The notes under the pieces: generated by a model | The model's input: the letters and a program-made list of their open reading frames with translations, nothing else | Database searches by the model: none | Told to the model about the DNA's origin: nothing | Part shown: piece after piece, positions 1-64,000 of the stretch | Position numbering within the stretch: the stretch's first letter is position 1 | How the letters are laid out: each line of letters starts with the position of its first letter | Translations under genes and position numbers: made by a program | Assembly (NCBI GenBank): GCA_022813865.1 | Contig: JALDZX010000004.1 | Span: forward strand, 372,001 to 436,000 | Source: Xylographa opegraphella | Taxonomy: Eukaryota | Length of the DNA stretch: 64,000 bases | Direction: 5' to 3'

Positions 1-661
1 GCGTGTGATAGTCGCCAAGGTATCTCAGGGGAGACAACTCCGAGGGTTCGAGGCATGTTTTGTCGTGTGACGGAGATGCAACAGCCCTGGTGACCGCGAG
101 CGACGTGTGAATGGGAGAGAACAGCAAGACGAAGGGGGAACATGACAGCGGATCCGTATATGGCGAAGGGCCCGTTGGTGGGTTGAAGATAGTTGCTCAC
201 TTGATAGCATCTGCAAAAGGATGGCTCGTCTACGTGTAGGTGGTGAACACATACCACAAGCCGGCTCAAGCACAAAGAAGGTCCACGGTCTCTTTCTTTA
301 CTGTTTTTACCGTTACAAGGAGTAGTTCACCTCCGAGGTTTACGCCTGGCCATTCCGCCCTTTCGACCGCCACGGCTCCGGCTTCCTGGCCGGTGGCTTT
401 CTTTGGCTTGATCGGTACACTGTAATAAGTGCTCCGTACCTTACCGATCCCATCCTCCACAAAAGCGCGTGCGGATCGACCTCTTCCAGCCAGTTTCCTC
501 TCCGGCACCGGCAATAATAAGAATAAATGAAGGACGAGCACGACGAAGGTGTACGAACGCTTCCGACGACGTGGCCGCTGCTGGCAGTAGTCACCCCACG
601 CATGGCCAAACCTTGCAACACGCACGCGATCCGTCAGCCACGTTGCAGCAAGCCCAAACAC

Positions 662-724
662 GCTCCTCAAGCTCCTCCCGCTCCTCCCGCTCCTCCCGCT
701 CCTCCCGCTCCTCCCACTCCTCCT
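662..724. repeat. 9-bp microsatellite (GCTCCTCCC)n, about 6-7 imperfect units
   Basis: Directly visible: gctcctcaa gctcctccc gctcctccc gctcctccc gctcctccc gctcctccc actcctcct. It produces the SGR/SSR/PPA repeats in overlapping spurious ORFs. Confidence 0.9.
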
Positions 725-2604
725 CTCAGCCATTGCCCCTCGGGTCGCAACATAACAGAACGGCGGACGGAGGTCCACGTGTCATGCTGGGTGGCCAAAG
801 CACTCCTTCGACTCCAGAAGGGGAAAGCTTCTGGAAGGGAACTTGGCAAGGGTACGGCGCTAAGGCACTAGTCCCATACTTGGCGCCTTGGCTGAGACGG
901 AGAGTGAAAAGGGGCGACGGCGGAAGTGGGTGGATGAAGTGATTCTAAAGGTATATTCTCCAGATGAAGCAGGACTTGCTGGCTTCTAGCGGTTTCACCA
1001 CGCAGAGACCGGTGGGTAGGGTGTTGGCGCTGCTTGATGCGCTTCATCTACACAGTACGGAGTGTCACTTTGTGGCTGGATGATTGATGTCGGGTTCGCG
1101 GAGTATTTCCTGTTCTATCGAGCGTTGTCGTTTCAACGCCGGTCGGGAGGCTGGATGATGTAAGGTTGTTATGTCGATATTACGGTCCTGGTTTCGAGAT
1201 AGGGTATCCTAGATAGTTAGAAGTGGTCGATAGTATTCCGACTGGGCGGTGAAGAGGCCGTGAGGAGGCCGTGAGATGAAAGTGCTGATACGCAATGTTT
1301 CACAAATGGCAATAATGGGTCGAACGCAGTGTCATCGGGCTGCTCTAACAGCAAGCTCATCCTCTACCACGCTGGCAGTGGTCCGAAGTGAGATCATGGG
1401 AGCCGTCGTTCCGATGCCTGCCGGTGCACCAGCGACCAGCTAAGTAACTACGAAAGGAAAAGTCCTGGATGGCATACGCGTCGCAAACATGCCTATCGCA
1501 ATTTCACGTTGCATTTCACAGCGACACCATCGCCGTAGATTAGCTGCTAGACTCGACTGATCGAGCATTCGCTGGCTCTGCCTCTGTTATCCCACTCCAC
1601 CGCGCCGTCGTTCGTTGTAATAATGGGCTCGTGGGATTCGTCGTAGATGAGATCGGATCGTCACCCACAACGTGCATTGATATGTTATCCGCCCGACCGT
1701 GTCCATAACGTGTCCCCTCGAACGATTGTGCCGGCGTTGGCCCAGCATCTCCACTCCCTAGTTCTCTCACATCCAACCTTCGTGGGCCATGCGGCAGTGG
1801 TGGTCGCCTGAGGACGAGGGAGGGAGGGAGTGAGAGAAGCGACCGAACACGCAGAGGATGTAGGCAGTCGCATGATTGTCGACGTTCTGGCGCAAATTGC
1901 CTTCCTTCCTCTTGCCAAAACGTGGCTTCGAAATAAGGAGGGAGATCCTGTTCGCTCGTGGTGGAATAGCCGTGACTTTTCGTGGAGGCTTCGTAGCTTG
2001 TGACACGCGACAGGCCTGATCCCTTCCACAAACCCCGGCTCAAGCACTGGTGGTCGCCGCGCGAGCTCAAAGCTTCGACCTCAATTCGGTTCTGAGAGTG
2101 CAGTCGGCCGCAGACTAAGACCGCAGACTACCACTCACTACCACTCACTACCACCGTAGCCATCATTCCATCCCTGTCTCCCACGTTGCAAAAAGCTCGA
2201 AGCAGGATTCCACACCTCGTCGCCCTGTCAGACTCCAAACGCATGCCGGGGCCAACTCGGTGACCCCCAACTTCCTGCACTTCCCATTCGACCAGTCGAC
2301 CGCTTTGTTGACGACTCCGCCTCCTCGACTCTTCCCCCTTCACCACACCACAGCCGTCCTGCCGTGACCTCAGCTTCAGCTTCTGTGACTTGAGCTAAAG
2401 CAACAACCACGCGAGCATCGGCCTTTGACCTGGCTTCACTGAAACGCAGCTACCGGACTTGGTGGACTGCTGCCACGCTGCCAGCACGCTCCCGCTTCCG
2501 GATCTCCCTCACCGCTTGAACGAGCATCCCTACCTCGCAAAAGACCGTCTCCAACCTCATCCAAGTAGCCGCTAGCCGACAGCCCAAACACTCCGCTGAT
2601 CATC

Positions 2605-3592
2605 ATGTCATCCGCCGCTCAAGACGAACTGAACGCCCTCTTCGCCCGTCAAAAGGTGCATTCGACCTCGCACCCCGAAGACGCCATACACAGTGACTCC
2701 TCTGAGCCCGAGTCGGATATCGAGATCGGCCAGGCCCAGTCCAGCGACGACGAGGAGAAGTCGGCCTTCCGCAAAACAGCCACCATGCCGTCGGCCGTCT
2801 ACCACATTCCGAGCTCGACTCACTTCGACGCCAATACCGGCCCCAAGGGCGTCATTGCAGACGCAAAGTCGTTCGATCGAGCGCGCAAGCGGTCCTTCCG
2901 CCAGACCATCCAGGCATTCTCCAACAACCTCTCGGGCAGTGTCTTTGGGGAGAAACACAAAGCCCCCTCACCGCAACCACGATCGAGAGAAGGAAGCTCG
3001 AGTTCCGAGTTCTCGCAAGACGAGGATGAAGCCGAATTCATGCGAACGTGGCGCGCGAATCGACTGACGGAAATGCAAAGCACGACCGGCCGTGATCATC
3101 GGACCCGACGTCTGAGTCCGAGCCAGCGGCGATACGGACATGTGGTGACGGTCGACCCGCTAGGATACTTGGAAGCTGTGGACCGGGTGACCGCGGAGAC
3201 GACGGTGGTGGTATTGATATACGATCCTCAGGTATGTTTTTCTGGCCCACCACGTCTTGGACTTCCCGACTTACAGTTGTGCGTCAGTCCACAATCAGCG
3301 GCATGTTCGAAGACGCCGTTGTGCAAATCGCGCGGAAGCACGAGTTCACCCGCTTCGTCAAACTGAGTTACATGGACGCCGAGATGGATCCGATCTCCAT
3401 CCCGGCAATACTAGCCTACAAGGCCGGCGAGTTGATTGCCAATCTGGTCTCGATCGTGGACGAGATGCCCATTGATGCCACCGTCAACGCGTCGAACGTG
3501 GAGCACGTCCTGCAACAGTGAGTTTCCCTGTCCGCGATGTGTGTCGACCTCGGTGCACTAAACATATCCGCAGACACAATGTGCTCCACTAA
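2605..3592 (+). CDS. phnA: Phosducin-like protein (PhLP1 class; PhnA/BDM-1), G-beta-gamma chaperone; 3 exons (2605-3231, 3288-3517, 3574-3592)
   Basis: N-terminal NTGPKGVIADA phosducin motif; EFMRTWRANRLTEM helix; thioredoxin-like C-terminal half (FVKL...IPAILAYKAGELIANLV). GT-AG introns 3232-3287 and 3518-3573 restore the frame to ...QQHNVLH*. Confidence 0.9.
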
Positions 3593-4176
3593 ACGACCTC
3601 CACCCCTAACTTTCGAAGCACCCAATCTTGGCCTATCACGACATGACATTCCACACATCTCCCCACGATTCGCATAGCAAACGGCGTTTTACCGGTAATC
3701 GGTTGGATCTGTGCCCCAGTAAACAGGCGGGGGGGGCACACCATCATGTCCTTTGGGTGCGTTTGGCCGGGGTAGCAACACCGAAACGTTTAATATTGCA
3801 TGATACCCAACCTTCTGCGACCACGACTTTCTCCCCCCTCCCCCTTTTCAGCACTGTTTCGTCTTCTCTGCAGTGTCCTGCGTTGGCCGAATTTGCTCTG
3901 CCTCTCTTTCCCTTAGATTCGCTTGTATGTCCTCAGCAGCAGCGTGTGCGGGTCGTGGATCCAGTGCCGGGGGCGGAGGCTTGTGGGCCGGAGAGAGATT
4001 TGTGCACGCAGAGGGATGGGTGTTGGGTAGCGAGCGACGACAGGAGGGATAGGATAGAACAGGAACCCAACAGCCATTATTCCTCCGCCTAGCCTCTCAA
4101 TCACGCACGGCATAACAGTGACTGAAGACGCGACGCCGATGTTACCAATCCTGATTATCCACCGTCTACTGTCCCC

Positions 4177-4285
4177 TCCCTCCCCCTCCCTCCCCCTCCT
4201 CGCAAAGAGGACATGTGAACCTCCCACTCCCTCCCCCTCCCTCCCCCTCCTCGCAAAGAGGACATGTGAACCTCCCACTCCCTCC
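4177..4285. repeat. 51-bp tandem duplication in C-rich intergenic DNA
   Basis: The unit containing cgcaaagaggacatgtgaacctcccactccctcc occurs twice, with cgcaaagag starting at 4201 and 4252. Confidence 0.9.
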
Positions 4286-6266
4286 AAACCTCCCCTTCCA
4301 CTCCCCCCGCACCGCCACACCTTCCGCTTCACCTCTCCTCTCCACTCCCCCTCCACTCCCACGATTGTGCGTCTGAAACGCTCCGCCCGTCGAAGTTTCC
4401 TCGCTCTATGCTTCACTCGCCATCTACCCTCCAGCCCCATCTCCCCAATCCAATACAATACACCATATCCAACCCGTCCGTCCGCAGGTGCCCACTCCCT
4501 TTCTATCCTTAGAACCTACCAGCGGATGATGTATAGCCGGCCAGCCGGTCAGCCAATCCCCTGACCCTTCCCCTGACCCTTTCTAGGTCTAGAGCCCTCT
4601 CATGGCAGCAACACCAACACCAAAACCCAAAACCTAAGAGTCAAAAGTTAGAGCGCACCCACCTACCCACCCACCGCCGGAGACGGGAAGCATAGCGTAG
4701 CGTAGCGGACGCGCAGGGACGAAACCCAAAAGCCCATCCGACGCCAAAGGTAAACAAACGGGAACAGAGTAGACGGGACCAGAGAACGCCGGGTAGCTGG
4801 CTGGCTGGCTGGCAAGGAGTCAGGGGTGGGAGGTGGGAGGTAACGGAATCGAAGCCTGGGAGTAGGGGTGGGAAGGGTGCGGATGTGTAGAGTAGAGAGG
4901 TAAGGGCGGAAGGGGACTGACTTTAGGGTGTGTGAGGTGTGCGAGGTGTGCGAGGTGTGCGTGGGTGTAGGTATATAAGTGTACAGTTTAAATCGATGCA
5001 GAATGCCATACCGAATAATCGGGGATAAAAAGATAGGCGGAGGGGTTGGTACGTGGGATTGCGATACAAACAGAGTGACAGGATGCGTGATTGGGCTGCT
5101 GGAGTGGCAAGGACGAGAGTCCAAGGACGTGGCACGGCGAGAACCCGCGGCGGTGGTCGTGACTGCATAGTCCGATTGTCACCGCCTTCGTTCGTAGAGT
5201 GGGCTCTGGACTGACTTGCCTACGATGGTCGAGCGATCCAATGGCCAATGCCGTCACAGCACTGTGCACGTAAGGCGAGCGTTTCGATATTCCTCTGTCT
5301 ATCGCTATCTCAGACCTATCTGAAAAAGAGAAGCAAAGCAAGTGTGTACGATAGCTGGACCGCCGACGAGAACCCAGCATTATGTAATCTTGGTCTGCCG
5401 GCAATGTCACACGTACATCGGTGTTCTGGACATGGACGCCACGAAGAGCTAAAGCAACATTTCCAGCTTACATCCCTCGCTTCGACGTACAAGTAAAGAA
5501 CAGTGGTATCAAATTAAAGAAGAAACACGAAGAAAGTTGGGGCAAGGGTTTGGTGTTGGTGAAAAGTACCTGAGCATCTCTGAACGGAACAATCCAAGCA
5601 TTCGATAGTCCACATAACTGTCGATTGCTTCCTTGGGTCGCAAAGCCAGTCGAAAGGATCCGAAGTCGAGTCCAGTAGTCTAGAAACAAACCGAGCTTTT
5701 CGCTAACTCAAGTGTGCGGGGAAAATGCTGTAACACGTTCCTGGATTGGTGCAGTCTTGATAGTGAAAGAGACAAGTTCGTCCTCGCTGCAACTCGGGCC
5801 AAGACATCCAGGTAGGCAATTCTGAGATAAGTGAACTTTTGATGCAAGGTTTGTTGATGTTTCCGGGGACATTGCTGAAAGAGATGCAGATGGGCAGGCA
5901 AAATCCTGAACATCAAAAAGAGCGATCGCGGTGGGAATTTAACGACGACATCCTCAATCAACTTCGGGTCCCACCGACTGATCGGATCAGAAATCCTACG
6001 GATCGAGGCCTTTAGCATATTAGAGGATGAACGATGAGTAAAGCTGGGTGTTGTAGTCAGTCCAAGAGGTTTGACATGAAGCAATTCATGTCTTCGTATT
6101 TCGTGCTCCGACCCACGACAATAGACCAGCATTCAGGGTACCGACCAGTCAGAAGAAAGTTAAAGTTAGTAATTTACAGTCAAAAAAGCGTCTGGTTACC
6201 GTAGAGCGGATTGACTGTAGGACGCTCACGTCTTCCAGATGATGAGGAGGTCTTTTCGGAGAGCAA

Positions 6267-8112
6267 TCACCAGGCCCAGACTTTGAGCTAGAAGACCAAA
6301 AAGAAGTAAGCCATGGTATTTCAGGAGGAATAGATATAGGACGGGACGCAGAATGGGAGAGTTTCATTACCGTCGAGTCCCAAGATCCGGTGCACAAGCT
6401 GATCCCATCGTTGCTAACGCCAAGGCAGCTTACACGGTTTTCGTGACCGCTCAGGGCTCCGACTCGCTCACCGCGGAGGACATCCCACACCTAATTACAA
6501 GATCAGTACGTCTTTCCGCATGCTTGCTATGTAGAGTACACATCAGTCACGAGCTAGCTGACTTACCTTGCACTCGAAATCATCGTATCCCGCGAAAAGT
6601 AGTCTACCCGACACGGAAAATCCGACTGAAGTGATGCCACAAAGGACTTGGTCGCTCTGTAGAGTTCATAAAAGGTAAGCTTAGTTCTTGTTATCCAGAC
6701 AGTCGCGTGCTCTCTTGCTTCATAACCAACGACAAAAATAGGTCTCGAAATACAAAATAACAACAACTCAGGGCTCCCAGGCACGGCTTTGTGACTGTAC
6801 ATGTGGTTCTGTCTGATGCAACGAAATTGAAAACGCTACAAATTCCTGTGGACTGACAAAATGTACAAGGATAACATCTGCTAATGACTGCGATTACACT
6901 CTATAGATACTTGGGACAACTACAGGAGACCACCTTGAAAGCCAGTAATCCGGTTCAGACTGAGTCCGGTCTGCTACTGATAGCACGTGTAGAAAAAAGC
7001 TGAACTACCAACAGACTCACGCATACAAAAAAATTCATACTGGTGTTTGAGGTAGACCGTGTTTTGTGGTCGATGGAGATAAGAATACTTAAAGGAATAC
7101 CAAAACAAGAAGAAGTACCAACAAAGATATCACTGGAAAATGGAGGCTGAAGACAACTTACCGAGTATTGATTGACCTCACGATCAGAACGGATGTCGAA
7201 GAGGCGGCAGGATGCATCGTCAGACCCAGTCCCGAAAGCGTTACCGTCGGGGAAGAATTGAATGGCATTGATATCAGACTCGTGACCAGCAAACGTCTGC
7301 ACGGCCTTTCCGGTACGGATGTCCCACAACTTGGCGAAGGCATCGCAAGCACCAGAAACAAAGACATGCTGGTTGGTCGGATTGATACTGATGCTCATAA
7401 CATCCCCGAGATGGTCAGCAAACTCAGTAACCTTGGCTCCGTTCTCTATATCCCACAGCATACACGTCATATCACCAGAGGAGGTAAGGATACGACGATC
7501 GTTGATGAATCGGCAGCACGAAAGGTATCCTGAATGTCCGGAAAGCTCACGAGCCACACGCAATGGACCTTCCCCATGCGAAGCTGAGAGGTTGTACACT
7601 GAACAAATATTGTCAAGGCCGCCACAGGCCACGTAATTACCACTCGGAGCATATGCACAAGTCATGACCCAAGACGACCGAAGAGGAATCGCATGGACTT
7701 TGTTTGTGGTGTACGCGTCCCAAATGATCAGCTTGCCGTCCTGCGAAGCGGACACCAGATGACGACGGTCGGTTGACCAGTGCATGGCATAGATCTTGGC
7801 CAGATGGCCTTTAAGAATTCGGCGAACCCTCATACCTATACGAGGTAATGGCTCGGTATGTTGGAAGGCGACCGTGTGAACTAGGTAAAATAGTCAGGAC
7901 CTTGCACAAGGTTGTTGAGATATGGCAGAAGCAGCCACGGGCGCACAAAAGCTGCTCAAGCACCGATGACCTTGCTCTTCGTCTGGGTACTCACGATTGG
8001 TGTCCATCAAATCATCCTTTCGACGCTTGATCTTGTCCTTCAAGCCTTCAGCGTCACGCCTCGCGGCTGCTATCTTCCCCGTCATTTGCTCTTGAGTGAT
8101 CTCAGAGCCCAT
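6267..8112 (-). CDS. sfaD: Heterotrimeric G-protein beta subunit (WD40; SfaD/GNB-1/Ste4 family), 5 exons
   Basis: [10 protein letters not shown]...[16 protein letters not shown] coiled coil; [89 protein letters not shown]; last exon LKVWAW* (6267-6287). Introns include 7881-7994 and 6657-7161. Confidence 0.97.
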
Positions 8113-10394
8113 TGTGAAAAGGATGACCTGCGCGGGTCTGGCGCACACAGCTTTACGATGTATTACTGATGTTGGGGATATGAAGCTTGGTGGGTTGGGA
8201 ATTGATGGATGAGGAGCTGAGAGGTGTCGAGGTGAAAGCCAGCGACCGTATCAGGTTGCAGTTGACGACGCACCACCACCACTACAACTCAGCCGACAGA
8301 AGGACTGAAGGTCGACAGTGAGAAGGTATGCACGAACAGGCCAGTCGACAATGCCAACCGCGATGCTAGTCTTGGATGGGCTGGAGAGTCGTGGAGTTGG
8401 GAACGTGGAGGTTGGTGTACCGCGATCTCATGTTCGTTTCGTATGTGGAGGTTCACATCCACACCAGGGGCCAAGAAGCACAGCTGCGAGAGCCACGACG
8501 CCATGCCCGAATTGGTAAGACGCCAAATTTACCAGAATGGGCCATTCCGTCTGGCAGCCGAGCCGGAGATGGCGTCTTCAGGCCCGAATTACTACTGCAG
8601 TTACGACTATCTACCTGGCTACGGGAAAAGGCTGGAGGGGAGGAGCGATAGAGGGAACATTGGATGGTAATTGTTCTGCTCGAGCACGGCCGAGTTGTGG
8701 AGTACGGCGCCGGGTGGTTCTCGAGTGTTGCTGAAGAGTAGTCTACCACGGACAAGTACGAATGGGCTCTACCACGCGGGGCTCAGTCCTCCACTTGCCT
8801 GGTCAGGGGAAGGACTATTTCCTTCGTTATTATTCTTGGCCCTTACGCCACTTTGCACATGAGAAGCGCCATGGTCGCCACATGGTGCTGGTGCCAGTAG
8901 TGAGTTCCCAGATCTGATCCGTAGTCTCCTACTTGAGCGTTTGAGGAACACAGATGTTCTCCACCCTGCCAGACCCGTCACCACCACGGTCTCCCGGTAC
9001 CAAAGATTGGGTCGACATGCAGGTACACACCCACAGCGTGGGGTCCTGGAGCTTTGCAACAATAGTTGCCAAAGATTGTTCGCACGGATGAACGGAGCAA
9101 GCCTTGTGTCGTATTATCGATCTTGCACTGCTGATACTGTGCAAACGCTGCTTGTTTGGAGTTATCCCACAAGTTCTCGTCTGATCGAATAGTTGATAGA
9201 CAGAAGAAGCAGAAATCATTGCGAGTACGATCGGATGATGGACCAAGCCTGTCACATTACCGTGCCCGTGTTGCAGGGAGTACTCGTGAGCATCTTGGGC
9301 TATCACAGCCACGTGATTCGAAGGGGAGAAAGAGTTGCAGTAGTGTTCTAGAACAAATCGACTAAGAAATCTACCACGCATGCGGCCGCCGAAACCCCAA
9401 AGCCCATGTGCGTGGTGCATTTTCCGAACACAATGGAATTTTCATGCAATGGTAGAAATGTAAAAATAGTAACATCAGAGTTGCATAAGCGTCGAGTGGT
9501 GGAGGCGTCTGAGCGAACACTGCTCTGCTCCTCAGAGTTCCAGCGAGAGCGGAAGAGAGAAATCGTTGCTGCCCAATGCCGCGAATCTGCTCGAGGAGTC
9601 CATCCTGTCACAAACTACTAGATGTTAGCAGATGGCGATTATCTGGTGTTGAAATCCCAAGTCCTTCGGCGCAGTTTCTCGCAACTGGGCAAGCCTCCAG
9701 CCAGACTAAAATTACAACGCACTAGCGAGCCACCTCCATCTTCTCTTCTCCTCGACTCATCTCCAACGTTTCATCCCTGGCACCTGTCTTTGCTCTCCCA
9801 TCGCAATATCTCCAAAGTCAACCATTTCGATATCTTTACGGCGTGCGTCTGGCAATTGTGGCTCTACCCACTCGGCGAGCCCGCCGGTCAGAAGTCAGAG
9901 TTTGCCCGCCCCCGCAGCTGGATCTACTCGCGTACGGCTTCACAACACCACTTTCAACACATCAGCGCTTCCCACAATCGTCCTCGGGGATTCAGACGTC
10001 ACTCATCGGACAGCTCCTCTCATATTTGTCATCTTCGTCCTCGGCTTATGTGGACAAATTGATCACTTGAACGACAAACTCGACGTCCAGGAAATCTTGG
10101 TCGACTGCTTCCGACAGTAACCGCTGCAAAGTGCATCGAAGCCATTATCATCGAAGCGCTTCTTATCGAATCAGCACAAAGAGCAGGCTCGACCTGGTTT
10201 CCTTAAGATTCTGATAGAGTTACTCCGGAGTTCTGGAGACCGTAATTGCTACAAACAGCTCCTCGCTACACAGTCTAAGTAAGTCGGGTGGTGCATGTTA
10301 TGTCCTTACCAGTTGCTAATATTACCTTTGAACATAGCTGTCCCAGCTATCAAGGGCTCCAGAGCTTACATACCATCACAATAACCCCCTCGAT

Positions 10395-12290
10395 ATGAGG
10401 GAGGTCAATTTCAGTATCCCAAATGTTAATAAGGCATCCGTAGGGATCACAACTGCCCTATATGATCGAAGAGCTCTTGACTGTACCTCGACCCTACCGT
10501 TGATCAACTCGTTGAACCACCTCGCATACCTCACGACATCCTCCGCACGTATCAGAGATATCCTAACCGTTGACGGTGGCGTGGAACGACTAGTATGCAT
10601 TCTCAAGCAGGGTCGAAGCAGAGAGATGATGGAGATGTGGAAGTGGAATCTTGCCTTTCAATGTGTTGTCAATATTGGTGTTCGTGGCTCGGAAACTGTC
10701 AGAACAAGAGTCGTTGAGGCGGATATGGTCCCAGTGATAGCCACTATCCTGGACAATTACATCAGAGTAATAGACAAGTGTCGCGCAAAGCTCGAAGAAG
10801 ACAATAAAAGAAACTCGCTTCGGTATCCAATACCTCAACCGGTCATCGGGTCTAGAGACCAAGCACAAAGAGCTACTTTCAATGACAGGGGGGTCAATGT
10901 CTCCGCTCATCGATCATTCAGACGACAAGCTCCACCACCTTCGATAGAAATACCACAGCCATTTTCCCAACAGCAGCAATCGGCAGACTTTGGTCCGATG
11001 GAAGTAACGCCAACACCGCCTCAGCTAGCATTGACTTCTCCTCAGGACCGCACTGTCTTTCCTCGTCCGCATCATCATCACCACCATCATCACCACCACC
11101 ATCGCAGTCAGGACGGAAGACACTACTTACACGGAGCTCAAGGCCCAACCAACCGGCACCATAGTTTGCAGCCCCTGGCAACCAATCTTCCGTCCATGGA
11201 TACTGCTGATGGCTTTGGACTTCGTCCGGTACGAGATGCGGATCGTCTACCCTCGATGCTACCCTCTGTGCCTGCACTACAGACCGGTATCACCTCACAA
11301 CCAGAATCGCCAACAACTCCTAATGCGCTTGTACCCAGACCCCTGAGCATGACTGCCAGAGATAGAAGGAGACCATCCCTCCGTCAGCAACGATCTCATT
11401 CTGGAGATTCAGATGACCTTATCGGAGAAGAGATATCTACCGAGACTGATACTAATGACGTCCCGTCTGACGAACCTATGGTCGACATCCAAACTACTCT
11501 CGACATACAGAACGGCGATGATGAAGATGCGATGCTTGATGCAGTTGCAACTCCGCTTGACCTAACAGGCCCCAATGGTTCTGAAGGGCCCGAGGTCGAA
11601 ACCTTTAACATCACACACCGATCAGTGCTGGATGGCAGTATCCTCAATACAAACATGGTCCCCACAAATAACAATATCACTAATCTTGGAATGCCTCCCG
11701 TCCCTCCACCAATGCATGTCATTAGCGTGCCCCCACCAACGGTACCCCAGAATGTCCACGCTCGATATTTTCTGGACCGATCAGCTCCCCCGGGCGTCCT
11801 TGCCGCTACGCCGAGGGACGAAGACGTTTTGATGTCTCTGCAATTACTGGCCTACGTTTCCAAATACTGTAATCTTCGCACGTACTTTCAACAATCCCAT
11901 CTCGTGCCGAAGCTTAAAATAGGACACCAACTGCTAATGCTTGACGACAATCCACAAAGCTCAGATATACCTCATGCACACGAGTCCGAAGAAGAGGAGT
12001 ATCTCCTACCAGACGACTTCAATATTTTCCCACTGGTAGAGAAGTTTACCGTTCGTCACCACTCCCAAGACATGCAATACTGGGCTGGCGTTGTCATGAG
12101 GAATTTGTGTCGCAAGGATGACTCCAGAGGAGGAATTCGTCAATGTGCATATTATCAATGTGGCAAATGGGAGCAATGGACAAGACAATTTGCCAAGTGT
12201 CGACGCTGTCGACGGACGAAATACTGCAGCAAAGAGTGCCAAAAAAACGCTTGGGTGTACCATCGTCACTGGTGTCAGGTGGCCCAGTAA
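10395..12290 (+). CDS. samB: MYND-type zinc finger protein SamB/Mub1
   Basis: Conserved N-terminus ITTALYDRRALDCTSTLPLINSLNHLAYLTTSSARIR; WAGVVMRNLCRKDD followed by a C-terminal MYND finger (CAYYQCGKWE...CRRCRRTKYCSKECQKNAWVYHRHWC). Single 631-aa ORF with a His run; probable 5'UTR intron at about 10278-10337. Confidence 0.95.
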   Translation: MREVNFSIPNVNKASVGITTALYDRRALDCTSTLPLINSLNHLAYLTTSSARIRDILTVDGGVERLVCILKQGRSREMMEMWKWNLAFQCVVNIGVRGSETVRTRVVEADMVPVIATILDNYIRVIDKCRAKLEEDNKRNSLRYPIPQPVIGSRDQAQRATFNDRGVNVSAHRSFRRQAPPPSIEIPQPFSQQQQSADFGPMEVTPTPPQLALTSPQDRTVFPRPHHHHHHHHHHHRSQDGRHYLHGAQGPTNRHHSLQPLATNLPSMDTADGFGLRPVRDADRLPSMLPSVPALQTGITSQPESPTTPNALVPRPLSMTARDRRRPSLRQQRSHSGDSDDLIGEEISTETDTNDVPSDEPMVDIQTTLDIQNGDDEDAMLDAVATPLDLTGPNGSEGPEVETFNITHRSVLDGSILNTNMVPTNNNITNLGMPPVPPPMHVISVPPPTVPQNVHARYFLDRSAPPGVLAATPRDEDVLMSLQLLAYVSKYCNLRTYFQQSHLVPKLKIGHQLLMLDDNPQSSDIPHAHESEEEEYLLPDDFNIFPLVEKFTVRHHSQDMQYWAGVVMRNLCRKDDSRGGIRQCAYYQCGKWEQWTRQFAKCRRCRRTKYCSKECQKNAWVYHRHWCQVAQ

Positions 12291-13041
12291 CACGATGCTG
12301 TCATTGAGTCGTGCGTCAATGATTTGACTCCCTTGTGTCGTGAGCCACACGTCCGTCAAACCACATCGTCGTGAATCCAATGCACGATGGTCAACTTATC
12401 CTGCGATGCATTGGTTGTGAGTACTGTTTCGACCTTGGCATCGATATTTTGGGTTAAGTACAGAATTGAAACGCTGAAAGTCCATGATTTCCTACCGAAT
12501 ATGATCCTTTCTAATGGCGTATGGTGATCCAGCGAGGTCCGTACAGCATTTGCATAGCATCGACAATAGTCAGTCGTTATCATGATACTCTTGTCCAGCA
12601 CATACTTGCGAACCGCGTATACCCCTCCATGTGGAAATTCCGCAAACTCTCAATTGATAAGAGAGAAGACGTGGTCAGCATCCATGATTCCAACGAGTCC
12701 AGCTATGGGAGGTTTAATTGAGGAGTTCTCTCAGGGTTAAGGGGAGCATTTGTACCTATTATAAGATGACTTGACTGTACGCTAGCAGCTGCTAGAAATG
12801 AAAACTTCATTCCGAGAGTTGAAAGCAAGCCGGTATGAGGTTTGTACATGTGGAGTGATGTAGTATTATTATGGACCTCCTCTACCATGCCACCAAGGAA
12901 ATATCGATATTGTACGAAGACCACACCCTATTAGCAATCGAGCGGGAATAAACAAGAAAGTCGCGGAACGCTCCTATCAAAGTAATCTCGTGTCGCTCGT
13001 GCCCTCGAAGCATCGAGCTTTAATACCCTCCCGAGCACTTA

Positions 13042-14524
13042 TCACACCGCCGCAGCCTCCTCTGTGCCCCACCCGTAAGTCGCCGCCAGCCTTCCGTTCA
13101 AATGCTCTATCGCCGTCACGACCCGCCCCTGCTCCCTCTCCTTCACCCTCTCCTGCACCCTCTCGCTCGGCACGCTCACCAGCTCCGTATCCATGCACGG
13201 ATGGAAGAAGTACGCAATGCTATACCGATCCTCCATCGCACTCCCACCCTGTGCCCCTTCCGCGTCCGCGCTCGCGCTCGGCCCCATCACCCGGTGCACC
13301 GTGCTTTTCAGCAGGCCGCCTGTCCAGTAGCTGAGCAGGTCGCCGACGTTGACGAGGATGGGGGGAAAGGCGTCCTTTTCTGTGCCGGGGGGGAGGACGG
13401 GGACGGGGACCCATTTGCCCGATGGGTCGAGGATCTCCAGGCCGGGTTGGCCTGGGAGTCGGAAGAGGAGGGTTAGGGAGCCGTAGTCGGAGTGGGCGCC
13501 GGCGCGGATGGGCGATGGGGTGGGGGTGAGTGAGGAGGGGTACTGTGGGAGATGTTAGGATGGTGGAGAGAGAGGGGTGCGGAGAGGAGATGTCAGGAAG
13601 GTGTAGGTTGAGCGCTAGGGAGAGGAGAGAAGGTTGAAGGCTAGCGGTAGGGATGAACGAGAAGAAGTGATTTACATAGAGGATACGTAGAATCGTGCCA
13701 GAGGGGCCTTTTGATTTCTCGTGCCGAGAGGCGAACCACTCGGCGCCGCCTTCAGCTGGATCGATCTGGTGGAGGTGTGAGTAACGGAAGAGCAGCCCAG
13801 AGCAGGCTTTTCATGACGAGTGCATAGCGAACCTTCAAGCCTATCGCGAAGAGCTCCAGCAGCTTCATGGCTAGTGCTCGACAGAGATTTGAGAAGCGGC
13901 TTAGCTGGGCTTCGTGGGCCTGTAGCGTTGGTGGAAGAGGTTGCTGGGCTTTGCCATCTGCAAACTCGCCGAAATTGAAGCCCCTGACTGGTTTAGCGAA
14001 GTTGATATGCGAGGAAGACGGCAGACTCTTTTGGGTCTCCTCGCTAGTGTAAGATCAGTATGATCCTAGACGTTGAATAGGGATCGCAGGTGTCATCTAA
14101 CATCATCAGTCTCCGGATCAAGAACTTCCTCATGCATGGCAGTCCAACCCCTATTCTTCACATCATTCAGTAGTCCAGCTAACGAGGTCCACCTCTAAAC
14201 GCAAAGGAGATGACTACATTTTTCTCCATCCTGCATTTCTGTTTCTCTTCTCTTGGAGATTGAAAGAACTTTCGGGACTGAAATGGATCAATATTGCAGA
14301 TAGATCTTCAATTTCGGACTAAAGCCGTGGCTCACAATGTCAAACATTTGATTGACAGTCTGGGCATCGAGGCTGAGACCCGAGCTCTTGATGAAAACAA
14401 AGCCATACTGTTCTACTGCGTTCAGAAGCTCAAGTCCCACCTGCTCGTTTGAGCTTGAGATGTCGATAACGGGAATATGCATAGTGTCGTGGACATTGGT
14501 CAGGGACATTGGAACATGTGACAT
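13042..14524 (-). CDS. 2-oxoglutarate/Fe(II)-dependent dioxygenase (IPNS/DIOX_N family), multi-exon; start codon uncertain (14524, 14509 or 14482)
   Basis: IPVIDIS...GFVFI N-terminus; last exon (13042-13542) has RAGAHSDYGSLTLLF (HxD), LVNVGDLLSYWTGGLLKSTVHRV (distal His) and DRYSIAYFFHP (RxS). Intron 13543-13675. Confidence 0.9.
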
Positions 14525-14876
14525 TTATCAAACGATTTATCGATATTTCTCAATCACTGGACAAATATGGCAGCGACAAATCGTAAATGATGATAGTCGT
14601 TCTGTAGTATTGCTTGCCTGGAATCTAGGGCAACGGCGCTATCAGTGATATCGCCACGGAAATGTGTATACTGCCACGCTAACGGGACGGATCCTTAGCG
14701 TGTCTGGGCCCTTACAACTCTAAAGAGCTTCAATGTTGAATTCGTGGGGAAGGTCAAATATTTAGAACCCACGCTCGTGGTCCTCTGGTCGTTCGCGTCG
14801 CACCAGTACCACATCTGTCTGAAGTTGTTCTGTTGTGACTGTATATCTATCATATCGCAAACAAAGACTTACCATC

Positions 14877-17538
14877 ATGGGAAGTGAGTTTTTGATCCTG
14901 CACGGTCAGTGAGCGAGACATTGACTAAGAACTTGTCGCAGTCCGAGCATTCGACCCGTGGGCCTCCCGTGTTATTCATGCTATGCCATTGAGCGCTCTA
15001 AAGAACAGCGTCATTGGGATCGATGCGGCTTATTATCTGGAAAGAATCTTGACAATCTCACGGGAACCACTACTTTCTGCGCTTGGCGGCTGGCCCTTAG
15101 CATATGGACTCGTAGTGAGGAAAGATTTGGACGATCTACAAAGTGCGGGCTTCAAGGTGCATTTCGTTTTCAACGGCTTGGACTATGGTACTGAGGATGA
15201 CCCCTTCAAATCTACCAACGCCGCTTCGAACCTCATCGCGAAGGCATTCCAACTTTATGAGGCTGAGAACACCACAGATGCTGTCAAAGAATTCAAAGCA
15301 GCAGGTATACTTGCAGATCTTTCGATTCAAAAGCTAGCACTGACACTTATAAAGGTGTGCCCACATCGGCAGCGCTTTCCGAGTTCTTGAAAAAGGTGCT
15401 CTACGATTTGAAGGTCGAATTCACCGTTGCGCCATATAGTGCCTTCGCACAGGTCAGTTCCCGTCATACCGGAATAGAACACATCTGACGGTTGTCAAGC
15501 TTGCATATTACGAAAAAGATCCCAGTCAGTTCGTTGATGCCATCTACGGTCCATCCGAACTCTTTCTGTTTGGGGTCGATAAATTGATCACCAAGTTCAC
15601 TCTTTCCTATGACGTGCTGGAAGTAAGCGAGAGTGGTACTTCGACGAAAGCCTCTAGCTTCTCACTCGATAATTCTACCTTTTCCTGGATCGATCGTCGC
15701 GAGTGCTTGGAGCAACTCGGTCATATCTCACCAGAAGTTTTCATTGACGCCTGCATGCTAACAGGATCGAATTTGATGGATACCTTCCCTCCTTTCCGCA
15801 ATTCTCAACTGTTCAGCTCAGGGTATTCCATCCGTGATGCTGTCAAACTTCTGGTGACACATGGGCCGAGTGTGTCGGGTGTTTGTGCGCAGTATCAGGA
15901 CGACAAGAAAATCAAACAGCTTGACTACCTGGATAGGTATAAACGTGTAATGACAGCAATCAAGCATCATGTCGTAATAACCAAAAATGGCAATGTTGAG
16001 ACGCTGGATTCTGCTCATGCGCCCTTCGACGTTCATGATTGCATTGGACAGCGCCTTCCGGAAGAGCTTATGTACTACTTGTTCCGAGGCATGATCAGGC
16101 CACGAGTACTGAATTGGTTGACTTCAGGCAAGATCAACGTGACCGCACCCTACGCTGGTGGCGAGACTCAGGCATACCAGAAGCTCGTAAAGGAACAGCT
16201 TCTCCCCTGGAGGGGCCAAGCTCTGTGCCTCCTAGCTGATTCGATCAACCGGTACTATGGGAAAAAAGAAGTAACGACCAGATTTTGGTTCGATGCCAAC
16301 ACAGAACAGAAATTGAACCTTAAAGACCTACTTCCCTCGCAGAAGAATGCATTGCGAACATGGCGTGTTAGCGATCAATTAATAAGCGAACGGAAGGATG
16401 AGCTTGAGGTGAAAAACACCTTCGACTGTTCCTTTAAGCTTGGCCATATCTGACATTTCTGCAAGCAATCCGAGGGCCCTGGCTCTAGCTATCTGTTTGG
16501 TGCCATTCGAAGCATCGCTAGCCAGTCATTTATAACCAAAACTCTTGGTGCCAAGGAATCACAGGTAAGATTGCCGGATTTTCATATCATATCATAAGGT
16601 ATGCTGACGCTACTCAGCCATTGCGGACCACACGCGAAGTTGTCACCAACGTTGTCTGGCGCTTTCTTCAGCTACGGCAATACGTCGACGAAAATCACAA
16701 TTTGACTGCTTGGGGAAAATTTCTAGTACAGACCATGGAGAACCTCGGTTCGGGTTCAAGCCGGGAGCAGACTGAGGCTGCATTTATTACAACCGAATTG
16801 CTACGCCTCGGTATTCTCAATCCATCCACCGTCTCTGCAAGTTATTCCGGTGCTTCTACGTATACCACAGGTTTGTTTCAGTGCTCAACCACAATAGTTT
16901 TATCTCGTTCTCTAATCTACTATAGATGCCGACAGGCGCAATAGTATGTTTATATCATGGGTTGCAAGTTTAGGCAAGATCCGGCATCATGCGATTGGCT
17001 ATAGTGGTCCTCTGAATCGCCAATTGCTTGCATTCCAATCTATTGTATCGGAAGTGCGGGCCAGCTTGCGCGATCTAATCGAGATGAGTCTCGTCTCGCT
17101 CTTCCTGGAAGGCGATGCAGATCGAGACCGGAAAGACTGGATGGATATTTCGTTGAGGTTCTCATTACTTGACCCCTTTCCACGAACGTGTCTGACAAAA
17201 ACAGTCTTCCCTTTTACGAAGATACATCATGCGCGGTGGGTATTCTTTTCAAATCATACTTGGACGAGTTGGCCAAGATGGACGAACCCACTTCAGAGTC
17301 TACCCGTGTAGAGGTGAAGGACAAAGCCCAAAGCTGGCTCAAACATGGGGACTTCCGGGGGAGTTTCGATGACTCTCTCCGTTTATGGGATGCTGTGAGT
17401 CTACGAATAGTAATCCTAGTGCAAATACTTGCTAACAGCGTGTTCAAGGTCTATGATAGCGTTAGATCGTTCGATGAATTGTCCGGAGCAAAGCCTTTGT
17501 GGGACGAGGTAGACCAGTGGTTGGCGCTTCGGAGATGA
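14877..17538 (+). CDS. MKT1: Mkt1-like XPG/FEN1 (PIN)-fold RNA-regulatory protein, multi-exon
   Basis: Spliced start MGIRAFDPW (intron 14884-14941); IGIDAAYYL...EPLLSALGG...FVFNGLD; FTVAPYSAFAQLAYY; IGQRLPEELMYYL; GYSGPLNRQLLAF. These match Mkt1 N- and C-terminal features. Confidence 0.85.
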
Positions 17539-18179
17539 TACTGCTGCATGTTCCAGTCAAAGCATCAAACCTGATCCCGCATATCCAACAATATTCAAAA
17601 GATACACGGCTTGCGGTTTGGCTTGACGCCATTTTGCCATCCTGCCACGAGTGGCAACTACCAATAACATTTAACCAGAGCCGATTGTATATGACTCACG
17701 TCACGGACAAGATTCATAGCCGGACACATATCTAAGCGCATGAAAGTTACGCTGGCCGTGAAGGGAAGTTCGGACAATACCTGCCATGTAGTATCTGGCT
17801 CGAATAGGTTGGCTATGGTAGTAGTGCAATAGTCAGGATACAGAAGAAGAAACAGAGCTCTTAGATAGATCAAGATAGATACTATTGTCGGCATAACAGT
17901 TTCTGGATATAATACTATTTGTCTCGTGACTTGCACTCTCACATAAGATCAATTTTGTACGGCATACTCGGCTAGAAGGTCACGTGCGATGCCAAACCCT
18001 CGGAGTTTGATAACTATTCTCCGAACAGTTTTGCCCCTGGAGCAACTGTGTCTTCTTTTTGCATTTCTCAGCAGGGGGTTTCCGCAGTCCTATATTACTT
18101 TGGTCTAGAGCCTTCATTCTGTTAGATCGTTTTCTGTTGATCTTGCAGACTAAAGGATACCGCAAATTTCACAGCCACA

Positions 18180-19344
18180 ATGGTCAGACTCAGCGCTTTC
18201 TTACTCTCCTCCCTCGCCATCATCGGTGCTGGCGCCGCCTCCTCCGTCCTCGACCTCATCCCGGATAACTTCGACAAGGTTGTCCTTCAATCCAATAAGC
18301 CCGCGCTCGTGGAGTTCTTCGCGCCATGGTGCGGGCACTGCAAGAACTTGGCCCCGGTGTATGAAGAGCTGGCGGCGAATTTCGCAAGCGCGGGCGACAA
18401 GGTCTCAATCGCGAAGGTTGACGCCGACGAGCATAAAAGCCTCGGAAAGCGGTTCGGTATCCAAGGCTTCCCTACCCTGAAATGGTTTGATGGCAAGAGC
18501 GACAAGCCGGAGGATTACAATGGTGGAAGAGATCTGGAGAGCCTGACGAAATGGATCAGTGAGAAGACGGGGCTGAAGGCGAAAACCAAGAAGGCTGCAC
18601 CGAGTGCAGTGGAGATGCTGAATGATAAGACTTTCAAGGAACGAGTCGGTGGGGATAAGGATGTTCTGGTGGCTTTCACAGCTCCTTGGTGCGGACGTAA
18701 GTTCTTGTTCACAGCCCTTATCTGCTGTCCTGAAGAAAACTGACATGTCTTCAGACTGTAAAACTCTTGCCCCAATCTGGGAGACACTGGCTACAGACTT
18801 CGCCGCCGAACCTTCAGTCTTGATCGCCAAGGTCGATGCGGAAGCTGAGAACGCCAAGTCTACTGCTGAAGCCCAAGGCGTCAAATCATACCCGACAATC
18901 AAATACTTCCCCAAGGGTTCGACAGAGCCTGTGGCCTATGAGGGGGCTCGATCTGAGAGTGACTTTGTCACCTACCTCAACGAGCACGCTGGGACGAACC
19001 GAGCTGTGGGTGGAGGGTTGAATGCCAAGGCCGGCACTATCGAGGCTTTGGATACCATCATTGGGAAGGTTACCGCAGGAGGGAGCTTGGCTTCAATCGC
19101 GGAAGACGTCACGAAGGCTGCGGCAGGTCTTAAGGATAACTCAGCGTACAAATACGCCGAGTACTACGTCAAGGTCCTCGGAAAGATGACGACAAATAAG
19201 CAGTACCCAGAGAAGGAATTAACGAGGTTACAGAGCCTGCTCAAGAAGGGCGGTCTTGCACCTGAGAAACTCGATGATCTTGTTTCGAGGTCGAACATCC
19301 TACGCAAGTTTTATAGTGAGGATACTGCCAAGTCAGAGCTCTAG
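18180..19344 (+). CDS. tigA: Protein disulfide isomerase TigA/ERp38 (two thioredoxin domains + ERp29 C-terminal domain); intron 18697-18754
   Basis: Signal peptide; two APWCGHCK motifs (the second split by the intron); C-terminal YAEYYVKV...KELTRL...SRSNIL helical domain; ends KSEL (ER-retention variant). Confidence 0.93.
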
Positions 19345-19882
19345 GTTGAGGTTCGAGTATGAAATCAATTACTTTTCGTCATTGAAACCGTGTCACAACT
19401 TCACGTGAATGGAAAAGATTGCAGGAGGGCATGAAATCATCTATTATCGAAATCTCCGTAACAATCAATGGGTATCTGCTGTCGTAGTCCTTTTCCAATC
19501 AAAACACTGGAAGGCAGCTCTGCTCCATACAATGCACCGCAAAAGTCATTCCCACCATGTCTACACCCATGCTATGCATCGAAAATTCAAATCCAGTAAG
19601 TAACAAAATGCTTTTCTGTCATCACTGTATCCATCTTGATGAATTTCCACCAAGACCAGCAGAATATCGCGTCTAGGAGACAAGTGCATGAAGGACTGTC
19701 ATGTAAAAATATGCAGCAATCGAGTCTTGCATGAAGCCTGAAGTTGCGTGGTGAGTGAAGATGGCGGTCAGTTACGGATAGAGGGATATATTTGATTCGG
19801 TGAAACGGTCGGTCTGGTTGATATTGGGAATGCGTATGACGGAGTCAGATTCCAAAAGCGAAGTGAGACAAGGAGACAATTT

Positions 19883-20235
19883 CTAGGAACTCTGACGAGG
19901 CTCTTCTTGGGTCTGTGACAAGATCGAAGTCTCCAAATTGTCAAGGCGTCGTGACATCTCATCCACTGTGAAACATCGGCTCAGATCATGCAACAGAAGG
20001 GAGGTAGTTACAGCTTACACTTCGTATTGATTTCCTCGCTAACGTGATCGACCTTCGCGGTGAGGTTCTCCAGCATCTCGTCCAGTAGAGTCGACATCTC
20101 AGTAGCGGGGTGCTCGTCCTGGTCCTGTATACTGTCAGCGATGATGATGATGTTCTGAAGTCCTCTGCAGTGACAACTCACTGAGCCCGAGGCCAGAAGC
20201 TCGTCGTCTTGTACCTGTTCCTGCTGGGTGGACAT
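19883..20235 (-). CDS. Heat shock factor binding protein 1 (HSBP1) family; 3 exons (20182-20235, 20019-20124, 19883-19965)
   Basis: Spliced product ...EMSTLLDEMLENLTAKVDHVSEEINTKLDEMSRRLDNLETSI..., the HSBP1 coiled-coil signature; canonical GT-AG introns. Confidence 0.85.
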
Positions 20236-20575
20236 ACCCACGTACGAGCCCTCGGGGGCCTGCGGCTTCGGAGGTACTATCGGCTTTGGGAGATGCGATC
20301 TGTGGCCAAGGTTAGAAGTGATGTTGTGAAGCCTCATATATATGTGTGAATCACAGGTGGGTTCAGGCTCAGTAGTCTCCGTTGGTATAGCCCATGAACC
20401 ATTCCACTATCCATGCGGACGCCGATTAGGGATCTGTAGCTGCAAGGATCTGATAAGCCACAATCTCTTCGAGATAGCCGAAGCTAAAAGCGGGCGCTAG
20501 TGTCGGGCGCTAGGACATCGAGTTTAGCCGACGGAAAGTTCAATAATTCTTACTCTCATCAGTCCCATCGATATA

Positions 20576-21942
20576 ATGGCACGAAAAAGTAAGCTCCTTG
20601 CTGCACTTGATGCTCACCAGGGAAAAGACTACAAGCTCGAGAAACAGAAAAGTTTACAAAAGGATGCGGCAAAGCGGAAAAGAATAAAGGCCGCTGCTCA
20701 AAATGGAGCCGACAATGCAGGATCTGGGCCTGAGGCTGTCGAGAATGATGTGCAACAACAGCTTGGTGTCGAGAGTGAAGGATGGGAAAGCGATGATGAT
20801 GAGGAACCACCAATGGATGTACGTATGGCATTCGTATCGCGTTTCACTGGCACCTTCTTTCTAACCAAAGAGCTTGGCTAATTGCTTGCCTGCTTGCTGC
20901 CGCAGCTTGAAGAAAATGTCAACGATAACATTGATGGAGACTTCAGTGGTGTCAATGGTATGAGATTGTCGATCAATGATTATCATTCTGCATGTTGATG
21001 TTGAGTTTCAGAAGTCGCGGAGGACGCAAGCAAGCATCCACCGTCAGACTTAGAAAGCGGCGGATCAGACGGTGGCATCCCTCTCTCAGATATCGAATCT
21101 CTTTCCTCAGAAGAAAAGGGAGATCTGGTCCCACACCAACGCCTCACAATCAACAATACGTCCGCCCTCCTCAAAGCCCACAAGTCGATCGCGCTTCCAA
21201 TATCGACCCTGCCCTTTTCCGCACACCAATCGATATCATCGGCCGCCCAAATTTCGATACCTGATATCAACGACGACCTGAACCGTGAAATCGCCTTCTA
21301 CAAGCAATGCCTTGATTCCGCAACTGAAGCGCGGAGTCTACTCAAGAAAGAAGGCGTGCCGTTCACGAGACCAACGGACTACTTTGCAGAGATGGTGAAG
21401 AGCGATGAACACATGGGGAAGATCAAGGACAAAATGACGGAAGAAGCTGCGAGCAAGAAGGCATCGGCAGAGGCCAGGCGGCAGCGGGACTTGAAGAAGT
21501 TCGGCAAGCAGGTACAAGTAGCGAAGCTACAGGAAAGAGATAAAGCGAAGAGGGAGACATTGGACAAGATCAATATCTTGAAGCGGAGTACGCATCCCAA
21601 CCCCGGACCTCTCAGGAGATCCAGTGCTAATCCTATATATCTGCAGAGCGAAGAGACGCAGATACGGGCAAAGCCAACGAAGAGGACCTCTTCGACGTCG
21701 TTCTCGAAGATGCAAGCACAGCCGACAAGGCAGCGCGGTCTTCCCGGAGGGACGGGAAAGGCACAACGCGAGACAAGCGGCAGAAGAAGGATGCGAAATT
21801 TGGGTTCGGTGGCAAGAAAAGGTTTGCGAAGAGTGGAGATGCGGTGTCGACAGGAGATCTGCGGGGGTTCTCCTCAAAAAAGATGAAGGGAGAGAAAAAG
21901 GGCCCGCAGCGGTTGGGAAAGAGTAGACGAGCGAAGCTATGA
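20576..21942 (+). CDS. EBP2: rRNA-processing protein Ebp2, multi-exon
   Basis: VPHQRLTINNT; IPDINDDLNREIAFYKQ; PFTRPTDYFAEMVKSDEHMGKIK; RRQRDLKKFGKQVQ; KDAKFGFGGKKRFAKSGD; ends QRLGKSRRAKL*. Confidence 0.93.
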
Positions 21943-22312
21943 TACCAATGCAAGGATTCTGAATACCAATGCCGATTGATAGTGCTTAGTGCTTGAACAT
22001 TGAACGCAGGCCGCAGGTGATTGAATTAACAGTTTCCGCTCGATGGACTTAGATGCCCCCCTAAGCAGATGTCACTGCAGGTCATACATCCCAAACGCGA
22101 GCTGATTGCTGGCTAAGTACTTATACCTGCGGAGGATTACTGATCATTGAGGCTACATCCTAATGTACTATACCAAGTGTTATACCAAACGTTCTGCAGA
22201 TAGCGCTGATATCATATACAATCCAAAGCGTTCACAGGTAATACATCCAATCCATACACGCTCCACTCCTCCTTCAACTTATGCACACCAACCCGCCACA
22301 GCATGCGCGGCG

Positions 22313-23935
22313 TCAGTATCTCCGGATAATCCTAGATGGTAAGCCAATCTGACTCGGGGCCACCTGCGCTTGCAGAGAAGCGATGCCCTTGACTCGCTCG
22401 AGTAGATGGCTGTCTACATTAGCACTCTGATATTGGAAAGTTTTATTTTGGAGTACTCACTCCACCGACACCCACGGCCTGCTTTCCTGGTTGATCAGGT
22501 CCTCCGCGCTGCCGGCGTGCGTGGTTACGAAATGATCTTTGATCATATTTACAGACGAGGGATCCCTCGCGGCCCAGACTTGATGTACGCAGCCATCATA
22601 AGGGCACGTCCACGTGTCTCCGGGGCCTCGAGGCTCATAGTAGGATGGGAACGGATCGCCAGTGGTGGTCGCCCATTCCGACTTCTTCGGGCTTTTCTCG
22701 GTTAATTGGGGCTTTTTGGTGGTTCCGTTTGGAGTGCCATTCGTCACACCATTCTTCATGCTCATTGTAGGCGAAACCGGAGCCTCCACGTCTTCTCCGA
22801 TGTCACCTGAATCTTCGGCGTCGTTGCCTTGATAGAGCCATTCCTCCTTGATGGATAGGCTGTTTCGGTGTCTGCCCATGAACTTTTTCGACGCTTTGCT
22901 GCTCTTCGGTCTCAAGACTGACTTTCGATGGTGGCCAGAGACCGAATCCAATTCATCGTCCTCCTCTTCTGTCGGATCATTTACCATACTTTCTCTTCTG
23001 GGTCTTTGTGGGGCGGGAGATTTCGCCACTGTCTGATATACTTTTTCATATCTGGGACCATCATCAGGTTGTGCCTCAGTCGTCCCCTTTGGTGCCTCCA
23101 TAACTATGTCATACAGGAGCGCGTAGTCTTCCTGAAATCATATGAGCAATGTCTGAAAGAGCCGATCAAGTGCAAGCATACCGGGAATTTACTTTTGAAG
23201 TGCCTTAGTGCCGGGGACTCCTTCCATTCCAGACCCTCTTGGCCTTCCAACATCGACTTGATCAAAAACTCTCTATGATGGTAGAACCTGTCGTAGATAT
23301 CATCCCCATATTCCTTCTGGCAATACGTAGATCGGCGGTACTGTGCTCTGTTAGCTGGACCGACATATGACTTCACAAACACCAACATCTCTAAACTGAA
23401 TCTTGACATGAGTTTCGAGCTTCTTTGCAGATTGCTTTGGCATCGTCGTTCGACAGTTCCGGTATTTATCTGCCAGATGGTAGAACATGCCTGTGGCTTC
23501 CTTCATGTCCTGGAAAATCTTGCGGTAACCCTTGGCCATGCTCTTGATTTCAAACCAGCCTGCCTTCCCGGCTGCCCAGAAGCCGAAGCTTCCATCCTCG
23601 AATACGGAGAACGAGTATGTCGCAACATTGTCAATGGTGATTGGCCGGTTGCGATAGGCGGACGTAAGGACTGCAATTGGAGGTCAGACGCTCTCCTAAT
23701 CGCAATCGTTCAAGAGCGAACACGTACCCAGACCCTCATTCTCCTCATCAACGTCCTCCAACAGCCCTTCGACAACCACCAGGGACCGCGCGTGCGCACT
23801 CAGCAGGCTCACCGGCTCCCGGCTCTGCTGCGACACGATCTTGACATTGTTCAGCGCAAACTCAGGCCATTGATCGGTGTCGCCACGAATGGACGCATCT
23901 AGCGGCAGCAGGACTTCGCCTTCGTGTAGGACCAT
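22313..23935 (-). CDS. RFTS (DNMT1-RFD-like) domain + C-terminal C2H2 zinc finger protein; candidate Raf2/DIM-7-like heterochromatin factor; multi-exon
   Basis: N-terminal WPEFALNNVKI...VSLL...VEGLL, then YSFSVFEDGSFGFWAAGKAGWFEI...YRKIFQDMKEA (RFTS-like pattern); C-terminal WTCPYDGC...DHFVTTH; last exon HLLERVKG...IIRRY*. Confidence 0.65.
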
Positions 23936-24317
23936 GTTGTCGCAATCATCCTCTGTAGATACATCAATGGGTCGTTAGCAGACAAGCGTGGCTGCCGCCC
24001 ATGTCTTCTGCTACCGCGTTCCTGCACAGATGCGGGGAAGCCATCGGGGGTCTGGGGTTAGACGTAGGGCTGGAATTTTGTGATCCTTGCTGGTTACCGG
24101 CGTCGGTTTTCGAGGTTGAAGTATCGCCCCAAGTCGGTTTCAAGGATATAGTACCGGTGGCCAGATGAGTGTTGAGCGGGAAGTCGTCACATACAGATTG
24201 TTTCCTTCATGCAGCTAGAGCCTACTCGGGCGGTATTCGAATCACGGAATTCGTTGCGAGGTTGATCACAACGCCATTAGGAACTCCTAGATGCAAGCAG
24301 GTCTTTTCCGCTCAATC

Positions 24318-25713
24318 ATGTCGCAAGCCAAAGCCGTAGAGGGCGTGTTCGGTGAGTCCAGGCTCCGCAGCATGTAAGGCCGAGCTCATGACGACCGCGA
24401 TCATACAACTGACGTACCTAGCCATCCACAAGCCGCCCGCCATCACTTCCGCACAAGTCGTCCGCGATCTGCAGAAGGCGTTTAACCCGTCCGAGCTGTT
24501 CGCGCCATGGCTAGCGAACGAGAAAGCAAACCGCGAGCGGGAGAATGGTTACCAGAAGAAGCGCCGTAGGGATAAACGTCTGCAGGTCAAGATCGGGCAC
24601 GGAGGGACATTGGATCCGCTGGCGACTGGGGTGCTGATCATTGGAGTCGGCAAGGGCACCAAACACCTGCAGAACTTCTTGATGTGTACCAAAGCCTACG
24701 AGGCGACGCTGCTGTTTGGAGCCGCGACGGACACCTACGACGTGCAGGGGAAGCTGCTGAGCAAGGCGCCTTACTCGCACATCACTAGAACGAAGGTGGA
24801 GGAAGCTCTCGATGCATTCAGAGGGCAGATCATGCAAAGGCCTCCGATATACTCAGCCTTGCGGATCCAAGGCAAACACCTTTACGAGTATGCGCGCGAA
24901 GGAAAGGAATTGCCCGTGGAAATCCAGGAGAGGCCAGTGACAGTGGAGAAGCTCGAGATAACGGAGTGGCTCGAGCCGGGAAGCCATGAGTACAAATGGC
25001 CCGCGGAAGAGGCATTGCAAGAGGAGAAGGAGGTGGCAGAAAAGGTACTCCACCTTTCACAGGATGGTACGGGTGCTTCTGTAGAACCGTCCATGGACAA
25101 CCAGACCTTGCCCATCGGAACGAAGCGGAAGCGGCCACCCGCTTACGTAGAAGGCGACTTGATATACGATACCGACCGTGCCGGTAAACGTCAAGAAAGG
25201 GACTCGGACGTGGTGATGTCGGGAGGTCTCCTCGAAGCCACGGAAGATGAGCCCCAGACAACGTCTGTAAAGGAAGAGCAAACGGCAGAAACAGCAAACC
25301 AAGGATCCTCAACAGTGAAAATCACCATCACGGAAGAGGACACTCCGCCCACAACCTCAGCAAAACCTACCTCCTCCGAACCTAAACATTCCACGCAGAC
25401 CACTTCTCCGACCACAACCGGCAGTCCACCAGCGGTCAAGCTCCGCATGACAGTTACGTCCGGGTTCTACGTCCGCTCGCTGTGCCACGACCTCGGCAAA
25501 GCGGTCTTCTCGCTAGGCATCATGGCGGAGCTGGTGCGGACCCGGCAGGGCGAGTTCGAGCTAGGGAAGAACGCGCTGGAGTACGAGGAACTGGGGAAAG
25601 GAGAGACGGTCTGGGGGCCGCAAGTGAGGGCGATGCTGGAAGGGTGGCAGGCTAAAGTTGAGCAGGGTGGGAATGTAGTGGTGGGTGGAGGGAAAGGCGA
25701 GGAAGTGGATTAG
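24318..25713 (+). CDS. PUS4: tRNA pseudouridine(55) synthase Pus4 (TruB family); intron 24352-24421; in-frame upstream ATG at 24291
   Basis: EGVFAIHKPPAITSAQV; KIGHGGTLDPLATGVL (catalytic Asp); QRPPIYSALRIQGKHLYEYAREG; VTSGFYVRSLCHDLG; LVRTRQG. Confidence 0.95.
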
Positions 25714-26537
25714 GACAAAGATAGGACTCATAGTGATGATAAAAGAGCATACGCTGTGGGCCATAGGACACTCTGATAATAGTATGACCGCACGCTGTGT
25801 CTCCACTCATACACTATTTTCCTGCTCGTAGAGTGGCTACTTGAGATTAAACCATATTAGTAGTTAGGCGGAAGGCACAGCCTCTTCAATGCGAACAGAA
25901 ATCCGAAGCAGCGCTTAAAATAGCGGAAACGCTCCGTTCACGACGAATGATTTCTCGCCAGTAATATTGCCGCGTGAAGACGGTTTGAATTGTGGGCCAT
26001 TTTAGCCCAGTTCCCCTAATAGCCAACCTGTAGTTGTTATGAAGGTCCTTGCTATCAGGCTGCTCCGAGGCCATGAAAACGATGGAACCATGTGAGACCT
26101 TCTCAATAGACGTGATCCGAACAGGAGCTCGACAACTTTGTCACACAATGGTAGGCGGGAAGATCCAGTCCGGTATCATTTTCTTCACCCTCTTCTGTTC
26201 CTTACCTCCAGGATTTGTCGAGCGCAGCAGAAATCAAGGTGTGTTTGGGCCTGAACCTAACAAACAGTACTGATATCTCTGCCATACAACCTGTTCATAG
26301 CTCTTAAGCAACTTATGCCTGACGTAAGTATAACCTCTGCGCTGCGACATTGTATCTGACGAGTTATGCTCAAAACACTCGGCAGATTATCTTTCAGTTG
26401 AGGGGAACTGAGAATAAAGCTAGCCTCGGATAGATACCAGCCAACCTCCAATATCGTCTTGGGTCTTAATCTTAATCTCGGTAGGCTCTGGTATCAGCTC
26501 TGGTCACAGCCCATGAAGACATCTCCGACAGAGAACG

Positions 26538-28191
26538 TCAGGCTTCGTGTCTATTTTCATCGACTAAAAGAAAATCGTCCTCAATTTGCTCAGGATCTTG
26601 TATGACCACGTCCTCCTGACTTTCATGGTTGATAAATATGAATGACAAAAAGACGACACAAGCTCCTATCCAATAAACAGCGCTTGAGGTCTGCGAATTG
26701 ATGATCATTTGACCAATAAGTGACAGTGGTATACATAGACTGATACCCACTGTCACTACCAAGGGAGAAGTCAGCAACATTGCATAAGCCCAGCAAAAAT
26801 CAGAGACTAGGGATGTGATAGAGTTGACCTAACGAAATTGTAAGCCAAATCTAATCTCTAACTGGAAATGGAACGACACTTACCACCACGATGGTCCATA
26901 TTCTGTTCGTAGGGGGAAGTTCAAATGTCTCAAGTCCAGTAAAGTGCAGTACTAAAAATCCAGGCCAGAGGGTCACCATATTGAAAGCTCCTACAAACCC
27001 AAAGAAAAGCAACATGTCGACCTTGCCTTCATCACCTATTCGCTTCTTCATGAAAATGGTGTATATTCCGTACAGAACAGCACTTCCCAGTGCAAGAATA
27101 TCGCCAATGGCAATTTGTGTAGCCGACTTGTGAGGGAATGATCCTCGATTCTCATCGGTACTTCCCGAGAGGTCGACCGTGGAAATAAGCATAATTCCTG
27201 CCAATGACGCAAGGACTCCAATCATTTTCTTGACAGTAAATTTTTCAACCTTAAGAAGAGCTCCGAATAGGAGTGTCCAAATGCCTGGAGGAGAATATAA
27301 GCAAAATCCTCATTACGGAAGTTGTTATACTGACTACTAGTCGACATAAGTATTGTGGAGCTCGCAACCGTTGTGTATTCTAAACATGCCGCAATAAAAT
27401 AATTTGCCTAATACGAAGTTAGGCGTGTCTCGGCGAGTAATGTAGAGGCTCCTTACAGCGAACTGTGGATTTTGTTAGTATAAGGTTTACTCGTATGCCA
27501 TCGAGATATACACACCCAAAGTAGACAGAATTCAAGACTTAGTTTGGCTGTATCTCTAACACTTAAACCAGCTGCCTTGGGAGGATGAACACCGCGGAGA
27601 AGAGTCTTAGAGGTGCTCATGGATTCATCGTTGTAAAGTAAGCCACTTGACGACGGGTTCACTCCTTCAGTGTCGGGTCCTAAATCGGGCTTCAGGAAAG
27701 CTTCATGCTCAGGGCCCCCTACAGATCCATAACGAACGTGGTGGGTATTGCCACGCATGACCTTCCCAATAGAGCCTTGGTTTTCCCATAGTTGGCGAAT
27801 AAAACTGGACAAGAGGAAGAGCGAGAAGAATGAAGTGTTAAGGTATGTGACGAAGTATGGCTTAGAAAAGGAATTGTCTGCAAATATCGTCTTGTAACTG
27901 CGAATCAGTTTGGTCGGGTCTTCAATCAGGGCATACACTTACACTAGCTAAGAAATTAGACACTGTCCATAGTAGAACTGTTATAAGCAGGAGGACGATT
28001 CCAAGGGTCCGTCGAGCAAGTCCACCAAGACTTTTGTGAGGCACGGAAATGGATCTTGGAGAGCCCTGGTCCGATCTGGTAGATGTCCTTGGTGTCATGT
28101 TTTCCTGATAGACTTGTGTGTCACCATCTGACATTTGTAGAGACGGCTCCAAAGTAGGTGCAGGCGGCACTGGTACAGTAGCGGCGCTCAT
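26538..28191 (-). CDS. DMT/EamA-type membrane transporter, SLC35F5/Thi74/YML018C-like, multi-exon
   Basis: LGIVLLLITVLLWTVSNFL; IFADNSFSKPYFVTYLNTSFF; TAKLSLEFCLLW; GDILALGSAVLYGIY; MLLTSPLVVTVGISLCIPL; multiple hydrophobic segments. Confidence 0.88.
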
Positions 28192-28847
28192 CGCAACTGC
28201 TTAGGGAGGCTTCCAAGTAGACCTTGAGGCACGAGAGAGCTGAACTGTAAGCATGAATAGTATAGTAACACACTCCACTTAACCAATACAGGTATGGTAA
28301 CAAGCCAGGATGTCGAGAAAAGTAATGATGGTATGCAACATGTGGTCGTGTGTCATACGGCTCGGGTTTCACGAGGCATGGTTGCATGCTTGATTTGCCT
28401 TGGCTGCCCTCGGCCCATTAGTTGCCCTTCAGCCCGATGCGTCTCCGGAGTCATTCAGTCACTTTTAGAGCGGCCGACGGAATCAGGAACGCTGTACAAA
28501 GCGGTGAACACCCATAATTCTGGATATTTCCGGCGGTCTTTACCTATAATAGTCGCTCTATGATACTGCTCACTGGATGCACTGTGCCGTAGCAGGGTCG
28601 ATACTAGAGCCCATGTATCAACAGGCTCGTCGTTTATATGGGCTCTACGACTGAATGTATATAATTATTCGATATACACGAGCTTCAAAGCAGCCACTTC
28701 CAACGCACCAACCAAGTAAATGTAGCCAGCATCGCATACCAGACCCAGCCTCCTGACTCCCAAAATGCTTGAGAATGTATGAAATGAATAGTGCGTGAGA
28801 CAAGGTTGAGATATGCACCATGAGATACATGTTAAACAGTCTGGACA

Positions 28848-29739
28848 TCAGCACGCACACCCGTCGCGCTCTTTGTCCAGGTGGATGTCTATTGGGTCCG
28901 AGAAATCTCCACTATACTCTTCGGATTCCTCCTGAGCCAAAGCGTTGCGGGCAATAACTATACGACTGATAAGTCGGCGATATATGGAATTTGGAGTATC
29001 TGAACATACCTTCGAAGGCCTGTTCGACATTGACTGCTTCCTTAGCGCTTGTCTCGAAGTACGGGATTCCTCCTTTCGACTGGCAAAAGGTCATGGCTCT
29101 CTTGGACGTTATCATTCGTTTGTTCTCTTCGACGTCTATCTTATTGCCCAAGACAACCTACTCCTCAATCAGTACAAAATCCCCTTCTCAGAATCGGGTT
29201 GCATACAAATGGAAAGCTTTCTGGATCACGTGGGCTGGCTTGTATTAAGAATTCATCCCTCCAGCTGTCCAAGGTATCAAAACTCTTCGAGTTGTTCACA
29301 TCATACACCAGTACGCAGCAATCGGCCCCTCTGTAGAACGCAACACCTAGTGACTGAAAGCGCTCTTGCCCTGCCGTGTCCCATAGCTGAAGGGACAAAT
29401 CAGCGCATGCTATAAGTGCGGCATTCCTAGGTACGGACCTGCATAGTCACCAGTCGGTCCTCGACGAGAACTTCTTTCGTGAGAAAGTCGGCGCCAATGG
29501 TAGCTTTGTAACTTGCGCTGAATTTCTTGTTGACCTAGGAGCGGCGGTATCAGTACCAGGCGGCGGACGTAACCTAGGGATTCAAGGCAGAATCATACAT
29601 ATTGGTTCATCAAACTAGTCTTACCGACTCCACTGTCACCAAGGATAATGACCTACGGAGCACTGGTCAGCTTAGCGCATAGACTTTGCTCAATACAATC
29701 TTGTCTTACCTTGAGGAGGACCTTCTTCCGTGACGCCAT
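28848..29739 (-). CDS. YPT7: Rab7/Ypt7 small GTPase, multi-exon
   Basis: [75 protein letters not shown]-terminal GCAC* (CxC prenylation). Confidence 0.97.
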
Positions 29740-30148
29740 CGGATTACTAGAATAGGCACGACTTTGACTGCCGGTGCCTTTTCCAATACAAGCTCTGTGT
29801 TTGCAGATTGTGTATGTATGCGTTGACTGTCGTTTAGTGCAGAAGAAGTTGTCTCGGTAATAGTGCGTGGGTCTATATTAATTCTACCGTTGAGTCTCCT
29901 CATATGTTGCAGCACGGGATCATGATGTGGTGTTTGAAGCGTAGGTACCCTTGTCATCGGCGGCAGGGATCACGTCGCGCTAGTGGTCGTGCCTGAGCAT
30001 TGAGTTTTCTGTTCAGTTATCAATCCGTTGTCCATCCATATCAGAGATCATAATGAGTGTATCATTACTCAAATCATAGTGATGGAGGCACTTCTCTACA
30101 GGATTTCAGGTTTAGTACTACATCAAGATAAGCACTGAATAGACTGCC

Positions 30149-30846
30149 ATGTCCTCTTGGCGGGCAGAGTATCTTGCTGCCCTCCAGGCACGCAATGCCC
30201 GTGAACAGGCAAACAAAGAAGTCTACGATGCCTGTAAATAAGCTGATTCATAGCGTACTGAATCAGTTTACTGAGTATGATTCGACAGACACCCGCTTGG
30301 CTAATCGAGCAGCCGGCCTCAGCACAACTCAGAGCCCTGAGCTGCCGGGATCCAGTGGAAAGGAGAAAGTAAGGGGAATCGCGCCTTCAGCGCCAGTGAC
30401 AGTAGATATCTCTGCTGCGCAGCTTAGGCAGAATCTCGCCGAAGCTCAGCGCAGTAGAGGCGAACTAGAAACCCGCATTGTCGCCATAACCAAGGAACTG
30501 GAGAAGCTACAACTAAAGTCTACACTGGAGAGTCAACGCATCAACGAGCTCATTGCAGAGAAATCGAATCTCCTAAAGAAACTGAGAGATCGAGATGAGG
30601 AATTGCGAGGCAAGAGCAAGCTGTTGGAGGTCAGGTCAAGTTGCTAGTCAACGCAGCAAGTATACAGCTGAACTAAGATCGACATAGGATGTACATGATG
30701 AGACTCTGTCGCTGACTATTGAGCTCAATATGGCGGAAGAAACGAACAAGAAGCTGAAACTAGAAAATCAGGAGTTAGTAGACCGGTGGATGGCTCGTAA
30801 AGGGCAAGAGGCAGACGCGATGAACACAGCATCAAAGTTTTCATAA
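30149..30846 (+). CDS. ATG16: Autophagy protein Atg16, 3 exons
   Basis: [22 protein letters not shown]tg5-binding helix; coiled coil [25 protein letters not shown]...[21 protein letters not shown]. Confidence 0.9.
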
Positions 30847-31024
30847 ATATGCTTGCAATTGCTTTCTAGATTGGTGGGTATCTATTTAAGTGGAGTCCAG
30901 ACTCCACGGCTATGCAACCAGAACCCATTCGCTATGCCTGGTATCCAAATGCACCTATACTGTTTACTACCGAGGTGACCGCCGGCATCCAACACGGTCA
31001 GAATCACTTCTCTATATTTGAGTG

Positions 31025-32515
31025 CTACTCATTCCTCGCAGCAAAGGCTTTGATCTTTCTTGAATCCTTGCGAGAGACATAGTAGGTTCCAGGAGCTGCA
31101 GTCCAGCTTACGCATTCGGAAAAGTACTCTTTCTGCTCGACGTCCAGAACATTGAAAGGCGAGTATAGATTTCTGGCGCTGATCTTGTGGCCAGCTGGCA
31201 CAAAAGACTTCAAGGAGACGATGCGACATCCTTCTTTGAGGTCCAAGAATAGGCTTGTAAGTCGTTCATTGAGCTGGGGAGTGAATGCTTGGTTGTTGAC
31301 AAGCACCACGTCGGCTTTGGGAAGGATCTTCGCGATTGCAGTGTTGCTCAAGAAATCCCCTCGCTCAAGATGGATGTCTCCAGCTGCCAAACCCCACAGG
31401 CGGCACCGGGCTTCAAATTCTGCTTGTTGCTGCTCGGCCAAGTCGCAAGTGTTCTTCATCATTTCACAGCCCCAACTCTCACAGCCTATTTCCAAGGCAG
31501 TTTGTAAGACTACATTACCAACTCCAGATCCTAGATCTACAAAAATCTGGTCAGACTTTAGATGGGTGTCTTCCCTAAGAATGCGTGATACGAATCGTGG
31601 CAATAGCTCGCCGTAGACATTATCCGTTCCATTCTCATACTCTCGCAGAGACTTGATACCTAAAGATACAGTACGGGCGCAGGCTTGACTGAGAATTCGT
31701 TCGACCAAATCCGGTTGAATATTGTGGTATTCGTCCAGAACTTCAGAGATGACCCCATTCGCCCGGAGCTTGTTAAGGGCATCATTCCAGTCTTCAATAA
31801 CAGTCGTCAGTTCATGCTCGGACTTGCGGCTGATTGCTCGGTGCAGCCTTTTAGGATATCCTGTTGCATCGTTGTCGAACAGCTCGCGCTGAGAAAGGGG
31901 AAGATAGTGTGCTATTACTTGGTGCATCACATGCACAATATCCTCGAGCGCGTTGAAGTCATTATTGTCAGAGCGTTTCGTTCGCGGCTGCATGAGAAGA
32001 TATCGTTCTCTTTGTGATGCAGATGGGTACTGTAGAGACACTTCGGTGTTTTCAGGCAGACCCTCAAATGACGGTATATATTTTGTTGTCTTGTCCAATA
32101 AAGGAATGTCGGCAGCATGTACCATAGGGAAGATGCCTCCGTCGTCCTCAGAGAAAGCACTCTTGTTCCTAACTTGTCGCTTTAAATCTAGATTTTGGTC
32201 CGATGCTGCCTTGAGCTTTTTCCTAGAGCCATCCTGTTCCTCTTCGTCTCCAGCCTCACTATCATCACTACTGAAGTTGACGAGCCCTTGCGAAGGAGTT
32301 CGCCTCTTCCGCGTGATTTCGTTCTCTTTCTTGATCCGGACTTTTTCGGGCACGTGCTTGATCTGCTTTCGAGATTGTTGCAGATTACTGGAACGTGAAG
32401 CAGCATGGACTGAAGGGGCTGTGCGGATAGTCGTTTTCGTAGTTACGACTTCCTTTCTGATTTGTAAAGACTGTGTGCTCGCCGAAGATTTTTTCAATAA
32501 ATAGTTGAACGACAT
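31025..32515 (-). CDS. DOT1: Histone H3K79 methyltransferase Dot1 (start could be 32542)
   Basis: LQYPSASQRERY; YENGTDNVYGELLP; FVDLGSGVGNVVLQTALEIGCESWGCE; VVLVNNQAF; LDLKEGCRIVSLKSF; VSWT. Confidence 0.95.
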   Translation of the reverse strand: MSFNYLLKKSSASTQSLQIRKEVVTTKTTIRTAPSVHAASRSSNLQQSRKQIKHVPEKVRIKKENEITRKRRTPSQGLVNFSSDDSEAGDEEEQDGSRKKLKAASDQNLDLKRQVRNKSAFSEDDGGIFPMVHAADIPLLDKTTKYIPSFEGLPENTEVSLQYPSASQRERYLLMQPRTKRSDNNDFNALEDIVHVMHQVIAHYLPLSQRELFDNDATGYPKRLHRAISRKSEHELTTVIEDWNDALNKLRANGVISEVLDEYHNIQPDLVERILSQACARTVSLGIKSLREYENGTDNVYGELLPRFVSRILREDTHLKSDQIFVDLGSGVGNVVLQTALEIGCESWGCEMMKNTCDLAEQQQAEFEARCRLWGLAAGDIHLERGDFLSNTAIAKILPKADVVLVNNQAFTPQLNERLTSLFLDLKEGCRIVSLKSFVPAGHKISARNLYSPFNVLDVEQKEYFSECVSWTAAPGTYYVSRKDSRKIKAFAARNE

Positions 32516-34394
32516 GCTGCAGAAAGTGGTGGAGGTAAACATATGCTCATAATGAGGGTGGTAGTAGCTGTCTATATTCTAGACTATGACTTTAGCAACA
32601 AATCCTTGACATGGTCAAAAGTGGACGGTCATTACGACAATTGTGGTAACGGCTGTGAAGCTCAGTGTTCCCAGCTGTCGCTTGTCACATGATGCATGAC
32701 TGAAATATCTCAAGCCCGATTGGGTTTAACGTGCTTGTTCTTCTATGTTCGTATATTTACACAACAAGCCTTTGTATGAATGACAGTGTACAATTCGAAC
32801 GATTTCTATTGGTATTAGATATACTTTTGGTTCACCATCTGTGTAACTTGTGTCCTCCTAAAATCTGCATTCTATTCCAGCAATGATGTGTATATGCCAC
32901 TCAGGCAATGCAGCATGCTATATGGTAGGAAGATATCAATTGGGTTATCAGCTGTTGTACAGACATGTATCCTACTTGCTTGGATTTTTGATGACAACGG
33001 ATCTTCATTTTATTTGTATAAGATATCGTGCAGCTTAAATCTGTCTTTAAGCTTGGTTCAATCGGATTCTTCACAGGCATATACACGCCAACGGTATCGA
33101 TAAATATCAGCTTCCGGAGTGAGGCAGACAATCACAGATGGCGTCCAAGACAATAATCCAGGGAAGGGCGGGTTGTCTTGACGTCTAATCGGTATTCAGA
33201 GGATCACGACTTTGATCCTGTGGTTTTTAAGACGGCAAGGTGTCGTTACCCACCATAAGCTAACCTCAGGTCTTAGATGTCGGCGTATCCTACTAGAAAC
33301 GAAGTACCGCCTAATAATCGCATCAGACTCGAGAATAACTGTATGGGATTTTGCTGATGGTCGTTCGGCAGGTTGAGGAGATTAAAATCCGGGTAATGCG
33401 GGCTTACATCGTATCGTATTACTTGTGTTGATTACACTGGATGACCTACTTCGGTAGATCAGATGGCAGGTCTTCTCAAAGCGACGCAAATCTTCCCACA
33501 GTGCAGGCTTCATCACAGTGAGTTACATGTATAGTAAACTGGCGCATACTACACTATGATGCGTCTCGAAGGTCGAATACTTACCTCCGGATGTTGTGTT
33601 CCGGAAGGTGACATACCCAATAGCCGAAGGATATTGCAAATGACCGTAAGCATTGGTACCCGAAATCTACGCCGAAGCTTGACTTCCTTTTCTGATCATA
33701 TACGGTCAAGATTTCCGGCCTTAGAGTGGTCAGCAATAGGTTTTTATACCCTACGCTGCGTAAGACGCGAGGGCTCATACCCTTGTACCAACAGGCTTCT
33801 CGATAGAACTACTAGACTGCATTTTTAGTCTTTCCGCATGAGTGGCGTTGTTCCGTGCCTGCAATCTTGAAACAATCTGCCAATGGTTCGTGGCGGCTGA
33901 TTGTGTGTACACCACTTCGAAGGTCTTGTTCTGTTGCTACCAAACTCGATTGTCTGAGAACGTATTCACAAGAGATACTGATTTTATTACACAAGGAGTT
34001 GCACATCAATTTTGCAACCTTTATTGAACGCATTTCCGTCTGCTTTTAATTCTACCAAGTCAACATATACTGTCATGGATGTATTCCTCAGGGCTTGAAG
34101 CGAACCACTCGCATTCTCTATTTGAGCTCGAACGTTATTTGAGGAACCTGGTATGTTCGAGGCAACTAGCCATATGTGTGAGGTCAGTTCCATGGTTCTG
34201 TGTGCTTAGTCCTGGACACGCAGATTGAAGCTCAACTCGTTCCTGCGACTGGACGTTCAAACTGTCTGGCTCCTAGGGAATTGAATTGTGGGACAGGCTA
34301 CGTTGGATGCAGCGTTGATGGTGCCGGTTCTTCGTGGCTGACTGCATTCGAGTCTCAAGCCATGGCAAATGAAATACCTTGGGCACTCACTGTG

Positions 34395-34402
34395 TATAAA
34401 TA
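34395..34402 (+). promoter_or_regulatory. TATA box upstream of the small secreted protein gene
   Basis: TATAAATA about 160 nt upstream of ATG 34557, followed by a CA-rich leader typical of highly expressed fungal secreted-protein genes. Confidence 0.55.
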
Positions 34403-34556
34403 CTCGGTTGCCTCCTGCGTTTCGTACTGTATCATTGTTGATCCAATCACTGTCTTTCACTCTCCACCAAGCATCGATCAATTGCACCCCCATCAACAAC
34501 GCATTACACAATTTTCTCACTATCGCACTTCCAATTTAATTCTCACAATCGACAGA

Positions 34557-35012
34557 ATGCATTTCCTCTCTACTTCGGCCTTACTCGCAAGTCTTCTATC
34601 ATCAGCATTCGCCGCACCTGTCTCTCCCATCAGCGAGGTCGTAAACTCTCCCAGGTCGCTTGGCCTTGAAAAACGCGCACTCTCAGTGAAATGGAATGTC
34701 TATTACAACGCTGGCTGCAGCGGACCGATCCAGAAGACAATCGAGTTCAACAGCCCAGGGCTGGCATGCTACACGCTCAACCCAGCAAACTCTTGGCAAT
34801 TCTATCCAGCAGCGAACACCGTGGGTAAGAGTGCCCTTGCTCCTTAACCTCTGGTCTCCCGCTGATGTAGCTCCTCCGCAGCTGAGGTTCATACATATGG
34901 TGGGAATACTCTAGGTGTCAGTGGATGTTATGGCGGAAACCAGGTTGTGAGACCAGGAGCTTGCTACTCTGGGGCCGCAGGTTGGCATGCTATCGGTATA
35001 GCATCATCTTGA
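34557..35012 (+). CDS. Small secreted Cys-containing protein (132 aa; signal + pro-peptide ending LEKR; 92-aa mature part with 4 Cys); intron 34825-34881
   Basis: Hydrophobic signal MHFLSTSALLASLLSSAFA|AP; Kex2 site LEKR; GTAAGA donor, GCTGAT branch and CAG acceptor give exon 2 AEVHTYGGNTLGVSGCYGGNQVVRPGACYSGAAGWHAIGIASS*. Confidence 0.8.
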
Positions 35013-35583
35013 ACCTGTAGCAACTATGGTATGGCCATCGTCGACTCATATGGTCACGGTGGGGAGCCCCAGGATTCCGTCTGACTCCTATACTTGTCAC
35101 TGCCATAGTTTGCTGAAGACCTGCAGCACCGTTGGATATCTTCTTCACTTGTTACTTGTGTCTATTTCTTCTCTTTCCTTCCTGACATTCTATATTGGTG
35201 AATCAGGACCTGGTGTGTCGAAACACATCTTGTCTCGTAACTTCTAGCTCAGGCAGTAATCCAATTGGGTAATGTTTCTGCTTGCCAGTACGGAGATGGA
35301 AACAATTAGGTTCACCAACGCAGTATTATTGGAATGCTTCGATGTTTCCTTGTCGCAACGACCATTAATATTTCAAAACAAATAGTCTGCATTACACTAG
35401 CTTTCATGGCTCTTACGTTATGCGATTCTCTAATATCAATGCAAATCGTCATATCTATTGCTAGGCTCATCAAATCATCTGAGGAGTATGCGACACCCAA
35501 TGTGTTCCACAAGTTCTAGCGTGGATTGTAGAGACGCCTGAACCCCAGCAGAACTCGTCCAGCATTAAAATCCTTTGCAGATC

Positions 35584-38170
35584 TTACAACTTCGACCTCA
35601 CCCCTTCCAACCTAAACTTCACGTCCTTTAACACCTTGCTTGCCGGTTTCCAGGCGTCGAACTGCTTGAGCAGCTCATTCATTTCATCAAGCATCTCCGC
35701 ACGTACATATTCCTCCTCTAAAACGCCTCGCATCGCAAACGGAAGTATATAAGGGTTCTGTGAAATTGGCGGTGTGGAGCGATTGGCATGGAATGTGGCT
35801 TGGGGGATGGCGGTGGTTTCTAAGGCGTACTCGACAGCCAGTCTAAGGAATGTGCTATTTTAGCATCCAGATACTTCGTTAGTGAAGCGGACGGACGTAC
35901 GAATAGACAGCAGGATCTTCATATATCCTCGAATGACCTTCTCCACCATAGAGGCTACCAGCTAGCGGAGAGCTGAGCTCGCGTATCAAGCCATGATCTG
36001 GTACTCCCAGGTTGCGGAGTTTCAGTGCGAAGGCGACAAGGTGAGTGATGAAGTCAGATGCATGTACTCTGCCGTCCACGAACACTGCTCGGAAAATGTA
36101 TGGGTGCTCAATTACGCCGAAGGTCGAGGATTCAAGTGAGACGAGCTGATCGTCAATGCTTCCGACGTAGACAATTTTGACACCAAACTTCAAAGCATGC
36201 TCTAAGGCTGCTTCGTAGTCTTTCGAGACGCGGCTATCTGGACGAGCAAAATCAAAAAGCTCTCCAGCGGAACCGCTTATCCATCGAGATTTATAGTCTG
36301 CAAATGGCCCAAGATTAACGCCAGCCATCGCACATATGCCTATTCGAGCTCCGTTAACACAACCGAACTTGATAAGTTTGGCAACAAGCATGATTGCCAC
36401 TGGAACTCCTTGACTATGACATGCTATCAGAATAAAGTCTGATTTACTGATATCCTCAATCCAGTTAAGTATCAGTTTCCAGAGCAGGTCAACCCGCTCT
36501 TCAATCTTTCCCTCGCCCTCAAGTGCAATCTTTTCAGTCTCACACGAGTACCCATGTGCTTCGGTCCATTTCCGGATAGCGCTTGCAGCAGAATCAGCAA
36601 ACCTGATTGATGTGCCCGTTGGTTGTCCTAACACCGAGCGAAGCAAAGGGGCGGGAAAGTAACCGTGTACACCAATTGCAAGAGCTTTCTTGATACGTGG
36701 TGGTTCTTTCAAAAGGCTCACATGTCTGGGTATTGTAGCTTTCGTGGCGTATAGGTAGTTTCTGAGCTGTTCCAGCAAGCCTGGGGTATCTTCATGACGA
36801 TAGGTTTGTTTGAGTGAGGGTAGGATCAAGTTATTTGAAATGGCTTGCGCGTCGAAGGGGAGTTTTGCGGCTGCCGACTTATCATGTGTCTGTATTGCGG
36901 TGCCATGGTTGCCAGTGGAGTTAGTGGTGCTCCTGCTAGTTGGACGAACATCTTCGGATACTTCTAGAGATTGCGGTCGCTCCCGTTTCGAAGACTTTCC
37001 AGTCCCTGCTGGCATTTTTTTGTTTACGCTCATCACGGCACTTTCCGGCTCGGACTGAGATTTTGAACCAGCAACAGCCAATTCACCGACATTGGAAGAT
37101 GACGGATTTTCCAAGTCCGCTGTGCTTATATTTCCGCGCGACCAGAAGGCCCATCCAGATGACCCCATGTGGTCAGCATTTCCTGTGCTTTCTTCTGGTT
37201 TCAATGCTACATCTTCGACCTTGGTCTTTGCGGCAATAGCAACGTCACTCTTTATTATGGGGGCCTGAGGAACTTTCTCCACACTTCCTGCTGTATTGCC
37301 CCAAATTCCCAGCCAGGATTTTGGGGGTTCTGCGTTGGTTGCTATGTTTGACAGGATAGGATCCGAGTTCCTTCTTTTAACTAAATCCGGGGTATTCGTA
37401 GGTGAAACGGTTGCTATGTTGGCCCCTCCGGGTGGGTTGGTTGCTGCTTCCGTTTTCGAAAACCATCCAAGCCATCTCTGCTGGTTTGGTGTTTGGGTTT
37501 CTGCTGTAATCTCTTGTCCCTTGATGGGTACGTCTTCCAGCTGGTCTTTCGCGCCATCTGGCGCATTGTCATCCTTTTGGTCAGTCGCCATCTCCTCAGC
37601 ACGCAACTTGGACCCAACTAGAGGCTTGTGATCATTTGGCTTCTCTTCCGATTCTGCATTAAACCCTGCTTCGTGTGGCCCATCATCACTCGCTGGAAAT
37701 CTATTAGTATTACTTTTTGTAGCAGAAATTGGCAGAGATCTGCTTGAGCCCTCCAGATTTCGAGACAAGTAGAGCGAAGGAACGCTAGGAGGGGAAGTAG
37801 ACTGTGGCTCGTGGCCACGAATGGAAGAAGCAGCGATGGAAACGGTTCCTGTCGCTCGCGATATACTTGCACTGGCAGAAGAAATGCTCTCCATTGCGAC
37901 TTGCGTTATAGGAGCCGCCTTTGGTGTCCTGGGCCACGTCCCACCATACCACCCTTTCTTTGACGTCGAAGTATTCGGCCCTCCATTCTGAACCTTTTTG
38001 ATAGTACTTGTGGCTTCTTTTGTTTCTGAAGCCACACTCGGCTGTCCAGTAGGAGTGTTAGATACCCCAGATACCTCGGGGTCATCGGGTAAAGGTATTG
38101 CTTTAGGTAGAGGAACTTTGGCGGCCAATTCGGCCTCTGGATTTGGCTTGGTCTTCTTACGAGGCCCCAT
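35584..38170 (-). CDS. YML020W-like alpha/beta-hydrolase-fold protein with long disordered N-terminus; intron 35843-35900
   Basis: IGVHGYFPAPLLRSVLGQPTGTSIRFA; IALEGEGKI; ACHSQGVPV nucleophile-elbow-like motif; GSIDDQLV; GEGHSRIY; exon 2 NPYILPFAMRG...WKP...LKDVKFRLEGVRSKL*. Confidence 0.82.
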
Positions 38171-38474
38171 TGAGATACGTCAACGCTGCGGTACGTTTGC
38201 CTATCATATCATTGCGGATTGCCTCTGCATCTGCAAGAACGACTATCAAAACTGCATTGCAGAACCCGCAGAGATGATGGTTGAAGCGCGCGCGCGTGCC
38301 CCACGTGCCAAGGCAGTCGTCATGAGTTTGCTGCTTAAAGTTACCGTCTGGCCGTCCTCAGCCGCATGGCGCTAGTATCTTGTGCTAGAGCGAAATCTTG
38401 GCGTCAACCACATTCGAAAATCATTCGAAATCCCTTGCTAGTCCGTAACTGCTATTTGGCGCTGTTGTCTAAAT

Positions 38475-41146
38475 ATGGGTATCCAGAAGAAGGTATGACA
38501 AAAACATCCAGTACTTCCCTGGTGCATGTCAGCTTACTTCACTCTAGCACGGAAAGGGTCGACTTGACAAGTGGTATAAGCTTGCGAAAGAGAAAGGATA
38601 TCGAGCGCGGGCGGCCTTCAAGCTCATTCAGCTGAATAGGAAGTATGGTTTCCTTGAGAAGAGTAAGGTCTTGCTGGACTTGTGTGCTGCTCCAGGGGTA
38701 AGTTTATACTCGAACCAGTATTGGAACATTCTCGCTGACACAATTCAAGTCATGGTGCCAAGTTGCTGCCGAAACCATGCCTGCGAACAGTTTGATCGTG
38801 GGCGTTGACCTGGCACCTATCAAACCAATTCCTAGGACGATTACATTTCAAAGCGACATTACCACTGACAAATGCCGAGCCACAATAAGAAGCCATCTCA
38901 AGACATGGAAGGCTGATACAGTCCTACACGATGGTGCCCCAAACGTCGGGACTGCGTGGGTACAGGATGCATTTTCTCAAGCCGAGCTAGTTCTACAATC
39001 AATGAAGCTTGCTACGGAGTTCCTGATAGAAGGAGGCACATTTGTGACGAAGGTTTTCAGGTCTAAGGACTACAATGCTCTGCTATGGGTTTTCAACCAG
39101 CTCTTTGATAAAGTCGAAGCGACAAAGCCTCCATCATCTAGAAACGTTTCGGCCGAAATTTTTGTTGTCTGTCGAGGATTCAAGGCGCCCAAACGTATAG
39201 ATCCAAGATTTTTGGATCCTAGATCTGTATTCGCGGAACTGGCAGACCCCACTCCGAATAATGAGGCGAAGGTATTCAATCCCGAGAAGAAGAAGCGCAA
39301 GAGGGATGGTTATGAGGAGGGCGATTACATTCAGTTCAAAGAAGCTCCTGCTAGTGACTTTATCCAAACTACAGACCCCATCGCTATGCTCGGATCTTTA
39401 AACAAGTTGTCATTTGAGCACATGAAGAACGGTGATATTGCTCTTGCTGCGCTCGATAAACTACCAGAAACGACGAAGGAAGTCAGGGATTGTTGTGCGG
39501 ATCTCCGAGTACTTGGCCGGAAAGAGTTTCGCATCCTTCTGAAATGGCGACTCAAGGTCCGAGAAATATTCGGTTTCTCAGCCAAGAAAACTGCTGTGGC
39601 AGAGGTGGAGGCGGATGAAGTCGCAGAAGTCACTTCCATGGATGAAGAGTTACGAATCCAGGAAGAGCTACAGACTTTGAATGACAAGGAATCGTCGCGT
39701 AAAAAGAAAGAGAGGCGACGTGAGAACGAGAAAAAACAACGAGAAATTATTCGAATGCAAATGCACATGTTGCCACCAACCGAAATTGGTCTGGAACAAG
39801 CCGGACCAAATGGCGAGGATTCGATGTTTGCACTCTCAGCTGTGGATAAAGCTGGTGCGATTGAACGAGTTTCTCGTGGGCGAATGGCGATCAATACAGA
39901 GCCAAGGAATTATGACAACTATGATGAATATTCTGAGTCGGAAGAAACCAGCGACGCAGAAGAAGATTATCTCGATAGAGAACTGGATGCGCTGTATGAA
40001 CAATATCAAGATAAAAAATCTGAATCTGACGCAAAGTATCGAGCCAAGAAGGCGCGCAAAGACCACGGGGATGGTGAATGGACAGGGCTTTCGGATCAAG
40101 AAGCCAGTAACTCGGACGATCTCCAAGAAGAAGAAAAAGAAGAGTCTGAGGCTTCTTCTGAAGACGAAGAGGTCGCGTATCCAAAATCTCTCATTCTTCA
40201 GGCCGACAATCCAGAAGTTAGGGAGGGTGGCCTTACCAAGCGAGCTTCGATTTTCTTCGATCAGGATATTTTCCGAGATATTGGCGATATTGGCGACATC
40301 GGAGCAGAGAGCAGTGATGGAAGTGGCGTTAATACGAAAGTAGATTCATTAGCTTCAAACGAGATAGAAGGTGGTCACACAAAGACCAAATCCACCAGAA
40401 ATGCTGAGAAAGCTTTACCAATTCGTGGCTCGAAAATGGAGCCCGATCACAACCACGCGGACCCTGATGAACATGAGGAAGTAGAAGATTACAATTCAGA
40501 GGAAGGAAGCCAGTCTGGATTCGAGGTTGTTAAAGATGGACGAATGAGCGAATGGGACAAGCAAGCTGAATCACGCCAGGATGGTCGATTAGACATCGAC
40601 ATCATCACAGCCGAGGCTATGACCCTTGCACAACAAGTGGCTTCTGGCCAGAAATCCACGTACAATCTTATTGACGACGGCTTCAACAAGTTTGCGTTTC
40701 AGGATCGAGATGGTCTTCCGGAGTGGTTTTTGGACGACGAGCATAAGCACAGTAAACCTAACAGACCAATATCGGCCGCTGGGGCAGCTGCAATCAAGGA
40801 AAAACTTCGGGTTCTTAATGCTCGGCCCATCAAAAAGGTCCGAGAAGCCAAAGATAGGAAGAAGTTTAAGGCGGCCCAACGACTAGAAAAACTGCGCAAA
40901 AAGTCGGCTCTCCTTGCAGATGAGGAGGGGACAACGGAAAAGGATAAGGCTCAAAACATCGCAAAACTGATGACTAAAGCAGCAAAGAAGAAACCCAAGC
41001 AGCAAGTCAAGGTTGTTGTAGCTAGAGGTGGGAATCGTGGTATACCGGGGCGTCCTAGGGGAGTGAAAGGCAAATACAAGATCGTGGATGCTAGACTTAA
41101 GAAGGATGTTCGGGCTGAGAAGAGACTGGCCAAGAAGAAACGCTGA
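38475..41146 (+). CDS. SPB1: 27S pre-rRNA 2'-O-methyltransferase Spb1 (FtsJ family), 3 exons
   Basis: [81 protein letters not shown]-terminal [12 protein letters not shown]...[13 protein letters not shown]. Confidence 0.97.
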
Positions 41147-41205
41147 TCAAATAGGCTCAGCAACAAATACGATAGTGGCCTTGTGGGCTTCTATCAAGAC
41201 TATGA

Positions 41206-42528
41206 TTACGGTCTCTGTTCGTCCTTTTGAGCTACCGCGAGAGCCACAGCGCGGATGAATGCGCTGGATGAATAGAGAAAGCCCCCGAAATCCATGTCGT
41301 ACCTTTCCGAAGCAACATCAGTACTGTGGCCGATTAAAGCGGTCAACCTTAGACTTACCAGTAGTTAACTGCGCAACATATTCCTTCATCACCACATGTC
41401 TGAGAGACTGTGTGGTACCTGCACGAGACTTCAGCGTTAGCTTCTAAAAACTATTGAAAGAAGTATCAGGCAGACCACAGAGCTGGTAAGTACAGCATAT
41501 CGCCGGGTCCTAAAGTGACTCGTATTGGTCTGCAGTGGTGGATCTCTTGCATATCTTGCTCGATCCGATTTACATCCAAGGTCGCACATGGCACTGGCAC
41601 GCTATCTTTATCTGGCGTGATCACAAGTTGCTCTTGTCTTACTTCTGGCAAAGAATCGGGAGTTTCAGAATTGCCCTTGGATCCCGAGGACTTGTTAGGT
41701 CAGTTCAAGAAGACTACAGTCTACCATCCATTTGAAGGACATTTACCATATATGTCGCAGAAGGCAGACACTGTTCGTCGATATGACCCGTTTCCACGGG
41801 TGAAACGAGCGTGAAGTGCTTTTGTCCAATTACCTGACAATAGATGTTTTCATAGTTGTCTCTATGTAACGCGGTCACACTACGGGAGTTGCCAATCCAG
41901 AGATTGATCGCATCCGGCTGCTGCTCAAGTGCAATACGTGCACAGGATATGTCCTGTTCCACATCCTCGAACAGCTCGGAATACTCTCCGCGTAGATTAT
42001 CATTTTCTGGGTATTGATCAGCAAGGCGCCCGCCGTTGTAGCTGCACCCGCCGGCCTACATACGTGTTTGTGCATACATGACATTTGATGTAACGTCTCC
42101 GTCCCGCTCTTGCCTTCGCACCTCGGCCAGAAAATCCGCGAATGGCTCTTCCACCTCGTAGGGTTTTACGAAATACCTCACACCATCCGGTGCCGTGACA
42201 ACGGCATCTGCATTACTGGCACCGGTCAGGGTCCCCGAGCGAGGCTCCTAGTCTCATCCCAGACTAACCCATGAGGAGTAATTGCCACGTTTACGTTCCT
42301 GTCCTTCATCTTGTCAACGAGGTAGCGGCAATCCCATCGTTGCACTGCGGCCCATCCCGAGGCGCCTTTCCGCACAACGAACGGTCTGTTTCGCGCGACA
42401 TAGCGCATGAACTCCAGGGCGCTGGGCTCTTCGTCCAGTTCATCGACGTGCGCACCATTCAGCTCGTGGTACGTCGTGACTAGGTCTTGAAGGGCATTCT
42501 GGACTGCAAGCACGGAAGATGCGGCCAT
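41206..42528 (-). CDS. JmjC (cupin_8) protein, JMJD7-like, multi-exon
   Basis: PSALEFMRYVARNRPFVVR; VAITPHGNADA; PDAINLWIGNSRSVTALHRDNYENIY (HxD); LGPGDMLYLPALW|YH; AVNYW|YDMDF; spliced end ...QKDEQRP*. Confidence 0.88.
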
Positions 42529-44173
42529 TTTGGCAGCGGGCTCTAATGGGGCTCCCGAGTTATCCTATCCATGCCGGTACGATTAGGATTGGGCCAAGTT
42601 CATAACCGGGTAAGCGTTGTTGTAGAGTCTAAAAATGCCCCCTGAACTCTCGACTACATTTACAATGAGATTCGAATTCTATTGTTATTTCACCATCGTG
42701 GATTCCCCAATATATCGTGTTCCCATTGCAGTACCTTTCTCTCACATTTTAGTTTCCCTGGCCGCTGGCGCTCGATTATCCGAGCTACTCTATCTAGCGA
42801 CGTTTTCTTGAGTAAGGTATCTACATACCTGTCACCGTCCACAGTGCACACATCACGCTTACCGCCGGAAAAACCCTTGCAACCGCTGGCAAGATCACTG
42901 TAGCATATGTGCGTCATGATTTTCTTCTTGCAACGCTGCGGGCCGGTGGGCCGGGTCCGACCAAGTGTTTCAGAACATGCTGTGACTACTCTTGAGGGGC
43001 GGCAATATCGGACACGAACCTGCTTGGACATGGCCCCCCAGTGGAGACTTACTGGGCAAGACAGAGCTCTCTTTATGAAGTAGAAGTCTGCGGTTCCTTG
43101 GTGACCTTGAATTGGTCTGGCAAGAGTTTATCATTTCAGCTACTAGTTCTTGGTGGCACCTCACCACCCCGCTCTTCCCCTCTTTTGCATTCCAGTCTAC
43201 CTAGGTTCTGCCAGCGCATCGCGCAAGTTTCTGGCACTTTCAAGCTTGAAACGAGATATCGCTGAATTCAAAAGTGAACTATCAATCTTGCAGATCCAGC
43301 AAATATGGCAGCACTGTTCAACTGCTTCTTCAGCTCAGCCCCAAAGTTAACCTACTTGGTGCCGACAGTGGTGCTCTGCGCCATGGTCGCACTAGTAACA
43401 TTGATACTGCTGCGGCCGGCGACAATAGGATCCGGGGTATTGGGACCCGTGAAAGGTTGGTACTCTTGAGTAAGATTGAAAGAATACAAGGCTAACGATG
43501 GGCAGGAACGTTCGCGACGGCTTGGCAGGCATTGGTCTATGGTGGTACTGTTGCGGCTGGTACGCCGTTCGCGTATATGCAAAGGCGGGGAACTCGCTAC
43601 AGGTAGAGCAGAGATGGAGGCGTAGGAACATTGCTGGTTATGCCCTATGAGAGCTGGATATAGGCCGTGGTGGAGATGTTATGCTTGGAGAACTGAGATA
43701 GCAAGATAGGTTGAGAGGGAGCTTTTGCACCTGCACCTTTGTGGTAGGCTATTTCTCTGCAGGACAGTATAAGGTACTGGGTTAAGGTACTGTATAGGTA
43801 TACAACCTAGAGCAAAACAAGACTAGGGTATAGAGCCGGAGCCATGTCATTGCCAAGCGGGCCAAGCTTCACGGGCGCTAAGACGGCCCGAGCCGACCCC
43901 TGAGCCGGGGCTCAAGCCTCGCTGAAACGCTCCGCGTCAAAGCGAAAGACGCGCCTTCCGAGCGTCATTTATTCGGACTCCCTCGGCCGAGAACTTACCT
44001 AGCTTGTCTTACTCATAAGCATGTTTACGGAACGCCGGATCCCTTGGTTGCTTTTATTTGTGACGTACGCTCTTCATTGTGAATACTCATCTCGGTTTTC
44101 TCATCTTCATGATAAGCAATGAGCCATGAACACAGCTTCAATACTATCACTGCGGAATCCTTGAATCGCTAGC

Positions 44174-47100
44174 ATGGCCAACGAGGACCATCTAGCGTAC
44201 GGAGACCTTGCCGAAGGCGACGAAAGTAAAGGCGCGTCTGGAAGTGCATCCGCAAAGACCTCGACGAAACCGGGTGGCAAGTTTTCCTCGTTCTTGGGCA
44301 AAGTGCAGCAGACCGCGCACGAGCTCGGGTCCGAGCTTGCCAATGTATTCTCTAGAGGTGAAGACCACAGTCACATCCATGTCGGTGCCAACTGCGCCGA
44401 TGGTATGCACAAGTCTATCCATAGATTCGATAGCTTTGCAGGAGAAAGAGACTCCAACGACGTCAAATGGTATGTCGACGGCTGCGGTTACATGTGGGCC
44501 GTTTCTATTGCTCTTGAGCAGGCGAAAGAATCAATATGGATCTTAGATTGTAAGGAAGGCATGCCTAATATTCATTAGATGCTGCTGAGTCCGTCCATAG
44601 GGTGGCTGACCCCAGAACTTTACCTGCGTCGACCCCCAGACAAAAACAGACAGTATCGTCTTGATCGGATGCTTCAAGCAGCAGCTCAGAGAGGGGTAAA
44701 GGTAAATGTCATCGTATACAAGGAAGTCTCTCAGGCCCTTACCCGTAAGTATCTGTCTCCAATCTTGCCTGGCTATCTGCATTCGCTCCTCCCACGAGGT
44801 ACAGATTTGGTGACATCGGCTATGAGCCGGCTCGGGATTGCTGCGACTTTTGCGTCTCTTGAGTATGCGGAAGCTCAAAACCCGCTGATTTCTCCGCCTC
44901 TCATAGTCGACTCGGCCCACACCAAGCAAGCATTGGAAGCTCTGCATCCGAACATCAGTGTCTTCCGTCATCCCGATCACCTTCCAGATGCCCAAACACT
45001 AGAATCTTCTTTTCTTTCCTCCCTGAAAAACCTCTCCTTGTCTGCCGCAACCATGTCAAAGCTGCCCGAGGATGCACTCAAGGCAGTTTATGGCATGAAT
45101 GAAGATGTGGTATTGTATTGGGCACATCATGAGAAGCTTTGCCTCATTGATGGAAAAATTGCATTCTTGGGAGGCCTAGATCTATGCTACGGACGTTGGG
45201 ACACCAATCAGCACTCTATTGTTGATGTTCATCCTGAAAATTTGGAAGATATTATCTGGCCTGGTCAGGTAAGCCCGATGCAACTCAGCTGCTCGTCATA
45301 TACTGTTTGAGTACTTATATTGTTGAATTCTAGGACTATAACAATGCTCGGATAAGTGATTTCACAGATGTCGCCGATGCTGCTTGGAAAAATAATAGCT
45401 TAAATCGAACGGAGAGCTCAAGAATGGGATGGTCCGATATCTCGATCGGCTTACGAGGCCCGGCTGTCGAAGATCTCAAAGCACACTTTGTAGAGCGATG
45501 GAACTTCATATACAAAGAGAAATACGATGTGGGAGGAGACTCCAGGTATTCCGCAATTGCTGTCCAGCAGAGTACACACGGCTTGATGACACACATGAAG
45601 TCTGGACTTCACAACCTCGAAGCTCACGCAAAGCATTTGCGGGCTTCTGGAAGCTCTTCATCAACCAATGCTATTGGAGCCATGAACGATCGGGTAACCG
45701 ATCGAACACAAGAAGCCGAAGCCGAAGCCGAAGCCGCACCTTTTGGTGAAACCACTGCGTCAGGATCACATGCTGGGGCTGCATGTCAAGTTGTGCGCAG
45801 CTGCACTAATTGGAGCCATGGTGTTGACACCGAGCATTCAGTTGCCAATGCTTATATCAGTATCATCCGTGACAGTCAGCATTTTATTTATATTGAAAAC
45901 CAATTCTTTATAACAGCCACAACGTCATCGCAAAAGCCTGTCCTCAACAAGCTCGGTGCTGCTATTTTGGAACGAATACTACGTGCTGCAAAAGCCGGAG
46001 AAAAGTATATGATTATTGTGATTATTCCAGCCGTCCCGGGCTTTGCCGGGGATCTTAAAGACGAGTCTAGCCTCGGTACCAGGTTAGTCGACGACTTCTC
46101 AGATAAGAGAAGCAGTACAATCTGACAGTATTGAATACAGAGCTATCATGGATTTCCAGTACAAAGCAATCAACCGTGGCGGCCACAGTATTATTGAATC
46201 GATTGAGGCGGCGGGATATCGTGCAAATGACTTTATTCGATTTTACAATCTCCGCAATTACGACAGGATCAACGTAAGTGCATCGATGCGGAAAGCTGAG
46301 AATGCCAGCGGCGTCAAGTACGAAGATGCTCGACGCGAACACGATGATATTATGGATCCTGTAGGTTATCGTGCGCAAGATGGGGATTTACATCCAGAAG
46401 AAGGAATAACCGGGCATCCGTACCAAAAGTATCAACAGGTATCTGACGGCTTGGCTCCTTCGCGAGGACTTGCTAGCGGTCGCTGGGACAGCGTAAGCGA
46501 GTGTTATATGCTCGGAGGATTAGATATTCGTCAAGTCCCGTGGGAGAATGGAGATTATTCGGAGATGGATGCTTTCGTCAGTGAGGAGCTCTATATTCAT
46601 TCGAAGGTTCTCATTGCAGACGACCGCATGGTCATTTGCGGATCAGCTAATTTGAACGATCGTTCTCAACTTGGTGATCACGACTCTGAAATTGCGCTCG
46701 TTATTCAGGACTCAGAATCTGTGGATTCCATGATGAACGGACAACCATGGCGAGCAACCAAATTCGCAGCAACCCTAAGACGACAGCTCTTCCGCAAACA
46801 TGTTGGACTTCTTGCACCACAAAACATGAAACAACCTGATCACAACTTTGAGACGATAGCAGTACCCAATGTGTACGACTTCGGCACAAAGGAAGACAAA
46901 GCTGTAATGGATCCTCTCTCAGACCAGTTCCTGGAGTTATGGAATGGCACTGCGAAACAAAACTCCGAGGCTTTCGGGCGTATATTTCATCCTGTACCCC
47001 ATGACAGCGTGCGAACTTGGGAGCAGTACGATTCTTTTTACGAGCGCTTCTTTCATAACGCGGACGATGAAGCTACAGATAAGGATGGAAATAAGACGCC

Positions 47101-47293
47101 CGCCAAATACAGGTGGGGTCATGTTATTGCAGACAATTTTTCTCCTGGCGAGCAAGGGCTCAAAGAAATGAAAGACTTGCTGAGCACGATCAAAGGAACG
47201 CTGGTGGAAATGCCGTTGAATTTCTTGATCGAAGAGGACATCGCAAGGCAGGGGCTATTGCTGAACGCGTTCACTGAGCCTATCTATACCTGA
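44174..47293 (+). CDS. Phospholipase D lacking PX/PH domains (fungal PldA-type), multi-exon
   Basis: KWYVDGCGY; WILD|WWLTPELYLRRPP; two HKD motifs, WAHHEKLCLIDGKIAFLGGLD and YIHSKVLIADDRMVICGSANLNDRS; HFIYIENQFFI. Introns 44550-44600 and 44745-44906, plus two more. Confidence 0.95.
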
Positions 47294-49263
47294 TCATCTA
47301 TGACTAGGAGCTTTGAGCATATTTGCCGGCTGAGTATAACCTCAAGCTATCCGTGCTTTCGTCTCGATGGTCGTTATGAAGGCGAGTCTTGCTGCTTCAA
47401 AGCGTGCTCAAGAAAAAGTTAAGCCCCTGAATCATTCTGCTATCTTTCAGTAGCAAGTGTTATCAATAGTGCTTTATGTCATATCTCGCCTGCATGGAGG
47501 TTTTCTGCCATTGGTAGTTTTAAGACCGTAGAATGTACCCTAATTTTGAGTGCATGGCTCACCTGTGAATCCATCAATTTCTTTTCCGTTTCTTGACTAT
47601 TACCAGCTATCTGATTTCTGCGAGCTTTCTACGATTTGCGAGGACAGAGGATCACGTCATCATTGTTATGCTGGACTTGTAAACGGTGGGGTGAAAACTC
47701 TTCTACCCGATACACAGCTGGAATCAATAGCTGTTCTCCTCTCTGACAAAGGTGCGGGCATGTTGACCTGTGCCGTGTGTTCATCGAGCTCTACATATTA
47801 ATGCCGAGAGGGCCGACCGATACGAACTTTGGAGTAAGATGTTGCAGCTACGGAGAACTATTTAATAGATAGGCTAGACTCAATAACGATTACGGCTGGA
47901 TTGTTATGGCTCGATAGGTTCACAGAACGAGCTAAGGAACTTCGAGATCGATCTGAATAGCTCTCTTGACAAAGTCTTGAGCGCAGCGTAAGGTTATTCA
48001 TATACCGCGGTGACTGACCGTATTACCGTTCTGATATGCCGCCAGGTATCAACTCACTCGTGGAAACAGGAACGGTAATGTTCCTCGGTCTTTGAGTGTG
48101 CTTTGTGGACATGAAAGTTCTTCCTGCACTAGCCGAAACCAGTCTTTTATTGGAGGCTTTCACACCATATGTTCGCTTCAACAATTTCATTCCGCTCTTT
48201 TAACAATGCTTCTCTGCTGCTCTTTGAGACAGGGTAGATCCGCACTCTGCCGCTTCGATCAACAATGGCTGGAGGCTTTCCACTGAAACGTGGGCAGAGA
48301 ACATTACCGTGCGCACCAGTTGTGACACTTGGTTACCTGCGTGAACAGCTTTGTGGTTTTCAAGGTAGCACCCTTCGGGGCCGGCAACCCGGTTTCTGTA
48401 CACTGGTTTCTGGGAACTCTGGCAGCTCTGAATGTTGCAAGAGATCCAGCACAACAAATTTGCCGTTGGGTCCCAGAGGCATTCTTCGGTACAACGGAAT
48501 CATGCTGTCTGGGAGGATGCTGTTCGCTTATTTGAGAGCTGCAGGGACGGACGTATTAGTCCCCTTCTCACTGTCACGAAGATCAGCCATCTCCTTGATT
48601 CTCTTACACTACTTGGTGAGAAGAGGCGCTGTTTTCATTTAAGACGTTGGTGCCAAACTGCTCTTCAACGTGTACATGAACAGTGAGGGAGACGGTTCAA
48701 TAATTAGGCGGCCTCCCAGTCATTTGCATCGACAGAATCCGCATTGACAGCTTTCTCTGCCACATCAACACACTAGAGTGCACGTTTAATACAGTACAGG
48801 GTCGTGTGGACGGGCCGTCGATGAGACCTGTTGTAACCGTGAGGCACGATGGATTCGGTGATGACTTCGCGATCCATAGAGCTGAATTCACTGGTCCGGG
48901 AGCCTGAACTCGATTACTACTACCGACTCTACTGCTGCGCAGTTTGTTAGGACGCTATGTATGGGGATTGCTTGACCGGTAGTTGGATATATTGATGTTA
49001 AGAAGGTGGCCGCGGTTGACTTCAGTATTTAATATGAATGCAGGCCAATCTTTGTGGTTAGCTGCCTCCTGATACTCCAATACTGCTTGCTAATCTCGAT
49101 AAATGGAAATAGATCATGTTGGTGGTTGTATATACCAAATCGCCGTCGCAGGATTGTGTCAAATTGTTTCCATCAACTGCGACCCGATAGGGTAGATTGA
49201 TTGAAAATGTTACAAGAAACAACCGTTATGTTGGAAGCAGTATGCGTCCGCATTCGACGCAAG

Positions 49264-49289
49264 ACAATACTAACAAGAGACAATACTAA
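49264..49289 (+). repeat. Tandem ACAATACTAA pair, 16-bp period (candidate cis-element)
   Basis: acaatactaa at 49264 and 49280. Confidence 0.6.
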
Positions 49290-50013
49290 GGGTTTCGCTT
49301 AAATGGCTTTCGACGAAAGAAGACTAGCTCTTACAGCCACAACGTTCAGCCTTGAGTTGCATTGGCAATTTGGCTGCCTATCAATTCCACGAACACGAGC
49401 TGATCTAGGCTACCGCCAAGCTGTTAAGATTGTGCTGTTTGTCAAACGACCTGTCTTGCCGTTTACGGTGGTGGACTTCGATATATGTAGAGCAATTTCG
49501 CCAAACTTGCTTCTCGAAGTTGAAAAAGTTCCTCGTTCCTACATATCGAGTTCCTCAATGCAGTGGCCGAGGTGAATCTCTCCGCTGTTGGTTATTCCCA
49601 TCCTAGGAGCCTTAGTGCATGAAACTATGTCAAGTTGATTTGCCGTGAATTATGCTGGGTGGGTCCGTGGAGAGTCGGCTGCCTCTTACGTGTGACGGTC
49701 CCGGTTCATGCAGTGTGAATATCTTTGTATGACTCCTCGGCGCAAGCTCGATATGTTGCTCCGACGGGATAATTTTCATTGGCCCTGGGACTTGATCGAA
49801 TAGTGAATGAGTGTCTCATTCATCCGCTTTTGTATACCTTGAACTGTACCCTTTCACCCAAGCATATTCCGCTGATATCATTGACCACGAGCGGAGCCTC
49901 TTGGGCGTGACCAGAAATAGCGTTTCATTCACGTCTCCAGGACTTGGTCCACGACTTCCTCATCCTTCATCCACAACTCTCGAAAAGTCATTCAAATTCT
50001 TTCATCACCGAGA

Positions 50014-50042
50014 ACAATATTAAGCAAGTACAATATTAAGCA
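50014..50042 (+). repeat. Tandem ACAATATTAAGCA pair, 16-bp period (candidate cis-element)
   Basis: acaatattaagca at 50014 and 50030, about 280-300 nt upstream of the pheromone-like ATG. Confidence 0.6.
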
Positions 50043-50318
50043 TCACAGCCTTCTTCAGCTCTACCTCTACGACAAAGGAAACCGCATACAGAGTCGAAAA
50101 GCCACCTTATCACGCTCTTCAAATCACCAAGCCGAAGCTAAGCGTGTAAGTAGCCATAAATATCAGCTTCTTGCCAGACTCTTCTCTTCCTTCATCCACA
50201 TCTCACTCTTTCCATCCCAAAGTCGTACAGCACACTAGTAAAAGATACAACATCGTTCTATTGAGCATCGCGCTGACTCTACTAAGATCCTCAGACTTAC
50301 CATACGTCCGATTTCACG

Positions 50319-50516
50319 ATGCCTCCAGCTGCTACCAATGCCGCGCCCGCTGAGGTCGAGGTTCCCAAAGATAACCGAGGTAGGCCACTCCAAGCCACTC
50401 CAAGCACCTTGCTATATGATTGTTGAGCCCGTCTCATGCTTTTCACATCCTGAATCAGAGAATCATCAACTAATATGCTTCTAGGCAACCCATACTATGG
50501 TTGCGCTGTTATGTAA
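50319..50516 (+). CDS. Candidate a-factor-like (CAAX lipopeptide) mating pheromone precursor, 30 aa: MPPAATNAAPAEVEVPKDNRGNPYYGCAVM; exons 50319-50379 and 50485-50516
   Basis: ATG in a good context (ttcacgATG); GTAGGC donor at 50380, CTAAT branch at 50470, TAG acceptor at 50484. The spliced frame ends exactly in CAVM-stop; size and Pro/Ala/Thr-rich N-terminus match fungal a-class pheromone precursors. Confidence 0.8.
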
Positions 50517-51491
50517 TACAATGACACCAGCACAATATACCTTGGACATCCTCAATCCTCCACTTTCATACTACCCAGTCTCTTCAAATGACGGAATCAG
50601 CTTGGTCGATCGCGAGCTGGTGTAGCTTGTCACTTTCAAGGCTGAATTGCGATGAAACAGACCATAACTCTGGGATGGCGGATTAGTCCTGGGTCAACTT
50701 CCAGTTCACTTACTTGTATTTTTTCTGCTATTATAGCCGGCCCTTACTTCCGTCCAGTTGACTTGTCTTGCCAGGCTTCTGCCTAGGTGGGAAGGATCAT
50801 GGCATACCTGGGCATGGCTCTTGTTTCTTATCACTCCTCTCTTTCTCTTCTGCCTGCAATTTACGGAGATCTCCTGTTTTTATACTACTGACTTCCCAAG
50901 CGATGTCCCGAAGGTCTAGCTAGCCTAAGAGACAGATCTTAGCCGATCAATATCAAACGCTTGAAGAAACTTCTGACGGACATGTGACATGGTGAAATCT
51001 AGTGCCCTGTCAAAGCTGCGTAACCACACTGCATAAATAGTGCTTTGATAATCACGAAACATGTGAGCCGAGAAGAAAGACGCACGGATAAGCGGTCTAC
51101 CTGGTTGCGGGCATTGTAGTACTCCGTAGTTTCGCCAGAGGTGCTTAGAGTGGAGCCCTGCAGCATCGCTGCATAACTTGACTCGTCAAGAGCCTTCGAT
51201 ATATCTGAAACTGTTACTGTAAACTACGATCGAAAATACAGTTGTGATTTTGTATCAAGATTGACATGAAAAGGGGTCGGAGTGAGAATCATGACGCTAA
51301 TGTTTTTGAAGATGCCCAATTTCCAGCCGCACAACTTCAGCGTCAAGCCGCATATGTTGGCCGCCCAAATTTGCTGTCAAGCCGCTTGTTGCTTTAACAC
51401 TTCTCTGTGCCTGAGGTAAAGCTTGCGTTATGGCGATGATAATTGTTGTCTCTTTTGCTACAATCCTCGATCCTTCCTCAACATCCACAAT

Positions 51492-64000: not shown

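Follow-up and report, generated by a model that had tools for sequence, protein, structure and literature searches.

A short intron-split CaaX gene between phospholipase D and Ybp1-like genes very probably encodes an a-type lipopeptide pheromone precursor in a lichen-forming fungus

We identified a 30-codon, intron-split gene at positions 50319-50516 (+ strand) of the window, the 64-kb stretch of DNA analysed here. Judged by its sequence and by that of its relatives, it is very probably a real protein-coding gene for a 30-residue precursor of an a-type (a-factor/M-factor-like) lipopeptide mating pheromone. At least nine fungal lineages carry genes of the family to which it belongs, CaaX genes of 21-34 codons located downstream of a phospholipase D (PLD) gene and adjoining a Ybp1-like gene. 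In lichen-forming fungi, crosses cannot be used to study mating, and no pheromone signals are known. Our literature search found no lichen a-type pheromone, and the word 'pheromone' is absent from the main text of the Lepraria paper on sexual genes.

Results

The gene opens with an ATG at 50319. Coding exon 1 (50319-50379, + strand, 61 nt) encodes the N-terminal extension; its 20 codons, start codon included, are followed by a single base that opens a Gly codon. Next comes a phase-1 intron of 105 nt (50380-50484, +) with a GTAGGC donor, a CTAAT at 50470-50474 and a TAG end. Coding exon 2 (50485-50516, +, 32 nt) completes that Gly codon, then encodes NPYYGCAVM and ends with the stop codon (50514-50516); presumably it holds the mature pheromone with its AAX tail. 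Joining 50379 to 50485 yields exactly the 30-residue peptide of the first-pass annotation, in which C-A-V-M is followed directly by the stop; the unspliced frame has no CaaX box, as had been claimed; it stops after 35 residues, ending YDC. The splice sites chosen there are the same ones that the relatives' genes support: both exons align with the corresponding exons of the relatives, and the intron has the same place and phase in eight of nine lineages. In residues 1-20, read from the translation, Pro, Ala, Thr, Glu and Lys abound, a hydrophobic core is lacking and no signal peptide is apparent.

The proposed location between the PLD and Ybp1-like genes also held. The gap measures about 4.1 kb, from the end of the last PLD ORF at 47293 to the start of the Ybp1-like ORF at 51423. 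The upstream syntenic anchor is the last large ORF of the PLD gene (46148-47293, +; Pfam PLDc and PLDc_2) and the downstream anchor is a Ybp1/Ybp2-like gene consisting of two ORFs (51423-53596, +; Pfam Kinetochor_Ybp2). A strict rule for CaaX-stop sites (a1 one of AVILMT, a2 one of AVILM, X one of MSQAC) finds five such sites on the two strands of the 64-kb window, CAVM being one of them, and models of at least 18 aa that begin with an ATG reach two of the five. The other of these two models, a CaaX ORF in the same gap (48849-48950, 33 aa), was taken as a chance occurrence, having no homologue in any locus (best tblastn E-value 0.45). The window also contains an Spb1 ORF with 87-91% identity to proteins of four Xylographa species, which points to a Xylographa-like lichen-forming fungus as the source.

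Relatives were sought in 80 metagenome loci, fetched via the neighbouring Ybp1-like gene. The first-pass annotation had set the PLD-Ybp1 interval of related genomes as a check, and a short spliced CaaX gene is present there in 17 of the 17 loci that contain both flanking genes, always on the same strand as PLD and 0.9-3.0 kb past its stop codon; one of the 17, L003, has GTG in the start position. Six more loci have the family gene with PLD out of reach, bringing the total to 23 of 80. A strict scan restricted to the region upstream of Ybp1, on Ybp1's own strand, recovered the gene in three of the 80 loci, and the remainder were found on searching both strands. The phase-1 intron occurs in all nine lineages, and the terminal exon measures exactly 32 nt to the end of the stop codon in eight of them, the window included (41 nt in the L030 group). 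Family introns span 66-153 nt and are conserved neither in length nor in sequence. The window's GTAGGC is the least canonical donor in the family, the relatives having GTAAGT, GTACGT or GTATGT, and L005 GCAAGT.

The window peptide shares with its relatives an exon 1 motif, M-[PQS]-P ... A-A-P-x-E, and the exon 2 ends of the relatives read QPGYGCTVM, QTGYGCTVM or QVGYSCTVM. Identity to the window peptide is 18/30 for both the L002 and L012 lineages, 15/29 for L018 and 14/27 for L034. The corresponding Smith-Waterman scores (83, 84, 67 and 62 for L002, L012, L018 and L034) compare with shuffle means of 18-21 (sd about 4) and were reached by 0 of 5000 shuffles. Similarity to the most distant groups, L030 and L071, is weak, with a score of 28 each that was reached by 122 and 46 of 5000 shuffles, respectively.

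L018 and L019 have an identity of 0.99 in exon 1 and 1.0 in exon 2, against 0.60 in the intron; for L030 and L035 the corresponding values are 0.92, 0.95 and 0.44. Across the lichen-type lineages exon 2 identity is 0.84-1.0 and intron identity 0.35-0.66. Among the ten loci of the L002 group, variable columns number 3/67 in exon 1, 16/102 in the intron and 0/32 in exon 2, and amount to 47.8% of the 5' flank and 28.8% of the 3' flank. Exons that are kept while introns and flanks drift are the signature of purifying selection on the family's coding parts.

At the nucleotide level, a blastn search with the 4-kb gap as query found no match in any locus at E 1e-3, so that conservation is seen only in peptide, structure and motif, and an exact degenerate exon 2 pattern matched no stretch in the metagenome contigs. 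Two large protein libraries, queried with the 65-aa unspliced ORF of L018, yielded no family homologue (in one of them no candidate had three words in common with the query), and thus no annotated or named homologue backs the pheromone reading. Their sole match, a 3172-aa protein hit in 12 stretches, was taken as low-complexity noise. The unspliced ORFs of L018, L020 and L019 extend to 65 and 55 aa because their introns are in frame and stop-free. In L057 the family gene has 23 codons and ends in CVVM, and the Ybp1 ORF of the same contig matches a protein of Penicillium citrinum at 97% identity (283/292), which extends the family to the Eurotiales.

The start codon of the window gene is the first ATG after a G-poor, ATG-free stretch of leader and promoter of 512 nt (49807-50318, +), the second longest of 1100 ATG gaps on the + strand. 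An ATG-free leader precedes the start codon in all lineages, with a length of 140-513 nt in the relatives. This stretch carries a proximal pair of HMG/M-box-like ACAATATTAA boxes at 50014 and 50030 (50014-50039, +), 16 nt apart, and, 41 nt behind the second of them, GACAAAGGAA (50071-50080, +), a candidate Ste11/HMG-box-like site with GACAAAGG at 50071. A motif search located a distal pair of ACAATACTAA boxes (49264-49289, +) about 1.05 kb upstream of the ATG, and the relatives likewise have a distal box at -1015 to -1460. Read from the sequence, CATAAATAT (50155-50163, +) is a candidate TATA-like element; TATA-like CATAAATAC, GTATAAATAT and CTTAAATAC occur 100-200 nt upstream of the ATG in L018, L019, L034, L057, L071 and L080. 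A possible 5'-UTR intron (50238-50294, +) reads GTAAAA...CTGAC / TACTAAG...CAG, with an alternative GTAAGT donor at 50146, and L018, L019 and L034 have an intron-like GTAAGC...CAG stretch that ends about 30 nt before the ATG.

The boxes are strongly concentrated at the family genes. ACAATAYTAA occurs four times in the window against 0.09 expected, every time upstream of the gene. The box motif was defined on the window itself and then counted in the relatives: ACAATAYYAA is found 61 times in 26,029 nt upstream of 24 family genes, versus 14 times in 724,620 nt elsewhere, and the nine lineage representatives have 23 boxes versus 0.099 expected from composition-matched Markov sequences, with at least one box in eight of the nine. 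The window, the L002 group, the L018 group and L034 all carry a module of two boxes with RACAAAG 12-45 nt behind the pair. Upstream of the window gene, ACAAT-core boxes are thus followed by an AACAAAG-type box, as in promoters of the M-box plus Ste11-box type. The MAT1-1-1 motif CTATTGAG at 50258 was dropped as a candidate site: the window has four copies where 2.07 are expected, a number attained in 14 of 100 shuffles.

Discussion

The CaaX end, the size and the HMG-type boxes of the promoter all agree with the reading of the window gene as an a-type lipopeptide pheromone, first made in the first-pass annotation. The precursor is short with a hydrophilic N-terminal extension, its CaaX box is of the farnesyl type, and the gene and its C-terminal part are conserved in relatives. 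By analogy with the a-factor pathway, which comprises Ram1/Ram2, Ste24/Rce1, Ste14, Ste24 plus Axl1/Ste23, and Ste6 (in the sections cited of PMC2134810 and the Srikant preprint), the Cys of CAVM would be farnesylated, AVM removed and the new C-terminus methylated. The hydrophilic extension would then be trimmed off, and the peptide would be exported through a Ste6-type ABC pump and act on the Ste3/PreA-class receptor of the partner; the window does not contain the receptor gene. The earlier idea that KDN marks the site of N-terminal processing finds no support: KDN is not conserved, the relatives having E-A, D-S or D-A before Arg, and what recurs is only a basic residue at the exon junction (R or K directly before the segment encoded by exon 2 in eight of nine lineages). 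The mature form may be the heptapeptide encoded by exon 2, G-N-P-Y-Y-G-C(farnesyl)-OMe, or a few residues longer, which is a guess.

Transcription probably proceeds via HMG-domain factors (MAT1-2-1 and a Ste11/PaHMG5-type protein) acting on the paired ACAATAYYAA boxes and the RACAAAG that follows them. Two ACAAT-core M-boxes and then an imperfect Ste11 box, AACAAAG, make up the mfm1-3 promoters of Schizosaccharomyces pombe (Table 3 of PMC1693924), and in Podospora anserina PaHMG5 binds (A/G)ACAAAGAA and its deletion lowers pheromone gene transcripts, according to the part of PMC3730723 that deals with it. Control of this kind would restrict expression to one mating type or sexual stage. The putative Leotiomycete a-factor shows no mating-type-exclusive expression in the data sets examined in section 23 of PMC10569646, and HMG boxes therefore need not imply strict mating-type specificity.

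How firmly does this evidence point to a pheromone? Conservation and structure establish a gene, not its function, and a small prenylated peptide could serve outside mating, for instance as an autocrine or density signal or as a membrane-anchored micro-protein. The exon 2 tail is identical in the L002 group and L012 although exon 1 and the Ybp1 genes clearly differ, which exceeds the conservation of some pheromones. In addition, the putative Leotiomycete a-factor is expressed in a MAT1-1 isolate and in sclerotia (portion cited of PMC10569646), and the a-pheromone and Ste3 of Fusarium oxysporum take part in autocrine signalling (as outlined in the review PMC13308352). Nonetheless, the peptide bears the hallmarks of a-type pheromones in its size, its CaaX box with a final M, its hydrophilic N-terminal extension and the aromatic or Gly residues that precede the Cys, and the promoter box layout is that of the S. 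pombe M-factor genes. Moreover, we know of no other class of 20-35-residue CaaX peptides in fungi, and a non-mating role appears unlikely.

The window copy itself might be decaying or silent within a real family. In place of the GTAAGT-type donors and CTAAC of all its relatives it has GTAGGC and CTAAT; it departs from the commonest form at two of the seven residues that precede the AAX tail and at a1 of the CaaX box; and sterile or asexual lineages occur commonly in lichen fungi. Yet fungal introns do use GTNNGY donors with G at +5, and pheromones normally change from species to species in their mature part. Frame, start codon, intron phase, 32-nt exon and farnesyl-type CaaX box are all intact, as are both box pairs, the RACAAAG site and the 512-nt ATG-free leader, and a decaying or silent copy is very improbable. 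A last concern is that a GT...AG pair accidentally joins an ATG to a CaaX-stop, and such models are indeed easily produced: loose rules (MP start, aromatic near Cys) gave 426 of them in the 80 loci and 12 kb of the window, and stricter phase-1 rules still gave six unrelated places in about 0.75 Mb. Accident can hardly account for one structure recurring at one syntenic position in 17 of 17 loci, for peptides that align better than any of 5000 shuffles, for exons conserved against drifting introns and for promoter boxes held in common; these observations refute a chance ORF computationally, and we regard it as barely conceivable.

Taking the window gene as an a-type pheromone gene, a wider reading can be put forward tentatively, which we ourselves would rather doubt than believe. 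The gene would be one member of an ancient single-locus a-factor family of filamentous ascomycetes, located behind PLD and recognisable by a phase-1 intron that leaves exactly 32 nt to the end of the stop codon; paired ACAATAYYAAG boxes together with a Ste11-type box would drive its transcription, in the same HMG logic as the fission-yeast M-factor genes. The promoter layout in common with those genes suggests that HMG control of lipopeptide pheromones is old. If the wider reading is true, the regulatory module predates the split between fission yeast and filamentous ascomycetes, the exon 2 heptapeptide is the mature lichen pheromone, and the PLD flank, 32-nt exon and boxes would together serve to annotate the 'missing' a-factor gene in Lecanoromycetes, Eurotiales and further groups. 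Annotation pipelines overlook this gene class, and the blanks from the two large protein libraries are in keeping with that; position, terminal exon and promoter boxes already give a practical rule for finding such genes, which also picked up the Penicillium-like member. For lichen-forming fungi, a concrete gene offers a ligand to synthesise, a marker of mating type or sexual stage for thallus transcriptomes, and a handle on the cognate receptor.

A literature search on the peptide motifs returned unrelated matches only. We know of no coding intron in the a-type pheromone genes of Sordariomycetes. Their precursors (Neurospora crassa mfa-1, Sordaria macrospora ppg2, Magnaporthe grisea MF1-1, P. 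anserina mfp, Cryphonectria parasitica Mf2/1) resemble the family described here: they have 21-26 residues, a hydrophilic N-terminus that begins with MPS or MSPS, an aromatic residue just before the Cys and a CaaX box ending in M. Compared by eye only, M. grisea MF1-1 as printed in PMC3068285 shares with the L034 and window peptides an MSP.T.N..AP start, A-R-x-G and a Y-C-x-[VI]-M end. Sordariomycete a-type genes are expressed from the HMG (MAT1-2) mating type (passages cited of PMC3068285 and PMC3730723), and their locus lies downstream of cyanate lyase (PMC3068285, same part), whereas the family here lies between PLD and Ybp1. The h-type precursor HPP1 of Trichoderma reesei contains a repeated (L/I)-G-C-(T/S)-V-M, the last copy of which is the CaaX box (as depicted in PMC3068285). 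Most relatives here have the same G-C-T-V-M end, but HPP1 has three copies and Kex2 sites, and the family has a single copy and no Kex2 site.

The statement in the first-pass annotation that a-class genes have been hard to find outside yeasts and Sordariomycetes stands only in part, being otherwise out of date. In Aspergillus fumigatus, a filamentous ascomycete outside the Sordariomycetes, an a-factor-like pheromone, ppgB, was reportedly described by Krappmann et al. in 2025 (Curr Biol 35:2414), and the family here has its own Penicillium-like member in L057; that work may already describe relatives in other classes. For Leotiomycetes, a putative a-factor was described in 2023 (Botrytis cinerea BCIN_13g03330 and homologues, usually unannotated; Wilson et al., 2023, PMC10569646, in the part concerned). 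According to the same part, its commonest ending is CTVM, a GY motif lies close to the C-terminus, and the N-terminus is rich in Ser and Thr; most lichen-type relatives here end in G-Y-G-C-T-V-M. Compared by description only, it is longer, with 45-64 aa (PMC10569646) against 21-34 aa in the family here.

Among yeasts, the a-factor promoters of Saccharomyces cerevisiae are controlled via Mcm1/a1-alpha2 and Ste12, and the first ten or so residues of its precursor presumably resemble the lichen-type precursors. The a-factor precursor (MFA1/MFA2) has the three parts assumed here, namely N-terminal extension, mature part and CaaX, and matures to a dodecamer (both as stated in the section cited of PMC2134810); MFA1 and MFA2 lack an intron, whereas the window gene has one. 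The S. pombe mfm1-3 genes encode a farnesylated, methylated CaaX pheromone and bear introns (Srikant preprint, section cited), and the M-factor precursors are 30-32 residues longer at the N-terminus (as given in PMC2134810, same section). The core conserved in the boxes here, ACAATAYYAAG, is longer than that of the S. pombe M-boxes. Finally, the box order and spacing range of the mfm1-3 promoters match those of the family here; at 12-45 nt, the spacing here is wider than the 14-26 bp stated in the cited portion of PMC1693924.

Structure and genomic setting of the gene

The gene occupies positions 50319-50516 of the forward strand. Exon 1 (61 nt, 50319-50379) runs from the ATG, read from the window sequence at 50319, to the splice donor; a 105-nt intron (50380-50484) begins with GTAGGC, the weakest donor in the family, carries CTAAT 11 bases from its 3' end and closes with TAG; and exon 2 (32 nt, 50485-50516) ends with a stop at 50514-50516. 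The spliced frame translates into a 30-residue peptide with the C-terminus C-A-V-M, exactly the peptide of the first-pass annotation, and the unspliced frame stops after 35 residues without a CaaX box, as had also been claimed. Upstream, the last ORF of a phospholipase D (PLD) gene (PLDc, PLDc_2) ends at 47293, and downstream lies a Ybp1/Ybp2-like gene (Kinetochor_Ybp2) at 51423-53596 (+); the gap around the gene measures 4.1 kb, in agreement with the proposed interval of about 4 kb. The other genes of the window are ordinary fungal ones (Spb1, DOT1, TruB, a DHHC palmitoyltransferase, a rhomboid, a fungal C2H2 factor). The Spb1 ORF is 87-91% identical to proteins of Xylographa pallens, X. soralifera, X. 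bjoerkii and X. trunciseda, whereas for many other Lecanoromycetes the identity is about 70%. This places the source of the window among Xylographa-like, lichen-forming fungi.

Could such a gene model arise by chance? A strict rule finds five farnesyl-type CaaX-stop sites on both strands of the 64 kb, and only two of them, both in the PLD-Ybp1 gap, give a model of at least 18 aa that begins with an ATG. The second is an unspliced 33-codon ORF (48849-48950, +; ...CCAVC*), which is probably a chance occurrence: it has no boxes of the kind described below upstream, and tblastn found no counterpart in any fetched locus (best E 0.45). The start codon at 50319 is preceded by 512 nt without ATG, the second longest of 1100 such stretches on the forward strand; this stretch is G-poor, and no ATG appears in 1.5% of mononucleotide shuffles of its last 389 nt. 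Loose rules yield abundant CaaX models (426 in the 80 loci below plus 12 kb of the window). Taken alone, rarity within the window and the long ATG-free leader are only suggestive of a gene.

A conserved family between PLD and Ybp1

An exact degenerate pattern of exon 2 gave no matches in metagenome contigs. The first Ybp1 ORF of the window was aligned with 24 relatives and the alignment then used to fetch loci, of which the best 80 of 146 Ybp1-relative stretches were retained with 6-kb flanks (cited below by L numbers). In a strict first scan, limited to the region upstream of Ybp1 and to its strand, only 3 of the 80 loci (L018-L020) gave a spliced CaaX model; later scans of both strands added many, bringing the carriers to 23 (L002-L005, L008-L012, L018-L020, L030, L031, L034, L035, L040, L057, L065, L071, L073, L075 and L080). 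By peptide these form eight lineages, the window being one more. Best model scores are 65-176 for family members versus 21-48 in the remaining 57 loci, which contain neither PLD nor a family member. The PLD gene is also present in 17 of the 80 loci. The interval that the first-pass annotation proposed to inspect in relatives for a short spliced CaaX gene does contain one in all 17, on the PLD strand and 0.9-1.5 kb 3' of the PLD stop; in the window this distance is 3.0 kb. The window and L018-L020 have PLD and Ybp1 in the same orientation; in the other lineages with both genes (e.g. L002, L034, L030, L057, L080) Ybp1 is inverted. The short gene thus travels with PLD, keeping its place and strand relative to it while the orientation of Ybp1 varies; judging from gene order, the two arrangements are explained by a local inversion of Ybp1. 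Two members deviate in detail: the otherwise L002-like L003:8657-8856 (- strand) has GTG at the start position instead of ATG, and in L005:8651-8850 (- strand) the coding intron donor is GCAAGT, not GTAAGT. Either deviation may reflect natural variation, decay or an error of assembly.

Every lineage has a single phase-1 coding intron of 66-153 nt and unconserved sequence; 8 of the 9 lineages, window included, have a terminal exon of exactly 32 nt, and the L030 group has one of 41 nt. In all lineages the start codon follows an ATG-free leader (140-513 nt) and has an A at -3. The window peptide shares 18/30 residues with the L002 and L012 lineages, 15/29 with L018 and 14/27 with L034; the local alignment scores (83, 84, 67 and 62, respectively) were attained by none of 5000 shuffles (means 18-21, sd about 4). 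For two distant groups the score was 28, attained by 122 and 46 of 5000 shuffles. Family peptides start with M-[PQS]-P and share a Thr/Ala-rich stretch ending in A-A-P-x-E-[VIL]; exon 1 closes with an acidic residue, one further residue and Arg, followed by an intron-split Gly and a tail of the type Q-P-G-Y-G-C-T-V-M, for which the window has N-P-Y-Y-G-C-A-V-M. Pairwise identities for exon 1, intron and exon 2 are 0.99, 0.60 and 1.0 between L018 and L019, and 0.92, 0.44 and 0.95 between L030 and L035. Among ten L002-group loci, variable columns number 3/67 in exon 1, 16/102 in the intron and 0/32 in exon 2, and make up 47.8% of the 5' and 28.8% of the 3' flank. Conserved exons amid drifting introns and flanks bear the signature of purifying selection on a translated gene.

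Promoter boxes and leader

A repeat search revealed a 16-nt tandem pair 5' of the window gene. The window holds four copies of its core, ACAATAYTAA, every one 5' of the gene, against 0.09 expected: a proximal pair at 50014/50030 (+) and a distal pair of ACAATACTAA boxes at 49264-49289 (+; boxes at 49264/49280), 1.05 kb upstream. Relatives likewise have a distal box, at -1015 to -1460. Directly 3' of the distal pair lies a 90-codon ORF (49303-49575) without a Pfam match; this pair may act on the pheromone gene or have another role. In relatives the box reads ACAATAYYAA, mostly followed by G. Up to 1.1 kb 5' of the 24 genes (26,029 nt in total) there are 61 such boxes, versus 14 in the other 724,620 nt, 10 of these 14 lying slightly farther upstream of the same genes. 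Since these statistics count related loci, we also give them per lineage: one representative each yields 23 boxes, where first-order Markov simulations of these regions give an expectation of 0.099 and a maximum total of 3, with at least one box in 8 of 9 lineages, and 19 boxes when the window, the source of the motif definition, is omitted. In four lineages (the window, the L002 and L018 groups, and L034) the boxes form a pair spaced 15-18 nt apart, and RACAAAG comes 12-45 nt behind it; the window site, GACAAAGG, is at 50071 (+).

By sequence, two 5'-UTR introns are possible, with donors GTAAGT at 50146 or GTAAAA at 50238 and a common CAG end at 50294 (+); a TATA-like CATAAATAT (50155-50163, +) falls inside the longer one. 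L018, L019 and L034 likewise have TATA-like elements and what may be a short intron in the 5' UTR, the intron-like stretch ending about 30 nt before the ATG. A further motif, CTATTGAG at 50258-50265 (+), 54 nt 5' of the ATG, matches a reported MAT1-1-1 binding motif; we give it no weight, as the window has 4 copies versus 2.07 expected.

Discussion

What the comparison establishes is a two-exon gene, conserved along with HMG-type boxes in its promoter and predicted to encode a CaaX peptide of 30 residues. The first-pass observation is borne out, and its reading as an a-type lipopeptide pheromone gene is supported in its core. Following the yeast pathway (as outlined in PMC2134810 and the Srikant preprint), the CaaX Cys would be farnesylated, A-V-M cut off and the new end carboxyl-methylated; the N-terminal extension would be removed, and the peptide, exported by a Ste6-type pump, would act on a Ste3-class receptor. 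The first-pass annotation took K-D-N as the N-terminal processing mark, which we do not adopt because relatives do not conserve it in the peptide alignment. Instead, the intron divides extension from tail, and a basic residue ends the part encoded by exon 1 in 8 of 9 lineages; our guess is therefore that the mature pheromone is the exon-2 heptapeptide, or perhaps a slightly longer form.

The family reaches the Eurotiales, as one member sits on a Penicillium-like contig. The L057 Ybp1 ORF clusters at 90% with proteins from Penicillium steckii, P. citrinum and P. hetheringtonii (97% identity, 283/292, to that of P. citrinum), and between PLD and Ybp1 there is a 23-codon gene ending in C-V-V-M (L057:9038-9178, - strand of the locus). 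The intron of this gene is in phase 1, its last exon has 32 nt, and three ACAATAYYAA boxes precede it. Similar short forms are found at L080:8716-8832 and L071/L073/L075:11590-11793. The L057 gene is probably the Penicillium counterpart of ppgB, an a-factor-like pheromone reportedly described from Aspergillus fumigatus in a 2025 paper, which may already cover relatives of this family.

Two large protein libraries, searched with the 65-aa unspliced L018 ORF, yielded no homologue of a family member, which suggests that the gene is annotated nowhere. We found no lichen a-type pheromone in the literature searched, and the main text of a Lepraria paper on sexual genes does not contain the word 'pheromone'; the window gene would thus be the first example from a lichen fungus that we could find. 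The coding intron keeps the frame and contains no stop in L018:3181-3378, L020:3181-3378 and L019:3279-3446. The unspliced ORFs are therefore 65 aa (L018, L020) and 55 aa (L019) long, read-through forms of a kind that gene callers might report. The family features offer a useful search rule, and the promoter a parallel to fission yeast.

By the account of Wilson et al. (2023), a-factor genes of filamentous ascomycetes had until then not been found outside the Sordariomycetes (PMC10569646). The Leotiomycete a-factor proposed there has 45-64 aa, mostly a CTVM end and a GY motif, and thus, compared by description, matches the G-Y-G-C-T-V-M tails of the family; more speculatively, its length might in part be due to intron read-through. 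At its two ends the M. grisea precursor (PMC3068285) resembles, by eye only, the peptides of L034 and the window, and the HPP1 motif (L/I)GC(T/S)VM in the same source ends as most family tails do. In S. pombe, mfm1-3 carry two ACAAT-core M-boxes for the HMG protein Mat1-Mc and then an imperfect Ste11 box, AACAAAG (PMC1693924, Table 3), the same box-box-Ste11 layout as in the family promoters that have RACAAAG; spacing differs, being 14-26 bp in S. pombe (PMC1693924) and wider in the family. PaHMG5 of Podospora, the Ste11 orthologue, is described as binding (A/G)ACAAAGAA, and its deletion lowers pheromone gene transcripts by orders of magnitude (PMC3730723). From the shared layout and this precedent we infer that the window gene is under the control of HMG-domain factors, with the boxes as candidate sites.
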